IMG/VR virus record: IMGVR_UViG_2563366960_000006
Direction: 5' to 3' (one strand)
DNA from: a virus
Lineage: Duplodnaviria; Heunggongvirae; Uroviricota; Caudoviricetes
DNA: 22,262 nucleotides
Shown: piece after piece, positions 1 to 22,262 of the stretch
Layout of the letters: every line of letters begins with the position of its first letter
Numbering within the stretch: position 1 is the first letter of the stretch
The notes under the pieces: generated by a model
Database searches by the model: none
Told to the model about the DNA's origin: nothing
The model's input: the letters and a program-made list of their open reading frames with translations, nothing else
Program-made: the position numbers and the translations under genes

Positions 1-1143
1 CTATGCTGTTTTGATATCTACGATAATCCAGTCTTTACCACGATCATCATTGTATCGGTCGGTCATTTTTCTGGATTTATGGCCTAACAACTTTTGCGTA
101 TCCAGACCCTGTTCCCGATATAACCGTTCTGACAGAGATCGCTGCTCATGAAATGTGGGCGCAGTTCCTTGCTCCCATTTTATGCCACATTTTTCCCGGG
201 CCTTTTTAAAAGCCGTTGTCAGAGTATTCGCAGAAACCTGGTCTCCTCTGTTTGCTTGAGAGGTAGTGTGACGGTAATGGACCAGATATTTACTAACAAC
301 AGCATCCCTGCACTGAGATATAACTTCACGAAGGGTAATATTCAGAGCATCGCATTTCAGGTTAAGCGGAATAGCAAGTTTTGAACCGGTTTTTTCCTGA
401 GTAATGTGCAACATGTCGTCCCATATATCAGAGAATTTCAAATTGCAGATATCGCCTAAACGTTGTCCAGTAACAAGAGCAAGTAGCATGCCGCATTTTA
501 AATAGGGCTGCCGTCTGCTTACGCTGTCAAATATTGCCTGCCATTCGGGCAGTGACAATCTTTGGCGGTTTACTCGATTTCGCGGTTGTTTTGTTGCCTG
601 CGCTGGGTTAAATCCTGGCGGAACATGTCCTGCGTGTTGTGCTTCTTTGAAGACGTCGATCAACACCATTCTCACGACTTGCGCCATCCTGTTATGACCT
701 TCAGCCTTTACAGCATCAATTATTTCGGCAATATCAAGTGCGGTAATATCCTTGAGGTGTTGCATTCCACAATGCTCACGGAAAAGACGAATGGGTTTGC
801 CTTTTTGCCGATAGGAGTTGGGTCTTAGTTCATTATGTTGCAGCCTGTCCTCTTGGATAGAAATATATTTATCAAGCCATTCTGTCACCGTAATGTCTGA
901 GCGCCTGCCTTTCATTCTTTCCAGACGCTCATTGACGCTTAATATTTGTCTGGTACGTTGTTCAGCAATAATGGTATTTGCTTCAGTAGCAACTTGTTTT
1001 GCTTCATTCTCATCAGTTCCTAAGCTATGAAAACGACCGGATAGTGGATGTTTGTATTGCCAATATACCTTTCCGGTTCGCTTATCTAATTTGCAATATA
1101 AATTGGGTATAGAGATTTTGTGAGATCGGGGTCTAGCAGCCAT
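1..1143 (-). CDS. int: Lambda-family tyrosine integrase (380 aa)
   Basis: Full ORF in track; ATG at 1143, stop at 1-3. C-terminal region (HEQRSLSERLYREQG...LLGHKSRKMTDRYNDDRG) resembles the lambda Int catalytic region; overlaps the upstream xis-like gene by 11 nt as in int-xis modules. Sequence differs from lambda Int, so att specificity is probably different. Confidence 0.9.
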   Translation of the reverse strand: MAARPRSHKISIPNLYCKLDKRTGKVYWQYKHPLSGRFHSLGTDENEAKQVATEANTIIAEQRTRQILSVNERLERMKGRRSDITVTEWLDKYISIQEDRLQHNELRPNSYRQKGKPIRLFREHCGMQHLKDITALDIAEIIDAVKAEGHNRMAQVVRMVLIDVFKEAQHAGHVPPGFNPAQATKQPRNRVNRQRLSLPEWQAIFDSVSRRQPYLKCGMLLALVTGQRLGDICNLKFSDIWDDMLHITQEKTGSKLAIPLNLKCDALNITLREVISQCRDAVVSKYLVHYRHTTSQANRGDQVSANTLTTAFKKAREKCGIKWEQGTAPTFHEQRSLSERLYREQGLDTQKLLGHKSRKMTDRYNDDRGKDWIIVDIKTA

Positions 1144-1369
1144 CAGCGATTATCCTTTGGAGTTTTGGGTTTGCGTTTATTGGGAGTTGCGGTTCTGCAA
1201 GCGTTCCTACAAAACGGGAATTTCGGTCAATCATCCAGTAGCGACCAACTTTTATAGCGGGTGGGGCCATCATTTTCCCTTGCGCGTATTTTTTCAGAAC
1301 TCGCTCACTTGGTGCTAAGTCCCCAAATTCTTCTTTAGCCCAGTCCTGTAAAGTGATTAGTCGAGACAT
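1133..1369 (-). CDS. xis: Putative excisionase / small DNA-binding protein (78 aa)
   Basis: Position immediately upstream of and overlapping int; strong SD (GAGGAGGA) before ATG at 1369. Family assignment is from recall of E. coli prophage excisionase-like proteins. Confidence 0.6.
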   Translation of the reverse strand: MSRLITLQDWAKEEFGDLAPSERVLKKYAQGKMMAPPAIKVGRYWMIDRNSRFVGTLAEPQLPINANPKLQRIIADGC

Positions 1370-1508
1370 TTGTCCTCCTCTTAGCTGCTGAGGGAGTTTG
1401 TGACCGATATATCTGACATGATATTAAGCTCATGGCAGGTACATCTCTTGACTGGTCATAGAGATAAATTTAATGCTGAGAAATGCAGTATTGAATTTAT
1501 CAATTTTT

Positions 1509-1748
1509 CTATTTCCTGCGCATGTCACGTAACTTCTTAATGTGTTCTGCCGTTTCGATCTCTTCTGCTATCCGATCTGCATCAGCTTTATTCACAGGTT
1601 CAAAGTCATGATTAAAGCGGAACATGCTGGCGATACATGTTCTGCCTTTTCGGATGTAGTGAACTTTGTTGTGGGTAGAACGCAGGATTTTGCAGGGAGT
1701 GCCGTGGTGGTCGACGTACCAGGTGTTAGGGTCAATCACTCTGAACAT
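1509..1748 (-). CDS. Hypothetical early-left-operon protein (79 aa)
   Basis: ORF with ATG at 1748, co-oriented with the pL operon; no recognisable motif. Confidence 0.45.
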   Translation of the reverse strand: MFRVIDPNTWYVDHHGTPCKILRSTHNKVHYIRKGRTCIASMFRFNHDFEPVNKADADRIAEEIETAEHIKKLRDMRRK

Positions 1749-2058
1749 TCTTGACCTTGTGTTGTGCGGATTGATATTCAGTGCTGATATTCACCTTTAT
1801 AGCGAACACCTTTACCGGTTTATCGCCAAAGTGCGGATGTGTGATTGTCTTCACTTCATATCCGTCATACGGAACATCAATTCTGCGACTGGAATCGTCG
1901 CGCTTCGGATATCCCTTTGTGATAATCAGGCGGTCATATTCCCGGAACATAATTCGCTTATTCCAGTAGTCATTACACAAGCGATACTCTTCCGTTTTCT
2001 CTCCGCGAATCATGGCATCGAAGTATTCACTTTTAACAGCAAGTTGCAGGTTAGCCAT
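1732..2058 (-). CDS. Hypothetical protein (108 aa from ATG at 2058)
   Basis: ORF in track (first codon at 2061 is GTG; ATG at 2058 shares one base with the upstream gene's TGA stop). Co-oriented with the pL operon. Confidence 0.45.
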   Translation of the reverse strand: MANLQLAVKSEYFDAMIRGEKTEEYRLCNDYWNKRIMFREYDRLIITKGYPKRDDSSRRIDVPYDGYEVKTITHPHFGDKPVKVFAIKVNISTEYQSAQHKVKNVQSD

Positions 2059-2279
2059 CACTTAATCCCCCTTTGTTTGCGGATAAGCTCCAGATCTTGC
2101 TGGCAACTGGCGCAAGTCCGACAACCCTGAACGGCCAGGCGTCTTCGTTCATCTATCGGATCGCCACACTCACAACAATGAGTGGCAGATACAGCCAGGT
2201 AGTTCAGGCGGCGCATTTTTATTGCTGTGTTGCGCTGTAATTCTTCTATTTCTGATGCTGAATCAATGATGTCTGCCAT
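2058..2279 (-). CDS. TraR/DksA-family C4 zinc-finger protein (73 aa)
   Basis: Cys pairs CCECGDPIDERRR...CRTCASC in a ~70-aa protein, the typical phage TraR/DksA-like architecture; ATG at 2279. Confidence 0.7.
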   Translation of the reverse strand: MADIIDSASEIEELQRNTAIKMRRLNYLAVSATHCCECGDPIDERRRLAVQGCRTCASCQQDLELIRKQRGIK

Positions 2280-2334
2280 CTTTCATTAATCCCTGAACTG
2301 TTGGTTAATACGCTTGAGGGTGAATGCGAACAAT

Positions 2335-2355
2335 AAAAAAGGAGCCTGTAGCTCC
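2335..2355 (-). terminator. Candidate intrinsic terminator (tL-type) on the minus strand
   Basis: Minus strand reads GGAGC-TACAG-GCTCC followed by TTTTTTATTG (plus-strand stem at 2341-2355 preceded by A-run 2335-2340). Stem is only 5 bp. Confidence 0.3.
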
Positions 2356-2472
2356 CTGATAATTTTGCTTTTCATGTTCATCGTTCCTTAAAGACGCCGT
2401 TTAACATGCCGATTGCCAGGCTTAAATGAGTCGGTGTGAATCCCTTCAGCGTTACCGTTTCGCGGTGCTTCT

Positions 2473-2655
2473 TCAGTACGCTACGGCAAATGTCATTGAC
2501 GTTTTTGGAAACTGCTGTCTGACTTTTTTGATTTCAGAATTAGCCTGACGGGCAATGCTGCGAAGGGCGTTTTCTTGCTGAGGTGTCACTGAACAAGCCC
2601 CATGTCGGCAAGCATAAGCACACAGAATATGAAGCCCGCTGCCAGAAAAATGCAT
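2473..2655 (-). CDS. Hypothetical 60-aa protein (possibly lambda orf60a-like)
   Basis: ORF of the same length and position as the small lambda ORF distal to orf63; ATG at 2655. Composition is unremarkable; identity not confirmed. Confidence 0.3.
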   Translation of the reverse strand: MHFSGSGLHILCAYACRHGACSVTPQQENALRSIARQANSEIKKVRQQFPKTSMTFAVAY

Positions 2656-2669
2656 TCAGTGGTTGTCAT
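2586..2669 (-). CDS. Possible 27-aa single-helix membrane peptide
   Basis: ATG at 2669 overlaps the TGA stop of the upstream 63-aa gene (ATGA coupling); encodes MTTTECIFLAAGFIFCVLMLADMGLVQ. Conflicts in frame with the 60-aa ORF on the same strand, so at most one is real. Confidence 0.2.
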   Translation of the reverse strand: MTTTECIFLAAGFIFCVLMLADMGLVQ

Positions 2670-2857
2670 ACCTGGTCTCTCTCATCTGCTTCTGCTTTCG
2701 CCACCATCATTTCCAGCTTTTGTGAAAGGGATGTGGCTAACGTATGAAATTCTTCGTCTGTTTCTGCTGGTATTGGCACAAACCTGACTCCAATTTGAGC
2801 AAGGCTATGTGCCAAATCAATACTCGTTCTTAACTCAACAGGAGATGCTTTGTGCAT
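2666..2857 (-). CDS. Small lambda-like protein (orf63-like, 63 aa)
   Basis: ORF downstream of exo; overlaps the next ORF by 28 nt, matching my recollection of the lambda orf61/orf63 arrangement. Confidence 0.5.
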   Translation of the reverse strand: MHKASPVELRTSIDLAHSLAQIGVRFVPIPAETDEEFHTLATSLSQKLEMMVAKAEADERDQV

Positions 2858-3018
2858 ACCGCCCCCCGTTTATTATTTATCTCCTCAGCCAGCCGCTGGG
2901 CTTTCAGCGGATTTCGGATAACAGAAAGACCGTGAAATACCCAGCCTCGCTTTGTAACGGAGTAGACGAAAGTGATCGCGCCTACCCGGATATTATCGTG
3001 AGGATGGGTCATCGCCAT
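2830..3018 (-). CDS. Small lambda-like protein (orf61-like, 62 aa)
   Basis: ORF immediately downstream of exo; in-frame ATGs at 3018 and 3012, the latter forming an ATGA overlap with the exo stop. Confidence 0.45.
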
Positions 3019-3689
3019 TGCTCTCCAAATACAAAACCAATTTCAGCCAGTGCTTCGTCCATTTTTTCGATGAACTCCGGCACCATCTCGTCAAAACTCG
3101 CCATGTACTTTTCATCCCGCTCAACCACGACATAATGCAGGCCTTCACGCTTCATTCGTGGGTCATAGTTGGCAAAGTACCAGGCATCTTTTCGTGTCAC
3201 CCACATGCTGTACTGCACCTGGGCCATGTAAGCCGACTTTATGGCCTCGAAACCACCGAGCCGGAACTTCATGAAATCCCGGGAGGTAAACGGGCATTTC
3301 AGCTCAAGGCCATTGCCGTCACTGCATAAACCATCGGGAGAGCAGGCGGTGCGCATACTTTCGTCGCGATAGATGATCGGGGATTCAGTAACATTCACGC
3401 CGGAAGTGAATTCAAACAGGGTTCTGGCGTCGTTCTCGTACTGTTTTCCCCACGCCAGCGCCTTAGCATTAACTTCCGGAGCCACACCGGTGCAAACCTC
3501 AGCCAGCAGGGTGTGGAAGTAGGACATTTTCATGTCAGGCCACTTCTTTCCTGAGCGGGGCTTTGCTATCACGTTGTGAACTTCTGAAGCGGTGATGACG
3601 CCGAGCCGTAATTTGTGCCATGCATCATCCCCCTGTTCGACAGCTCTCACGTCGATCCCGGTACGCTGCAGGATAATGTCCGGTGTCAT
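3009..3689 (-). CDS. exo: Lambda exonuclease (Red alpha), 226 aa
   Basis: Protein [65 protein letters not shown]... matches lambda Exo essentially throughout (recall). Confidence 0.95.
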
Positions 3690-4471
3690 GCTGCCACCTT
3701 CTGCTCAGTGGCTTTCTGTTTCAGGAATCCAAGAGCTTTCACTGCTTCGGCCTGTGTCAGTTCTGACGATGCGCGAATGTCGCGGCGAAATATCTGGGAA
3801 CAGAGCGGCAATAAGTCGTCATCCCATGTTTTGTCCAGGGCAATCAGCAGAGTGTTAATCTCCTGCATGGTTTCATCGTTAACCGGAGTGATGTCGCGTT
3901 CCGGCTGACGTTCTGCAGTGTATGCGGTATTTTCGACAATGCGCTCGGCTTCATCCTTGTCATAGATACCAGCAAATCCGAAGGCCAGACGGGCACACTG
4001 AATCATGGCTTTATGCCGTAACATCCGTTTGGGATGCGACTGCCACGGCCCCGTGATTTCTCTGCCTTCGCGGGTTTTGAATGGTTCGCGGCGGCATTCA
4101 TCCATCCACTCGGTAACGCAGATCGGATGATTGCGGTCTTTGCGGTAAATCCGGCATGTACATGATTCATTGTCCTGCTCAAAGTCCATACCATCAAACT
4201 GCTGGTTTTCATTGATGATGCGGGACCAGCCATCAACGCCCACCACCGGAACAATGCCGTTCTGCTTATCAGGGAAGGCGTAAATTTCTTTCGTCCACGG
4301 ATTAAGGCCGTACTGGTTGGCGACGATCAACAATGCGATGAACTGCGCATCGCTGGCATCACCTTTAAATGCCGTCTGGCGAAGAGTGGTGATCAGTTCC
4401 TGTGGGTCGACAGAATCCATGCCGACACGTTCAGCCAGCTTCCCTGCCAGCGTTGCGAGTGCTGTACTCAT
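3686..4471 (-). CDS. bet: Lambda Bet (Red beta) single-strand annealing protein, 261 aa
   Basis: Protein [128 protein letters not shown]... matches lambda Bet; ATGA overlap with exo. Confidence 0.95.
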
Positions 4472-4476
4472 CCGTT

Positions 4477-4773
4477 TTATACCTCTGAATCAATATCAGC
4501 CTGATGGTGAGCAATGGTTTCAACTATGTACCGGATGTGTTCTGCCATGCGCTCCTGAAACTCAACATCGTCATCAAACGCACGGGTAATGGCTTTTTTG
4601 CTGGCCCCGTGGCGTTGTAAATGATCGATGCATAGCGATTCAAACAGGTGCTGGGGCAGGCCTTTTTCCATGTCGTCTGCCAGTTCTGCCTCTTTCTCTT
4701 CACGGGCGATCTGCTGGTAGTGACGCGCCCAGCTCTGAGCCTCAAGACGATCCTGAATGTAATAAGCGTTCAT
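4477..4773 (-). CDS. gam: Lambda Gam (RecBCD inhibitor), 98-aa GamS form
   Basis: Protein [60 protein letters not shown]... matches lambda Gam. Confidence 0.93.
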
Positions 4774-4848
4774 GGCTGAACTCCTGAAAATGGCTGTGAA
4801 AATATCGCCCGCGAAATGCCAGGCTGATTAGGAAAACAGGAAAGGGGG

Positions 4849-4992
4849 TTAGTGAATGCTTTTGCTTGATCTCAGTTTCAGTATTAATATCCATTTTTTA
4901 TAAGCGTCGACGGCCTCACGAAACATCTTTTCATCGCCAATAAAAGTGGCGATAGTGAATTTAGTCTGGATAGCCATAATTGTTTGATCCAT
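4849..4992 (-). CDS. kil: Kil (host killing / FtsZ inhibitor), 47 aa
   Basis: [47 protein letters not shown] from ATG at 4992 with AGGAG SD; matches lambda Kil apart from one residue (recall). The track shows a longer in-frame ORF from 5118 that I consider an upstream extension. Confidence 0.8.
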
Positions 4993-5125
4993 TTTTTGGG
5001 ACTCCTGGCTGATTAAGTATGTCGATAAGGCGTTTCCATCCGTCACGTAATTTACGGGTGATTCGTTCAAGTAAAGATTCGGAAGGGCAGCCAGCAACAG
5101 GCCACCCTGCAATGGCATATTGCAT
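4961..5125 (-). CDS. cIII: CIII (FtsH inhibitor stabilising CII), 54 aa
   Basis: Not in the ORF track (under 60 aa). Hand translation from ATG at 5125 (SD AAGGAG) gives [54 protein letters not shown], stop at 4961-4963; overlaps kil by 32 nt as in lambda. Confidence 0.85.
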   Translation of the reverse strand: MQYAIAGWPVAGCPSESLLERITRKLRDGWKRLIDILNQPGVPKNGSNNYGYPD

Positions 5126-5197
5126 GGTGTGCTCCTTATTTATACATAACGAAAAACGCCTCGAGTGAAGCGTAATTGGTATGCGGTAACGCCGCGC

Positions 5198-5566
5198 TCA
5201 GGCGGCCTTGATAGTCATATCATCTGAATCAAATATTCCTGATGTATCGATATCGGTAATTCTTATTCCTTCACTACCATCCATTGGAGGCCATCCTTCC
5301 TGACCATTTCCATCATTCCAGTCGAACTCACACACAACACCATATGCATTTAAGTCGCTTGAAATTGCTATAAGCAGAGCATGTTGCGCCAGCATGATTA
5401 ATACAGCATTTAATACAGAGCCGTGTTTATTGAGTCGGTATTCAGAGTCTGACCAGAAATTATTAATCTGGTGAAGTTTTTCCTCTGTCATTACGTCATG
5501 GTCAATTTCAATTTCTATTGATGCTTTCCAGTCGTAATCAATGATGTATTTTTTGATGTTTGACAT
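5198..5566 (-). CDS. ea10: Ea10-like early protein (122 aa)
   Basis: MSNIKKYIIDYDWKASIEIEIDHDVMTEEKLHQINNFWSDSEYRL... matches my recollection of lambda Ea10; located just distal to cIII as in lambda. Confidence 0.75.
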   Translation of the reverse strand: MSNIKKYIIDYDWKASIEIEIDHDVMTEEKLHQINNFWSDSEYRLNKHGSVLNAVLIMLAQHALLIAISSDLNAYGVVCEFDWNDGNGQEGWPPMDGSEGIRITDIDTSGIFDSDDMTIKAA

Positions 5567-5584
5567 CTATTCATATCCTCATAG

Positions 5585-5612
5585 ATAAAAAATCGCCCTC
5601 ACACTGGAGGGC
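5585..5612 (-). terminator. Intrinsic terminator on the minus strand, between the 156-aa gene and ea10
   Basis: Minus strand: GCCCTC-CAGTGT-GAGGGC (plus 5595-5612) followed by GATTTTTTAT (plus 5585-5594). Confidence 0.45.
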
Positions 5613-5716
5613 AAAGAAGATTTCCAATAATCAGAACAAGTCGGCTCCTGTTTAGTTACGAGCGACATTGCTCCGTGTATTCACTCGTTGGAATGAATAC
5701 ACAGTGCTTATTCGTA

Positions 5717-6187
5717 CTAATAAAACACCCAGTTTTCTGTTTCTTGGTTGTGTCCAAAGTTATATTCAATATCTGGTGTTGATGTATCAATATTCTTCAT
5801 CCCATCAACAAGAGTTGATACAACAGCCAAATCTTGTTTGATTCTCATTAAATGGTATTTCTTCCGGCGCAATAAACTTTCAATGGCAAGTTTCTTCGTT
5901 GGGAATGCAAAAGATCTTTCTGCATTTTTTGCTACTTTCTTAATTGCATATCTATTTCTCTTTTGTTTCCATTCCTGTAACCACTGATTTGGTGCTGGTT
6001 TAAAATTAACAATCCAATGCGCAGGAACCAACCATGCATAATGCTCTGTCTGATGAAAAGCTATATATTGAAGTGCGAATATTTTGATTCCATCTTCTTC
6101 AACTGTCGCCTGGAATCTCCAGAAAACAGGCATTCCATCATGTTCAGTTTCTGATTCAGGAAAAGGTACGCTCCATGATTTTGTCAT
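5717..6187 (-). CDS. Hypothetical protein (156 aa), moron-like cargo at the ral/sieB position
   Basis: ORF with ATG at 6187 and SD GAGGTGA; Trp-rich N-terminal half and a strongly basic central segment (KQKRNRYAIKKVAKNAERSF...LLRRKKYHLMRIKQ). No motif I recognise. Flanked by terminator-like hairpins on both sides. Confidence 0.6.
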   Translation of the reverse strand: MTKSWSVPFPESETEHDGMPVFWRFQATVEEDGIKIFALQYIAFHQTEHYAWLVPAHWIVNFKPAPNQWLQEWKQKRNRYAIKKVAKNAERSFAFPTKKLAIESLLRRKKYHLMRIKQDLAVVSTLVDGMKNIDTSTPDIEYNFGHNQETENWVFY

Positions 6188-6232
6188 ATCTCACCTCAAA
6201 TAATTCAGTACAGTGTTTATTCTGTTGTTTGT

Positions 6233-6261
6233 GCCAAAAATAAAGGCCGATTATGCGGCCT
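6233..6261 (-). terminator. Intrinsic terminator on the minus strand after the 207-aa gene
   Basis: Plus 6244-6261 AGGCCG-ATTATG-CGGCCT; on the minus strand the hairpin is followed by TTTATTTTTGG. The gene's stop codon (6251-6253) lies in the loop. Confidence 0.4.
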
Positions 6262-6874
6262 CGGAAGGAAGTCCAATCATCTTATTCAAATCTTCTACCC
6301 GTAAAGCAGGAAGTGCTGCACTTGCTTTATCTGCTTCTTTTGGTAGCAACTCTTTGCTTTCAGGCCAAACTTCAATAAGTCGCTTAACTGTTGTGACTGA
6401 GTTCAAAGCAGCCCATACATTTGATTCGATATCCTTTTTCTTGGCTTCAAGTTTTTGTTGCAATGCGCAGATTTCATCAAACCTTTTTGTTATTTCGTGT
6501 TCTGCGCTAAACATGCATTTATATTGGGTCGGAGTAGGGAGCAATATATCTTCGCCGTTGCCGTCTTTCCCATATGAAAGCCATCCAACCCTTCTGCCAG
6601 ATACAGTCAGATAAATTGATGCAGAACGAACATCGCATGAGCAAAATGAACATCCCAGTTTTTCAAGTTCTTCACTTATAGCTACTAACTTGGATGATAA
6701 CTGATCCACTTCCTCAGTTTTCTTTTTACCGCCAAACGCAATAACTCTGGCGTTAAGTGCAAGCTGGTTCTTTAACTTTGTTACTTCTTTAAGTTCAGTG
6801 AAAACCCCAGACTTAATTAAAGCGTTACGAGCGATTTCCTCTTTCATTCTCGTAGTTAAGCGGATTGATGACAT
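6251..6874 (-). CDS. Hypothetical protein (207 aa from ATG at 6874), first gene after N
   Basis: Track ORF extends to 6934, but ATG at 6874 has a good SD (GAGAGGAA) and avoids overlap with N. Predicted coiled-coil segments and a Cys cluster (GCSFCSCD). Sits where lambda carries sieB/ral. Confidence 0.6.
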   Translation of the reverse strand: MSSIRLTTRMKEEIARNALIKSGVFTELKEVTKLKNQLALNARVIAFGGKKKTEEVDQLSSKLVAISEELEKLGCSFCSCDVRSASIYLTVSGRRVGWLSYGKDGNGEDILLPTPTQYKCMFSAEHEITKRFDEICALQQKLEAKKKDIESNVWAALNSVTTVKRLIEVWPESKELLPKEADKASAALPALRVEDLNKMIGLPSEAA

Positions 6875-6885
6875 ATTAATTCCTC

Positions 6886-7185
6886 TCAAATAAGTTGTTT
6901 GCTGCCTAATTTTATTTTCTGGCGACCAACACAAGTCACACCCATTTCACTCCGTGGTTTCCGGTAGTAAATACGGTTCTGTTTACGCTCGACTTCTTCT
7001 GCCTTCTTGCAGCGAAGGCTTCCGAGTGATGCTGCTTTATCTGCTCTGACGCAACCAGAGAGCTTTAGCGCAATTTTTCGCGCCAGTCGCTGCTCTTGCA
7101 TTGCCTGTTCACGTTGAGCCTGTCTGCGTGCTCTGCGGCGATTTCTGGCGTTATCGTCAGCCAGATATGTAATGACTACTGTCAT
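6886..7185 (-). CDS. N: N-like transcription antitermination protein (99 aa from ATG at 7185)
   Basis: First gene downstream of pL/nutL; arginine-rich N-terminus (NARNRRRARRQAQREQ); C-terminus ...RIYYRKPRSEMGVTCVGRQKIKLGSKQLI resembles the lambda N C-terminus (...TWYSKPGERGITCSGRQKIKGKSIPLI). N-terminal ARM differs from lambda N. Confidence 0.8.
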   Translation of the reverse strand: MTVVITYLADDNARNRRRARRQAQREQAMQEQRLARKIALKLSGCVRADKAASLGSLRCKKAEEVERKQNRIYYRKPRSEMGVTCVGRQKIKLGSKQLI

Positions 7186-7291
7186 GTTGACCTCCGATGA
7201 TTGACTTTGGCGGTGACGCGCCGGGTGCTTATCTTCCGGTTGCCGTCGTGCAGCTGCACTTCGCGTCACCCCAAAGACAACTACTCTTTGG

Positions 7292-7333
7292 TTCCCGCAT
7301 TTCGGCGGGACAATCCCATCAATGTTAAAGAGC
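7292..7333 (-). promoter_or_regulatory. nutL (boxA + boxB) on the minus strand
   Basis: Minus strand carries boxA GCTCTTTAACA (plus 7323-7333) and boxB hairpin TCCCGC-CGAAAT-GCGGGA (plus 7292-7310); the same boxA/boxB pair recurs downstream of cro. Confidence 0.65.
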
Positions 7334-7379
7334 CTGCCAATCTGTTCCGTTTGGCTTCCAGCGTTCTGCTGATGTGTTT

Positions 7380-7442
7380 AGTATCACCGCTAGTGGTATG
7401 TGTGTCAACACCGCCAGAGATAATTTATCACCGCAGATGGTT
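7380..7442 (-). promoter_or_regulatory. pL promoter with operators OL1-OL2-OL3
   Basis: 17-mers TATCACCGCTAGTGGTA (7382-7398, OL1), CAACACCGCCAGAGATA (7406-7422, OL2), TATCACCGCAGATGGTT (7426-7442, OL3); minus-strand -35 TTGACA (7403-7408) and -10 GATACT (7380-7385) with 17-nt spacing. OL2 and OL3 match lambda; OL1 differs by one base. Confidence 0.85.
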
Positions 7443-7599
7443 ATCTGTATGTTTTTTATATGGATTTATTTTTTTGCAGGGGTGCATTGTTTGGTAGGTG
7501 AGGGATCAGAATTGCACTGTTTAGCAAGTTGTATCTATCAATTTTTCAATAAATACAATTGGTTATGTTGTTATTAGGTGTGGGGATCGAGAGGCAAAG

Positions 7600-8310
7600 A
7601 AAACCCGGCACTGAGGCCGGGTTGTTATTGTGCACAGAAAACCCCCAGCTAGGCTGGGGGTTCCGGAAAGCTTTCAGCTTTGAGCCAGTTATTAAAACCC
7701 CTTTTGATTTGTTAAAACACCTTGCGGTCTGGCAACTGCAAGTGTCAAACAAGAAATCAAAAGGGGGTCCCAATGGGGAACGAAAAGAGCTTAGCGCACA
7801 CCCGATGGAACTGTAAATATCACATAGTATTTGCGCCAAAATACCGAAGACAGGTGTTCTACAGAGAGAAGCGTAGAGCAATAGGCTGTATTTTGAGAAA
7901 GCTGTGTGAGTGGAAAAGTGTACGGATTCTGGAAGCTGAATGCTGTGCAGATCATATCCATATGCTTGTGGAGATCCCGCCCAAAATGAGCGTATCAGGC
8001 TTTATGGGATATCTGAAAGGGAAAAGCAGTCTGATGCCTTACGAGCAGTTTGGTGATTTGAAATTCAAATACAGGAACAGGGAGTTCTGGTGCAGAGGGT
8101 ATTACGTCGATACGGTGGGTAAGAACACGGCGAAGATACAGGATTACATAAAGCACCAGCTTGAAGAGGATAAAATGGGAGAGCAGTTATCGATTCCCTA
8201 TCCGGGCAGCCCGTTTACGGGCCGTAAGTAACGAAGTTGGATGCAAATGTCAGATCGTGTGCGCCTGTTAGGGCGCGGCTGGTAAGAGAGCCTTATAGGC
8301 GCATTTGAAA
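7600..8310 (+). mobile_element. IS200-like insertion sequence (IS200/IS605 family); boundaries approximate
   Basis: Contains tnpA (7773-8231). Upstream are a terminator-like hairpin (7602-7623, then T-rich), a 10-bp stem-loop (7640-7662), and a long-range pairing between 7698-7710 and 7754-7766 that would sequester the tnpA SD (AAGGGGG), all as described for the IS200 left end. Exact termini not determined. Confidence 0.75.
7773..8231 (+). CDS. tnpA: IS200 transposase TnpA (Y1/HUH family, 152 aa)
   Basis: MGNEKSLAHTRWNCKYHIVFAPKYRRQVFYREKRRAIGCILRKLCEWKSVRILEAECCADHIHMLVEIPPKMSVSGFMGYLKGKSSL... matches IS200 TnpA (recall). ATG at 7773; the track ORF begins 51 nt earlier. Confidence 0.92.
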   Translation: MGNEKSLAHTRWNCKYHIVFAPKYRRQVFYREKRRAIGCILRKLCEWKSVRILEAECCADHIHMLVEIPPKMSVSGFMGYLKGKSSLMPYEQFGDLKFKYRNREFWCRGYYVDTVGKNTAKIQDYIKHQLEEDKMGEQLSIPYPGSPFTGRK

Positions 8311-8312
8311 AA

Positions 8313-8331
8313 CCTCCGGCTATGCCGGAGG
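8313..8331 (-). terminator. Intrinsic terminator on the minus strand after the cI-cassette operon (t-imm-like)
   Basis: Plus CCTCCGG-CTATG-CCGGAGG at 8313-8331; on the minus strand it is followed by TTTTTCAAAT, 5 nt after the 107-aa gene stop. It may alternatively belong to the IS200 right end. Confidence 0.45.
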
Positions 8332-8335
8332 ATAT

Positions 8336-8659
8336 TTATTTATGGAAAAACACTTCAAGTATTTTTGGGATTGCTGGTATGAGTTGTGAGGATACGACCG
8401 CACCTACAACCCATAGAATTATCGAAGTTTTCGCGTCGCTTACGTCTGATTTGGTTGCATAATTCGAGCGCATGACAGCCAGGTCGGTTTTCATTTGCTG
8501 AACATCTTTTTCGAGTTCTTTCACTCTTTGAAGCACATCATCACCTCCGCCATTGCCGCCACCATGCCGTGAGTATGCATCATCAGTGGGATAGTGTCCA
8601 ATTGGGCGAGATATGTTTTGATTTGGACGAAGTTGAGTAACCTTGTTATCTAAACTCAT
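8336..8659 (-). CDS. Small tail-anchored membrane protein (107 aa), second gene of a cassette replacing rexAB
   Basis: ATG at 8659. Gly-rich N-terminal region (GGGNGGGDD), predicted coiled coil (VLQRVKELEKDVQQMKTDLAVMRSNYATKSDVSDAK), C-terminal hydrophobic helix (SIILWVVGAVVSSQLIPAIPKILEVFF). Architecture resembles XhlA-type or holin-like small membrane proteins (by recall, not searched). Start overlaps the upstream gene by 14 nt. Confidence 0.65.
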   Translation of the reverse strand: MSLDNKVTQLRPNQNISRPIGHYPTDDAYSRHGGGNGGGDDVLQRVKELEKDVQQMKTDLAVMRSNYATKSDVSDAKTSIILWVVGAVVSSQLIPAIPKILEVFFHK

Positions 8660-9083
8660 CGCGAACTGATCCTGTTATCTTCACGTCAAAAAACGAACTT
8701 TTTACATCAATTACTTCGCCTTTCTCAGGATTAACCAGTGATGCTCTAACTTCGAATATCCCAGGCTTGATAATTTTCACCCTTGGGAAGTTAATTCTCA
8801 TAGAAGTTGATACGATGGTTTCTCCATCGTTGGCTTCTGCTACCGTAAAAAACTTATGGTTGGAGTACAGTTTTGTGTCAATTGGTATCGGTATTTCTTG
8901 AGCATTGAAAACCTCAATGCCTATGGAATATTTTTTTGTAGCCTTAAGGCCGATAAAAAAAGCGCCAAATGACAGATCCACTTCATGGGAGTCTTTATCC
9001 ATTTCATAGATAAGAACTGGAGTTACGGGGTTGCCTTCATCCATCGCAATCGGAATGATATAAGAAATACGTTCTTTAATCAT
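8646..9083 (-). CDS. Hypothetical soluble protein (145 aa), first gene of a cassette replacing rexAB
   Basis: ATG at 9083 lies 7 nt after the cI stop codon (9091-9093), same strand, no intervening terminator, so it should be co-transcribed with cI. No recognisable motif; low-GC composition. Confidence 0.65.
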   Translation of the reverse strand: MIKERISYIIPIAMDEGNPVTPVLIYEMDKDSHEVDLSFGAFFIGLKATKKYSIGIEVFNAQEIPIPIDTKLYSNHKFFTVAEANDGETIVSTSMRINFPRVKIIKPGIFEVRASLVNPEKGEVIDVKSSFFDVKITGSVRDEFR

Positions 9084-9090
9084 TTACGTG

Positions 9091-9807
<717 letters not shown>

Positions 9808-9814
9808 TTAAATC

Positions 9815-9880
9815 TATCACCGCAAGGGATAAATATCTAACACCGTGCGTGTTGACTATTTTACCTCTAGCGGTGATAAT
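9815..9880. promoter_or_regulatory. OR3-OR2-OR1 operators with divergent pRM and pR promoters
   Basis: OR3 TATCACCGCAAGGGATA (9815-9831), OR2 TAACACCGTGCGTGTTG (9838-9854), OR1 TACCTCTAGCGGTGATA (9862-9878); pR -35 TTGACT (9852-9857), -10 GATAAT (9875-9880). OR3 and OR2 match lambda; OR1 differs by one base. Confidence 0.9.
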
Positions 9881-9904
9881 GATTGCATGTACTAAGGAGG
9901 TTGT

Positions 9905-10105
9905 ATGGAACAACGCATAACCCTGAAAGATTATGCAATGCGCTTTGGTCAAACCAAGACGGCTAAAGATCTCGGCGTATATCAAAGCGCGATCAACAAG
10001 GCCATTCATGCAGGCCGAAATATTTTTTTAACTATAAACGCTGATGGAAGCGTTTATGCGGAAGAAATAAAGCCCTTCCCAAGCAACAAAAAAACAACTG
10101 CATAA
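9905..10105 (+). CDS. cro: Lambda Cro (66 aa)
   Basis: [66 protein letters not shown] matches lambda Cro apart from about two residues (recall). Confidence 0.95.
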
Positions 10106-10112
10106 GTAACAC

Positions 10113-10157
10113 CGCTCTTTAACAGTCATGGTCCTCATTCCCGCCGAAATGCGGGAA
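10113..10157 (+). promoter_or_regulatory. nutR (boxA + boxB)
   Basis: boxA CGCTCTTTAACA (10113-10124) and boxB hairpin TCCCGC-CGAAAT-GCGGGA (10139-10157), the same boxB as in nutL. Confidence 0.65.
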
Positions 10158-10163
10158 TACAAC

Positions 10164-10200
10164 GCGCATAAGTTGATGCGCATAACTTCTTATTTGTAAG
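10164..10200 (+). terminator. Candidate tR1-position terminator
   Basis: Hairpin GCGCAT-AAGTTG-ATGCGC (10164-10181) followed by a T-rich stretch (ATAACTTCTTATTTG). Weak; lambda tR1 is Rho-dependent. Confidence 0.25.
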
Positions 10201-10213
10201 GAAATACTTACAT

Positions 10214-10507
10214 ATGGTTCGTGCAAACAAACGCAACGAGGCTCTACGAATCGAGAGTGCGTTGCTTAACAAAATCGCAATGCTTGGAACTGAGAAGACT
10301 GCGGAAGCTGTGGGAGTTGATAAGTCGCAGATCAGCAGGTGGAAGAGGGACTGGATTCCAAAGTTCTCAATGCTGCTTGCTGTTCTTGAATGGGGTGTCG
10401 TTGACGACGACATGGCCCGATTGGCACGACAAGTTGCTTCGATTCTCACCAATAAAAAACGCCCGGCGGCAACCGAGCGTTCTGATCAAATACAAATGGA
10501 ATTTTAA
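10214..10507 (+). CDS. cII: Lambda CII transcriptional activator (97 aa)
   Basis: MVRANKRNEALRIESALLNKIAMLGTEKTAEAVGVDKSQISRWKRDWIPKFSMLLAVLEWGVVDDDMARLARQVASILTNKKRPAATERSDQIQMEF matches lambda CII. Confidence 0.93.
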   Translation: MVRANKRNEALRIESALLNKIAMLGTEKTAEAVGVDKSQISRWKRDWIPKFSMLLAVLEWGVVDDDMARLARQVASILTNKKRPAATERSDQIQMEF

Positions 10508-10529
10508 CAACATCCAACGAGGTAATTAT

Positions 10530-10802
10530 ATGCGAAACAAAGGCTTTAATCCACCTGATACACACAAAGAAGCTAAGCGTTTGCGCTTCCTTCGTTCCAT
10601 TGATGAAAGAACTCAAATCTCTTTTGTGAAAGTTGCCAGAACTGAGCTTCTGAAGGCTGAGGCGAGGGCGTTGCTCCCGTCTCTACCAAAAGAGGAGGGA
10701 TATACGTTCATTCCAAACGCATTTCTGGAAAAGCTTCTCAAAGAAGACATATCCGTAAGTCAGTTTAACGATGTTCTTAAGGTCTTTCGTCAAGGCAGGT
10801 AG
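10530..10802 (+). CDS. Hypothetical protein (90 aa) between cII and the replication initiator
   Basis: ATG at 10530 with GAGG SD, in frame with the longer track ORF that overlaps cII. Basic N-terminus; no lambda counterpart at this position that I know of. Confidence 0.45.
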   Translation: MRNKGFNPPDTHKEAKRLRFLRSIDERTQISFVKVARTELLKAEARALLPSLPKEEGYTFIPNAFLEKLLKEDISVSQFNDVLKVFRQGR

Positions 10803-10804
10803 TT

Positions 10805-11752
10805 ATGAGCAATACAGCAAAAATCTACGATTTCAGCGCCGCACACGAGCGCAGGAGCAACAGGATGGAGAACCAGAAAACTGGTTACATTCCGTTGTAC
10901 CGGAGCATTCTGAAACAGTCATGGGCGAAAGATGTTTATCTTCGCACCCTGTGGGAAAACCTTCTCCTGAATGCCGCCAGAAAGCCATACAAAGCGAATT
11001 TCAAAGGTCATGAATGGCATCTGCAACCCGGTCAACTGGTTGTGACAGCAGCTGATTTAGGTCTTCAGTTATGCGACAGACATGGCAAGCCAGCAAGCCG
11101 TGATCAGGTTGAGCGGATGCTTCAGGTTTTTGTGAAAGAGGGGATGATCACCATTGATGGAGAGAAGCAAAAAGGTCGTGTGATTACCATAACAAATTAC
11201 CATGAATATGCTCAAAAAATGGACGACTCACCCGCACATGAAGCCGCACAAACAACCGCACATGATGCCGCACATGATGAAGCAAGTAATGGCGCGGCTT
11301 TCAGCGTACATGCCGCACATGAAAGCGCACATGAAGCCGCACAAACAACCGCACATCATGAACAAGAAGGTATTAACAAGAATATAAATAATACCCCCCT
11401 ACCCCCCAATGGGGGAGGCGATGGGCAGGTTAAACCTGAACGTCGCAAGGCAGAACGAATCGACTACGAATCCTTCCTGAACGCCTACAACACCGAAGTC
11501 GGTGACAGACTTCCACACGCTGTTGCGGTCAACGAGAAACGAAAACGCCGCCTGAAGAAAATCATTCCGCAACTGAAAACGCCAAACGTGGACGGTTTCA
11601 GAGCGTATGTCAGGGCGTTTGTGCATCAGGCCAAGCCGTTTTACTTCGGAGACAACGACACTGGCTGGACGGCAGATTTTGATTACCTGCTGAGGGAAGA
11701 TTCGTTAACGGGAGTACGGGAAGGGAAGTTTGCAGACAGGGGGATTGCATGA
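10805..11752 (+). CDS. O: O-like replication initiator (315 aa) with origin iterons inside the coding sequence
   Basis: Position after cII; N-terminus MSNTAKI... resembles lambda O MTNTAKI...; the central region is encoded by tandem 12-bp repeats followed by an AT-rich tract, the typical lambdoid O/ori arrangement; ATGA overlap with the helicase gene. Confidence 0.8.
11233..11396 (+). repeat. Putative replication origin: eight 12-bp iterons in two blocks, plus AT-rich tract
   Basis: Units CCGCACATGAAG / CCGCACAAACAA / CCGCACATGATG x2 (11233-11280), a 33-bp spacer, then CCGCACATGAAA / GCGCACATGAAG / CCGCACAAACAA / CCGCACATCATG (11314-11361), followed by AT-rich 11362-11396. They encode the [16 protein letters not shown]-type repeat within O. 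Confidence 0.6.
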
Positions 11753-13125
11753 GACAGGATATCGAAGCGAGCGTTATCGGTGGCCTGCTGATTGGTGGAT
11801 TAACGCCAACCGCCAGCGACGTTCTGGCAACGCTTGAGCCGGAAGCGTTTTCAATTCCGCTCTACCGGAAAGCCTTCGAGGTTATCCGTAAGCAGGCGAG
11901 AAACAGAAACCTAATCGACGCGCTGATGGTTGCCGAGGCGTGCGGAGAGGAGCATTTCACGTCAATCCTGATGACCAGCAAAAACTGCCCGAGTGCCGCA
12001 AACCTGAAGGGATATGCCGGAATGGTCGCGGATAACTATCACCGCCGCCTGGTGCTGGAAATCATGGATGAAATGCGTGAACCAATTCAGAACGGAACCA
12101 TCGATACATCGAGTCAGGCGATGGACGAGCTCGTAAAGCGTCTTTCAGCTATCAGAAAACCCCGTGACGAGGTTAAACCTGTACGGTTAGGGGAAATCAT
12201 TACTGACTACACTGACACGCTTGACAGGCGTCTGAGGAACGGAGAAGAGTCAGATACCCTGAAGACCGGAATCGAAGAACTTGATGCTATCACCGGAGGG
12301 ATGAACGCGGAAGACCTGGTGATAATCGCTGCTCGTCCTGGTATGGGGAAAACCGAACTGGCGCTGAAGATTGCCGAAGGTGTGGCAAGCCGCGTTATTC
12401 CTGGTTCTGACGTCCGGCGCGGGGTATTGATTTTCTCAATGGAAATGAGCGCATTGCAGATTGCAGAGCGAAGCATTGCCAACGCCGGGAGGATGTCGGT
12501 TAGCGTACTGCGAAATCCTGCATCGATGGATGACGAAGGCTGGGCGCGTGTTGCTAACGGCATGAGTCAGCTTGCAGATTTGGATGTATGGGTAGTCGAT
12601 GCCTCGCGGTTATCGGTCGAAGAAATACGCTCAATCGCAGAACGGCACAAACAGGAAAATCCAAACCTGTCACTCATCATGGCGGATTATCTTGGCCTGA
12701 TTGAGAAGCCGAAAGCAGACCGCAACGACCTCGCAATTGCTCACATCTCAGGAAGCCTGAAGGCGATGGCGAAAGACCTGAAAACGCCAGTTATCTCCCT
12801 GAGTCAGCTTTCGCGCGATGTTGAGAAGCGACCAAACAAACGCCCGACAAACGCAGATTTGCGTGATTCAGGAAGCATTGAGCAGGACGCAGACTCAATC
12901 ATCATGCTCTATCGGGAAGCGGTATATGACGAGAACAGTAGCGCCGCGCCATTTGCTGAAATCATCGTGACGAAAAACCGTTTTGGCTCGCTTGGTACGG
13001 TTTACCAGCGGTTCTGTAACGGACACTTTGTTGCATGTGACCAGGATGAAGCCAGACAGATTTGCACAGCATCAAATGCACCTGCTGCGCGTGGCAGACG
13101 ATATGCACAAGGGGCTGACGTATGA
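11749..13125 (+). CDS. DnaB-like replicative helicase (458 aa), P22 gene 12-type
   Basis: Walker A motif ARPGMGKT, DnaB-family organisation with a C-terminal RecA-like domain (motifs such as [16 protein letters not shown]). Occupies the position of lambda P. Confidence 0.88.
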
Positions 13126-13150
13126 CCATCTACATCACTGAGCTAATAAC

Positions 13151-13183
13151 AGGCCTGCTGGTAATCGCAGGCCTTTTTATTTG
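13151..13183 (+). terminator. Intrinsic terminator after the replication genes (tR2 position)
   Basis: AGGCCTGC-TGGTAATC-GCAGGCCT (13151-13174) followed by TTTTTATTTG. Confidence 0.5.
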
Positions 13184-13198
13184 GGGGAGAGGGAAGTC

Positions 13199-13381
13199 AT
13201 GAATCTGGACGAGCAAGATGCACAAACTATTAGCTCATACATAAGGGCATCAAGACCAGATTACAAAGGTCCGGTGTTCGTAGATTTATCTCGCCTTGAA
13301 GAGATTTACATGTGGGAAGCAAGGCTACTTACGCATCTTTTTATTCGCAAGATGACTATCAACATTACAAAACCAATGTAA
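13199..13381 (+). CDS. Hypothetical nin-region protein (60 aa)
   Basis: ATG at 13199 with GGAG-type SD just after the terminator; the track ORF starts at 13181 inside the terminator T-run. Confidence 0.4.
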   Translation: MNLDEQDAQTISSYIRASRPDYKGPVFVDLSRLEEIYMWEARLLTHLFIRKMTINITKPM

Positions 13382-13395
13382 CTGAAGAGGTGAAT

Positions 13396-13611
13396 ATGAG
13401 CACACTCGCAGACCTTATTCATGCCGATATGTCGGAAGATGGAGCAAGGCGTAATAGGTACTGGAAATCATCAAGCCTTCCAGTTTGTGAAAGATTCAAC
13501 CACAGGCCAAAACCAAAACGTAGCCGGCGAGACAAAGTGTTGAAAAAACTCATGCAAATTAACATGGCTGGTTTTGTCAGATTCGTGAGTGAAACGACTA
13601 ACGGGGATTGA
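13396..13611 (+). CDS. Hypothetical nin-region protein (71 aa)
   Basis: ATG at 13396 preceded by GAGG; basic C-terminal region (RPKPKRSRRDKVLKK). Confidence 0.4.
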   Translation: MSTLADLIHADMSEDGARRNRYWKSSSLPVCERFNHRPKPKRSRRDKVLKKLMQINMAGFVRFVSETTNGD

Positions 13612-13612
13612 T

Positions 13613-13900
13613 ATGGACGAATCAAGAAAGCAGTTTGAAGAATGGTTTGAAAATTACACCGGATGTGATCCCAAAAATAAAATATACGCCAATATGGTTG
13701 AGATGTATTGGCAAGCGTGGCAGGCATCGCGAGCAGCTATTGAACTGGATATCGACTGGCCCGAATCGAATGACGACTTTTGGAAAGATGGTGAAGAAGG
13801 TGCTTATGCGATGGGTTATGAGGATGGGAGAGACAAAACGGTAATTGCAGTAATGAAAGCTATCAGAGCCGCTAGAATTAAAGAGAAGAATTTTCGATGA
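13613..13900 (+). CDS. Hypothetical nin-region protein (95 aa)
   Basis: ATG at 13613, 1 nt after the previous stop; acidic, Trp-rich; ATGA overlap with the following ninB. Confidence 0.45.
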   Translation: MDESRKQFEEWFENYTGCDPKNKIYANMVEMYWQAWQASRAAIELDIDWPESNDDFWKDGEEGAYAMGYEDGRDKTVIAVMKAIRAARIKEKNFR

Positions 13901-14307
13901 AGCAAACAATCTTCCTCCGTGGTAAACAACAACAGCAAGCCGCAATCAACGCCATCCTCGCAACACCACTCGATAAAGACAAGCCAGTTACCATCCGCAT
14001 TACTGACTACAAGCGCAACCTTGACCAGAACGCAAAATTTCACGCGATGGTCGCAGATATCGCTAGGCAAGTTCAGTGGCGCGATAAATGGTTAAAACCG
14101 GAACAATGGAAGGTTTTGTTGATCAGCGGTCATGCAGTGGCAACAAAACAGGAAGCTGATGTTTTGCCCGGGCTTGAAGGCGAATACGTCAACATTCGCG
14201 AAAGCAGCGCGCAGATGAGTGTGAAGCGTATGGCAAGTCTGATTGAGTACACGACAGCATGGGCTATTGGTCAGGGTGTCAGATTTACCGACAGGAGGTA
14301 CGAATGA
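13897..14307 (+). CDS. ninB: NinB-like recombination protein (136 aa)
   Basis: Length, position and several conserved stretches (e.g. [20 protein letters not shown] vs lambda NinB LDQNRKLWACLGDVSRQVEW) indicate NinB/Orf family (recall). Confidence 0.75.
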
Positions 14308-14480
14308 GACGACAGCGACGAAGTTTCACCGACATCATCTGCGAAAACTGCAAATACCTTCCAACGAAACGCTCCAGAAATAAACGCAAGCCAATCCCAA
14401 AAGAATCTGACGTAAAAACCTTCAATTACACAGCCCACCTGTGGGATATCCGGTGGCTAAGATATCGTGCGAGGAAATGA
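14304..14480 (+). CDS. ninE: NinE-like protein (58 aa)
   Basis: ATG at 14304 overlapping the ninB stop; [58 protein letters not shown] resembles lambda/DLP12 NinE (recall). Confidence 0.7.
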
Positions 14481-14824
14481 CAATGGATTATTCACAGTTA
14501 AGTGATTTTGAAATTAACAGAATGGTAGGAGACATAATTTTTAAAGGCCTTTGGGCAAGTAAACCGGAAACATCAGGGAATAACACCAACAAATGGTATT
14601 ACGGAAATGCTGATACAACTTTTGAGCCATTAAATCATTTGCCTGACTACTGCAATGATCCGAGCGCTTCATGGCCGATTATTGAGAAATACAGGATTTC
14701 TATCTTAGACCAGTTAACTGAATGGTGTGTGGATGCAAAAGGCGTAAGCCCAATATTTGATACCAGACCTCTCCGCGCCGCCATGATTGTCTTTCTCCTG
14801 ATGCAGGAGGCCAATAATGCTTAG
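14477..14824 (+). CDS. Hypothetical nin-region protein (115 aa)
   Basis: ATG at 14477 overlapping the ninE stop (ATGA); SD GAGGAA. Confidence 0.5.
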
Positions 14825-15011
14825 CCCATCTCAATCCCTTCAATACCTGAAAGAAAGCATAGAGCGGGCTTCAATGTGCACAGAGTGGATTCTATCTAGG
14901 TTTAGCGCATACAGAAGATTGCCGGTAAAGGGCATGCCAAGCAAGTCGATGCTGCATATGCAAAAGAATGCGCGCTGGAAGGTATGGCGAGAACACAGGT
15001 TATGTGGCTGA
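14817..15011 (+). CDS. Hypothetical nin-region protein (64 aa; N-terminus reminiscent of NinF)
   Basis: ATG at 14817; begins [10 protein letters not shown]..., which I recall as the start of lambda NinF, but the remainder does not look like a zinc-finger NinF. Confidence 0.35.
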
Positions 15012-15030
15012 AAGAGGGGGTTATTAAGGC

Positions 15031-15393
15031 GTGAATACCTACAGCATCACATTACCCTGGCCTCCGAGCAATAATCGCTATTACCGCCATAATCGCGGGC
15101 GCACGCACGTCAGCGCAGAGGGGCAGGCATACCGCGATAACGTCGCCCGAATCATTAAAAACGCAATGCTGGATATCGGCCTGGCTATGCCTGTGAAAAT
15201 CCGCATTGAGTGCCACATGCCGGATCGCCGTCGCCGTGACCTGGATAATCTGCAAAAAGCCGCTTTTGACGCACTCACTAAAGCAGGTTTCTGGCTGGAT
15301 GATGCTCAGGTCGTTGATTACCGCGTTGTGAAGATGCCTGTTACCAAAGGTGGGAGGCTGGAACTGACCATCACCGAAATGGGGAATGAATGA
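15031..15393 (+). CDS. rusA: RusA Holliday-junction resolvase (120 aa)
   Basis: [103 protein letters not shown]... matches E. coli DLP12 RusA (recall); GTG start at 15031. Confidence 0.92.
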
Positions 15394-15530
15394 TGTTTGA
15401 GTTTAATATGGCAGAACTTCTTCGCCACCGCTGGGGGCGTCTGCGCTTATATCGTTTCCTCGGTTCTGTTTTGACCGATTACCGAATACTGAAGAATTAC
15501 GCCAAAACCCTGACAGGAACAGGAGTATGA
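15390..15530 (+). CDS. ylcG: YlcG-like small protein (46 aa)
   Basis: Not in track (under 60 aa). Hand translation from ATG at 15390 (overlapping the rusA stop) gives [46 protein letters not shown], stop at 15528-15530; same position as ylcG in DLP12. Confidence 0.6.
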
Positions 15531-15615
15531 AGTCAGAGATAACAATCAACTAATACTGTTTTGTTGATTTTTGCTTGTAATTGGCGTTCTGGTCTGATTT
15601 TTGTGGAGTAAGTTG

Positions 15616-15999
15616 ATGCGTGATATTCAGATGGTTCTTGAGCGTTGGGGTGCGTGGGCGGCTAATAATCATGAAGATGTGACCTGGTCGTCCATTGCCG
15701 CCGGTTTTAAGGGATTAATTCCTTCAAAAGTAAAATCTCGCCCGCAATGTTGTGACGATGACGCGATGATCATTTGCGGGTGCATGGCCCGTCTGAAAAA
15801 GAACAACAGCGATTTACACGATTTATTAGTAGATTATTATGTATGTGGTATGACATTCATGTCACTGGCAAGTAAGCATTGCTGCTCGGATGGTTATATC
15901 GGGAAAAGGTTACAGAAGGCTGAGGGCATAATTGAAGGGATGTTAATGGCATTAGATATCCGGTTAGATATGGATATCGTTGCTAATAATTCTAATTGA
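15616..15999 (+). CDS. Q: Q late-gene antiterminator, phage 82/DLP12 QuuD-type (127 aa)
   Basis: [75 protein letters not shown]... from ATG at 15616 with GGAG SD (track ORF starts at a TTG 15 nt upstream); Cys-rich zinc-binding region typical of Q82-family proteins. Confidence 0.8.
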
Positions 16000-16136
16000 T
16001 ATGCAATTGTTTACTAAAAGTTATTAAAAATGGGGCGTGGAAACGCCCCCAAAATAAAGGGTAATATATAACAGAAGGTTTATATAGTAAGAAGCAAGGT
16101 AGTGCTTCTAAAGGAAGTGGCTTGAGGGCTCCACTT

Positions 16137-16178
16137 ATATGTTGCGGAGGCAAAGCCTCCCGCAACATATCTTTTTCG
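16137..16178 (+). terminator. Strong intrinsic terminator on the plus strand downstream of Q (candidate tR')
   Basis: About 14-bp stem ATATGTTGCGGAGG-CAAA-GCCTCCCGCAACATAT (one bulged C) followed by CTTTTTCG; 140-180 nt downstream of the Q stop, the usual pR'/tR' geometry. Confidence 0.5.
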
Positions 16179-16187
16179 TAAGTCAGA

Positions 16188-17270
16188 TTAGAACTGATAA
16201 ACCAGACCTACAGCGACGATGTCGTCGGTATCAATACCAGCTGTTTTGGTAAACTTACTATCGTCAATTAAGTTGATTTTGTAATCAACAAAAGTGGACA
16301 TGTTTTTATTAAAGTAGTAAGTAGCACCGACATCGACATACTTGACTAAGTCTCGGTCACCATGAACACCAAGGTCTTTACCTTTTGACTGAAGGTAAGC
16401 AACAGATGGACGCAGACCGAAGTCAAACTGATATTGTGCTACTGCTTCAAAGTTTTGTGCTTTGTTTGCAATATGGTTATTACCAAAAACGGTCATATTC
16501 TGAGTTTCAGAATATGTGGTAGCCAGATAGATATTGTTCGCATCATATTTCAGGCCTGCAGCCCATACTTCCGCATTTTTGCCGGAGGCATTGAATTTGC
16601 TCTTACCATAGGCGACCTGACCGTCAGTGCGATCTGATTTAGCATAGGTTGCACCCACGCCGAATCCTTCATACTCATAAGTAGTGGAGAAACCGAAACC
16701 ATCACCATTGGCTTCAGTTACGTCAGTGCGGTCATTTTTACCCTGATACTGAGCAGCAAAGTTCAGGCCATCGACCAGACCAAAGAAGTCGTTGTTACGA
16801 TAAGTTGCAACACCAGTAGTGCGACCAGTCATGAACACATCTGTTTGGGTCCAGGTATCACCACCGAATTCTGGCAGAACGTCAGTCCACGCACCGATGT
16901 CGTATGCTACACCGTAGTTACGGCCGTAATCGATTGAGCCGTAATCACCAAATTTCAGGCCTGCAAATGCAAGACGGGTTTTGTCTTTGGAAGAACCTTG
17001 AGATTCAGCACGGTTGCCTTTGAATTCATATTCCCACTGACCGAAACCAGTCAGTTGATCGTTGATTTGGGTTTCACCTTTGAAGCCAAGACGGGCATAA
17101 GTAGTATCACCATCATCTGCATCATTAGAGGAGAAGTAGTGCTTGGCATTAACTTTCCCGTATAGATCCAGCTTGTTACTGTCTTTATTATAAATTTCAG
17201 CTGCCTGAGCAGACATCGCCATCAGTACTGATGCAGCTACAGCAGAAATTGCCACTGTTAATTTTTTCAT
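16188..17270 (-). CDS. nmpC: Phage-borne outer-membrane general porin (OmpC/OmpF/PhoE family; NmpC/Lc-type), 360 aa
   Basis: Signal peptide [23 protein letters not shown] then [17 protein letters not shown]..., porin PEFGGD motif, C-terminal ...VGLVYQF. ATG at 17270 (track ORF extends 60 nt upstream). Located between Q and the lysis cassette, as nmpC is in DLP12. Confidence 0.9.
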
Positions 17271-17696
17271 TGTACGCCCTTTTTTTGAACTATTATTAAA
17301 AAATGATGTCACTGCGCGATAAATATTCATCTAATCAATGTGATTATTTCAAGATGTAAGTTTTAGTTTCTCATTTAATTTGTGAAGTAGATCTCTATTT
17401 TTATCTGAACCTTTTCTATCTAATCCTATTCATGGCTCTTGTCTGAACAAAAATAAATCTATTAGCTAATTTATATTAATGGCACTTATTTATAAGTGCT
17501 CTATAATTCTTTAGCTTAATTTAAACAAACTAAAAATAACATCGGAAATTATTAACTGGTTATTTGTTGAAGTTTTCTTATGCATTTGTGGTGGTGTTTT
17601 GAACACTCGGTGGCATTCTCACAAATATCATTTAGTAGTTTACGTACGTAAAAAATTGGTTATGCTGTTAAGAGTGGTTACTTCGTCACACAGCTT

Positions 17697-17729
17697 AAAC
17701 CCGCCGTCGAGCGGGTTTTTCCATTTTTT
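17697..17729 (+). terminator. Intrinsic terminator on the plus strand upstream of the holin gene
   Basis: AAACCCGC-CGTCGA-GCGGGTTT (17697-17718) followed by TTCCATTTTTT. Confidence 0.4.
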
Positions 17730-17858
17730 GAGTCTCGATATTAGCTGATAACCCAATACCTGAGTTATTCACTGACTCCGAATCTGTTACGTTTCTGCCT
17801 TTATTGCGATACGTAGTATCCCCTTAATTTACACCCGCTTTGTCTGCGAGGTGGGGTT

Positions 17859-18074
17859 ATGAAATCCATGGATAAGTTAACAACGGGTGTCGCCTATGGT
17901 ACCTCAGCAGGTAGTGCCGGGTACTGGTTTTTACAGTTGCTCGATAAAGTCACGCCCTCACAGTGGGCGGCAATAGGTGTGCTGGGTAGCCTGGTATTTG
18001 GCCTGCTGACGTACCTGACAAACCTTTATTTCAAGATTAAAGAAGATAAGCGCAAGGCTGCGAGAGGTGAATAA
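17859..18074 (+). CDS. S: Class II holin / pinholin (S21-like), 71 aa
   Basis: [71 protein letters not shown]; two TM segments; dual-start motif M1/M4 as in S21; TAATG overlap with the endolysin gene. Confidence 0.9.
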
Positions 18075-18571
18075 TGCCTCCATCATTACGAAAAGCCGTT
18101 GCTGCTGCTATTGGTGGCGGAGCAATTGCTATAGCATCAGTGTTAATCACTGGCCCAAGTGGTAACGATGGTCTGGAAGGTGTCAGCTACATACCATACA
18201 AAGATATTGTTGGTGTATGGACTGTATGTCACGGGCATACAGGAAAAGACATCATGCTCGGTAAAACGTATACCAAAGCAGAATGCAAAGCCCTCCTGAA
18301 TAAAGACCTTGCCACGGTCGCCAGACAAATTAACCCGTACATCAAAGTCGATATACCGGAAACAATGCGCGGCGCTCTTTACTCATTCGTTTACAACGTG
18401 GGTGCTGGCAATTTCAGAACATCGACGCTTCTTCGCAAAATAAACCAGGGCGATATCAAAGGCGCATGTGATCAGCTACGTCGCTGGACATATGCTGGCG
18501 GTAAGCAATGGAAAGGTCTCATGACTCGTCGTGAGATTGAGCGTGAAATCTGTTTGTGGGGTCAGCAATGA
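18074..18571 (+). CDS. R: SAR endolysin (T4-lysozyme-like muramidase with N-terminal signal-anchor-release domain), 165 aa
   Basis: Gly/Ala-rich weakly hydrophobic N-terminus ([20 protein letters not shown]) followed by a lysozyme domain; paired with a pinholin as in phage 21/DLP12. Confidence 0.9.
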
Positions 18572-19029
18572 ACAGAGTAACCGCGATTATCTCCGCTCTG
18601 GTTATCTGCATCATCGTCTGCCTGTCATGGGCTGTTAATCATTACCGTGATAACGCCATTACCTACAAAGCCCAGCGCGACAAAAATGCCAGAGAACTGA
18701 CGCTGGCGAACGCGGTAATTACTGACATACAGATGCGTCAGCGTGATGTTGCTGCGCTCGATGCAAAATACACGAAGGAGTTAGCTGATGCGAAAGCTGA
18801 AAATGATGCTCTGCGTGATGATGTTGCCGCTGGTCGTCGTCGGTTGCACATCAAAGCAGTCTGTCAGTCAGTGCGTGAAGCCACCACCGCCTCCGGCGTG
18901 GATAATGCAGCCTCCCCCCGACTGGCAGACACCGCTGAACGGGATTATTTCACCCTCAGAGAGAGGCTGATCACTATGCAAAAACAACTGGAAGGAACCC
19001 AGAAGTATATTAATGAGCAGTGCAGATAG
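18568..19029 (+). CDS. Rz: Rz i-spanin (153 aa from ATG at 18568)
   Basis: N-terminal TM helix, coiled-coil periplasmic domain; starts with an ATGA overlap on the endolysin stop; contains the embedded Rz1 frame. Confidence 0.85.
18788..18970 (+). CDS. Rz1: Rz1 o-spanin lipoprotein (60 aa), embedded in Rz in the +1 frame
   Basis: Lipobox LVVVGC; proline-rich mature region ([16 protein letters not shown]); entirely inside Rz. Confidence 0.8.
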
Positions 19030-19060
19030 AGCTGCCCATATCGATGGGCAACTCATGCAA

Positions 19061-19354
19061 TTATTGTGAGCAATACACACGCGCTTCCAGCGGAGTATAA
19101 ATGCCTAAAGTAATAAAACCGAGCAATCCATTTACGAATGTTTGCTGGGTTTCTGTTTTAACAACATTTTCTGCACCACCACAAATTTTTGCTGCATCGA
19201 CAGTTTTCTTCTGCCCAATTCCCGAAACGAAGAAATGATGGGTGATGGTTTCCTTTGGTGTTACTGCTGTAGGTTTGTTTCCAACAGTAAACGTCTGTTG
19301 AGCACATCCTGTAATAAGCATTGCCAGAGCGGCAGAAAACAACATTTTTTTCAT
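19061..19354 (-). CDS. bor: Bor outer-membrane lipoprotein (serum resistance), 97 aa
   Basis: From ATG at 19354: MKKMLFSAALAMLITGCAQQTFTVGNKPTAVTPKETITHHFFVSGIGQKKTVDAAKICGGAENVVKTETQQTFVNGLLGFITLGIYTPLEARVYCSQ, near identical to lambda Bor (recall); lipobox LITGC. Confidence 0.9.
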   Translation of the reverse strand: MKKMLFSAALAMLITGCAQQTFTVGNKPTAVTPKETITHHFFVSGIGQKKTVDAAKICGGAENVVKTETQQTFVNGLLGFITLGIYTPLEARVYCSQ

Positions 19355-19834
19355 CTTATTATCCTGCATTGTTAAAAACGGCAGAATCCTATGTGACAAC
19401 AATTAAACGATAGTTAAATGGATTGATGAAAATTAAAACTACACAGGTGGGCTCAGACTATTGGAGGAAGTTGGGGACACTCAGAATCCTGTGGAATGAA
19501 ATAAACCGGTCTATCCGTCCATTACCCTTTTAGCTGCGCTGTATCGTCGCCGTATTCCCGCATTAACCATGACCGTAGCCCGACGGGGAATTCCTTCTGC
19601 GTGAGTGTGCGGGAATAATTAAAAACGATGCACACCGGGTTTTTACCGCGTTAATGATTCGCGGGTTTATCCCGGTGCGATGGTGGAAGAAACAGGAAGC
19701 TGTATTACAGAAAGTGCTACTACTGTATCCCGATGCGATGTATGTAATGTGAGTCAGATAATGGCACAGGATGTGGTGATGTGGCAGTCTGGAACACAGG
19801 ATATATTGTCAGAATAAGACCCGTAGGAATAAAA

Positions 19835-20161
19835 ATGAAAAGACGCCTTTTACTACTTTTTCTGTTATCTGTCCTGGCAGTGGGATGCTCGCAGCAAAAA
19901 GCTGATGAGCCCCGGCAATTAGTGACGGTGTATCCACGATATCCGGAATATGCTGCAGCAAATTATATCAAGGGGCTGGTTGAGGTTAAGTTCGATATTG
20001 GTGCTGATGGGACTGTGACACGGATCGTTTTTCTCCGCTCAGAGCCTCATAATTTGTTTCGTGATGAAGTGGTGAAGGCCATGGCGAAATGGCGATTTGA
20101 AAAGAATCGCCCCTGTCAGGGAGTGAAGAGACAATTTATCTTTACGCCGTCACGTCCTTGA
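19835..20161 (+). CDS. Putative lipoprotein with TonB C-terminal-domain-like region (109 aa)
   Basis: ATG at 19835 with AGGA SD; signal peptide plus lipobox (MKRRLLLLFLLSVLAVGC); mature part YPRYPEYAAANYIKGLVEVKFDIGADGTVTRIVFLRSEPHNLFRDEVVKAMAKWRF fits the TonB C-terminal domain pattern (recall). Confidence 0.55.
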   Translation: MKRRLLLLFLLSVLAVGCSQQKADEPRQLVTVYPRYPEYAAANYIKGLVEVKFDIGADGTVTRIVFLRSEPHNLFRDEVVKAMAKWRFEKNRPCQGVKRQFIFTPSRP

Positions 20162-20283
20162 TGCTTCCAGGTAGAGAGGGGCTGGAAGCAGGAGAAAAAT
20201 GAAAGAGCCAGCGGTTATATTTTTGTCATGGCTGACGAGGAATGATGGAAGAAGGCGTTGTATGCCACACAACGCCTCACTGT

Positions 20284-20463
20284 TCATTTCTTCTTTTTCT
20301 CTGGTGGAACCCGATGAATAAGAGTTGCACTGGTTTCCGATGAGATGGCGATATACTCGGGCAAAGTATGCTGGCAGTTTTCCAACTGGTCAAAAATACC
20401 TGCTCTCGTCTGTTGCAATGCCTGCAGCATGCGGCGGCAATGCGCCTTGCTTTTACTAACCAT
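20284..20463 (-). CDS. Hypothetical small protein (59 aa from ATG at 20463; alternative 117-aa form from 20637)
   Basis: Strong SD GAGGAAGGA before ATG at 20463; the longer track ORF (start 20637) has no SD and overlaps the neighbouring gene in another frame. Confidence 0.3.
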   Translation of the reverse strand: MVSKSKAHCRRMLQALQQTRAGIFDQLENCQHTLPEYIAISSETSATLIHRVPPEKKKK

Positions 20464-20524
20464 CTTTCCTTCCTCTATCAGTCGCTGCGTGAACTCATCA
20501 TGGAATACCAGGTAAATGCGGATG

Positions 20525-20776
20525 TTATCGGTTTTGGCTACGCAGCATAGTACAAAACGGACAGGTGCATCCCGGGACGGGGGAGGCGTCACATGTCCCT
20601 GTGATGGTTGTTCCGGGTAATGTACTGTGTGGGGCATAAAAATGTCCGATAATTTTACTTTCTACCGCAGTTAGTTGATTCGTTGGTCCTGGTAGCACAT
20701 TGGGCGAGGATTTAAATGCCAGGCAACTGAAGGATGATGTCGCAAGGGAGATAGCGAGAATATTTCTGATTTTCAT
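20525..20776 (-). CDS. Hypothetical secreted Cys-rich small protein (83 aa)
   Basis: ATG at 20776 with AGAGG SD; N-terminal signal peptide (MKIRNILAISLATSSFSCLA); C-terminal Cys cluster (TGTCDASPVPGCTCPFC). Confidence 0.35.
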   Translation of the reverse strand: MKIRNILAISLATSSFSCLAFKSSPNVLPGPTNQLTAVESKIIGHFYAPHSTLPGTTITGTCDASPVPGCTCPFCTMLRSQNR

Positions 20777-20924
20777 TTGATGATGCCTCTGTGTGAAATG
20801 ACGGTAAACGACGCACTTGTGCCGGCACATAATAGCAAGCACCATAATAGATCAGATTCGATTCTTGCTGTAAGTGATAATTATTCTCGTTTTCGGGTCC
20901 TTTCCGTCGATCCAACAGGTTACG

Positions 20925-20936
20925 GGGCGGCGACCT
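20925..20936. other. cos site: lambda-type 12-nt cohesive end (cosN) with flanking cosQ/cosB region about 20850-21110
   Basis: GGGCGGCGACCT preceded by TTACG and followed by CGCGGTTTTTCACTATTTATGAAAATTTTT, closely matching the lambda genome ends (recall); lies directly upstream of Nu1. Confidence 0.8.
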
Positions 20937-21112
20937 CGCGGTTTTTCACTATTTATGAAAATTTTTCAGGGAAAATCGTGTCGGTACTTCTCGAATATAA
21001 CTTTTTGTTTTTTTTAATATTGCATCCGTAAAGGTCCGACATGAAAGTGTCCGAAAATGCCTTTTTCTGGCGTTTTCATGTCGGGCCTTGTATTTGATAA
21101 TGGGTTGTTTTC

Positions 21113-21661
21113 ATGAAGGTTAATAAAAAGAGGCTTGCCGAAATTTTCAACGTGGACCCGCGGACGATTGAACGCTGGCAGTCTCAGGGACTCCCTTGCG
21201 CCTCCAAAGGTAGTAAGGGCATTGAATCTGTATTTGATACTGCCATGGCAATTCAGTGGTATGCGCAGAGGGAAACTGATATCGAAAACGAAAAGCTCCG
21301 CAAAGAACTGGACGATTTGCGTGCGGCAGCGGAGTCAGATTTACAACCCGGCACCATTGACTATGAACGCTACCGGCTCACAAAAGCGCAGGCAGATGCG
21401 CAGGAACTGAAAAATGCCCGTGAAGACGGAGTAGTGCTGGAAACTGAACTGTTTACCTTCATTCTGCAACGTGTGGCACAGGAGATTTCGGGGATACTTG
21501 TGCGTGTGCCGTTGACATTACAGCGTAAATATCCGGACATTTCACCATCACACCTTGATGTGGTGAAAACTGAAATCGCGAAAGCCTCCAATGTTGCAGC
21601 TAAGGCCGGTGAAAACGTGGGCGGGTGGATCGATGATTTCAGACGCGCAGAAGGCAGCTAA
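21113..21661 (+). CDS. nu1: Terminase small subunit Nu1 (182 aa)
   Basis: [103 protein letters not shown]... is homologous to lambda Nu1 (recall). Confidence 0.9.
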
Positions 21662-22262
21662 TGCAGCCGGTGCGATAGCTACAGGGCTTTTATCTCTCAT
21701 TATTCCTGTTCCACTGACGACAGTTCAGTGGGCCAATAAACATTATTACCTTCCTAAAGAGTCGTCTTATACCCCGGGGCGATGGGAAACACTGCCGTTT
21801 CAGGTTGGCATCATGAACTGTATGGGCAACGATCTGATTCGCACGGTTAACCTGATTAAATCTGCCCGTGTTGGTTATACAAAGATGTTGCTGGGAGTGG
21901 AGGCTTATTTTATTGAGCATAAATCACGCAACAGCCTTCTTTTTCAGCCCACGGACTCAGCTGCTGAAGATTTTATGAAATCTCATGTTGAGCCAACGAT
22001 AAGGGATGTTCCTGCATTGCTGGAGCTGGCTCCATGGTTCGGAAGAAAACACCGCGATAATACGCTCACCCTGAAGCGTTTTTCCTCCGGTGTGGGGTTC
22101 TGGTGTCTGGGTGGTGCGGCAGCAAAAAACTACCGTGAAAAATCCGTGGATGTGGTCTGTTATGACGAGCTTTCCTCGTTCGAACCGGATGTTGAAAAAG
22201 AGGGTTCGCCAACCCTGCTGGGGGATAAACGTATTGAGGGCTCTGTATGGCCAAAATCCATT
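21633..22262 (+). CDS. A: Terminase large subunit A, N-terminal 210 codons (runs off the window end)
   Basis: Hand translation from ATG at 21633 (overlapping the Nu1 end by 29 nt): [14 protein letters not shown]...[21 protein letters not shown]...[13 protein letters not shown]...[33 protein letters not shown]...[14 protein letters not shown], collinear with the lambda gpA N-terminus. Not in the track because there is no stop before the window end. Confidence 0.85.

Follow-up and report, generated by a model that had tools for sequence, protein, structure and literature searches.

Morons are defined as genes that carry their own promoter and terminator and are expressed from a repressed prophage (PMC3594210). 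Those described in lambdoid phages (Juhala et al. 2000; HK97 gene 15) are extra DNA located between genes that are adjacent in relatives and have a deviant GC content, and in the first respect, and possibly in the second, they resemble the reading frame analysed here, which encodes a protein of 156 amino acids and is called orf156 below. Unlike these morons, orf156 is without a promoter or a terminator of its own and is co-oriented with its neighbours inside an N-antiterminated early operon, so that expression from the repressed prophage is not expected. The closest described systems are found in phages 933W, HK97 and H-19B. The 933W gene L0079 (ST933Wp19, NP_049479), the HK97 gene for gp45 (NP_037731) and an unannotated ORF of H-19B are the same gene as orf156, with the same length and with the same downstream boundary sequence and terminator. 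In 933W and HK97 this gene is positioned directly after N, across an N remnant, whereas in the locus described here an Nmad5-family gene, a hairpin and a second boundary left edge intervene. In lambda the same slot, from N to the boundary sequence before ea10, is taken by the ral/sieB/orf28 region, the content of which, like orf156, is dispensable and variable; lambda Ral (66 aa) and SieB (encoded on the opposite strand) are unrelated to the orf156 protein. Sf6 gp34, encoded in the same slot, was also compared with the orf156 protein and was rejected as a relative (hhalign probability 0.1%). Compared with the tL2 cluster of lambda (tL2A) and with bsq4 of HK620 and Sf6, the boundary sequence of our locus has a duplicated left edge, and orf156 is placed between both copies.

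The window, i.e. the whole stretch of DNA that was analysed (22,262 nucleotides, IMG/VR record IMGVR_UViG_2563366960_000006), contains a lambdoid prophage with the order int, exo, bet, gam, kil/cIII, ea10, orf156, Nmad5 gene and N. All features of the locus are located on the minus strand unless stated otherwise. A pL-like promoter, TTGACA-17-GATACT (7380–7408), is the sole minus-strand sigma-70-like site in the region 4700–7800, and its hexamers TTGACA and GATACT, at 7408–7380, are those of lambda pL. The antiterminator gene N (PHROG 271, E 1.9e-35) was found at 6886–7185, within a longer frame that extends to 7269; alignment with the N proteins of HK620, lambda and Sf6 indicates that the true start is probably the ATG at 7185 (99 aa) and not the GTG at 7269. 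Downstream of N are the Nmad5-family gene (6251–6874; 207 aa from the ATG at 6874; Pfam PF18757, E 1.7e-68), which is a second cassette between N and orf156, a terminator-like hairpin with a T-run at the end of the Nmad5 gene (6233–6262), orf156 itself (5717–6187), and the boundary sequence homologous to Sf6 bsq4 (5567–5707). The next gene downstream of orf156 is ea10 (DUF2528; 5198–5566; Pfam PF10800, E 1.8e-47). The arrangement reads N-[L1]-Nmad5-[hairpin-L2]-[L1']-orf156-[L2'-bsq4-tL2A]-ea10, where L1 and L2 are short repeated linkers; orf156 occupies the hypervariable stretch that runs from N to the conserved boundary sequence/tL2A, ahead of ea10 and cIII. The combination of Nmad5 and orf156 is also annotated in E. 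coli 95NR1 (RefSeq) and recurs in some IMG/VR prophages (L018, L053). The N gene of the window was seen to be a mosaic in its own right: the part MTVVITYLADDNARNRRRARR...CKKAEE, with the arginine-rich motif, is of the HK620 type and the C-terminus (...RKPRSEMGVTCVGRQKIKLGSKQLI) is of the lambda/Sf6 type. We also observed the lambda cIII thermoregulator RNA element at 5080–5138 on the minus strand (Rfam RF01804, 88.5 bits).

An earlier note on this DNA had described orf156 as a 156-aa frame with a good Shine-Dalgarno sequence. The frame is present in the ORF listing with an ATG start, and the sequence GAGGTGA was found 5–11 nt upstream of this ATG. The same note had recognised nothing similar to the protein, and in this it was mistaken. 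The protein belongs to PHROG 1636 (E 5.4e-112, residues 1–156 on profile positions 1–156), and the gene shows approximately 99% DNA identity to 933W L0079 and to the gene for HK97 gp45; the cassette as a whole is 98–99% identical in DNA to those of 933W, HK97 and H-19B. We identified 33 homologues in Enterobacterales with 57–99% identity, and 42 alignment columns are invariant across 55–99% identity; the close homologues (57–99% identity, 156–163 aa) occur in Escherichia, Cronobacter, Pectobacterium, Brenneria, Rosenbergiella and Symbiopectobacterium. All full-length homologues are 156–169 aa long, so orf156 is not a fragment of a larger gene. Since synonymous sites are saturated while dN is only 0.22–0.30, the gene is considered real and constrained. 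In Cronobacter the homologue is again positioned between N and cIII, and in Pectobacterium it lies at the end of the left operon, adjoining xis/int. The gene was detected in 598 of 5426 complete E. coli genomes (about 11%), annotated as hypothetical every time, and the Shiga-toxin phages that carry it include 933W, H-19B, phi24B, BP-4795 and Min27. Its GC content is 36%, compared with 51–52% for N, bet and exo; the genes on either side are about as AT-rich, with 38% for ea10 and 40% for Nmad5. A literature search by L0079, by accession numbers and by HK97 gp45 found no publication that names or tests the gene. From these comparisons we conclude that orf156 is a complete, real and conserved gene that is already catalogued as 'hypothetical protein' in 933W and HK97.

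The description of the product as a Trp-rich protein with a highly basic centre held up. There are 7 Trp among 156 residues (4.5%), and residues 73–116 contain 15 K+R versus 2 D+E; the pI is 9.0 for the whole protein and 11.5 for this segment. The basic residues R79, K84, K87, R91, R107, K109 and R115 are invariant in the family. With a mass of 18.6 kDa, the protein is soluble, and its family is restricted to phages. AlphaFold prediction with 22 close homologues gave a pLDDT of 65, and a rerun with 41 diverse members gave a usable model (pLDDT 94.6, pTM 0.80). In this model a long beta-sheet of three strands is accompanied by short helices and by a basic helix of 33 residues, and the C-terminal tail is acidic/aromatic and conserved; there are strands at residues 19–30, 33–46, 50–55 and 83–86 and helices at 56–62, 66–74 and 98–130. 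No structural neighbour was found in the PDB, a sequence profile search of the PDB returned noise only, and Pfam and NCBIfam scans assigned the protein to no family; the Pfam scan of the 41 family members likewise gave noise only. A three-strand-plus-helix DNA-binding domain of the AP2 or integrase-N kind was tried as a candidate and was rejected by hhalign. Among the PADLOC defence models the only match was weak and partial (Cas1_II, E 0.0097, 13 bits).

Distant relatives of the protein were detected by sequence as well as by structure. In the extended family alignment PHROG 1636 is matched by all 41 members and PHROG 13631 by 35 of the 41. The profile search gave 87 cluster representatives at E <= 1e-3, mostly of 130–160 aa and with 20–28% identity, and the structure search of BFVD gave 13 matches at E <= 1e-3, all of them uncharacterised proteins from diverse phages; fold relatives occur in phages of Vibrio, Rhizobium/Sinorhizobium, Delftia, Achromobacter, Tenacibaculum and Cellulophaga. 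The genes of the distant relatives, which belong to unrelated phages, are usually located amid early or accessory genes. One follows a gene for a Sak4-like ATPase, another a gene of the GerE-type HTH class (L012), a third opens a leftward operon in the BASEL phage Bas81 and a fourth comes second in an early operon of a Vibrio phage. At several loci the family gene is thus the first or second of an early operon, right after a small transcription regulator (N, or the GerE-type HTH protein in L012). More moron-like in appearance is L004, a distant relative whose gene stands alone on the strand opposite to its neighbours. The locus search with the alignment of close homologues returned only near-identical E. 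coli prophages, and tblastn of one distant family member against phages gave a single uninformative match. We think it unlikely that the family, made up of PHROGs 1636, 13631 and 25384, represents a class of early phage proteins that is new in structure.

The earlier note had placed orf156 between two intrinsic-terminator-like hairpins on the minus strand and had reported a 9-bp perfect inverted repeat at 5675–5702. The inverted repeat is present (GTGTATTCA / TGAATACAC at 5702–5694 and 5683–5675), and so are both hairpins, but they are not the gene's own: they are backbone elements that occur in lambda and Sf6 without orf156. A terminator scan of 4700–7800 (3.1 kb) detected 8 terminator-like sites, compared with 2.8 +/- 1.4 in shuffled sequences. 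The upstream hairpin has a stem (6262–6243) of 7 bp with 5 GC pairs and a 6-nt loop and is followed by TATTTTTGGC. Its RNA fold (-11 kcal/mol, z -1.6) is, by energy alone, not distinguishable from shuffles, so that its activity as a terminator is only putative. A homologous hairpin with its T-run stands behind ral in lambda and behind gene 34 in Sf6, and in IMG/VR prophages the element follows several different genes. The downstream hairpin has an 8-bp stem (5614–5593) followed by TTTTTTAT and folds at -12.9 kcal/mol (z -4.0). It is part of a putative intrinsic terminator (5583–5614) just upstream of ea10, homologous to lambda tL2A, which was matched by the scan in the window, 933W and lambda. 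Its homologue is named tL2A in the HK620 record, 'putative terminator' in the HK97 record and 'tL2A, homology to phage lambda' in the Sf6 record; in the latter record a 113-bp block with the inverted repeat is called 'bsq4; boundary sequence', and it is from the Sf6 and HK620 records that we take the term. The terminator, the inverted repeat and most of the 5567–5707 spacer are 95–100% identical to elements at the syntenic position in lambda, HK620 and Sf6, and the 136-bp spacer was found in 327 phage records, lambda included, mostly at >=95% identity. In 933W, the scan found no terminator-like site between N and orf156, and HK97 likewise carries orf156 without one. Bracketing by hairpins is not a property of the cassette, because both hairpins are shared elements of the lambda backbone.

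The boundary sequence contains the inverted-repeat hairpin, a middle hairpin and tL2A. We observed that, as RNA, the inverted repeat can form a 12–14-bp stem with G-U pairs on the pL-transcribed strand only (-21.7 kcal/mol, z -8.1) and that the boundary sequence at 5583–5716 folds as a 134-nt RNA into three hairpins (z -4.85). The folded boundary RNA hints at an RNA-level role (processing, stabilisation or sRNA) for a block that is usually deemed a recombination linker. An Rfam scan of the spacer detected no known sRNA at gathering score, and the anti-sRNAs of EHEC, considered as candidates for a spacer RNA, map to the pR' region instead.

The limits of the insertion were defined by comparison with ral-bearing lambdoid phages, as the earlier note had proposed. 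In lambda the ral stop is followed by '...ggcctttatttttggcataaataacagaataaacactgcactg|tgtattcattccaacgagtgaatacac...gccctccagtgtgagggcgatttttt' and then by ea10, i.e. the T-run of the upstream hairpin, the spacer, the inverted repeat and the downstream terminator are contiguous, with no gene in between. The window therefore carries approximately 500 extra bases (5708–6205) relative to lambda. Sf6, too, joins the flanks of orf156 directly. Among the 331 phage records with this backbone, the empty junction was found in 208, and the orf156 cassette was found in 82 records. At the other end, 933W and the window are 98.8% identical from inside ea10 to 16 nt before the ATG of orf156 and then diverge; in 933W and HK97 the gene upstream of orf156 is N. 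The description of orf156 as an independently acquired moron was thus supported insofar as the gene is a discrete, present/absent cassette with sharp boundaries, and it was not supported with regard to a promoter and a terminator of its own.

Two short linkers mark these boundaries. The 16 nt common to all copies of the cassette, TTATTTGAGGTGAGAT, consist of the '..L-I-stop' of a lambda-type N and the Shine-Dalgarno sequence. The L1 pattern occurs exactly twice in the window, at 6881–6893, where it contains the true N stop before Nmad5, and at 6191–6203 (TTATTTGAGGTGA), where what is left of a lambda-type N 3' end (..L-I-stop) provides the Shine-Dalgarno sequence of orf156. The L2 pattern, GAATAARCACTGT, is the left edge of the boundary sequence and also occurs exactly twice, with one copy at 6210–6222 (GAATAAACACTGT), split from the remainder of the boundary sequence by the orf156 cassette, and another at 5701–5713 (GAATAAGCACTGT), at the right end of the cassette and fused to the boundary sequence. 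For both patterns 0 occurrences are expected by chance. In lambda, Sf6 and HK620 the L2 pattern runs directly into the inverted repeat, and the HK620 mosaic junction is located at the same 12-mer as the second L2 copy. The left bound of the cassette is the N 3' end plus the Shine-Dalgarno sequence (TTATTTGAGG) and the right bound the left edge of the boundary sequence (GAATAARCACTG). If recombination at such linkers had brought Nmad5 and orf156 together, both linkers would be expected in duplicate, as they are in the window, and we infer that two cassettes were joined at short repeated linkers in the way that the 'boundary sequence' model of lambdoid mosaicism proposes. As an illustration of how lambdoid phages shuffle cassettes at short conserved linkers, here the N 3' end and the left edge of bsq4, the locus would be a clean textbook case.

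Other copies of the locus have the same left junction. Among 78 loci (77 related IMG/VR loci and the window itself), about 64 have orf156 8 nt after an N-type 3' end (...GSKPLI and stop), either intact or as a remnant, and 12 IMG/VR loci match the context of the window, where orf156 is preceded by the left edge of the boundary sequence instead. In 933W (L001, 4789–4846) and HK97 (L008, 2986–3043) the 55–58 nt from the N stop to orf156 are a non-coding remnant, VTCVGRQKMKLGSKPLI followed by a stop, which corresponds to the final ~17 codons of an N gene of the lambda type and lies behind an N allele of another kind. The remnant is a fossil of N-allele replacement. The Nmad5 gene was observed to be a cassette as well: its start codon is 11 nt after the N stop, and it is flanked by the repeated linker TTATTTGAG(A/G)(G/T)GA (6881–6893 and 6191–6203). 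Given these flanking copies, a comparison with 933W and HK97 makes Nmad5, not orf156, look like the piece inserted between N and orf156.

A layout of promoter, gene and terminator had been ascribed to orf156. Consensus scanning detected no sigma-70-like minus-strand site between pL and the orf156 ATG, and the terminators belong to the backbone, having been named tL2A and bsq4 by the curators of the HK620 and Sf6 records. The best match to a promoter under relaxed settings, TTGGCA-19-TGTACT (6237–6207; 9/12, 19-nt spacer), is located in backbone DNA; the gene-specific DNA upstream of orf156 is 16 nt only. Transcription of orf156 would start at pL (~7380–7408), and the polymerase would reach the gene only by reading through the terminator-like hairpin after Nmad5. 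Because the pL transcript must pass this hairpin, orf156 is expected to be a delayed-early, N-dependent gene, which would be silent while the prophage is repressed and would be expressed upon infection or induction. In a study of expression in phi24B lysogens orf156 was not among the listed products; the 2D gels of that study did not cover pI 9. We regard the cassette and operon architecture, taken alone and as deduced from these comparisons, as highly probable. The whole statement, in which orf156 is a promoter-less cassette of the pL operon, delayed-early under N, with a product that may bind nucleic acid or an acidic partner, is favoured with moderate confidence.

This statement was weighed against other explanations of the gene. 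One is that orf156 is not functional and is either a frame open by chance or a remnant decaying within an AT-rich spacer, as might be supposed of a frame without a Pfam or NCBIfam family and annotated solely as hypothetical. Such a frame would not be expected to be conserved at full length in Escherichia, Cronobacter, Pectobacterium, Brenneria and Rosenbergiella with its 42 invariant columns, to show a dN of 0.22–0.30 against saturated synonymous sites, to have 87 distant relatives (E <= 1e-3) in a set of representatives clustered at 50% identity, to give a model with a pLDDT of 94.6, or to have a good Shine-Dalgarno sequence; we assign the non-functional explanation almost no probability and, as far as conservation data can tell, consider it effectively refuted. 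Another explanation is that orf156 is a true moron, an autonomous unit of promoter, gene and terminator that is on in the repressed prophage and gives the lysogen a phenotype such as superinfection exclusion or defence. The scan did not find an acceptable promoter for such a unit. The weak TTGGCA-19-TGTACT match upstream of orf156 could be taken for one, but it is part of backbone DNA that the 933W and HK97 loci lack, orf156 being abutted there by an N 3' end or its remnant, and both terminators are elements of the backbone. The present/absent polymorphism and the low GC content of orf156 agree with a moron, as do the sieB-type exclusion genes held by the same slot in lambda and HK620 and the distant relative that is a lone gene on the opposite strand (L004). 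On the other hand, orf156 is embedded in the pL operon in the same orientation, its product has structural relatives in many unrelated phages and is without the TM or signal features typical of Sie proteins, and no meaningful match to a PADLOC defence model was obtained. A true moron is therefore improbable in our estimate, and we do not think that orf156 is a lysogenic-conversion factor.

The main rival is a role in counter-defence (anti-restriction or anti-abortive infection), in which orf156 would act like Ral as an early shield for incoming or replicating phage DNA. The gene is located in the variable interval between N and cIII that holds ral in lambda, Sf6 and PhiR57_1, its neighbour is the Nmad5 'nucleotide-modification-associated' gene, its expression is predicted to be early, and its homologues occur in diverse phages, some beside DNA methylases. 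Moreover, accessory regions that contain ral are a documented source of counter-defence genes and of triggers of defence systems (bioRxiv 10.1101/2023.04.06.535777). Against this, no similarity to known anti-defence proteins was found in sequence or fold, the orf156 protein is basic and therefore not a DNA mimic, and a search of the text supplements to that accessory-gene screen for orf156 peptides gave no match. We consider a counter-defence role unlikely, although it comes before the other alternatives. The ral-region hit of that screen, 'orf184' (the gop-beta-cII trigger of Silas et al.), starts MEALVVERSEDGYW and is a different protein from that of orf156.

Returning to the reading of orf156 as an early-operon cassette, our guess at what the product does is a tentative one, made with low confidence: early in the lytic cycle it may bind nucleic acid or else an acidic partner from host or phage. 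We suggest this because of the invariant basic residues, the cytoplasmic composition, the position in the early operon and the fold relatives in many unrelated phages. The tie to nucleic acid consists only of charge and conservation, and the idea of binding is plausible. If orf156 is driven from pL, it is probably N-dependent, and lytic development and induction are then where its effects should be looked for, not the phenotypes of lysogens. Both orf156 and the elements that flank it are already catalogued; current understanding is left unchanged, and the findings on the gene therefore matter only modestly.

Several other features of the prophage were observed outside the interval between N and ea10. 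An IS200/IS605-type element is located at 7546–8300, just upstream of pL, between the operator/promoter region and small cI-distal genes. It contains a Y1 transposase gene (7722–8231, plus strand; PF01797), a flanking STnc490 Hfq-binding RNA (Rfam RF01405, 7640–7763, 146 bits) and a strong bidirectional hairpin at 7602–7623. Two small ORFs of 107 and 145 aa (8336–9083, minus strand) lie directly downstream of the gene for a cI-like repressor (9091–9804), in the position of lambda rexA/rexB; a Pfam scan of both gave no match, and they may be immunity-region genes expressed by the prophage. A gene for a 380-aa Gram-negative porin (PF00267, E 2e-151) was found at 16188–17330 on the minus strand, downstream of the replication/nin region and on the opposite strand. 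This gene is of the lysogenic-conversion type and is a better candidate for a genuine moron than orf156.

Follow-up and report, generated by a model that had tools for sequence, protein, structure and literature searches.

In phage lambda, Ral and SieB are encoded in the interval between N and cIII, and the slot after N classically holds anti-restriction and exclusion genes. Both occupy a position equivalent to that of the Nmad5 family gene described here (SieB as seen in a P22-like phage), but neither has a Pfam-level sequence relationship to its product. Ral is far smaller than the Nmad5 protein, and sieB of phage SPN9CC lies on the opposite strand whereas the gene studied here is on the pL strand. 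Homologues of equal length in HK542, mEp235, HK244 and Kapi1 have the same position between N and cIII and the same junction and terminator. In Dhillonviruses, a single substitution in nmad5 allows escape from Tmn, K216E in SM_A8 and K296E in SM_S22 (Yamashita et al. 2025, PMC11846954). Deletion of the Dhillonvirus gene was viable and left Tmn sensitivity unchanged, the gene could not be cloned and was apparently toxic, and the authors proposed a gain of function or altered sensing rather than loss of an inhibitor (PMC11846954). In Pseudomonas phage M6, the Nmad5 gene gp56 lies beside an aGPT-Pplase gene and a thymidylate-synthase-like gene (PMC9476957), and steps of the 5-NedU pathway of this phage were reconstituted from gp51-gp55 components, gp56 never being used (PMC8989533).

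The window, by which we mean the whole stretch of 22,262 nucleotides that was analysed (IMG/VR record IMGVR_UViG_2563366960_000006), comes from a lambdoid prophage, of which it makes up the early half. Beyond the integrase it continues with exo, bet, gam, kil and cIII, a DUF2528 gene, a 156-aa PHROG-1636 gene, the 207-aa ORF and N. These are followed by pL/OL, an IS200 copy, two unannotated genes and lambda-like cI, cro and cII, and then by an O-like gene, a DnaB-like helicase gene, nin genes, Q, a porin gene, lysis genes, bor and nu1. The integrase and the features around the 207-aa ORF are located as follows.

1..1143, minus strand: integrase, followed by the exo-xis region
7408..7380, minus strand: promoter pL, TTGACA-17-GATACT, from a consensus scan, with lambda-like OL operator repeats just upstream
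7333..7323, minus strand: boxA-like GCTCTTTAACA, read from the sequence
7310..7293, minus strand: boxB-like hairpin TCCCGC-CGAAAT-GCGGGA, read from the sequence
6886..7185, minus strand: N antiterminator gene, 99 aa (phrog_271 'anti-termination protein N-like', E 5.4e-35)
6887..6881, minus strand: ribosome-binding site of the Nmad5 gene, GAGAGGA, overlapping the TGA of N
6251..6874, minus strand: Nmad5-family gene, 207 codons, ATG 6874..6872, TAA 6253..6251
6262..6243, tail to ~6235, minus strand: intrinsic-terminator-like hairpin with T-tract, stem-loop GAGGCCG-CATAAT-CGGCCTT
6206..6255, minus strand: junction element of ~50 nt, CGCATAATCGGCCTTTATTTTTGGCACAAACAACAGAATAAACACTG, starting inside the hairpin (Megablast, 94.6% identity, and alignment)

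The N gene also matched Pfam N_peptide, with an E-value of 8e-4 that lies under the gathering score. The segment 7293..7333 (minus strand), which was read from the sequence, we take to be a nutL-like site from general knowledge of lambdoid nut sites. In the consensus scan pL was the sole promoter-like site upstream of the 207-aa ORF on the minus strand, and in HK542 the matching feature carries the annotation 'similar to coliphage lambda PL'. The ORF starts 11 nt past the stop codon of N and has a ribosome-binding site that shares nucleotides with this TGA; on the pL transcript N is therefore followed directly by this gene, as the sequence-only reading had placed it. That reading had also given the gene its own terminator hairpin at 6233-6261, which was essentially right. 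The hairpin (z = -2.2 against shuffled sequences) holds the stop codon of the gene in its loop and is the first terminator-like site downstream of pL, since a scan from 7380 to 6262 found no other on the minus strand. With no terminator-like site between pL and the hairpin and with close translational coupling to N, the protein would be made alongside N before antitermination, the terminator being a predicted one.

The product of the ORF matches Pfam PF18757 (Nmad5, "nucleotide modification associated domain 5") with an E-value of 1.2e-68 and 231.7 bits (gathering cut-off 27), residues 4-203 of the 207 aligning to positions 1-206 of the 206-position profile. It also matches PHROG 1965 (phrog_1965), a family with no assigned function, at E 2e-80. 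These profile matches place it in the Nmad5 family as a stand-alone protein. Apart from Nmad5, four coiled-coil matches under the threshold were all that a Pfam scan at E≤1 yielded; neither Ral nor SieB was among them, so that the earlier statement that the protein resembles neither one stands. NCBIfam gave no match for the protein and PADLOC-DB, a library of defence rather than anti-defence proteins, gave nothing at E≤0.1. An unspecified 'NMAD' domain appears in a bacterial system in the DefensePredictor paper, and no tie to Nmad5 was established. The gene had been called unknown. It is in fact already catalogued and named, its alleles carrying the RefSeq (PGAP) product name 'Nmad5 family putative nucleotide modification protein'. 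The search for remote homology and structure that had been proposed for it thus led to a known family, and it revealed no likeness of the model to any solved structure.

The family is large and widely distributed. The profile search recovered 2,683 cluster representatives (50% identity clusters, E≤1e-3), and among the best 150 of these nearly all were stand-alone proteins of about 200 aa. Among 5,426 complete E. coli genomes, 211 (~4%) carry alleles more than 90% identical to the gene, the best nucleotide identity there being 97.8%. Alleles with 92-95% amino acid identity are found in HK542 (gp33, YP_007151768), mEp235, HK244, Kapi1, PhiR12, and Stx1a and Stx2a phages. Distant members are encoded by phages of Pseudomonas, Vibrio, Bordetella, Salmonella, Klebsiella, Edwardsiella and one cyanobacterium, and a scan of species-representative genomes gave six loci, all in Enterobacterales or Morganellaceae. 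Among 63 distinct close alleles dN/dS was ~0.27, indicating purifying selection. Because of this value, the 2,683 homologous cluster representatives and a confident structure model, the ORF is a real, conserved coding gene, and the possibility of a spurious ORF, raised in the sequence-only reading, fails.

The protein is mildly hydrophilic (GRAVY -0.25, pI 8.5) and consists mostly of long helices, in keeping with its earlier description as hydrophilic. An AlphaFold (AF2) model built on an alignment of 146 diverse sequences (pLDDT 92.5, pTM 0.84) begins with three helices, continues with a small beta insert and a helix of 32 residues, and ends in a small C-terminal lobe; it has no long hydrophobic helix. 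The lobe comprises T-x-K-[KR]-L-x3-WPE-x2-ELLP, a short low-confidence linker and an LNxxIGLP tail. In a Foldseek search against BFVD (E down to 1e-11, TM 0.74) most of the named significant matches were annotated as Nmad5 or belonged to phages that also scored by sequence (such as eiAU), so the predicted fold is common to other members. The modelled fold, a bundle of helices that includes a small beta insert, has no enzyme relatives.

Across the 146 diverse members the conserved positions are R5, K11, K21, K35, R43, K164 and R165, E172 and E175, W170 and several Pro, Gly and Leu positions, with N197 invariant. Columns of H, C, D, S or Y all stay below 60% conservation. The family signature residues, each at least 90% conserved in this set, are all present here: R5, R43, G48, G93, T162, L166, W170-P171-E172, L176, P178, L196-N197 and G201-L202. 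Since conserved residues of a catalytic type are missing and the predicted fold is not enzyme-like, the protein looks like a binding or adaptor protein and not an enzyme. The GCSFCSCD cysteine cluster, which had been put forward as a feature of the protein, was considered as a metal site and ruled out as allele-specific. The motif is found in none of 80 close homologues, which have GCSFYSYD or GCSFYSCD instead. The three-Cys run thus reflects a Y78C change peculiar to this allele on a Y/C-polymorphic background, and no Cys is conserved in the 146 members.

The N-proximal slot was surveyed in 80 loci carrying close Nmad5 alleles. Where those genes were detectable, Nmad5 always followed cI and N, preceded cIII and lay on the pL side. 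The partner cI proteins ranged from 33 to 100% identity to the cI of the window and were accompanied by several N types. N was the nearest upstream ORF in 53 of the 80 loci, one small extra ORF intervening elsewhere, and at least 13 kinds of gene followed Nmad5 downstream. Because of these many cI/N pairings and downstream partners, Nmad5 is a mosaic accessory gene in lambdoid phages. The ~50-nt junction element is common, at about 95% identity, to SPN9CC (P22-like), HK633 and HK542, downstream of differing N-proximal genes. In SPN9CC the order is N-sieB-hypothetical, the same junction/terminator and cIII; in HK633, N and two other small genes precede the same junction. Since the element follows different genes, the slot behaves as a site of exchangeable cargo, with N on one side and the terminator/junction on the other, and on these sequence comparisons Nmad5 is one of its cargoes. 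The junction, found in lambdoid phages of E. coli and in P22-like phages of Salmonella, is likely a recombination joint for cargo exchange. The earlier view of this location as a place for accessory functions is supported by these data.

Nmad5 is also dispensable, because it is split by an IS element in Stx2a phages and its deletion from a Dhillonvirus is viable. In the Stx2a phage Stx2_131033 (5961..7957) an IS3-family element, with an orfA of 108 aa and an orfB of 296 aa, splits nmad5 after about codon 36. A two-piece nmad5 match pattern was present in 48 of 48 records of Stx2a-converting phages, one of which was examined closely.

Gene neighbourhoods across the family were counted in 80 diverse viral loci dereplicated to 32, four genes on each side. 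The gene calls were crude longest-ORF calls, and the loci were gathered by one peptide pattern from one viral collection. The following genes were recorded near Nmad5.

12/32 loci: DNA polymerase A
11/32 loci: DUF2800 PD-(D/E)XK nuclease, plus DUF3799 in 2
11/32 loci: Enc34/gp2.5-type SSB
6/32 loci: S24 repressor
1/32 loci: ThyX
1/32 loci: dGTP diphosphohydrolase

The recurrent order in these 32 loci was unknown-nuclease-SSB-Nmad5-PolA, and helicase, primase and AAA_24 genes were also found nearby. For the most part Nmad5 lies within replication and recombination modules, either flanked by SSB and DNA polymerase A or directly behind the repressor. An independent contig had the order repressor, 61-aa ORF, Nmad5 and, further on, DUF2800, SSB and Dam. 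In the window and in its lambdoid relatives, the pL operon that holds Nmad5 also has exo-bet-gam or erf-abc2. From these counts the dominant association is therefore with replication/recombination genes and early operons, and the neighbourhoods of the family point to DNA replication and recombination, not to defence or anti-defence hot spots. In 10 of the 32 loci the nuclease-SSB-Nmad5-PolA module is headed by a conserved protein of ~270-300 aa (phrog_6784 / phrog_33976; for example L120, 3269..4072), which had no Pfam match.

The Dhillonvirus proteins of SM_A8 and SM_S22 belong to the same family, share the C-terminal motif and are likewise dispensable. They differ from the window protein in having only ~25% identity to it, a length of 253 aa and a ~45-residue insert in the beta region, and their genes lie on the opposite strand amid head and lysis genes, whereas the gene of the window is in an early operon. 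The lysine at which SM_A8 and SM_S22 escape Tmn aligns with R165 here, within TTVK-R-LIEVWPE, the most conserved motif of the family. This alignment marks the R165 surface as functionally exposed and does not by itself tell how that surface acts. The annotated nmad5 CDS of SM_S22 (PP627283, 2009..3010, 333 aa) has an 80-residue N-terminal extension, overlapping with the scaffold gene, that SM_A8 and LM40P1 lack. This is probably a mis-called start, which would explain the numbering of K296 versus K216. The Dhillonvirus defence triggers KpAvs2/Ksap1 and RAZR/portal involve genes other than nmad5.

We tentatively favour the reading that Nmad5 is a dispensable, non-enzymatic, immediate-early accessory protein that uses its basic C-terminal lobe to bind DNA replication/recombination intermediates or the proteins acting on these. 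Its family membership, placement, mosaicism and lack of enzyme features are shown; its target and effect we infer. The protein is translated from the pL transcript right behind N, upstream of the first terminator-like hairpin, and would be an immediate-early product together with N, before antitermination. It would act non-enzymatically as a binding or adaptor protein on phage DNA replication or recombination intermediates, or on conserved host or phage proteins handling them. Its binding surface may be the conserved basic face formed by R5, K11, K21, K35, R43, K164 and R165, together with the invariant C-terminal T-x-[K]-[KR]-L-x3-WPE-x2-ELLP ... LNxxIGLP lobe. Tmn in Dhillonviruses would respond to this same surface, and the protein would have no role in base modification in this phage. 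Counting against this reading are the members encoded beside base-modification genes (M6 gp56 and SPN3UB gp56), the location of Dhillonvirus nmad5 outside the replication module, the classical occupation of the slot after N by anti-restriction and exclusion genes, and the terminator, which is predicted. In a broader form, which is possible and on balance doubtful, Nmad5 proteins would be widespread non-enzymatic early effectors that dock via the basic T-x-K-[KR]-L...WPE...LNxxIGLP lobe on a conserved component of host DNA replication or repair, or else on the ends of DNA. Lambdoid phages would carry them as immediate-early cargo with N, and Tmn would monitor their docking. If this is true, the family name is a misnomer and the docking site a new phage-host interface.

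A rather unlikely alternative is that immediate-early Nmad5 is an anti-defence effector, neutralising a host restriction or abortive-infection system from the slot that Ral holds in lambda. This would suit a mosaic, dispensable gene with predicted immediate-early placement, carried as variable cargo between N and the common junction/terminator. The Dhillonvirus missense change that escapes Tmn and the toxicity on cloning (PMC11846954) are also in its favour, as is the fact that some relatives adjoin DNA-hypermodification cassettes, themselves anti-restriction devices. However, deletion of nmad5 did not alter sensitivity to Tmn, and the authors prefer a gain of function or altered sensing to the loss of an inhibitor (PMC11846954). 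This single experimental tie to defence, from a homologue of 25% identity, is an indirect one. Furthermore, the family is very large (2,683 clusters) and extends to phages of many hosts (Pseudomonas, Vibrio, Bordetella, cyanobacterial), and in many genomes it keeps a fixed place between SSB and polymerase, an arrangement uncommon among inhibitors of specific defence systems. In the literature we found no homologue with demonstrated anti-defence activity.

We judge it unlikely that Nmad5 serves host takeover or growth inhibition, shutting down host replication or division early in the manner of Kil. The position in the early pL operon near kil and cIII, the conserved basic surface and the apparent toxicity of the Dhillonvirus homologue, which resisted cloning (PMC11846954), would agree with such a role. 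That toxicity, however, amounts to a failed cloning of a 25%-identical, 253-aa homologue, and if the target were the host replisome this explanation would overlap with the binding-protein reading.

It is quite improbable that Nmad5 is a DNA or nucleotide modification enzyme or a subunit of one, as the Pfam and PGAP names would have it. The names have a counterpart in some neighbourhoods. M6 gp56, a full-length Nmad5 (hhalign probability 99.2%) like the protein of the window, and SN1_019 adjoin aGPT-Pplase and a thymidylate-synthase-like/hydroxymethylase-like gene, five genes upstream of DNA polymerase; a 5-hmdU kinase is also among the neighbours in M6-like phages, and SPN3UB gp56 follows a DpdA-like gene. 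In contrast to these thymidine-hypermodification settings, no base-modification gene was found among the ORFs scanned from int to nu1 in the window, and such genes were rare around the 32 diverse loci. The reconstitution of the 5-NedU steps of M6 without gp56 (PMC8989533), the lack of conserved catalytic-type residues and the absence of an enzyme-like fold also speak against an enzyme. The database name seems to be based on a minority of gene neighbourhoods. Association with modification genes is a contextual feature and not a sequence criterion, so family membership stands while the functional label is doubtful.

Superinfection exclusion of the SieB type, exerted from the prophage state, is scarcely credible: it has the positional analogy with sieB of P22-like phages in its favour, but the sole promoter-like site upstream of Nmad5, which is on the pL strand and has none of its own, is repressor-controlled pL, sieB of SPN9CC has the opposite orientation, no SieB match was found in Pfam, and the model has no long hydrophobic helix (GRAVY -0.25).

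New elements of this analysis are the predicted immediate-early placement, the common junction that defines the cargo slot, the replication/recombination bias of the family neighbourhoods, which argues against the name Nmad5, and the mapping of the Tmn-escape residue to R165. The value of the gene lies in its family, with thousands of clusters in many phage types and no demonstrated function. Lambdoid alleles in tractable phages (HK542, mEp235), together with the R165 point, offer a convenient system for studying both Nmad5 function and Tmn sensing.

Known RNAs and the IS200 copy of the window were located as follows.

5080..5138: cIII thermoregulator (Rfam)
7640..7763, plus strand: STnc490 sRNA in IS200 (Rfam, 146 bits)
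7722..8231, plus strand: IS200 tnpA, Y1-type transposase ORF
7602..7623: hairpin in the IS200 copy

The two RNAs were the only Rfam matches, and both lie elsewhere in the window; a structured or known RNA at the Nmad5 region was thus discarded. The IS200 copy (7560-8270), ~150-200 bp upstream of pL/OL, separates the genes of the immunity region from the operators, and the extra ~500-700 bp of this region is missing from related prophages with identical cI (L007, L021). Between cI and pL, at the position of lambda's rexAB and on the cI strand, the overlapping genes 8336..8659 (minus) and 8646..9083 (minus) encode a 107-aa protein with a hydrophobic C-terminus and a 145-aa protein, neither with a Pfam or PADLOC match. 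Identical copies accompany the identical cI in L007 and L021, and HK542, whose cI is 95% identical, has other genes in that interval. The two genes are candidates for lysogen-expressed exclusion or defence genes.

Past the terminator lie 5717..6187 (minus; 156 aa, PHROG 1636) and 5198..5566 (minus; 122 aa, Pfam DUF2528), each followed by its own terminator-like hairpin, at 5614..5593 and 5173..5156, respectively. Their presence or absence is independent of each other among related prophages. Two moron-type genes were also observed in the late region: an OmpC-like porin gene at 16188..17330 (minus; Pfam Porin_1, E 2e-151) between Q and the holin gene, the interval that holds stx in Stx phages, and, after bor, a small lipoprotein-like ORF with a TonB C-terminal domain at 19781..20161 (plus).

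Follow-up and report, generated by a model that had tools for sequence, protein, structure and literature searches.

The N antitermination module and lambda-type immunity region in the early control region of a lambdoid prophage

The stretch of viral DNA analysed here (22,262 nt in full, referred to as the window) was identified as containing the early control region of a lambdoid prophage, and it raises the question whether its lambda-like immunity goes together with the N protein and nut sites of lambda or with those of another phage. An earlier note had argued for the latter. Comparison with named phages showed that a lambda-specificity immunity cassette (OL1-3, cI, OR1-3 and cro) very probably lies between the two halves of an N antitermination module of the HK620/CUS-3 type. 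Such a combination of lambda immunity with HK620-type N/nut is ordinary lambdoid mosaicism, and all of its parts are known and already annotated. The features of the region are given in Table 1.

Table 1. Features of the early control region, with positions in the window and strand.
Feature	Position	Strand	Remarks
Lambda_thermo (Rfam; cIII thermoregulator element)	5080-5138	-	88.5 bits
Candidate leftward hairpin-T terminators	6243-6262, 5593-5614, 5156-5173		Terminator scan
Nmad5-domain gene	6251-6874	-	Directly downstream of N; Pfam E 1.7e-68; phrog_1965 (unknown function)
N antiterminator gene, 99 aa	6886-7185	-	ORF listing and translation; phrog_271
Long conserved hairpin of the N leader	7198-7278	-	Between boxB and Shine-Dalgarno; MFE -42.5 kcal/mol, z = -3.7
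nutL boxB hairpin	7293-7310	-	6-bp stem, CGAAAU loop; within the stretch annotated nutL in HK620
nutL boxA	7323-7333	-	GCTCTTTAACA; identical to rrn boxA core
Left junction at pL transcription start	7361-7374	-	blastn end-points; phage 21 alignment
pL promoter and lambda-type OL1 (7382-7398), OL2 (7406-7422), OL3 (7426-7442)	7380-7442	-
Hairpin resembling lambda Timm terminator	7602-7623
IS200-family element	about 7626-8340	+	Between Timm-like hairpin and rex-position ORFs, inside the immunity region
STnc490 leader RNA of IS200	7640-7763		Rfam
Y1 transposase of IS200	7770-8231		Pfam Y1_Tnp
Two overlapping ORFs in the rexB/rexA place, 107 and 145 aa	8336-8659, 8646-9083	-	phrog_6324, phrog_5893 (unknown function)
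cI repressor, lambda type, 237 aa	9091-9804	-	Pfam HTH_3 and Peptidase_S24
OR3 (9815-9831), OR2 (9838-9854), OR1 (9862-9878), pR (9852-9880)	9815-9880	+
cro, lambda type	9905-10105	+	Pfam Cro, E 1e-34
nutR boxA	10114-10124	+	GCTCTTTAACA
nutR boxB	10139-10156	+	18 nt as at nutL, stem extends to 8 bp; within HK620-annotated nutR
Putative tR1 region	10164-10196	+	Hairpin GCGCAT-AAGTTG-ATGCGC, then T-rich tract; HK620-type; read from sequence
Second right junction, cII ribosome-binding site and start	10197-10216 (about)	+	TAAGGAAATACTTACATATG; common to lambda and HK620
cII, lambda type	10214-10507	+	Pfam Phage_CII, E 5e-48

The immunity cassette and its surroundings

The earlier note had described cI and cro as matching lambda, and the cI-cro-cII query showed about 93.7% DNA identity with lambda. 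The same note counted five of the six operators as matching lambda, which was one too many. Of the six 17-bp operators, OL2, OL3, OR2 and OR3 were identical to those of lambda and the operator spacing was also that of lambda, while OL1 and OR1, the high-affinity operators, shared a single C>T change relative to lambda at operator position 10. This parallel change in the two operators suggests a lineage-specific adjustment of operator affinity. The E. coli LR-60 and Br_190 prophages, built on the same hybrid plan, also had the change, and it was absent from CL707, mEp234 and HK244.

The two ORFs at the rex position were found downstream of cI and in the same orientation as cI. Neither had a match in Pfam, NCBIfam or PADLOC, and their position makes them candidates for exclusion or defence genes expressed in the lysogen. 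The IS200 element interrupts no gene; the gap that it occupies is non-coding and runs from the Timm-like hairpin to the 3' end of the downstream ORF. It was absent from the immunity region of E. coli LR-60, which is otherwise 99.8% identical to the window (over 8336-10216), and it was 99.7% identical to an IS200 copy located elsewhere in phage PhiR63_2. The element therefore inserted recently.

For the left operon, the Rfam match to Lambda_thermo at 5080-5138 on the minus strand showed that the part beyond N is lambda-like. This cIII thermometer and the STnc490 leader of IS200 were the only matches of the Rfam scan, and the nut sites are without an Rfam family. In addition, a stretch 96.6% identical to the Nmad5 gene (nucleotide modification associated domain 5; 6251-6874, minus strand) was found at the same place in HK244.

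The N gene and the nut sites

N is the first gene of the pL operon, with the minus-strand order pL (7380-7408), boxA, boxB and N start. The start codon was assigned to the ATG at 7185, which has a GGAGG sequence ahead of it. A mechanically called GTG ORF of 127 aa (6886-7269) was also listed, the first 28 codons of which are leader sequence and do not belong to N. The 99-aa protein was translated as MTVVITYLADDNARNRRRARRQAQREQAMQEQRLARKIALKLSG...GRQKIKLGSKQLI and matched phrog_271, 'anti-termination protein N-like', with an E value of 5e-35. The match to Pfam N_peptide reached 20.3 bits, under the curated cut-off of 27.9, and N had no match in NCBIfam or PADLOC. In E. coli genomes the PGAP annotation of this N reads 'hypothetical protein', and that of other N types 'antitermination protein N' or 'transcriptional antitermination N peptide'.

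The arginine-rich motif (ARM) of N, NARNRRRARRQAQREQ, occupied residues 12-27 and the whole arginine-rich head about residues 11-27, with R16 and R20 invariant among the aligned N types. Full-length N was 97% identical to the N proteins of CUS-3, IME10, HZ41 and vB_EcoP-611R6. By segments, residues 1-64 had 98% identity to HK620 N and residues 37-99 had 97% identity to phage 21 N. By these alignments N is evidently itself a mosaic, with an HK620-type arginine-rich head and a phage 21-type body and C-terminus, a point that goes beyond the earlier note. The C-terminus of N also aligned with lambda N as present in PDB entry 6gov, chain N.

The leader that holds boxA and boxB of nutL has a length of 188 nt. 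Its long hairpin (7198-7278, minus strand) showed a few compensatory changes in a consensus fold of five homologues and was kept in HK620, phage 21, HK244 and Br_190. In the lambda N leader, an RNase III-sensitive structure controls the translation of N, and this hairpin probably corresponds to it. Insertions appear to have recurred in the hairpin region. E. coli LR-60 (locus L009, 1784-2147) had an N leader approximately 360 bp longer, the extra sequence falling between window positions 7200 and 7270. Among the matches listed in the IMG/VR scan, the N start was 300-600 nt further downstream than usual at 9 of 101 nutL sites.

Both nut sites were found as repeated sequences in the window. The 18-mer TCCCGCCGAAATGCGGGA occurred in exactly two copies, at 7293-7310 on the minus strand and 10139-10156 on the plus strand, each in sense orientation within its early transcript, and shuffles of the window produced no matches to it. 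The earlier note had placed a common boxB at 7292-7310 and 10139-10157; the sites were right and each interval was one base too long. The two copies folded into hairpins with a stem of 6-8 bp and a CGAAAU loop, at -10.5 and -12.5 kcal/mol (z = -3.1 and -3.9), and none of 200 shuffles folded as well. Likewise, the 11-mer GCTCTTTAACA was present in exactly two copies, at 7323-7333 (minus strand) and 10114-10124 (plus strand), positioned upstream of boxB in the direction of transcription by 12 nt at nutL and 14 nt at nutR. One nut site thereby falls in the pL leader and the other in the interval from cro to cII, each in the orientation in which pL or pR transcribes it.

The boxA had been called rrn-like, and the 11-mer proved identical to the rrnH leader boxA of E. 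coli K-12 (TGCTCTTTAACAA) and fitted the NusB/NusE-binding consensus. NusB:NusE was reported to bind the BoxA of rrnG about ten times more tightly than the BoxA of lambda nut (PMC2800207). Downstream of nutR, the sequence of the putative tR1 region was identical in HK620, where tR1 is annotated beside nutR. The terminator scan did not call this hairpin (10164-10196), so its tR1 function is what we infer here.

Direct comparison with lambda (J02459) decided whether the module could simply be that of lambda, the outcome that would follow if the earlier note had the lambda boxB wrong. The lambda sequences are GCCCTGAAGAAGGGC and GCCCTGAAAAAGGGC for boxB, CGCTCTTA for boxA and MDAQTRRRERRAEKQAQW for the ARM, whereas the window has TCCCGCCGAAATGCGGGA, GCTCTTTAACA and DDNARNRRRARRQAQREQ, respectively. 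The differences covered both the stem and the loop of boxB, and the leader and the middle of N also differed. No DNA similarity to lambda was found at 6886-7360, nor from 10106 to about 10196. What is held in common is the layout (pL-boxA-boxB-leader-N and cro-boxA-boxB-tR1-cII), the RRRxRR core of both ARMs and a homologous RNA polymerase-binding segment at the C-terminus of N, the likeness to lambda N being confined to the last 35 residues with 57% identity (BLASTP). Identity with lambda N/nut was ruled out by this alignment and has virtually no chance of being correct; the arginine-rich N-terminus and the shared boxB are both distinct from those of lambda, as had been claimed.

Mosaic junctions and related phages

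The closest relatives of the nut sequences were found in HK620 (AF335538), annotated in 2001, in which the features 'nutL; putative N-utilization leftward' and nutR cover the nut sequences of the window. Window positions 6994-7374, which comprise the pL leader, boxA, boxB, the leader hairpin and codons 1-64 of N, were 98.7% identical in HK620/HK630, and the nutR-tR1 stretch of HK620 was essentially identical up to the cII ribosome-binding site. The marks of the HK620-type class, the ARM MTVVITYLADDNARNRRRARRQAQREQ and the boxB TCCCGC-CGAAAT-GCGGGA, were identical in HK620, HK630 and the window, and the HK620-type module was also present in ECP1 and mEp213. However, HK620 N has a C-terminus of the H-19B/HK97 type (CSGSICLPNVAIYAAGYRKSKQLTAR) and not the phage 21/lambda-type C-terminus found in the window, and the repressor, operators and cII of HK620 are not lambda-type. 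The phages CUS-3, IME10, HZ41 and vB_EcoP-611R6 had the same head and 21-type tail of N as the window and 97-98% identity over the nutL leader. Their similarity ended at window position 7374, and their operators and immunity are therefore not lambda-type.

Phage 21 (OL657228) showed the same leader architecture. Two parts were nearly identical to the window, one reaching from the pL start through boxA and the other from codon 34 of N onwards, and about ten residues precede the ARM in both N proteins. In contrast, boxB was replaced (TCTCAACCTAACCGTTGAGA at nutL and CACCTCTAACCGGGTG at nutR of phage 21) and the first 33 codons of N, which contain the ARM (GTAKSRYKARRAELIAERR in phage 21), were scrambled, while the leader was about 75-80% alike with the long hairpin kept. 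The specificity determinants, boxB and ARM, are therefore the most diverged parts of a shared scaffold.

The end-points of these similarities defined the joints of the mosaic. At the left, the lambda-like sequence stopped at 7361 and the HK620-like sequence covered 6994-7374, leaving a 14-nt overlap, CATCAGCAG(A/G)ACGC, at the pL start that is common to lambda-type and HK620/21-type sequences. It follows that pL and its operators are of lambda type, and that the leader is HK620/21-type over its whole transcribed length. At the right, the lambda-type cro ended at its stop codon (about 10105), where the HK620-type nutR/tR1 stretch began. These two positions agreed with the recombination junctions that the earlier note had put between N/nutL and OL and between cro and nutR. 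A third junction, which it had not described, was found at the cII ribosome-binding site: past TAAGGAAATACTTACATATG, cII is lambda-type again, so that nutR/tR1 forms an island of roughly 95 bp between lambda-type cro and cII. Recombination at short conserved lambdoid joints would have produced the hybrid; these joints are the start of pL, the region of the cro stop and boxA, and the ribosome-binding site of cII.

Earlier examples exist in which lambda immunity is combined with a non-lambda N/nut. Degnan et al. 2007 (Mol Microbiol 64:232), as cited in PMC11893012, dealt with wild phages of lambda immunity specificity, and these phages were compared here through GenBank records EF120455-61. The phages HK97, mEp234, HK106, CL707, HK244, HK542, HK544 and mEp332 have lambda-type cI, cro and operators with about 92-93% DNA identity. 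Like the window, the wild lambda-immunity phages have a 'rex position' with variable cargo and mosaic flanks whose junctions fall at the start of pL and downstream of cro. In three of them, mEp234, HK97 and HK106, lambda immunity goes together with a non-lambda N of HK97 type and a P22-like boxB. The HK620-type N/boxB was found in none of these eight phages. Both the N/nut set, in HK620 and CUS-3, and hybrids of this kind, in HK97 and mEp234, were thus on record beyond what the earlier note had considered.

Specificity and distribution of the N-boxB pair

The ARM type matched the boxB type in every genome compared. Lambda, CL707 and HK244 had the lambda ARM with the lambda boxB, mEp234 had an HK97-type ARM with the P22-like boxB GCGCTGACAAAGCGC, phage 21 had its own ARM/boxB pair, and HK620, HK630, E. 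coli LR-60 and Br_190 had the pair found in the window. The IMG/VR scan showed at least 119 stretches with a boxA-spacer-boxB of the window type. Among the matches listed, 101 nutL sites had enough downstream sequence, and an N with the window ARM or a variant with 1-2 substitutions followed 96 of them. This tight natural co-occurrence of ARM and boxB, as read from the genomes, argues for a specificity separate from that of lambda.

The proposed mechanism was drawn from the lambda, phage 21 and P22 paradigm. Upon derepression, pL and pR would produce transcripts carrying boxA, which would load NusB and NusE, and the boxB hairpin, to which the arginine-rich motif of N (about DDNARNRRRARRQAQREQ) would bind. 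Contacts with NusA and RNA polymerase would follow, made by the phage 21-like middle and the lambda/21-like C-terminus of N. In concert with NusA and NusG, N would convert RNA polymerase to a termination-resistant form, and the modified polymerase would read through tR1 and the leftward terminators. Repression and immunity would follow lambda rules, with cI acting at OL and OR. As the head of N and both copies of boxB must match, they would therefore travel together even though the immunity cassette parts nutR from N/nutL. Binding and antitermination by the HK620-type N/boxB pair are predicted from homology and co-occurrence, and no experiment on HK620-type N or boxB was found in the searchable literature.

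A rival reading takes the module as a relic in a defective prophage, in which N and the nut sites would be conserved in sequence and no longer work. The IS200 copy at about 7626-8340 within the immunity region and the 'hypothetical protein' label given to the same N by PGAP could be taken in that sense, but the element lies in a non-coding gap and breaks no gene, and the N ORF, its Shine-Dalgarno sequence, both nut sites, pL, pR, all six operators, cI, cro and cII were found intact. Moreover, the N/nut module is shared with plaque-forming phages such as HK620, CUS-3, HK630 and IME10. A relic is very improbable.

Whether the HK620-type pair also differs from lambda in function is a separate matter. 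With its ARM DDNARNRRRARRQAQREQ and a boxB of a 6-bp stem and CGAAAU hexaloop, the pair is rather likely to represent a functionally distinct, uncharacterised N-boxB class, orthogonal to the lambda, P22 and phage 21 pairs. The competing view is that the sequences differ and the specificity does not, that is, HK620-type N may also act on the lambda boxB and lambda N on the HK620-type boxB, and 'non-lambda specificity' would therefore overstate the case. It draws on the GNRA-like GAAA contained in the CGAAAU loop, as in the GAAAA and GAAGA loops of lambda, and on the A-x-x-RRR-x-RR present in both ARMs with the invariant R16 and R20. The boxB loop of the window has six nucleotides versus five, however, with a stem sequence and closing pair that differ from those of lambda, and its ARM is without an equivalent of lambda Trp18 and is preceded by ten extra N-terminal residues, like that of phage 21 N. 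The association of the window ARM with the window boxB at 96 of the 101 IMG/VR sites (among the matches listed) would also be unexpected if boxB types were interchangeable. Cross-reaction is improbable in the light of these differences, and a distinct class is preferred, in which the element recognised by HK620-type N might be a GNRA tetraloop with a C-U mismatch closing it.

The module was found to be common in E. coli and to be combined with several kinds of immunity. The N-nutL module, from N through the pL start, was present at 80% coverage or more in 346 of the 5,426 complete E. coli genomes (about 6%). The inter-nut sequences of 88 IMG/VR loci with both nut sites formed 10 clusters with at least 8 immunity types, the lambda type being one of them; the nut pair therefore behaves as a fixed frame for the exchange of immunity cassettes. 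Lambda immunity paired with HK620-type N was found in E. coli LR-60, Br_190_kylling, S51, GPEC349-628 and WS4437A-1 and in four IMG/VR contigs. A search of the 50,697-record phage collection showed no named phage with HK620-type N/nutL and a lambda-type OL, every top match ending at window position 7374, and the combined OL1 and boxB pattern had no match in the GTDB species representatives (one genome per species). Overall, HK620-type N/nut with lambda immunity is not new, and it is just this particular pairing of known parts that isolated, named phages lack.

For annotation, N is a recognisable antiterminator, and the 'hypothetical protein' label of PGAP represents an annotation gap for a common prophage gene. 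HK022 Nun exclusion targets the lambda boxB. If the distinct class is true, lambda-immunity prophages of the window lineage would be blind to lambda N and, by extension, would escape Nun exclusion. The HK620-type N/boxB pair is also an inexpensive candidate for an additional orthogonal peptide-RNA tether. Apart from correct annotation, the locus is otherwise of small importance: it adds a further clear case of lambdoid module swapping at short conserved joints, with the immunity cassette changing between two nut sites, both of which have to remain matched to a one-sided N gene.

Follow-up and report, generated by a model that had tools for sequence, protein, structure and literature searches.

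The 22,262-nt stretch of viral DNA analysed here (hereafter the window) harbours a lambdoid prophage whose immunity is that of lambda. We put at about 90% the probability that a full-length, sequence-intact IS200C has transposed into its immunity region 3′ of the TTATT that follows the hairpin of the phage terminator Timm, a normal target for this element, and that the cI operon still ends. The insertion sequence (IS) itself is ordinary and known, while its site is without earlier record: the exact junction was not found among 5,426 complete E. coli genomes, 50,697 phage records, IMG/VR and JGI metagenome contigs. With its empty sites known, the locus offers a tidy illustration of IS200 homing to terminator-shaped DNA, and this homing rule is the only part of wider interest. 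Feature coordinates are collected in Table 1.

Table 1. Features of the prophage immunity region and of the IS200C copy, in window coordinates
Feature	Position	Strand	Remarks
N-like gene	6886-7269	-
OL1-OL2-OL3 operators	7382-7442		pL reads leftward
pL-like promoter	7408-7380
Phage Timm, pRM/pRE operon terminator	7596-7623	-	Stem 7602-7623; U-tract TTTTCTTT on - strand
Target pentanucleotide TTATT	7625-7629	+	Phage DNA; varies among copies
Complete IS200C, 711 bp	7630-8340	+	GTGCACAGAAAACC... to ...GGAGGATATTTATT; placed by empty sites, seven copies and dimer spacing
Left-end hairpin, bidirectional terminator against incoming transcription	7640-7664	+	IS nt 11-35; first RF01405 helix
Antisense sRNA art200 (formerly STnc490), probable	7692-7781	-	Expected position
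SD-sequestering stem	7698-7767	+	Rfam alignment; MFE fold; nt 69-138 of IS200 map (PMC4513863)
tnpA, 152-aa Y1 HUH transposase	7773-8231	+	H61-I-H63 and Y125 intact
IS200C right-end hairpin	8313-8331	.	Then ATATTTATT on +, TTTTTC on -; constant in all copies
Last cassette gene, 107 aa	8336-8659	-	phrog_6324 match, function unknown
First cassette gene, 145 aa	8646-9083	-	phrog_5893, function unknown
cI repressor	9091-9804	-	95% identity to lambda cI
OR3, OR2, OR1	9815-9878
cro	9905-10105
cII	10214-10507

Ends of the element

Two complete E. coli genomes, LR-60 (99.9% identical) and EPSSH018 (99.1%), contain the same cassette without the IS and supply the pre-insertion sequence that the original prediction had hoped to obtain from IS-free prophages. 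In both (loci L003 and L004) the sequence from 7270/7361 to 7629 is contiguous with that from 8336 onward, window position 7629 being joined to 8336/8341 via a single TTATT. Because these five bases are shared between the two junctions, the insert is 711 bp. Its exact placement within the 5-nt ambiguity is settled by seven independent copies in unrelated contexts (uhpT/adeD, dmlA/yeaV, a CDI locus, a CFT073 prophage, two lambdoid phages and the window), all of which are 711 bp, start with GTGCAC (GTGCACAGAAAACC) and finish with TTATT (GGAGGATATTTATT), whereas the five bases to their left vary. We rejected a target-site duplication as the source of the TTATT at both junctions, the left pentanucleotide being variable and the IS-terminal one constant.

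The element has the properties of the IS200 group: multiple copies with identical ends occur at unrelated loci, terminal inverted repeats are lacking (the ends GTGCAC... and ...TTTATT, read off the sequence, are not inverted repeats of each other), there is no target-site duplication, the empty site is precise, and a single ORF encodes a Y1 HUH transposase of ~150 aa with no tnpB present. Nucleotide identity to other E. coli copies is 98.5-99.9% over the full 711 bp. IS200C matches were found in 3122 of 5426 E. coli genomes, and at 66 loci in other Enterobacterales.

A complete IS200 in the immunity region had been recognized in the original prediction, on the strand opposite cI and pL and in the gap between the end of OL3 (7442) and the end of the last cassette gene (8336). 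All of this holds: the ORF, both ends and a full-length 5′UTR match show that the copy is not truncated, and its orientation and the two landmarks are as described. The limits did not survive the alignment to other IS200 copies that had been proposed for defining the termini. That alignment does define them exactly, at 7630-8340 rather than 7600-8310.

In the earlier layout the IS occupied 7600-8310 and lay outside the transcription unit, with a hairpin at 7600-7624 as its left-end terminator and the one at 8313-8331 as the phage operon terminator. The layout was plausible to the eye, since its length coincidentally also equals 711 bp, both outer hairpins are terminator-like, and BLAST matches to other copies seem to start at 7600-7605. 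It is refuted by the empty-site alignment, and we leave it almost no probability: the empty sites keep 7596-7629 and lack 8311-8340, and 7596-7623 is the Timm of lambda and HK244. Positions 7600-7629, taken before as IS, are thus phage DNA, namely the Timm hairpin with the TTATT target. The leftward BLAST extension to 7600-7605 was also considered as a sign of a longer IS, and rejected; each copy has its own, different terminator hairpin there.

Timm matches lambda and HK244 at 27 of 28 nt and is also present in the empty sites. As a conserved sequence it marks where the cI operon ends, past the last cassette gene and before OL, and the HK244 record annotates this sequence as Timm, terminator of the pRM, pRE and pLit transcripts. 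The hairpin is terminator-like on both strands (fold -15.2 kcal/mol), and its minus-strand shape suggests that it could terminate the same three transcripts here. The right-end hairpin is likewise terminator-like on both strands (-15.5 kcal/mol on the minus strand); the empty sites lack it and every IS200C copy examined has it, so that it is an IS end and not the phage operon terminator for which it had been taken. The element does not, then, lie between OL/pL and the cI operon terminator as first described. The ancestral terminator Timm is to the left of the IS, and IS200C separates the cassette operon from it. These corrected boundaries are needed for annotation or engineering of the prophage, and for comparison of immunity cassettes.

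Transposase and internal RNA structures

The tnpA assignment of the original prediction is borne out by profile scores (Pfam Y1_Tnp, 1.9e-36; NCBIfam transpos_IS200 equivalog, 142 bits against a cutoff of 55) and by 100% identity of the product to the IS200C TnpA of CFT073; identity to four others is 99%. H61-I-H63 and Y125 are invariant in the TnpA alignment. Y125 is the catalytic tyrosine of IS200 TnpA, and a Y125F mutant is catalytically dead (PMC4513863).

Both RNA structures that had been noticed upstream of tnpA, a left-end terminator hairpin and a stem sequestering the Shine-Dalgarno sequence (SD), were also recovered. Rfam RF01405 (STnc490, the IS200 5′UTR/art200 locus) gives a full-length match at 7640-7763 with 146 bits, the gathering score being 56. 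The left-end hairpin folds at -22.1 kcal/mol and corresponds to the hairpin at nt 12-34 of the IS200 map (PMC4513863; see also PMC5435999). In the MFE fold 7698-7710 pairs with the SD at 7761-7768 (z = -3.7). The published positions of these two structures, nt 12-34 and nt 69-138, fit only if the element starts at 7630. The STnc490 match covers, on the sense strand, the interval in which the antisense art200 would be expected. A GadY match at 7591-7688 on the minus strand (20.7 bits, below the gathering score of 45; E = 0.79) was dismissed as a chance match on two terminator hairpins.

IS200 is notoriously inactive in the laboratory and its transposition very rare (PMC4513863). Every sequence feature needed for activity is intact in the window copy, from which we infer that it is probably active.

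Target sites

We compared left flanks in a set of elements sharing the first 34 nt of the window IS, drawn from one genome per species (66 loci) together with the E. coli and phage copies. The set has 65 distinct sites, in E. coli, Kluyvera, Citrobacter, Phytobacter, Brenneria, Serratia, Yersinia, Scandinavium, Entomohabitans and others. A hairpin fold with a T-rich tail is found in all 65 left flanks (median -17 kcal/mol). Perfect hairpins, for which we required a stem of 5 bp or more including 3 or more GC pairs, end no more than 14 nt before the junction at 59 of the 65, against 6.7% of 4000 random positions in the same loci. The tail, measured from the last paired G/C to the junction, is 6-9 nt long in 59 flanks (8 nt in the window), and 63 flanks end in TTNTT (TTTTT 41, TTATT 15, TTCTT 4, TTGTT 3). 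We regard this hairpin/T-tail pattern as solid.

At the E. coli sites the hairpin serves as terminator to a co-oriented gene lying upstream. The only phage records with IS200C are PhiR63_2 (L010, 3001-3711) and Lambda_ev058 (L011, 3001-3711), in both of which it occupies the lambda tR2 T-tract, with ren on one side and ninB on the other; the copies of PhiR63_2 and the window share 99.9% identity. In the CFT073 prophage IS200C follows a hairpin downstream of Q.

The same regularity bears on whether the window copy might be a dead remnant fixed by drift, its position an uninformative product of chance insertion in a non-essential gap. IS200 does transpose very rarely (PMC4513863), and only 5 nt of the gap that separates Timm from the cassette are coding; but the ORF, catalytic residues, both ends and regulatory RNA structures are intact and identical to those of multi-copy relatives, and the position obeys a rule seen at 65 of 65 sites as compared with ~7% of random positions. 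We therefore consider a remnant very improbable, and read the copy as an intact element at a normal target.

The window site is atypical among the 65 in one respect, that no plus-strand gene ends at Timm; the element has used the reverse face of the terminator of a minus-strand operon. The plus-strand T-run there (GTTATT) is weaker than that of most targets. Since this is the "wrong" face of Timm, the insertion suggests that what is read is the shape of the DNA and not the act of termination.

IS200C itself ends in such a shape: at its right end an 8-bp GC stem leads into the 9-nt tail ATATTTATT. In keeping with this, head-to-tail dimers with the junction ...TTTATT/GTGCAC... are found in at least 13 complete E. 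coli genomes. IS200C seems to accept its own right end as a target site, though insertion there is not the only way in which tandem dimers could form. One such dimer lies between ydcL and ydcO in E. coli YDC107 (L079); there, as in at least 12 other complete genomes, the two units meet as ...GGAGGATATTTATT/GTGCACAG... and the tnpA genes are 711 bp apart.

We tentatively extend these observations to the proposal, for which we claim less than even odds, that elements of the IS200C type are obligate "terminator homers", whose target is a GC hairpin with a 6-9 nt T-rich tail ending in TTNTT, a mimic of their own right end. Terminator enrichment upstream of IS200/IS605 elements has been reported statistically, and was read as a limit on transposase expression (10.1101/2025.07.22.666184). 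A full-text literature search, with the older IS200/IS1541 papers and the main reviews outside its scope, returned no explicit prior statement of terminator targeting. If the proposal is true, the long-vague target specificity of IS200 would be defined, and the tandem dimers would be explained by insertion after the element's own right end. The harmlessness of the element would be explained as well, the upstream gene keeping its terminator and the IS adding terminators that face both ways. The rule would thereby account for the low-cost accumulation of IS200 in intergenic regions and prophages, and would predict the positions of further copies, phage terminators such as Timm, tR2 and the post-Q hairpin being predictable hot spots.

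In lambda itself the Timm hairpin is followed by GGGTTATTCTT (L002, 1253-1262, just right of Timm), whose TTCTT tail conforms to the target consensus of IS200C; lambda proper should likewise be open to this insertion at Timm.

The last cassette gene and the cI operon

The stop codon of the last cassette gene lies directly against Timm, so that the insertion falls inside that gene's last codon, between bases 1 and 2 of the final Lys of the 107-aa protein. The stop codon (8336-8338) and the two remaining Lys bases (8339-8340) are now IS DNA, which provides TAA and two bases of AAA on the minus strand. The IS brings at its end the very TTATT that it displaced, so that reading frame and stop codon are rebuilt exactly and the protein is unchanged, being identical to the uninterrupted protein of LR-60.

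The ancestral minus-strand arrangement is ...UAA CAA-CCCGGCC..GGCCGGG-UUUUCUUU (-15.2 kcal/mol). With the IS in place the minus-strand transcript reads ...CAU AAA UAA AUAU-CCUCCGGC-AUA-GCCGGAGG-UUUUUC, the hairpin starting 5 nt after the stop codon. A pRM/pRE transcript would enter the IS from its right end and meet the right-end hairpin and UUUUUC, where the cI operon is predicted to terminate. Any transcript reading through would meet the left-end bidirectional terminator and then Timm. The left-end hairpin has been described as a strong terminator in both directions, halting ~85% of the transcripts that come in (PMC5435999). Since the right-end hairpin is shaped like an intrinsic terminator on the cI strand, 5 nt past the stop, we predict little change to termination of the cI operon or to pL/OL; the operon would still end, pL/OL would still be insulated, and the insertion would probably be neutral for the phage. 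In the corrected transcript map the cI-cassette operon would end at a predicted terminator donated by the IS, and no longer at Timm.

A functional consequence is nonetheless conceivable, either through read-out of tnpA-strand transcripts from the right end, antisense to the cassette and cI, or through an effect of the additional 711 bp on CI-mediated OL-OR looping. On the plus strand the right-end hairpin is followed by an interrupted T-run, ATATTTATTT, which makes a weaker terminator, and the OL3-OR3 spacing has gone from 1661 to 2372 bp (2299 bp in lambda). Lambda OL-OR looping, however, works across a broad range of distances, and no promoter-like site was found in the IS. The tnpA promoter is moreover intrinsically weak, with expression repressed at several levels (PMC4513863; PMC5435999). 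We consider such an effect unlikely, and prefer the reading in which the insertion is neutral. The prophage has regained a lambda-like OL3-OR3 spacing despite its short cassette, which we treat as a coincidence.

Related elements and mechanism

The window copy has the same ends and internal structures as the E. coli IS200C (RefSeq "IS200/IS605-like element IS200C") and differs in location alone. Salmonella IS200 and Yersinia IS1541 share with it the left-end bidirectional terminator, the SD-sequestering stem, the art200 region and a 152-aa TnpA with Y125, but they have ~91% nucleotide identity to IS200C and differ in the first 7 nt. The published length of IS200 is 707 bp (PMC4513863), as compared with 711 bp here. 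A copy of IS200 in Salmonella houtenae is likewise preceded by a hairpin and TTTTCTT, and in Yersinia IS1541 has been located between pheL and pheA (PMC3082878).

Relatives of known structure include the transposases of IS608 and ISDra2 (PDB 2a6m, 2vhg and 2xm3; E 1e-15 to 1e-18). These elements resemble IS200C in their Y1 HUH enzyme, subterminal hairpins, insertion 3′ of a fixed short sequence, and lack of both terminal inverted repeats and target duplication. IS200C is unlike them in that it has no tnpB, and that its target is a T-rich pentanucleotide for which an adjacent hairpin is required. In the IS608/ISDra2 family the transposase acts on single strands, binds subterminal hairpins and integrates the element 3′ of a short target. 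By analogy with IS608, IS200C may transpose by single-strand "peel and paste": TnpA would bind the subterminal hairpins of the single-stranded top strand, cleave 5′ of GTGCAC and 3′ of TTATT, and, by homology with IS608 and ISDra2, integrate the element 3′ of its short target. Elements of the IS200C type integrate where the 6-9 nt T-rich tail (TTNTT) of a GC-rich hairpin ends; in the window this point is immediately 3′ of the TTATT following the Timm hairpin on the plus strand. Guide tetranucleotides of IS608 sit just before its hairpins, and pairing of the guide sequence is known for that element. In IS200C the sequence GAAAA precedes both hairpins (7636-7640 and 8308-8312), and an A-rich guide would be well matched to a cleavage site rich in T; a guide role for GAAAA is speculation by analogy with IS608.

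Group IIC introns also insert just past the stem-loop of intrinsic terminators (PMC7923331). They occupy the same benign niche as IS200C but belong to an unrelated class, that of a ribozyme with a reverse transcriptase, and we offer them as an analogy only.

Prophage context

The two cassette genes take the position of rexA and rexB between cI and OL. Their proteins, of 145 and 107 aa, matched zero Pfam, NCBIfam or PADLOC families, and only PHROGs of unknown function. Phages HK244, HK542, HK544, mEp234 and CL707 have the same organization as the window, with cI, OL, OR and Timm conserved and a variable cassette replacing rexAB; the records of these five phages contain zero IS at Timm. The cassette of the window is different from theirs, and is the same as in the LR-60 and EPSSH018 prophages.

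A mosaic breakpoint lies at ~8543, within the 107-aa gene. Only 8543-9090 is common to 14 E. coli prophages, one of them in E2348/69; these have another C-terminal half of the 107-aa protein, which in one genome is annotated as "hemolysin XhlA family".

Directly downstream of N in the pL operon is a gene of the Nmad5 family (nucleotide modification associated domain 5, 1.7e-68) at 6251-6934 on the minus strand, whose ORF overlaps the 3′ end of the N ORF.

OL1 (7382-7398) and OR1 (9862-9878) deviate from the lambda sequence at one shared symmetric position of the operator (CCGCCAG to CCGCTAG, and CTGGCGG to CTAGCGG), and the OL1 variant is also present in the LR-60 prophage. Alongside a cI of 95% identity, these changes may be a case of matched operator drift.

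Follow-up and report, generated by a model that had tools for sequence, protein, structure and literature searches.

A candidate two-gene exclusion module in the rexAB position of a lambda-immunity prophage

Directly behind the cI repressor gene of a lambda-immunity prophage, we found two small overlapping genes, A and B, which exactly replace rexA and rexB and whose homologues form a repressor-linked gene pair across Enterobacterales. That they are expressed in lysogens and form a two-part module for exclusion or abortive infection is plausible but unproven, and we lean by a little towards the broader view that A/B is an anti-phage exclusion module of some kind. No PADLOC model was matched, and it is position and architecture only that point to defence. 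The window analysed, i.e. the whole 22262-nt stretch of virus record IMGVR_UViG_2563366960_000006, contains the following features at this locus.

7382–7442: OL1-OL2-OL3 with pL (operator matches and promoter scan)
7596–7623, minus strand: native rho-independent terminator, homologue of lambda tIMM (terminator scan)
about 7630–8335, plus strand: IS200C (tnpA 7722–8231), between the B stop codon and the native terminator (comparison with IS-free LR-60)
8336–8659, minus strand: gene B, 107 aa, predicted tail-anchored membrane protein (ORF)
8543–8560, minus strand: mosaic junction, the DNA of the Gly run GGNGGG (B residues 34–39 of G33–G39)
8646–9083, minus strand: gene A, 145 aa, predicted cytoplasmic all-beta Ig-like sandwich, phrog_5893
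9091–9804, minus strand: cI of lambda immunity type, 237 aa, heading the pRM operon (HTH_3 and Peptidase_S24 domains)
9815–9878: OR3-OR2-OR1 with pRM and pR (operator matches)

The slot between cI and the left operator

The cI DNA is 92% identical with cI of lambda, HK97 and mEp234 and its product carries the HTH_3 and Peptidase_S24 domains, in agreement with the near-lambda repressor proposed in the first-pass annotation. Its ATG lies at the lambda leaderless-start position and the pRM start is lambda-like. OR2 and OR3 match what we take to be the lambda operator sequences, from which OR1 is off by one base, and the promoter scan placed a pR-like promoter at 9852–9880 and the −35/−10 elements of pL at 7408–7380 on the minus strand; the OL/pL region is homologous with that of HK97, mEp332 and CL707. 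The open reading frames of cI, A and B lie on the minus strand exactly as first described, with a gap of 7 nt between cI and A and an overlap of 14 nt between A and B. The GC content of A is 0.38 compared with 0.455 for the whole window.

The operon had earlier been closed with a hairpin and T-run at 8313–8331. This hairpin does exist, but we rejected it as the operon terminator because it is the right-end hairpin (8308–8331) of an IS200C element, which sits exactly behind the B stop codon, encodes a tnpA product with a Y1_Tnp domain and is 98–99% identical with copies in thousands of E. coli genomes. The insertion junction was set by comparison with E. coli LR-60, which carries an identical A/B pair without IS200C and in which the B stop codon abuts the native terminator. 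The latter, at 7596–7623, can be aligned with the Timm terminators annotated in mEp332 and CL707 and forms the left edge of the cargo slot, with OL and pL coming next. A and B fill the slot from cI to this tIMM homologue exactly, on the cI strand, so that the suggestion of a pair in place of rexA-rexB is borne out as an exact swap. The slot leaves no space for a separate strong promoter before A/B, and given this position, strand and lack of promoter room, transcription of both genes from pRM in lysogens would naturally be expected. The ral/sieB position is substituted too, as had been remarked, and contains genes for an Nmad5-domain protein and a 156-aa protein without an assigned function. 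The lysis region of the prophage is elsewhere and separate.

The interval from cI to N is a classic site of host-protecting genes of temperate phages, such as RexAB and BstA, and the exclusion reading gains support from the validated abortive-infection systems that occupy this very slot in lambda (rexAB) and in CL707 (BstA). A/B shares with RexAB the position between the cI stop codon and tIMM, the cI strand, the arrangement of a soluble and a membrane protein encoded by two genes, and presumed expression from pRM in lysogens. There is, however, no sequence similarity between the two systems in Pfam, NCBIfam, PADLOC or PHROG, as already supposed from the sequence, and they differ in size (approximately 420 aa for RexAB compared with 252 aa in total for A/B). 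RexB is a polytopic membrane protein with four transmembrane helices, a channel that soluble RexA activates as a sensor so that the membrane is depolarized and T4 rII mutants are excluded, whereas B has one predicted C-terminal transmembrane helix and a coiled coil. To our knowledge, the mechanism of Rex is still unclear after decades. RexA is described as a DNA-binding protein in PMC11077077, whereas A is a predicted Ig-like beta-sandwich. The parallel with the Rex sensor and effector drawn in the first-pass annotation thus holds for the soluble/membrane architecture, but neither for the number of transmembrane helices nor for a RexA-like DNA binder.

BstA of BTP1 and CL707 lies in the same slot next to the repressor, and does so also in a phage of lambda immunity, CL707, where PADLOC identified it with an E-value of 1e-105. 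It has been described as an abortive-infection protein of prophages with a striking linkage to repressors, and the slot as a mosaic hotspot for abortive-infection systems (PMC8585504). BstA differs from A/B in being a lone DNA-associated protein of 300 aa, unrelated in sequence and without a membrane component.

Predicted architecture of proteins A and B

Protein A has no hydrophobic segment by hydropathy analysis, consistent with its annotation as a soluble protein. It matches phrog_5893 (E 3e-64), and its structural model is a confident beta-sandwich (pLDDT 90.6) whose fold appears to be of a generic Ig-like type. We could recognize no sensor or catalytic site in it, just as no catalytic motif had been recognized before. 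We propose that A is a sensor or regulator paired with the N-terminal tail of B.

Protein B consists of a disordered N-terminal tail (residues 1–32), a Gly-rich hinge (33–39), a coiled coil (approximately 40–78), a predicted transmembrane helix (79–98) and a nine-residue C-terminal tail. The hydropathy profile shows a single hydrophobic segment (79–97; Kyte–Doolittle mean 1.96), and AlphaFold2 modelling of B alone gave one helix over residues 40–105 with disorder over 1–39, a low-confidence model (pLDDT 56) that is informative for the layout of disorder and helix only. The Gly-rich segment, the long helix and the one C-terminal hydrophobic segment noted at the outset are therefore all present. 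There is only one transmembrane helix and no pore-forming signature. Against PHROGs, B matched phrog_6324, phrog_6136 and phrog_3556, which have no assigned function, with phrog_6324 at an E-value of 2e-17.

Just ahead of the transmembrane helix B carries the conserved sequence YATKSD, and the B profile matches the engineered MATKDD beta-layer coiled-coil structures 5apx and 5apz (E 3.6e-5). The coiled coil of B thus appears to bear a trimer-type ‘ATKxD’ beta-layer motif, from which we infer a trimer. B fits the beta-layer consensus [aliphatic]-A-T-K-[polar]-[DE] except at the first position, where it has tyrosine. DUF1640/CCDC90-like membrane proteins have this motif in a coiled coil ahead of a C-terminal transmembrane helix, a layout that B may share.

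Searches of Pfam, NCBIfam and PADLOC returned nothing significant for either protein. No family of PADLOC-DB v2.0.0 was matched by A or B at E≤1, so that the PADLOC check suggested earlier did not identify the locus as a known defence system, and apart from the PHROG families given above these databases yielded sub-threshold noise only (DotH/IcmK, S7e, Cep57 and XhlA). Homology with a family of established non-defence role, which would have counted against the defence proposal, was likewise not seen above threshold. The RefSeq accessions of A and B homologues were not matched in the DefensePredictor supplements and were not mentioned in the literature searched, in which we found no experimental phenotype.

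One of these sub-threshold names deserves consideration, as B might be a lysis accessory that aids holin/endolysin lysis in the manner of XhlA in Bacillus PBSX, with A as its partner. XhlA (PF10779), found in Bacillus prophage lysis cassettes, resembles B in its small size, its N-terminal coiled coil and its C-terminal transmembrane helix; B of type II (PK5, P0085) is named ‘hemolysin XhlA family protein’ in RefSeq; and B of this prophage gives a PHROG ‘hemolysin’ match at E 0.05, which is weak. The gene before xhlA in PBSX, xepA, likewise codes for a beta-sandwich protein. We nevertheless regard this explanation as very unlikely. The type II variant scores 21.6 bits against Pfam XhlA, below the gathering cut-off of 34.7, and the type I B studied here has no match to that family at E≤1. 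The A profile retrieved only noise from PDB sequences (Rsa4, E 0.03) and no XepA or YomS chain, giving no sequence link to these proteins. The operon contexts are opposed, late lytic for XhlA and lysogenic for B: an operon expected to be on in lysogeny and off after induction is the reverse of what a lysis gene needs, this prophage has its separate lysis region, and B was not found in a lysis cassette at any locus, each being a repressor operon running from the repressor to OL/pL or early-left genes.

Pairing, distribution and exchange of modules

The co-occurrence of the two genes next to repressors in other prophages, proposed earlier as a check, was very strongly confirmed. In all 38 of the 38 A-bearing loci examined, B follows A directly, either overlapping it or within approximately 20 nt, with junctions that are overlaps of 14, 8 or 1 nt or gaps of a few nt, and the gene before A is a repressor. 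These repressors, drawn from across Enterobacterales, fall into at least 12 unrelated types, including lambda cI, epsilon34-type, RacR-like, Arc-like and several S24 types. Homologues in different genera share 44–86% (A) and 50–90% (B) protein identity, and such conservation across genera indicates that A and B are real genes. A B-like gene without A does lie near the repressor of one non-enterobacterial prophage (L041), so A is not always required. No natural A–B fusion was found, P0117 being just an A with an N-terminal extension.

The pair belongs to a family like gp45/gp44 of epsilon34 (phrog_5893 with phrog_6324/6136), with the same gene order and the same place next to the repressor. The epsilon34 proteins are true homologues (73% identical for A and 53% for B), their genes overlap in the same way and lie right behind the repressor and ahead of OL/pL, and gp40/gp39 of g341c and the pair of NM-3 group with them; epsilon34 differs in having another repressor type and a B module of type III, compared with type I here. 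The epsilon34 genome paper of 2008 had already described gp45/gp44 as genes in the position of rexA/rexB without a database match (PMC2629481), which anticipated the positional insight.

A small soluble gene first and a membrane gene second, with overlapping or abutting frames, is also the typical layout of toxin–antitoxin modules, including those of type II. A might then neutralize a membrane toxin B and so stabilize the prophage, or the pair might tune the choice between lysogeny and lysis as reported for RexA/RexB, in either case serving the prophage itself instead of acting on other phages, which would accord with its exclusive link to repressors of whatever type. The pair was seen beside repressors alone and in no defence island or plasmid (the plasmid collection held no A homologue); a function in the lysogeny switch would be consistent with this as well. 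On the other hand, neither protein matches a toxin–antitoxin family in Pfam, NCBIfam or PADLOC, and this explanation overlaps with the exclusion reading because many toxin–antitoxin modules act in defence; as a separate account we think it unlikely.

Within its host range the pair is patchy and accessory, being present in approximately 16 of 5426 complete E. coli genomes and yet in many enterobacterial genera, with hosts that include E. coli, Salmonella, Klebsiella, Enterobacter and their relatives. Its carriage by pathogens, e.g. EPEC E2348/69, is one of the observations in favour of a lysogenic-conversion factor acting on host physiology (envelope stress, stationary-phase survival or virulence), with B resembling host tail-anchored coiled-coil proteins. 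The architecture of B is indeed common to prokaryotic DUF1640-type membrane proteins, and remote free-standing chromosomal B-like genes exist (L014). However, in Pfam the CCDC90-like family was hit without significance (E 0.07, by a remote relative only) and far under threshold, and the strict coupling to repressors, the exchange of modules described below and the very patchy spread resemble those of conflict genes, so that we give this explanation a small chance at best.

Sequence comparison revealed that B is itself a mosaic. DNA homology with E2348/69, PK5 and 12 other E. coli genomes ends at 8543, in the DNA of the Gly run, and an alignment of B variants distinguishes at least four C-terminal coiled-coil/transmembrane types, which are joined at the Gly hinge. 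Fractional identities of A and of the B N-terminal tail go together in paired comparisons (0.99/0.94, 0.75/0.77, 0.49/0.50 and 0.25/0.25), whereas the coiled-coil/transmembrane part is uncoupled from A, with an identity of only 0.30 alongside a 99%-identical A and of 0.90 alongside a 25%-identical A. The Spearman coefficients are +0.67 for A against the N-terminal tail and −0.30 for A against the coiled-coil/transmembrane part. These data show that A co-varies with the N-terminal tail of B and that the coiled-coil/transmembrane part is swapped among types. We rejected this co-variation as proof of A–B contact, because A and the N-terminal tail are contiguous DNA; simple physical linkage, with the conserved DNA of the Gly run as the recombination point, could account for it.

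A possible mode of action

Taking the exclusion reading further, we envisage that A and B would be co-expressed with the repressor from pRM in lysogens, where their most likely role would be to exclude other phages. B would be anchored in the inner membrane by its lone C-terminal helix while its first 78 residues face the cytoplasm, and would trimerize via the coiled coil that holds the ATKxD beta-layer. Cytoplasmic A may bind the disordered N-terminal tail of B and thereby either keep B inactive or activate it on cue. A heterologous phage would alter this contact, through a phage protein that binds A or through loss of A, whereupon the B helices would disturb the membrane by depolarization or leak and the infection would abort. 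On induction of the resident prophage pRM would be switched off, which would limit self-harm. The A–B binding, the membrane topology, the trimeric state, the membrane damage and any anti-phage effect in this scheme are all conjectural. That A/B acts by this specific abortive-infection mechanism, with B as the membrane effector and A as its controller, falls somewhat short of probable in our estimate. Still more tentatively, we suggest that temperate phages of enterobacteria share a widespread but so far unrecognized family of two-component abortive-infection systems coupled to the repressor, to which A/B would belong and in which a fast-diverging Ig-like cytoplasmic sensor is matched, by way of its partner's N-terminal tail, to interchangeable trimeric tail-anchored membrane effectors that are swapped at the conserved Gly-rich hinge.

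Exclusion might also be achieved without cell death, B and A blocking DNA entry or an inner-membrane component needed for it, as with the Sie proteins of temperate phages. B is a small predicted inner-membrane protein from a prophage, the link to the repressor would mean that the module is on only in lysogens, and an exchangeable membrane module could suit different entry routes. However, the bulk of B is predicted to be cytoplasmic and approximately nine residues lie beyond the transmembrane helix, leaving little to meet a periplasmic injection apparatus, and similarity to SieA, SieB, Imm, Cor or HK97 gp15 was absent in Pfam, PHROGs and PADLOC; we consider such a mechanism improbable.

The Rex-like two-gene systems of the actinobacteriophages Sbash and CarolAnn, which reportedly consist of a soluble and a membrane protein encoded near the repressor and without sequence similarity to RexAB, are prophage-expressed defences with phenotypes, although their sequences and hosts are unrelated to those of A/B. 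If A/B does exclude phages, it would be a miniature and modular functional analogue of RexAB, i.e. a minimal and tractable sensor and membrane-effector system (145 plus 107 aa), and would belong to a defence family missed by current detection tools in E. coli, Salmonella, Klebsiella, Enterobacter and relatives, in which naturally swapped effectors and diverged sensor/tail pairs are at hand for dissecting specificity. Should it have no anti-phage effect, its coupling to every repressor type would point to a new function in lysogeny itself. As the pair is carried by EPEC E2348/69 and by the cultivable Salmonella phages epsilon34 and g341c, tests of these proposals are straightforward.

Organization of the cI-A-B operon and its terminator

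ORF calling on the window gave three closely packed ORFs on the minus strand between 8336 and 9804, and the coordinates and descriptive features that the first-pass annotation had assigned to cI and to the two genes behind it, here called A and B, were all right. The features of this region are as follows.

9091-9804, minus strand: cI, 237 aa, with HTH_3 and Peptidase_S24 domains
8646-9083, minus strand: ORF A, 145 aa
8336-8659, minus strand: ORF B, 107 aa
approx. 7630-8335, plus strand: intact IS200C element, junctions placed by alignment with E. coli LR-60
7722-8231, plus strand: tnpA, the Y1 transposase ORF inside IS200C
7382-7442: OL1-3 and pL, beyond the terminator

The cI DNA is approximately 92% identical with cI of lambda, HK97, mEp234 and others, its product has the length of the lambda protein, and its ATG occupies the position of the leaderless pRM start of lambda. 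Among the operators upstream of cI (9815-9878), OR3 and OR2 agree with the lambda sequences, and OR1 at 9862-9878 (TATCACCGCTAGAGGTA) and OL1 at 7382-7398 (TATCACCGCTAGTGGTA) each differ from their lambda counterparts by a single base. A begins 7 nt past the cI stop codon, and its final 14 nt overlap the start of B, upstream of which lies an AGGA Shine-Dalgarno sequence. In the Salmonella homologues (P22-like prophages; loci L002 and L019-L032) the longest A ORF, of 157 aa, starts further upstream and overlaps the repressor stop codon by 4 nt, which leaves the true start in doubt for one or other lineage.

The perfect hairpin with T-run at 8313-8331, which the first-pass annotation took to close the operon, lies within IS200C and is thus ruled out as the operon's own terminator; positions 7602-8343 are 98-99% identical with IS200C copies in thousands of E. 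coli genomes. E. coli LR-60 carries a 99.8% identical cI-A-B without the IS, and its alignment with the window places the insertion directly 3' of the TAA stop of B, between B and a terminator resembling tIMM, the lambda-immunity terminator. In LR-60, CCCGGCctcagtGCCGGGTTTTCTTT abuts the B stop codon, and its counterpart in the window is found at 7596-7623. This hairpin and the sequence leftward of it give an 84% alignment with the OL-to-Timm segment of HK97, mEp332 and CL707, in which Timm is annotated as the terminator of the pRM/pRE transcripts, and the homology ends at the hairpin. Taken together, the LR-60 junction and the Timm homology show that A-B is an exact replacement of the cargo between the cI stop and tIMM. 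Both ORFs remain intact notwithstanding the IS. As hairpins with T-runs are present on the minus strand at both ends of the element (7638-7660 and 8308-8331), pRM transcripts probably now end within its right end.

Architecture of the A and B proteins

Hydropathy analysis of A revealed no transmembrane segment or signal-like region, and AlphaFold2, supplied with a 44-sequence alignment, confidently modelled it as an eight-strand beta-sandwich (mean pLDDT 90.6, pTM 0.85), from which no catalytic or ligand motif could be inferred. In B, a variable N-terminal tail (residues 1-32) is followed by a near-invariant Gly-rich segment (HGGGNGGGDDML), a helix with the consensus RVKxLExDVxxMKTDxAVxxSNYATKxD and a hydrophobic helix at residues 79-98 (Kyte-Doolittle mean 1.96), after which only nine residues remain. 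The AlphaFold2 monomer model, of low confidence, has residues 1-39 disordered and a single helix at 40-105. The B profile matched the engineered coiled coils 5apx, 5apz and 5apw (E values of 3.6e-5 to 3.5e-4), with NYATKxDV of B falling on their MATKDD insert. This motif forms a beta-layer in those structures, every construct was trimeric, and the beta-layer consensus is also the hallmark of the DUF1640 family, membrane proteins of prokaryotes and mitochondria (PMC4786415). Given this match and the layout of its helices, the most fitting description of B is a tail-anchored coiled-coil membrane protein that is probably trimeric, and its topology would be N-in. One B variant is named 'hemolysin XhlA family' in RefSeq, which would make B a lysis accessory; that variant reaches 21.6 bits, below the Pfam cut-off of 34.7, a Pfam scan of window B returned no XhlA match, and the operon context speaks against this reading, making it the least likely of those considered.

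Alignment of 19 distinct A-B pairs revealed at least four unrelated coiled-coil/transmembrane modules fused to the N-terminal tail at the Gly run. DNA homology of the window with E2348/69, PK5 and 12 other genomes stops at 8543, which in B falls at the last Gly codon (codon 39/40). Pairwise identities of A and of the B tail run nearly one-to-one (0.99/0.94, 0.75/0.77, 0.49/0.50, 0.25/0.25 and 0.21/0.17), whereas identity of the coiled-coil/transmembrane part was 0.30 where A was 99% identical and 0.90 where A was 25% identical (Spearman coefficients with A of +0.67 for the tail and -0.30 for the membrane part). This pattern fits a design in which A and the B tail have co-adapted as a unit to which exchangeable membrane parts are joined, but the co-variation falls short of proof of binding, as the DNA of A adjoins that of the tail, and the conserved Gly-run sequence offers an obvious site for crossing over.

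Pairing, repressor coupling and distribution

Searches seeded with B found, just upstream of each enterobacterial B, a protein of 134-151 aa without a Pfam match, and these are diverged A homologues (for example, 28% identity, E value 2e-9); searches seeded with remote A homologues found a B-type protein behind A in all cases. Co-occurrence across genomes, proposed as a check in the first-pass annotation, was borne out by a profile survey of all loci in the set, A being followed immediately by B at 38 of 38 A-bearing loci (35 together with L039, L040 and L042). Two exceptions to the pairing are both B-like genes without A, namely a remote 80-aa chromosomal relative (L014) and L041 (GCA_036861825.1, 3501-3806), a B-type protein with a Gly run, an ATKAD motif and a transmembrane helix, encoded in a prophage from a different lineage, approximately 600 nt downstream of a CI-like HTH gene. 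A six-frame search detected no A homologue at L041, so B can exist without A.

A is preceded in every case by a repressor gene, and these repressors fall into at least 12 distinct kinds: lambda cI, the epsilon34 type, a different S24 type (PK5), a 126-aa HTH_3 protein, RacR-like small HTH proteins adjoining YdaS/YdaT, an Arc type (Photorhabdus) and five more unrelated S24 repressors from IMG/VR prophages among them. A rival explanation is that A-B is a toxin-antitoxin-like or switch-modulating module serving its own prophage. Photorhabdus asymbiotica FM162591 carries two copies (L012 and L013), each in the order Arc-type repressor pair, A-B, KilA-N gene, hok/gef toxin gene and tail/baseplate genes; these elements may be tailocin-like or phage-like and not lambdoid prophages.

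Of 5426 complete E. coli genomes, approximately 16 carry near-identical DNA of the pair, EPEC E2348/69 among them, and a search of a plasmid collection found none. The proteins also occur in the Salmonella P22-like phages epsilon34 (gp45/gp44), g341c and NM-3. The A family is small (20 clusters by single-sequence search, 51 by profile), and an HMM scan of 1.8 billion representatives gave 95 matches, approximately 70 of them single-domain proteins of 131-153 aa. B is broader, with 89 clusters, and its genera are Escherichia, Salmonella, Enterobacter, Klebsiella, Kluyvera, Leclercia, Cedecea, Pantoea, Pectobacterium, Serratia, Cronobacter, Citrobacter, Raoultella, Photorhabdus, Providencia and Edwardsiella.

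Cargo of the rex slot and candidate function

The slot between the cI stop and tIMM holds the following cargo in other lambda-immunity phages.

lambda: rexAB
CL707 (L038, EF120459), 2643-3548: one 301-aa protein, CL70704, which is BstA (PADLOC E value 1e-105)
HK97 (L036), 1171-2075: gp49 and gp48, no family match
mEp332 (L037), 1758-2795: one 345-aa protein, mEp332_04, no family match

The CL707 GenBank record lists CL70704 as a 'hypothetical protein' and does not state its BstA identity. HK97 gp49/gp48 and mEp332_04, without Pfam or PADLOC matches, are further candidates of the same positional class as A-B. The BstA paper (PMC8585504) stressed the conserved repressor-proximal position, described the cI-N region as a hotspot of mosaic diversity and noted that BstA and RexAB share synteny. 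Of the five cargo types seen, at least two are validated abortive-infection systems, and this is the main, indirect, argument for a defence role of A-B.

The best-supported reading is that A-B is a lysogen-expressed exclusion module. We lean slightly towards its being anti-phage in some way, and hold a specific abortive-infection mechanism more tentatively; superinfection exclusion without cell death and lysogenic conversion of host physiology are rivals. As an exclusion module, A would act in the cytoplasm as sensor or regulator, attached to the tail of B, B would be the membrane effector, and coupling to the repressor promoter would keep the pair on in lysogens and off upon induction. PADLOC v2 does not detect the family, which is uncharacterised and unnamed, and the E. 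coli prophage defence screen of Brenes & Laub (2025) might include the pair. Rex-slot cargo and soluble-plus-membrane pairs as a kind were already known, and the positional analogy was published in 2008 for epsilon34, whose genes 44 and 45, without database match, were placed downstream of the repressor "like rexA and rexB" (PMC2629481). The new elements are the strict A-B pairing behind many repressor types, the fold assigned to A and, for B, the beta-layer/tail-anchor description and the hinge-swapping architecture.

Other genes of the prophage are as follows.

6251-6934, minus strand: 227-aa Nmad5-domain protein (PF18757 full-length, E value 1.7e-68)
5717-6187, minus strand: 156-aa ORF, no Pfam match, also in E2348/69
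5198-5566, minus strand: DUF2528 protein, early-left region
16188-17330, minus strand: general porin gene, 380 aa (Porin_1, E value 2e-151)

The Nmad5 gene adjoins the N-like antiterminator gene on its left, in the ral/sieB position, which does hold non-lambda cargo, as the sequence had first suggested. Its product has no PADLOC match; a passage of the DefensePredictor paper counts NMAD domains among newly validated defence domains. The 156-aa ORF and the DUF2528 gene lie between it and the gam/bet/exo-like genes. The porin gene, on the opposite strand in the right arm, is similar to porin morons of other lambdoid prophages.

Follow-up and report, generated by a model that had tools for sequence, protein, structure and literature searches.

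The window analysed here, which is the whole stretch of 22,262 nucleotides in the IMG/VR record IMGVR_UViG_2563366960_000006 (Caudoviricetes), carries a lambda-type immunity and replication region in which an O-like gene lies in the pR operon, 3' of cro and cII. The O-like gene encloses a repeat element with its flanking tracts in full, and the genes and features of the locus are as follows.

9091-9804, minus strand: cI, part of the lambda-type immunity/replication region
9905-10105, plus strand: cro, of the same region
10214-10507, plus strand: cII, of the same region
10805..11752, plus strand: O/gp18-like replication initiator gene, 315 aa, assigned from the ORF list, Pfam and PHROG; encloses the whole element
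10865..11230, plus strand: N-terminal domain of the initiator, aa 21-142, a predicted winged helix-turn-helix (wHTH; AF2 secondary structure)
11232..11279, plus strand: block 1, four 12-bp direct units starting at 11232, 11244, 11256 and 11268; proposed initiator-binding iterons
11280..11312, plus strand: spacer of exactly 33 bp, invariant in length, its left two thirds (AGTAATGGCGCGGCTTT) conserved at the DNA level
11313..11360, plus strand: block 2, four 12-bp direct units starting at 11313, 11325, 11337 and 11349
11361..11392, plus strand: A+T-rich, purine-skewed tract of 32 bp, 19% G+C; proposed DNA-unwinding element
11392..11418, plus strand: G/C-rich element, TACCCCCC twice plus the short inverted repeat CCCCC-AAT-GGGGG (Tandem Repeats Finder, 11392-11407)
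11420..11749, plus strand: C-terminal domain of the initiator, P22 gp18 / HK97 gp54 type, helical in the model; presumed to recruit the helicase
11749..13125, plus strand: DnaB-like replicative helicase gene, P22 gp12 type; overlaps the initiator stop codon

The initiator matches Pfam Phage_rep_O (PF04492) over aa 20-132, with 56.7 bits against a gathering cut-off of 28.7 (E 3.6e-15), falls into PHROG 345, 'replication initiation O-like', and shares ~98% identity with the O gene found in CUS-3 and in many Stx2a phages. No match to Rep_3 or a related family appeared in the Pfam search. The gene that follows matches DnaB-type helicases (Pfam DnaB_C 8.9e-78, DnaB 4.5e-13; PHROG 19). Together the two genes form an initiator-helicase module of the P22 type, in which a gp18-type C-terminal domain is followed by a DnaB-like helicase, and there is no P/DnaC-type loader.

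A search of the whole protein sequence against solved structures gave no match, and the fold is described here from an AF2 model built from 40 homologues. That model is of low confidence (mean pLDDT 49, with 57-76 in the N-terminal domain), and only its secondary structure and its pattern of disorder were used, both flagged as weak. It has one wHTH-like domain, made of a helix at 39-56, strands at 62-80, helices at 82-87 and 99-111 and a hairpin at 115-129. Helix 2 of the predicted domain begins at A82 (11048-11050) and helix 3 near D100 (11102-11104), and any assignment of a 'recognition helix' is tentative. Residues 138-218, the array-encoded part included, have pLDDT values below 30 and are predicted to be disordered, and beyond them a helical C-terminal domain would span aa 221-305. 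A Foldseek search with the model returned no significant match (best E 0.11), the weak top matches being winged-helix proteins.

Anatomy of the repeat array

Eight 12-bp direct units lie inside the O-like gene in two blocks, at 11232-11279 and 11313-11360 of the window. The units of block 1 read, in order, CCGCACATGAAG, CCGCACAAACAA, CCGCACATGATG and CCGCACATGATG, and those of block 2 CCGCACATGAAA, GCGCACATGAAG, CCGCACAAACAA and CCGCACATCATG; all eight carry the core CGCACA on the plus strand. The array is real and lies far beyond chance. The CGCACA hexamer occurs 14 times in the 22-kb window, eight of them within the 129 bases of the array, and a two-unit pattern, CCGCACAWNNNNSCGCACA, occurs six times in the window, each time in the array, and not once in 100 dinucleotide-preserving shuffles. 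A first-pass annotation, made from the letters of the sequence, had described eight in-frame 12-bp units in two 48-bp blocks with a 33-bp gap and an AT-rich tract behind them, at 11233-11396. Each of these elements is present, Tandem Repeats Finder calls a period of 12 for both blocks, and the coordinates were right to within 1-4 bases.

The units stand in the reading frame with their first base at codon position 2, and they encode (P/A)-A-H-x tetrapeptides that make up residues 143-185 of the 315-aa protein. As the annotation had proposed, the repeat thus encodes the linker of the initiator, an inter-domain segment that is predicted to be disordered. Two open reading frames had been put down to the repetition, and this holds for only one of them. 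The sense-strand frame at 11202-11387 (plus strand) does run through the repeats and is a by-product of them, as is a 45-aa antisense frame at 11228-11365 (minus strand). The antisense frame at 11399-11626 (minus strand), however, lies wholly downstream of the repeats, so that repetition does not explain it; in P22 it is not kept at that length. Two weak terminator-like hairpins were also seen within the array on the minus strand, as by-products of the repeat, and a promoter scan of 10000-12000 found nothing.

The units are head-to-tail copies without dyad symmetry. No inverted repeats were detectable in 11180-11430, while the identical scan of the matching region returned five pairs in P22 and two in ST104. 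We also considered whether pairs of units could form four lambda-like iterons of 24 bp; this was rejected, since many relatives have three units per block and adjacent units are therefore under no obligation to pair into such sites.

Constraint on the DNA of units, spacer and tract

For comparison we assembled 29 diverged homologous loci, with 64-100% identity in the N-terminal domain, from phage records and from Enterobacterales contigs taken at one genome per species. The array lies at the same position in all 29, with 6-8 units each and with equal numbers in the two blocks (3+3 or 4+4), and the same layout was found in loci retrieved by pattern. Automatic parsing gives a 33-bp spacer for 26 of the 29; for the other three, in which it failed, the layout was read from the unit spacings, and these fit the same arrangement.

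The 176 units of 26 loci give the family logo N[C/G]CG[C/A][A/G]CA[T/A]NNN. All units (176/176) have C at unit position 3, the third position of a codon whose residue varies between P, A, T, S and G, and position 4 is G in 176/176. The baseline, taken from third positions of invariant-residue codons in the N-terminal domain of the same genes, is a pairwise identity of 0.55 with 14% of positions invariant. Against that same baseline of 0.55, third positions in the first six codons of the spacer are 0.80 identical. The 33-bp length recurs in relatives of 40-46% identity that carry other cores, and the spacer core, AATGGCGCGGCTTT, is conserved as DNA across relatives whose unit cores differ. It is thus unlikely that the spacer consists of degenerate units, given that its core is kept even where the units have another one.

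The tract that follows block 2 combines low stability with conservation. No other 30-mer of the gene is as unstable as the one that starts in it at 11364, with a nearest-neighbour dG of -29.5 against a mean of -41.3 (sd 3.1), which places it 3.8 sd above the gene mean and makes it the 4th least stable region of the 22-kb window. The purine fraction of its plus strand, 0.72, is close to the 0.71 of the lambda tract and equal to the 0.72 of the P22 and ST104 tracts. Across 26 loci there is no variation in the codons CAT GAA CAA (11358-11366), of which the first closes the last unit and the other two open the tract; the codon after them is GAA in 22 of the 26. Because bases of the units and of the tract are fixed while ordinary synonymous sites vary, these comparisons indicate that selection acts on the DNA of units and tract and not on the protein, as would be expected for translated protein-binding sites and an unwinding element.

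Two core types occur among the loci, an A type (CGCACA) and a G type (CGCGCA, with CGAGCA variants), and the difference between them is the synonymous third base of an Ala codon, GCA or GCG. Loci are almost entirely of one type, with 2/29 carrying a single unit of the other. This bears directly on whether the repeats could be a feature of the protein only, either an Ala/His-rich linker of low complexity or a repeat that binds metal, and play no part as DNA, a view for which the in-frame, regular (P/A)-A-H-x tetrapeptide, the predicted disorder of the segment and the ease with which such linkers expand and contract could all be cited. A constraint on the protein would leave the constant third base next to a varying residue without explanation, and likewise the choice between GCA and GCG, which is near-uniform within a locus but differs between loci. 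Moreover, G-type loci often swap the Ala for Glu (GAG) through a one-base change, and relatives with other cores encode SPDE PCDK or GVEG SDEP in the same 12-bp, n+n, 33-bp-spacer layout. We therefore hold a purely protein-level role to be highly improbable.

Variation among close relatives concerns mainly the number of blocks. Among 80 near-identical IMG/VR loci, 58 are exactly 4+33+4, and most of the others show point changes in one core. Near-identical alleles in the protein databases have from one to four blocks, in steps of 31 aa (93 bp), indicating that the linker tolerates large changes in length; the step matches the offset of 93 at which the window itself carries an exact 32-bp repeat. 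One-block alleles, with three units, are fairly common in genomes, and for these either two blocks are dispensable or the prophages are replication-defective.

A block number that ranges from one to four among near-identical alleles could also be taken to mean that the array serves the initiator as a site of control, by autoregulation, as a transcription roadblock or in copy control by titration or handcuffing, with the start site of replication elsewhere. Iterons of plasmids and of lambda do also act in negative control (PMC3349717; PMC6118388 for IncX1), and one isolated unit-like copy is present near the 5' end of the O-like gene, at 10838-10849. However, this copy is not conserved in diverged relatives, and the replication region showed no second cluster of repeats with an AT tract, whereas the array is always followed directly by the strongly conserved and very unstable AT tract, as in proven lambdoid origins. 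A role confined to control is thus unlikely, and we favor an origin at the array itself.

Co-variation with the predicted helix-turn-helix and exchange of modules

The type of the core is matched by two residues in the N-terminal domain of the initiator. The A class has Ala at residue 82 and Asp at residue 100, and the G class has Ser or Thr at the former and His at the latter, with no exception for either residue; the 29 genome loci, 12 of A type and 17 of G type, split in agreement with the two residues. For an independent sample, 2.9 million viral contigs were scanned with DNA patterns only, and the upstream protein was then inspected. This gave 77 further non-redundant loci, in which the A-type arrays came with A82/D100 in 38/38 cases and the G-type arrays with S/T82 and H100 in 39/39, for a combined 50/50 A-type and 56/56 G-type loci. 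The pattern CGCGCATN5CGCGCATN5CGCGCA alone had 52 matches in the 2.9 million contigs, and 47 of these were in this initiator family. In the low-confidence AF2 model, residue 82 lies where helix 2 of the predicted wHTH begins, and residue 100 where helix 3 does.

Ancestry and linkage are confounders of this co-variation, which may go back to few independent events. Since only 100-180 bp separate the helix-turn-helix from the array downstream of it, much of the association could arise from linkage and common ancestry alone. In a recombinant locus (L094) the helix-turn-helix and the array were kept together, which is predicted by linkage and by specificity alike.

More distant relatives extend the range of cores. 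Salmonella phage S.Inf 5-2 (44% identity) and Enterobacter phage ENT1 (40%) keep the layout unchanged, with 12-bp units in a 3+3 arrangement around a spacer of 33 bp and an AT tract behind them, and their cores are CAnnCGATrA and G[T/A]CGA[A/G], respectively. Residues 99-100, which are RD and RH in the A and G classes, are PQ in S.Inf 5-2 and AK in ENT1. At least four apparent core specificities are thus found in the subfamily. Unrelated viral contigs (L230, L159, L127, L141, L149) also contain 12-bp arrays with the core of this window; these had been considered as origins of distant relatives, and this lead was dropped. The ORFs next to the arrays of L230 and L159 include no related initiator; the L230 array has what looks like a large terminase gene as its neighbour, and L159 consists of low-complexity DNA.

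Comparison of the two halves of the gene with phage records by BLAST placed a mosaic junction at 11378-11388, inside the AT tract, between an N-terminal and a C-terminal module. The C-terminal half is 94-97% identical at the nucleotide level to ST104, HK544, 2851 and BTP1 and 68% identical to P22 gene 18, and genes of this ST104/HK544/2851/BTP1/P22 type have a different, lambda-like N-terminal half with four ~18-20-bp dyad-symmetric iterons. The N-terminal half and the array, for their part, are 75-79% identical to Klebsiella and Yersinia phages in which the C-terminal half shares 51% identity with the P-binding half of lambda O and lambda P (PF06992) follows as the next gene. The N-terminal domain and array are thus found with a P22-type C-terminal domain and helicase in this window and in L093, and the same C-terminal domain is elsewhere joined to N-terminal domains of the P22 or HK97 type, each with its own four dyad iterons. 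The G/C-rich element travels with the C-terminal module; it follows the AT tract in P22, ST104 and L291 too, and lambda-type C-modules have the lambda palindrome, TCAGAGAATTCTGGCGAATCCTCTGA, in its place. These pairings show that the N-terminal domain and the repeats move as one unit and that the C-terminal domain and its own palindrome move with the partner protein, in the architecture of N- and C-modules established for lambda O (PMC2629481, PMC7466680, PMC8022706).

The position of the junction, and an AT tract common to otherwise unrelated N- and C-modules, could suggest that units and tract are mainly a recombination linker for module swaps and that something other than the N-terminal domain binds the units. 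Such a linker would account for the AT tract but not for the units, which differ by type of N-module and co-vary with helix-turn-helix residues, and a common unwinding element predicts a shared AT tract equally well. We consider it very unlikely that recombination is the main role of the element, and return below to an origin bound by the N-terminal domain.

A probable origin and its place among known systems

The array and the AT tract very probably constitute an origin of theta replication of the phage, embedded in the gene of its own initiator. The first-pass annotation had already read the locus as a replication origin, and this reading gains support from the constraint on synonymous sites, from the co-variation of core and helix-turn-helix, from the co-inheritance of N-terminal domain and array, and from a position and an AT tract like those of lambda, P22 and HK97. 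The eight units (core CCGCACAT) would be the binding sites of the N-terminal winged-helix domain, while the same DNA codes for the disordered Ala/His-rich linker between the two protein domains. Since the sites are head-to-tail, 12 bp apart and without dyad symmetry, the initiator would most likely load side by side along each block, one N-terminal domain per unit, in a short nucleoprotein filament and not as a dimer on a palindromic iteron. Under the strain of this assembly, the A+T-rich, purine-skewed tract next to it would open, after which the helicase encoded by the next gene, the phage's own DnaB-like one, would be recruited by the C-terminal domain. Binding, filament geometry, melting, helicase recruitment and origin activity are what we infer from comparison of sequences; it is conjecture whether one monomer sits on each unit or the stoichiometry is another, and so is the filament model.

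Lambda, too, has its origin midway along the initiator gene, within the pR operon, with repeats, an AT-rich purine-skewed tract and a short palindrome in this order, and in lambda O the N-terminal domain sets the specificity for the origin and the C-terminal domain the partner, as is proposed here (PMC7466680). In lambda, two iterons and the AT tract suffice in vitro (PMC7466680). The differences lie in the partner, which is a helicase here and a P-type loader in lambda, and in the geometry of the sites. Lambda carries four and the Stx phages P27 and 933W carry six 18-19-bp dyad iterons, which are bound by O dimers and spaced 20-24 bp, whereas here eight 12-bp units without an inverted repeat are arranged head-to-tail in two equal blocks around a fixed 33-bp spacer. 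The annotation had likewise set the arrangement apart from the four 19-bp iterons of lambda, which is borne out by the direct repeats and their lack of dyad symmetry. In a full-length BLASTP comparison with lambda O, only the first ~65 residues of the N-terminal domain align (32% identity, E 0.004).

The modules of P22 (gene 18/gene 12), HK97 (gp54) and ST104 (gp18) share with this locus the C-terminal domain, the AT tract with the G/C element and the DnaB-like helicase. The P22 and HK97 origins agree with the array in position and in the type of AT tract, but their iterons are four and dyad-symmetric; for P22 (iteron TTTACCGAATCGGTAAA) and ST104 (iteron ATTAGCCAAGTCGGCTAAT) the four dyad iterons are spaced by 20, 24 and 23 bp (PMC8022706). 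The closest described short direct repeats in such genes are those of phage L, whose gene 18 has six imprecise 11-bp repeats, TGTCCAACGGA (PMC8022706), and those of Lactobacillus phage phiAT3, in whose ORF30 we saw five 11-bp repeats in this analysis. In both, as here, short direct repeats of about one helical turn lie inside an O/DnaD-like gene just after the N-terminal domain. In contrast to the array, however, they form a single block with an 11-bp period and unrelated cores, and no layout of two blocks with a conserved spacer was seen in them; gp18 of phage L is, moreover, a different and distant protein. Plasmid iteron origins (RepA/pi/TrfA) differ too, having iterons of 17-22 bp bound by monomers with two winged-helix domains. 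By position, modular logic and AT tract, the array would thus belong to the lambdoid kind of origin inside an O gene, but it lacks the dyad iterons of that kind. It appears to represent a distinct architectural variant, common to a sizeable subfamily.

A parallel for the geometry comes from plasmid partition. In the type III partition system of pBtoxis, the wHTH protein TubR coats direct repeats of 12 bp that fall into two sets on tubC (bioRxiv 10.1101/2022.04.29.490116; PMC9178275), a two-set 12-bp geometry that matches the array. TubR was among the weak top Foldseek matches (E 0.14, non-significant), there is no sequence relationship, and it acts in partition and not in replication, so that the likeness is one of mechanistic analogy only and not of homology. 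As 12 bp is more than one helical turn, each unit covered by a straight filament would be untwisted by ~0.14 turn, and this could, as a conjecture, help to open the AT tract. It is possible, though on balance doubtful, that a whole subfamily of O-like initiators, widespread in Enterobacterales prophages, departs from lambda in using a TubR-like untwisting filament of single winged-helix domains, with a code of one or two residues where the recognition helix begins (D100 for CGCACA, H100 for CGCGCA, others for the other cores), forms orthogonal origin-initiator pairs and has in the spacer core AATGGCGCGGCTTT a site for a host factor.

The segment is present, at 80% coverage or more, in 277 of 5,426 complete E. 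coli genomes, and the E. coli records listed annotate it only as 'replication protein'. It is also found in CUS-3, Kapi1, HF4s, JEP4, Gally, TL-2011a and about 50 Stx2a phage records; the CUS-3 record, the one record checked, has no origin feature. We found no paper on the motif, and nothing specific on the origins of CUS-3, Kapi1, HK620 or Sf6, in a search whose coverage stopped short of older subscription papers on lambdoid origins. One candidate, PMC6118388, was rejected as a description of the motif, as it concerns the iterons of an IncX1 plasmid.

Lambdoid origins are a classic model for the opening of DNA by an initiator, and the model rests on dyad iterons bound by O dimers. That an origin should lie inside the initiator gene, with a specificity linked to the N-terminal domain, is textbook knowledge and nothing of it is overturned here; nor would another origin specificity in itself surprise a specialist. 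What is new and testable is that the repeats are direct, the blocks equal and the spacer conserved, and that D or H pairs cleanly with A or G. In practical terms, the array would make it possible to annotate the origins of these prophages and would point to replication modules that are compatible or orthogonal. If the reading is true, the same protein family would have a second solution that differs in geometry, together with a natural specificity pair of a single residue and a single base, D or H at residue 100 with A or G in the core.

Spacer core and reshuffling of the iteron-bearing gene

The following features belong to the proposed origin in the O-like gene (the predicted replication initiator) and to related loci.

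Window 11280-11312, with counterparts at 1284-1316 in L291 and 1284-1316 in L292 (distant relatives of the same layout): 33-bp spacer between the two unit blocks, core AGYAATGGCGCGGCTTT conserved at the DNA level
L094 (Yersinia vastinensis) 2501-3200: recombinant initiator gene

The spacer core is unlikely to be a decayed iteron, because it persists in relatives that share only 40-46% N-domain identity and carry 12-bp units built on another core. It may instead be bound by a host factor or provide the initiator with a second contact.

Among near-identical alleles of window 10805-11752 from genomes of E. coli and Salmonella (proteins P0052, P0001, P0004 and P0014), the number of repeat blocks is 1, 2, 3 or 4 and the length changes by 31 aa (93 bp) at a time, apparently due to unequal recombination between blocks. 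Single-block alleles are fairly common and may mark replication-defective prophages. Recombination also took place within the N-domain, given that the first ~75 residues of L094 are nearly identical to those of the Yersinia phages L002 and L102, which have the A-type unit core, while its helix-turn-helix part and its array are both G type. This crossover leaves the helix-turn-helix and the iterons together.

Other elements of the gene and its upstream region

Window 10838-10849 (+): isolated unit-like copy, GCCGCACACGAG, close to the start of the O-like gene
Window 11598-11622 (+): 12-bp tandem repeat, TCAGAGCGTATG x2.1, in the C-terminal domain of the O-like gene, encoding RAYVRAFV
Window 10530-10802 (+): 90-aa ORF lying after cII and before the O-like gene
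Window 10456-10483 (-): strong terminator-like hairpin (12-bp stem and T run) within the 3' end of cII

The isolated copy shares the codon register of the array units and encodes AAHE. Close relatives have it, but it is not conserved among diverged relatives; chance or an additional initiator site could account for it. The C-terminal repeat also occurs in the corresponding domain of L291 and is probably a protein-level repeat.

Ending 2 nt upstream of the O start codon, the 90-aa ORF gives a weak, sub-threshold match to the first part of the Pfam profile Phage_rep_O (positions 6-39, E 0.048), and may be a relic of the 5' end of another O-type gene left by module exchange. The hairpin's position is where the antisense oop RNA terminates in lambda.

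Short-repeat arrays in other viruses

L230 6766-6831, L159 from 5075, L127 2136-2201 and L141 3489-3518: unrelated viral contigs in which 12-bp units with the core seen here are arrayed in tandem
L293 (Lactobacillus phage phiAT3) 1237-1291: an 11-bp sequence, (A/T)GTCAATCAA, present as five direct copies in tandem

The arrays of the unrelated contigs, which include TCCGCACATAGC x7 and CCGCGCATTCGA x8, probably have no relation to this origin type. No related initiator was found near those of L230 and L159, the two contigs examined; the former adjoins an apparent large terminase gene and the latter is low-complexity DNA. The phiAT3 repeats lie directly 3' of the N-domain of a DnaD/O-like initiator (32% identical), and the next gene is DnaC-like. 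Origins made of short direct repeats within DnaD/O-like initiator genes may be widespread outside enterobacteria.

Follow-up and report, generated by a model that had tools for sequence, protein, structure and literature searches.

An obvious question raised by this stretch of viral DNA (22,262 nucleotides, here called the window) is whether a porin gene lodged between the antiterminator gene Q and the lysis genes of a phage is a functional piece of phage cargo, which transcript it belongs to, and what it might do to a host that carries it. The window represents a lambdoid (pro)phage from integrase to terminase, with the tail genes lying outside it. It is a mosaic of modules, and no single genome or phage record searched covers more than 68% of it in one place. 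That an NmpC/Lc porin gene can sit beside the lysis genes of lambda-like phages is long known, and the copy in the window is intact. Descriptions of the Lc/NmpC system date back to the 1980s, and lysogenic conversion is the established role of Lc, the closest relative of the porin described here. The best explanation of our data, which we regard as very probable, is that the window carries an intact phage-borne NmpC/Lc allele in an autonomous cargo cassette between Q and the late promoter, with a predicted swap of porins in the lysogen. Added here to the known system are the delimitation of this cassette between Q and the late promoter, an IpeX-type RNA that travels with the cassette, and the observation that alleles differ mainly in predicted surface loops.

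Identity and integrity of the porin gene

The open reading frame list of the window contains a minus-strand frame of 380 amino acids at 16188..17330. The porin coding sequence proper (16188..17270, minus strand; 360 amino acids plus stop) begins at an internal methionine at 17270. An AAAGGG ribosome-binding motif lies 6 nt upstream of this codon, the resulting signal peptide (codons 17202-17270; 23 amino acids, followed by mature AEIYNKD) agrees in every residue with the signal peptide that the PA-2 record J02580 annotates for Lc, and RefSeq places the start at the same methionine. As these observations agree, Met 17270 is the correct start, and the coordinates 16188-17270 proposed in an earlier note on this DNA are right. 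The protein has a Sec signal peptide with an A-x-A end and a mature start of the AE(I/V)YNKD type, which is common to all K-12 porins and the window porin, as well as the PEFGG motif of loop 3 at residue 133 and a C-terminus, VGLVYQF, that ends in phenylalanine. The Pfam family Porin_1 (PF00267) is matched over its full profile (1-337 of 337, E = 1.9e-151), the score with the NCBIfam OmpC subfamily model is 521 bits (cutoff 484), and solved chains of OmpC, OmpF and PhoE align end to end with E-values from 1e-137 to 1e-111 (the best OmpC structure, E = 5.8e-137, covers the whole mature chain).

Neither a frameshift nor an internal stop nor an IS element is present in the coding sequence 16188-17270. 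The gene thus encodes an intact, full-length general porin of the NmpC/Lc/OmpD clade, just as the earlier note had described a full-length OmpC-family porin with an intact signal peptide and without IS interruption; the frameshift or truncation that it had considered damaging to its claim did not appear on precise alignment. From the 66% identity to OmpC structures, the protein would be expected to form a trimeric, water-filled channel in the outer membrane.

For placing the porin among its relatives, the NmpC reference was K-12 nmpC from which IS5 and one copy of the duplication had been removed in silico, and Lc was taken from the PA-2 record J02580. The alignment to NmpC, Lc and OmpD that the earlier note had suggested gave 91.9% identity over aligned residues to both NmpC and Lc (90.7%, i.e. 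331 of 365 columns, with gaps counted) and 80.6% to Salmonella OmpD (about 79% to OmpD clusters), whereas K-12 OmpC, OmpN, OmpF and PhoE reach only 62.9-67.7% (OmpC 66%). It is this gradation of identities, from about 92% for NmpC/Lc through OmpD down to the chromosomal porins, on which the assignment to the NmpC/Lc/OmpD clade rests. Within this clade, OmpD of Salmonella enterica is a Salmonella porin according to the sources, whereas the gene in the window is phage cargo with phage flanks and other loops. It is also a different allele from nmpC, 90.7% identical to the reconstructed protein. Moreover, K-12 nmpC carries IS5 after codon 346, flanked by a TTAG target duplication, and no porin is made from it, whereas the window gene is uninterrupted.

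RefSeq lists the gene as ompC and its product as ‘porin OmpC’ (WP_000737271.1, the same accession in IHE3034 and CFT073). Could it then be no phage cargo at all, but the host ompC gene or a paralogue of chromosomal origin? This label and the score above the cutoff of the NCBIfam OmpC subfamily model would speak for such a reading. However, the protein is only 66% identical to K-12 OmpC as against 92% to NmpC and Lc, the gene lies between Q and the holin gene in a (pro)phage whereas K-12 ompC adjoins micF and rcsD, and isolated phages carry it as well. Synteny and identity have already refuted this reading, and we give it virtually no chance. With 66% identity and a prophage location outside the ompC-micF-rcsD locus, the gene is not an orthologue of chromosomal ompC, and the RefSeq name reflects a subfamily-level NCBIfam model without orthology to ompC. 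In clinical genomes, this name can confuse analyses of porin loss.

The cassette and its position relative to late transcription

On its left, the porin gene has as its neighbour a Q antiterminator gene of the QuuD/Q933 type (15616..15999, plus strand; Pfam Phage_antitermQ, E = 6.7e-54), the product of which is 81% identical over 120 amino acids to Q of phage 933W; in RefSeq genomes it is named quuD. On its right, the first lysis gene encodes a holin of the phage-21 S type (17859..18074, plus strand; Pfam Phage_holin_2_1, E = 2e-35; essD in RefSeq), followed by genes for an endolysin (lysozyme) and Rz and by an antisense Bor/Iss lipoprotein gene. Both flanking genes had been correctly recognized before. 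The order Q-porin-holin-endolysin-Rz-Bor/Iss is common to the window, DLP12, PA-2 and IHE3034. In the DLP12 (qsr') prophage of K-12, it takes the form Q(quuD)-porin-essD-rrrD-rzpD-bor with the same flanks, and in PA-2 the lc gene is placed and oriented in the same way with respect to the lysis genes.

Comparison with 933W delimits what has been inserted here. Homology to this phage falls into two blocks, window 15614-15975 and 17636-17720, and the gap between them measures 59 nt in 933W but 1660 nt in the window, which defines a porin cassette of 1.66 kb (15976..17635) between Q and the late promoter. It comprises the last seven codons of Q, the 3' UTR with its terminator, the porin coding sequence and the porin promoter region. 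Its GC content is 39% (28% in its 5' flank), compared with 49% in the lysis genes and 46% in the whole window. The cassette thus separates elements that are direct neighbours in related phages and has a promoter, a terminator and a base composition of its own, so that the designation ‘moron’ in the earlier note was well chosen. Its place in the slot between Q and the lysis genes, its orientation on the opposite strand, a conserved promoter with a CRP site and its own terminator also mark it as a cassette of the NmpC/Lc type. Overall, the porin gene belongs to a self-contained cargo cassette that brings along its promoter region with a CRP site as well as an IpeX-type UTR and a terminator. The same slot is occupied by another antisense gene, encoding a lipocalin, in other phages whose Q is related; when these phages were compared with the window in search of a shared qut element, no significant similarity was found outside Q, and the C-termini of the Q proteins differ.

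An important question is on which side of the porin gene late transcription begins. The annotation of 933W shows Q immediately followed by pR', qut and a terminator, yet this block does not align to the region adjoining Q in the window. Rather, its homologue is found beyond the porin gene, where window 17636-17720 aligns with 933W 20663-20746 (78% identity over 85 nt, E = 1e-14). This places the late promoter pR' at 17639..17666 on the plus strand (-35 TTTACG at 17639-17644, a 16-nt spacer and -10 TATGCT at 17661-17666), as the homologue of the annotated 933W promoter. At the same alignment position as in 933W, and by homology only, a qut-like element follows at 17680..17687 (plus strand; ACTTCGTC versus ACATTGCC in 933W). 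The tR' intrinsic terminator, detected by the terminator scan, lies at 17697..17729 (plus strand; stem 17697-17718 plus T-run, with a predicted folding energy of -12 kcal/mol) and is matched in the alignment by the first terminator that the 933W record lists behind pR'. In DLP12, the pR'/tR' block likewise lies between porin and holin. A further promoter candidate at 17479-17507 (ATGGCA, 17-nt spacer, TATAAT, with a palindrome in the spacer) was dropped, as 933W homology puts pR' at 17639-17666.

As the 933W-homologous pR' and tR' (17639-17729) are situated between porin and holin, the porin gene lies outside the Q-dependent late transcript. In this arrangement, the porin gene is convergent with Q and divergent from pR', and the late transcript does not cross it. 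The earlier note had thus been right in placing the porin between Q and the lysis cassette, in the opposite orientation, whereas its tR' beside Q has to be moved to 17697-17729, and its notion of a porin antisense to late transcription does not hold.

What could nevertheless suggest a porin gene inside the late operon, silenced or modulated by antisense transcription from a pR'/tR' directly after Q, is that both 933W and lambda have their late promoter directly after Q and that a strong, bulged plus-strand hairpin followed by CTTTTT is found at 16137-16180, just before the porin stop codon. We consider this arrangement very improbable. The pR'-qut-terminator homology to 933W lies beyond the porin, and a scan found no promoter-like site between Q and this hairpin. 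Phage cdtI shares the window only from 17665 onward, i.e. the terminator and the lysis genes. In addition, the experimentally studied regulatory fragment of the DLP12 lysis operon begins among the codons of the porin signal peptide and extends in the direction of essD. On 933W homology, the hairpin at 16137-16180 was rejected as tR'; it may stop read-through from Q, and on the opposite strand it is the first hairpin of IpeX. The published numbering of the DLP12 fragment (-121 to +650) would correspond to another plus-strand start near 17319, attributed to RpoE by the title of the paper cited for it. This leaves the geometry unchanged, since both starts lie beyond the porin.

Like the window porin, stx of 933W and bor and lom of lambda are cargo located beside the region of Q, late promoter and lysis genes. 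However, stx follows pR' on the late strand and shares the transcript of the late genes, whereas the window porin is located upstream of pR', is read from the other strand and has its own promoter. This suggests a gene built for expression in the lysogen rather than upon induction, and the location between Q and its own late promoter suits such expression.

Promoter, IpeX-type 3' UTR and probable expression in the lysogen

The porin promoter region (17271..17469, minus strand) is homologous to the K-12 PnmpC region (-199 to -1) and is about 95% conserved with both DLP12 and PA-2. A CRP-binding site is predicted by identity at 17378..17398 (minus strand), which matches misc_binding 1363-1383 of J02580 with no substitutions, and both CRP sites annotated in the PA-2 record are identical in the window. 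In K-12, the 199 bp upstream of nmpC contain an active sigma-70 promoter, even with the interrupted nmpC copy, and deletion of -199 to -1 abolishes nmpC-driven transcription (PMC11677980).

At the other end of the cassette, the stretch from the stop codon to the intrinsic terminator (16022..16187, minus strand; terminator stem 16032-16049 plus U-run, by scan and fold) is the equivalent of the small RNA IpeX. In DLP12 and PA-2, IpeX likewise corresponds to the stretch from porin stop codon to terminator, with about 165 nt in the window compared with the 167 nt reported. According to reviews, IpeX is made from the phage porin promoter within the porin transcript, is then processed, and represses OmpC and OmpF (PMC12197685, PMC5069750). 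The K-12 and PA-2 stretches are identical to each other, and the window UTR agrees with that of K-12 in 157 of 167 aligned columns (94%). Although the five-hairpin layout predicted for IpeX is kept, two of the ten differences from the tested IpeX shorten predicted stems, so that IpeX-type activity of the window UTR is not assured. No Rfam family matches the UTR stretch. This IpeX-type 3' UTR had been absent from the earlier note.

The closest evidence for expression comes from CFT073, which has the same prophage with a porin coding sequence identical base for base to that in the window. We equate this CFT073 copy (1420007-1421089) with c1560 on the basis of gene order relative to sitABCD, as it lies about 31 RefSeq genes before sitD. 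In a 2025 study, RNA and protein of nmpC/c1560, as well as those of a second nmpC gene (c2348) and of two further porin genes, were reported to be made preferentially at 37 °C, a temperature at which ompC is lower (PMC12890032).

These observations bear on the possibility that the gene, though intact, is silent—as quiescent as nmpC in laboratory strains—and passively carried along with no effect on the lysogen. Owing to IS5, K-12 nmpC is indeed unexpressed as a porin, and the copies interrupted by IS1 or IS5 in some genomes suggest that the gene is sometimes dispensable or costly. Yet the window has conserved and undamaged versions of the reading frame, the signal peptide, the promoter region, the CRP site and the terminator, in K-12 the promoter still works although nmpC itself is interrupted (PMC11677980), the identical CFT073 coding sequence is reported to be expressed at 37 °C as RNA and protein (PMC12890032; c1560 identified by position), and alleles at least 99% identical are kept in 1225 genome records. 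Altogether, silent carriage seems improbable to us.

By analogy with PA-2 Lc, DLP12 IpeX and CFT073, a lysogen would transcribe the cassette from its own promoter, independently of phage repression, and the porin would be exported and inserted into the outer membrane. If the relatives are a guide, the 3' UTR would be processed to an IpeX-type RNA that lowers the synthesis of host OmpC and OmpF. The net result would be a swap of porins, by which permeability is kept but the loops shown to phages, colicins and antibodies change. Such a swap could exclude phages that have OmpC as their receptor. A precedent is provided by PA-2, which uses OmpC as its receptor and the Lc-mediated porin swap of which excludes superinfection.

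Which part of the cassette has been selected is a related question. Its selected function might be the IpeX-type 3' UTR RNA that lowers OmpC and OmpF, with the porin merely restoring permeability and having no specific role in surface display. An RNA from the porin transcript controls the production of OmpC (and OmpF) according to secondary literature (PMC12197685, PMC5069750), and the UTR is 94% conserved compared with about 80% DNA identity in the 3' half of the coding sequence. On the other hand, amino acid changes cluster in predicted surface loops, which suggests that the exposed protein, too, is under selection. Such a primacy of the RNA appears possible, though distinctly less probable than not; it is compatible with the data and overlaps with our best explanation more than it competes with it.

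Allele structure, surface loops and distribution

Compared with nmpC and lc, the porin gene has a composite structure. Its first ~480 nt are nearly identical to both. Over the following ~600 nt, identity drops to 53-88% in bins of 60 nt (about 80% overall, also with respect to lc alone), and beyond the coding sequence the 3' UTR is back at about 94% identity. This succession of a near-identical 5' part, a divergent stretch of ~600 nt and a conserved 3' UTR indicates a mosaic, recombinant gene. At the protein level, the signal peptide and the first ~125 mature residues match those of PA-2 Lc except for R99H. Beyond this part, substitutions cluster in L4-L8, and indels in the predicted loops L4 and L5 leave the window porin five residues shorter than Lc.

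An AlphaFold model generated from 27 homologues was applied to strand and loop boundaries only, since its mean pLDDT is 64, with block means mostly between 65 and 85 over residues 170-360, where the variation lies. At moderate confidence, it shows 16 main barrel strands and a short N-terminal piece. The predicted extracellular loops contain 24 of the 31 positions substituted relative to NmpC/Lc as well as both indels, an enrichment with an odds ratio of 8 (Fisher p = 3.5e-7) that has to be read with the approximate boundaries of a moderate model in mind. The changes affect mostly L4, L5, L6 and L8, and their clustering is plain in the alignment itself. Thus, the allele appears to differ from NmpC and Lc almost only in the predicted loops L4-L8, which fits selection on the exposed surface. 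Together, the mosaic gene and the loop-restricted variation fit an arms race, but do not show one.

A further-reaching idea is that lambdoid phages carry porin alleles matched to their own receptor specificity. A prophage would then lower OmpC and OmpF via its IpeX-type RNA and install L4-L8 loops that escape recognition both by phages of its own type and by porin-dependent competitors. We regard this as a rather unlikely extension; if it were true, porin loop alleles and tail receptor-binding proteins should co-vary across E. coli. More generally, phage-borne porins alter both the display of the bacterial surface and passage across the outer membrane. In extraintestinal pathogenic E. coli, where the exact allele of the window is common, a porin swap bears on phage therapy (through receptor availability), on colicin and antibiotic uptake and on immune recognition.

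In terms of distribution, the window gene is an ordinary one, as it is very common in E. coli: the porin gene alone has matches in 3140 of 5426 complete genomes, and CFT073 is among the 1225 E. coli genome records with an allele at least 99% identical. Many extraintestinal pathogenic strains, among them IHE3034, ABU 83972, APEC O18 and relatives of UTI89, have the 2.6-kb segment from Q through porin to holin with 100% identity. Many genomes also contain 41-nt remnants of the porin 5' end, which were rejected as boundary markers as they sit in an unrelated degraded prophage. Among isolated lambdoid phages, ev017, ev207, 2G7b, Perceval and several PhiR phages encode a 100% identical protein, and plaque-forming phages are included in this group. 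Relatives of the porin occur in 42 phage records, among them PA-2 (lc), a 434 derivative with a DLP12 substitution and P7, and in several phage records the phage porin gene bears the label ‘OmpD’.

Antisense cargo after Q and its loss

The position taken by the porin gene, directly downstream of the antiterminator gene Q, is filled differently in other phages. In Lambda_ev087 and IdasGreatGrand an antisense gene of 525 nt (minus strand; 3551-4075 in locus L011 and 3550-4074 in locus L010), which is named lipocalin Blc in the Lambda_ev087 annotation, replaces the porin directly after a related Q, and a terminator-like hairpin on the plus strand directly precedes it. Antisense cargo seems to have a general landing site in this slot after Q. 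In the window, a 15-bp bulged hairpin followed by CTTTTT on the plus strand (16137-16180; -22 kcal/mol, z -4.4) sits just outside the porin stop codon, and on the minus strand the same sequence forms the first stem of the IpeX-type 3' UTR of the porin gene. This hairpin could have a double role, as an RNA structure within the sRNA and as a barrier that halts read-through from Q.

The porin gene can also be lost. In many E. coli genomes, e.g. that of E. coli HUE1 (locus L012, 3501-3541), it is reduced to its first 41 nt, which are 100% identical and adjoin ybcM-ybcL-emrE within a degraded remnant that resembles DLP12 and lies close to fliE and yedK. The 41-nt sequence is a scar of porin loss. 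At the same end of the intact gene, an in-frame ATG located 60 nt 5' of the porin start (17271-17330, minus strand) yields a mechanical ORF of 380 aa, and porins of 380 or 385 aa are annotated in several database entries, e.g. PhiR63_2 and clusters P0004-P0016. This longer form would bury the signal peptide and is probably a start-codon mis-annotation.

Possible rightward transcription signals near the porin gene

The distal 'CRP site' of the 1986 record of the PA-2 lc gene (J02580, 1067-1087) has an identical counterpart at 17673-17693 of the window, where, lying between the -10 element and tR' of the late promoter, it falls on the initial transcribed, qut-like region. The site assigned to CRP in PA-2 may in reality belong to the Q-utilisation region. 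The fragment numbering (-121 to +650) published for the DLP12 lysis operon implies another rightward start, near 17319 (plus strand), which would be some 50 bp away from the porin ATG and overlap the porin 5' leader. Upstream of this position (about 17285-17319, plus strand), GAACTA and TCACT are separated by a 16-nt spacer, an arrangement that by its sequence looks sigma-E-like and fits the cited paper's title. Should this start be real, it faces the porin promoter head-on.

Further cargo and modules of the window

A second antisense cargo gene lies directly 3' of Rz and encodes a Bor/Iss serum-resistance lipoprotein (19061-19354, minus strand; Pfam Lambda_Bor, E 1.1e-30; iss in RefSeq); the gene after it encodes a small protein that has a TonB C-terminal domain (19835-20161, plus strand; E 7.3e-13).

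Whereas the closest relatives carry the lambda O/P pair, the window has an O-like initiator and a DnaB-type helicase (10805-13125, plus strand; Pfam DnaB_C, E 8.9e-78), and this difference in the replication module is one reason why no single genome matches the window over its full length.

In the early-left region, a 227-aa protein (6251-6934, minus strand) strongly matches Nmad5, 'nucleotide modification associated domain 5' (E 1.7e-68), and its neighbouring minus-strand ORFs (5717-6187, 6886-7269, 8336-8659 and 8646-9083) have no Pfam match. The latter two adjoin the cI-like repressor gene (9091-9804) and, since they occupy the place of rexAB in lambda, are possible exclusion or defence cargo. 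A full-length Rfam match to STnc490 RNA (7640-7763, plus strand; 146 bits) is placed directly at the 5' end of a transposase gene of the IS200 family (7722-8231, plus strand; Pfam Y1_Tnp, E 2.7e-36); together they are an IS200-type insertion within the prophage's immunity/early-left region. Also present, in complete form, is the lambda cIII thermoregulator RNA element (5080-5138, minus strand; Rfam RF01804, 88.5 bits).

Follow-up and report, generated by a model that had tools for sequence, protein, structure and literature searches.

The window, by which we mean the whole stretch of DNA analysed (22,262 nucleotides), is one arm of a phage 21-type lambdoid prophage, and the gene considered here, which encodes a predicted lipoprotein with a TonB C-terminal (TonB_C) domain, lies in its late region (Table 1). 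Three outer-membrane morons are found in this region, namely the TonB_C lipoprotein (by prediction), Bor and a prophage porin. The preliminary description had presented the gene as a moron beside the known conversion gene bor, and this adjacency was confirmed, the gene also being transcribed in a lysogen (PMC9928086 Table 1); its placement "downstream of bor" holds on the map but not for transcription, because the two genes are divergent neighbours on opposite strands, 480 bp apart. Like the TonB_C lipoprotein, Bor/Iss is a prophage outer-membrane lipoprotein moron of the post-lysis region that is expressed in lysogens, but it is read from the opposite strand, is linked to serum resistance rather than to the TonB system, and belongs to the Lambda_Bor family, which is unrelated to the TonB_C lipoprotein, with no similarity between the lipoprotein and Bor detected by Pfam. 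Since 35 of 80 IMG/VR loci carry the TonB_C cassette without bor, the latter is genomic context and no part of the TonB_C unit.

Table 1. Features of the window, with positions counted from its first nucleotide
Feature	Position	Strand	Basis or remark
Integrase	1-1143	-	
Q antiterminator	15601-15999		
Prophage porin	16188-17330	-	
S21 pinholin, SAR endolysin, Rz/Rz1	17859-19029		
Rz	18556-19029		Complete spanin pair with Rz1
Rz1, embedded in Rz	18788-18970		Complete spanin pair with Rz
bor/iss	19061-19354	-	Pfam Lambda_Bor, E=1e-30
Conserved non-coding element, left end of cassette	19541-19697	+	Lambdoid backbone; alignments, RNAalifold
GATAAT, candidate -10 hexamer	19757-19762	+	Common to both alleles amid a poorly conserved stretch
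Remnant half of Fur box (AGAATAAGAC)	19811-19820	+	Upstream alignments, Fur consensus scans
Shine-Dalgarno AGGA	19825-19828	+	6 nt 5' of the ATG; ribosome binding site annotated in the phage 21 record
TonB_C lipoprotein coding sequence	19835-20161	+	108 aa plus stop; ATG at 19835, TGA ending at 20161; ORF list and sequence
Lipoprotein signal peptide, residues 1-18	19835-19888	+	Direct sequence reading
TonB C-terminal domain, residues 26-103 (E. coli TonB 153-230)	19910-20143	+	Pfam, NCBIfam, PDB alignment, AlphaFold model
Nu1	21113-21661		

The open reading frame yields 108 amino acids, one fewer than the 109 first described. Its N-terminus (MKRRLLLLFLLSVLAVGC followed by SQQK), read directly from the sequence without a dedicated signal-peptide predictor, comprises a basic n-region (MKRR), a hydrophobic core (LLLLFLLSV) and the lipobox L14-A-V-G-C18 at 19874-19888, in which Cys18 (codon 19886-19888) is the predicted acylated first residue of the mature protein. 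The description of the product as a lipoprotein with the lipobox LAVGC was thus borne out by the sequence, and also by the relatives, for the lipobox Cys was invariant in 12 aligned full-length relatives, whose lipoboxes read LxGC or LSAC. Under the +2 rule of Lol sorting, a lipoprotein without Asp at position +2 is predicted to reach the outer membrane. The residue at this position is Ser and the Asp inner-membrane retention signal is therefore absent, so that the protein is probably sorted to the outer membrane; among 16 relatives, the +2 residue was S, T or A and never Asp.

The mature part had been said to fit the pattern of a TonB C-terminal domain, and it proved to hold a complete one by Pfam, PDB alignment, structure model and Foldseek. 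The Pfam search that had been proposed as a check gave a match to PF03544 (TonB_C) far beyond chance (E=7.3e-13, 49.2 bits against a cutoff of 24.6), and TIGR01352 of NCBIfam matched with 47.4 bits against a cutoff of 27.1. In a phmmer search against PDB sequences, the structures of the E. coli TonB C-terminal domain (CTD) ranked first (E~1e-14), and the ungapped alignment set residues 24-103 against TonB 151-230 (offset n+127), with an identity of 38-40% over about 80 residues. In this alignment the YP motif (Y36-P37) corresponds to Y163-P164 of TonB, the aromatic core residues F53, F75, W86, F88 and F103 correspond to F180, F202, W213, Y215 and F230, and residues 94-103 form the counterpart of TonB beta3, with which the TonB boxes of transporters pair (PMC11658791). 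P34, Y36, F75 and W86 were invariant in 26 relatives, and the YP motif and beta3 were the best-kept parts of the protein among the aligned relatives. A single-sequence AlphaFold run returned a poor model (pLDDT 51) and was replaced by one built with a 26-sequence alignment, which reached a pLDDT of 88 overall and of about 97 in the domain. With Foldseek, this model superimposed on BtuB-bound TonB (2gsk_B) at an rmsd of 1.0 Å and on FhuA-bound TonB (2grx_C) at 0.9 Å, the identity in these two comparisons being 39-40%, and matched 1u07_A with a TM score of 0.91.

The lipoprotein thus has in common with the E. coli TonB CTD (1U07, 2GSK, 2GRX) the fold, the YP motif, the aromatic core and beta3, but it differs from TonB in other respects. 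TonB of E. coli is a protein of 239 aa with a membrane anchor and a proline-rich spacer, whereas the lipoprotein has 108 aa, would be lipid-anchored at the opposite membrane and ends 5 residues past beta3, without the last TonB strand. Its N-terminus is the 18-residue signal peptide, with cleavage predicted before Cys18, in place of the transmembrane anchor for ExbB/ExbD coupling, and the proline-rich spacer is replaced by only about 8 residues between Cys18 and the TonB_C domain; the best score to the TonB equivalogs of NCBIfam (NF008080-84) was 69 bits against a cutoff of 315. Lacking both anchor and spacer, the protein is, as judged from its sequence, not a TonB and cannot transduce energy from ExbB/ExbD. 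Three TonB residues that we take to be implicated in TonB-box or receptor contacts, R158, Q160 and R166, are not kept, their positions being occupied by T31, Y33 and Y39, and the ligand of the lipoprotein could therefore differ from that of TonB.

Over the 1.3 kb surrounding the gene, the sequence did not differ from phage 21, ev017 or the PhiR47_2/57_1/63_2 phages (100% identity), and its match to the LF82 prophage Perceval was 99.9%. Gene CPT_21_73 of phage 21 ("TonB C-terminal domain protein") is the identical gene, and RefSeq WP_000830178.1 ("TonB family protein"), found for example in Nissle 1917, is the identical product, while the Perceval record speaks of a "TonB fragment" and "partial tonB-like" occurs among the Perceval and ev017 annotations. 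That the gene belongs to the TonB family is therefore already known from annotation. The allele of the window (allele 1, at least 95% identity) was present in 1225 of 5426 complete E. coli genomes, and a second allele (allele 2), with 70% protein and 72% DNA identity, in 415 more of the 5426, mostly STEC, as well as in Stx1a phages and JLK-2012. Together the two alleles account for somewhere between a quarter and a third of the complete E. coli genomes; Nissle 1917, LF82 and ExPEC and STEC lineages are among the carriers. They share a conserved upstream backbone segment of ~300 bp, and their downstream similarity ends at ~20144. Comparison of the two gave a dN/dS of 0.12 at a dS of about 1.5, and this held for the signal peptide as well as for the domain. 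In RNA-seq of the LF82 lysogen grown in LB, "LF82_160 TonB fragment" stood 8-fold over the local prophage background, with the NmpC porin at 10x and sitABCD at 4-13x in the same table (PMC9928086 Table 1). The low dN/dS, the invariant lipobox Cys and transcription in the lysogen therefore mark a working gene and not a dead "TonB fragment": it is an expressed moron under purifying selection.

An exhaustive profile-free search returned 2795 TonB_C relatives, among which a distinct subset consisted of short proteins (107-135 aa) that align from residue 1, most of them with lipoboxes; many truncated copies of the gene were also present in the databases. When one genome per species was scanned with a 6-sequence alignment, chromosomal copies came to light in Klebsiella, Raoultella, Serratia grimesii and Erwinia, where they stand alone among housekeeping genes such as lacZ/lacI, dsbB/nhaB and araAB, and further copies lay beside ahpCF and, on a plasmid, beside Qat defence genes. 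These TonB_C-only lipoproteins of Klebsiella, Raoultella, Serratia and Erwinia have the same architecture as the prophage protein, with lengths of 108-133 aa and 35-49% identity, and in a rough neighbour-joining tree without bootstrap the lipoprotein forms made up one clade apart from TonB proper, in which phage and chromosomal copies were interspersed.

We then scanned the upstream regions for Fur boxes, counting matches to the 19-bp Fur consensus. In about 7 lineages of homologues, matches of 14-17/19 preceded the start codon by 10-60 bp, the carriers being Klebsiella, Raoultella, Serratia, the loci P0040, P0041, P0050 and P0117 and the phage copy P0037, and these matches were essentially the only such sites in each locus of 5-12 kb; at the Erwinia locus no match reached 14/19. 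As a positive control, a scan of 30 kb of phage 21 picked only the sitA promoter. In contrast to the chromosomal relatives, most of which have strong Fur boxes, the window allele sits in a prophage late region and has lost its box: about 13 bp are deleted at the Fur site, so that half of the ancestral site is gone, whereas allele 2 continues the site with TTATTCTTATC and scores 13/19 to the consensus. In the upstream region of the window allele (19403-19860) no Fur match scored as high as 12/19, and a Fur-like 15/19 match at 20876-20894, beside cosQ and 700 bp downstream of the gene, was treated as chance. The strong Fur boxes of the chromosomal relatives tie the family to iron physiology and argue against a phage invention; the lipoprotein TonB_C family thus looks like part of the iron-starvation response, from whose Fur control the E. 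coli prophage copies appear to have escaped. Most likely, the prophage gene is a self-contained moron drawn from a Fur-regulated chromosomal family of Enterobacterales and captured repeatedly.

Among phages, no fewer than five unrelated backbones (phage 21-type; Stx1a/JLK-2012-type; a Klebsiella phage; an HNH/Terminase_4 phage; a GH19-endolysin/GpA-terminase prophage) had the gene or a relative of it in one and the same slot and orientation, past the lysis cassette and ahead of the terminase, even where the relatives were as distant as 33-45% identity. This post-lysis slot is a classic generic moron site of lambdoid phages and lies in the late operon, so that the gene is read through by late transcription, and no plus-strand terminator was predicted between Rz and the TonB_C gene. 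A consensus promoter scan upstream of the gene found no plus-strand site above threshold; the GATAAT listed in Table 1 is, from its conservation, a candidate -10 of a promoter active in the lysogen. All 7 allele-1 phage records also carry sitABCD, but a specific link of iron compensation was rejected, since sit is absent from the allele-2 phages and the TonB_C gene from 20 phages with sitA, which makes the co-carriage a lineage effect.

To our knowledge, the only well-established activity of the TonB CTD fold is beta-augmentation with TonB-box peptides. We therefore tentatively favour, at somewhat less than even chances, a TonB-box decoy that damps TonB-dependent entry. In this mechanism the lipid-tethered TonB domain would be stationed on the periplasmic side, at the mouth of TonB-dependent transporters, where its beta3 strand would capture, by beta-augmentation, the TonB boxes of transporters and/or of incoming group-B colicins; the trapping of these boxes would compete with energised TonB, and in a lysogen, phages, colicins, microcins and sideromycins would find their TonB-dependent entry damped, at the cost of some siderophore uptake. 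With its Fur box decayed in the E. coli prophage alleles, the gene is transcribed by the lysogen in ordinary rich medium. By its lipid anchor and some 8 linker residues the domain would be held at the outer membrane's inner face, plausibly an ideal placement for TonB-box capture. The outer-membrane location, TonB-box binding and any exclusion phenotype are what we infer here.

The nearest experimental counterpart is an engineered one: overproduced periplasmic TonB domain inhibits FhuA- and FecA-dependent iron import (Howard, Herrmann, Stratilo & Braun 2001, as cited in PMC9841981). As that work is represented in the citing article, its fragments are likewise a periplasmic TonB domain without the energy-coupling anchor, but they are artificial, soluble and overproduced pieces of E. 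coli TonB, whereas the lipoprotein is natural, lipid-anchored and about 40% identical to it. Small phage-encoded lipoproteins with an exclusion function are also known, in Llp of T5 and Cor of phi80, N15, HK022 and mEp167, which act from the inner leaflet of the outer membrane and so block FhuA at its periplasmic face (bioRxiv 10.64898/2026.03.26.714494). The action of Llp and Cor is confined to FhuA, whose plug and loops they remodel, whereas a trap made of a TonB domain would serve for TonB boxes in general, and searches of Pfam, PHROG and PDB gave only TonB-type matches for the lipoprotein, with no resemblance to Cor or Llp in sequence or fold. The analogy with Cor and Llp drawn in the preliminary description consequently stands at the level of function and fails as a relationship of sequence or fold. 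The cor gene, moreover, lies in the tail region and not after the lysis genes. Exclusion of the phage's own kind through a TonB-dependent receptor appears unlikely, as the C-terminus of phage 21 J, at 55-57% identity to lambda and 434 J, resembles a porin-binding tip; the J proteins of lambda and 434 bind porins.

In the full-text literature (searched for TonB-like, prophage and bor, superinfection exclusion, phage 21, and TonB decoy or mimic) we found no functional study of the gene, the only direct mention being the LF82 transcriptome table (PMC9928086). None of the families of the PADLOC-DB defence models matched at E<=0.1, and neither literature, PADLOC models nor annotations assign to the gene an effect on phages, colicins or siderophores. 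The selection figure, the lipoprotein-only clade, the Fur boxes in the relatives, the slot shared across backbones and the link to transcription are new here.

A wider proposition, which we regard as doubtful, is that the whole family consists of natural, dominant-negative, outer-membrane-tethered traps for TonB boxes, Fur-switched at the time when the TonB-dependent receptors are derepressed, and captured repeatedly by temperate phages, so as to give their lysogens a broad, receptor-independent tolerance to TonB-dependent killers. TonB-dependent transporters admit siderophores, vitamin B12, many colicins and microcins, siderophore-antibiotic conjugates of the cefiderocol type and numerous phages. 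If the trap reading is true, about 30% of complete E. coli genomes carry such an immunity, this would be the first natural TonB mimicry that serves conversion or defence, and the Fur-regulated chromosomal relatives would be an unrecognised part of the enterobacterial iron-starvation response. If the gene tunes the TonB gateway, the susceptibility of its carriers to phage cocktails, to bacteriocin competition in the gut and to Trojan-horse antibiotics could be altered.

One consideration weighs directly against the decoy: the Fur boxes of the chromosomal homologues imply that iron starvation switches these proteins on, which for an inhibitor of uptake is paradoxical and may point to a positive role. 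The gene could accordingly encode an accessory factor of iron acquisition, the prophage copy being a fitness moron for iron uptake like sitABCD; a TonB domain tethered to the outer membrane could aid uptake when iron is scarce, for instance by keeping periplasmic binding proteins, or TonB itself, close to the transporters or by stabilising TonB boxes in their extended form. Contacts of the TonB CTD with two periplasmic binding proteins, FhuD and BtuF, have been reported, and a positive role would agree with the strong Fur boxes upstream of the chromosomal homologues and of one phage copy, with the stand-alone chromosomal copies in housekeeping neighbourhoods and with the presence of sitABCD in every allele-1 phage record. 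We nevertheless consider this role unlikely, because the lipoprotein lacks everything needed for energy transmission, the co-carriage of sit is a lineage effect, the Fur box has been lost in the E. coli alleles, and the sole effect tested for free periplasmic TonB domains, as far as the work of Howard et al. is represented in PMC9841981, is inhibition.

The fixed position and orientation of the gene in the late operon, by which it directly follows the lysis cassette on the late strand in all of the at least five unrelated backbones, would also fit a function in the lytic cycle, exerted during or following lysis from a late transcript to which the lack of a predicted terminator after Rz would give access. 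The product might alter a receptor so that progeny are spared from debris, much as Llp of T5 is proposed to keep progeny from loss on debris, or it might aid envelope disruption; PHROG 1267, which is labelled "Rz-like spanin", indeed matches at E=5e-43. The spanin label was rejected, however, as the window already holds a complete Rz/Rz1 pair, the gene lies 800 bp off beyond bor, and the mature protein is a globular TonB domain and no short proline-rich o-spanin, so that it looks like an annotation transfer on the part of PHROG. Transcription in uninduced lysogens (PMC9928086), the chromosomal homologues outside any phage context and the generic nature of the post-lysis moron site, which bor shares, likewise speak against a lytic role, and we hold it to be improbable.

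An equally small chance attaches to an envelope or host-interaction lipoprotein that is unrelated to TonB boxes, binds peptidoglycan or a host factor and confers serum resistance or robustness in the manner of Bor/Iss. TonB-like domains have been proposed to bind peptidoglycan, the CTD of FusB binds a protein substrate (PDB 9hi3), and the gene adjoins bor in a late region that also holds the prophage porin; yet the Fur boxes of the family point to iron and not to serum, the elements that would bind a TonB box (YP motif and beta3) are the best conserved, and the protein has no similarity to Bor. A non-functional remnant of the 3' end of a captured host tonB, which the "TonB fragment" and "partial tonB-like" wording of the Perceval and ev017 records and the many truncated copies in databases might suggest, is highly improbable and effectively refuted by selection (dN/dS 0.12) and conservation, and is further opposed by the protein's own signal peptide with its invariant lipobox Cys, by a clade distinct from TonB proper with only 36-40% identity to E. 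coli TonB, and by transcription in the LF82 lysogen (PMC9928086).

Beside the gene itself, the left end of the cassette carries a conserved non-coding element (Table 1), of which domain 1 occupies 19541-19631 and the conserved tail, GGUGGAAGAAAC, ends near 19697. The element was present in 432 phage records, those of lambda, 933W and a Salmonella phage among them; without exception it followed closely on Rz or bor, was read on the late strand and carried no annotation, and it is probably not specific to the TonB_C gene. RNAalifold on 15 sequences folded it into a closing stem around a 13-bp hairpin, in which 97.6% of the cells were paired, with 4 compensatory pairs and many G·U pairs, against 29-63% in slid-register controls. 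Rfam gave no match for the element, and we regard it as a candidate structured RNA on the strand of the late transcript. Between the two alleles, it is more conserved than the TonB_C coding sequence.

A scan with the 19-bp Fur consensus revealed strong matches (14-17 of 19 positions) immediately 5' of homologues of the TonB_C lipoprotein gene, both at chromosomal loci (L008-L015, L106-L114 and L120) and in phage (L111/L112); the lineages are Klebsiella, Raoultella and Serratia, along with several metagenomic ones. These strong upstream boxes imply that the Fur regulon of enterobacteria would include the homologues as a member that had escaped recognition, as predicted from sequence. The iron/manganese ABC transporter operon sitABCD is carried by phage 21 and its relatives, and the sitA promoter of phage 21 bears a Fur box matching at 17/19 positions; among the 27 phage records with sitA, only 7 also carry the TonB_C gene. 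Within the window, GATAATTATTCTCGTTTTC agrees with the Fur consensus at 15/19 positions; it lies 700 bp downstream of the TonB_C gene, adjoining cosQ and about 30 bp short of the cos end, and is probably a chance occurrence within the AT-rich DNA of cos.

Coordinates of the features in the window and in related sequences
Feature	Sequence	Coordinates	Strand	Position or role
Porin_1 family porin (NmpC/OmpC-like)	window	16188-17330	-	between Q and holin
Bor/Iss	window	19061-19354	-	outer-membrane moron
Conserved non-coding element	window	19541-19697	+	directly past the lysis cassette/bor
TonB_C lipoprotein	window	19835-20161	+	predicted outer-membrane moron
Fur-consensus match	window	20876-20894		next to cosQ
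sitABCD	L003 (phage 21, outside the window)	21967-25416
Fur box of sitA promoter	L003	25493-25511
P0071	L116 (plasmid-like contig)	5001-5390

The conserved non-coding element was present in 432 lambdoid phage records, including those of lambda, 933W, Stx phages and one Salmonella phage, and was unannotated throughout them; an Rfam search with it also returned no match. Its predicted fold is a 13-bp hairpin enclosed by a closing stem. In an alignment of 15 sequences, 97.6% of the cells are paired; 4 pairs are compensatory, and numerous G·U pairs are compatible with the late-transcript strand only. As a candidate structured RNA, the element might serve in processing or stability or be an sRNA.

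The late region of the prophage carries three outer-membrane morons, namely the porin, Bor/Iss and the TonB_C lipoprotein, for which this location is predicted. At the place of the porin, phage 21 instead has two tRNA genes; a tRNA search of window positions 15000-22262 found none. The TonB_C lipoprotein falls in PHROG 1267 (E=5e-43), a family labelled 'Rz-like spanin', and we rejected this label as an apparent mis-transfer of annotation from the adjoining lysis genes. A fragment 100% identical to the E. coli prophage gene was also found on a 418-bp contig (NZ_SJEX01000172.1) of the actinobacterial Modestobacter excelsi assembly, where it is almost certainly contamination. Another family member, the 129-aa P0071, is flanked by ParM/StbA partition genes on one side and a KAP NTPase/QatB defence cluster on the other, a possible defence-island context.
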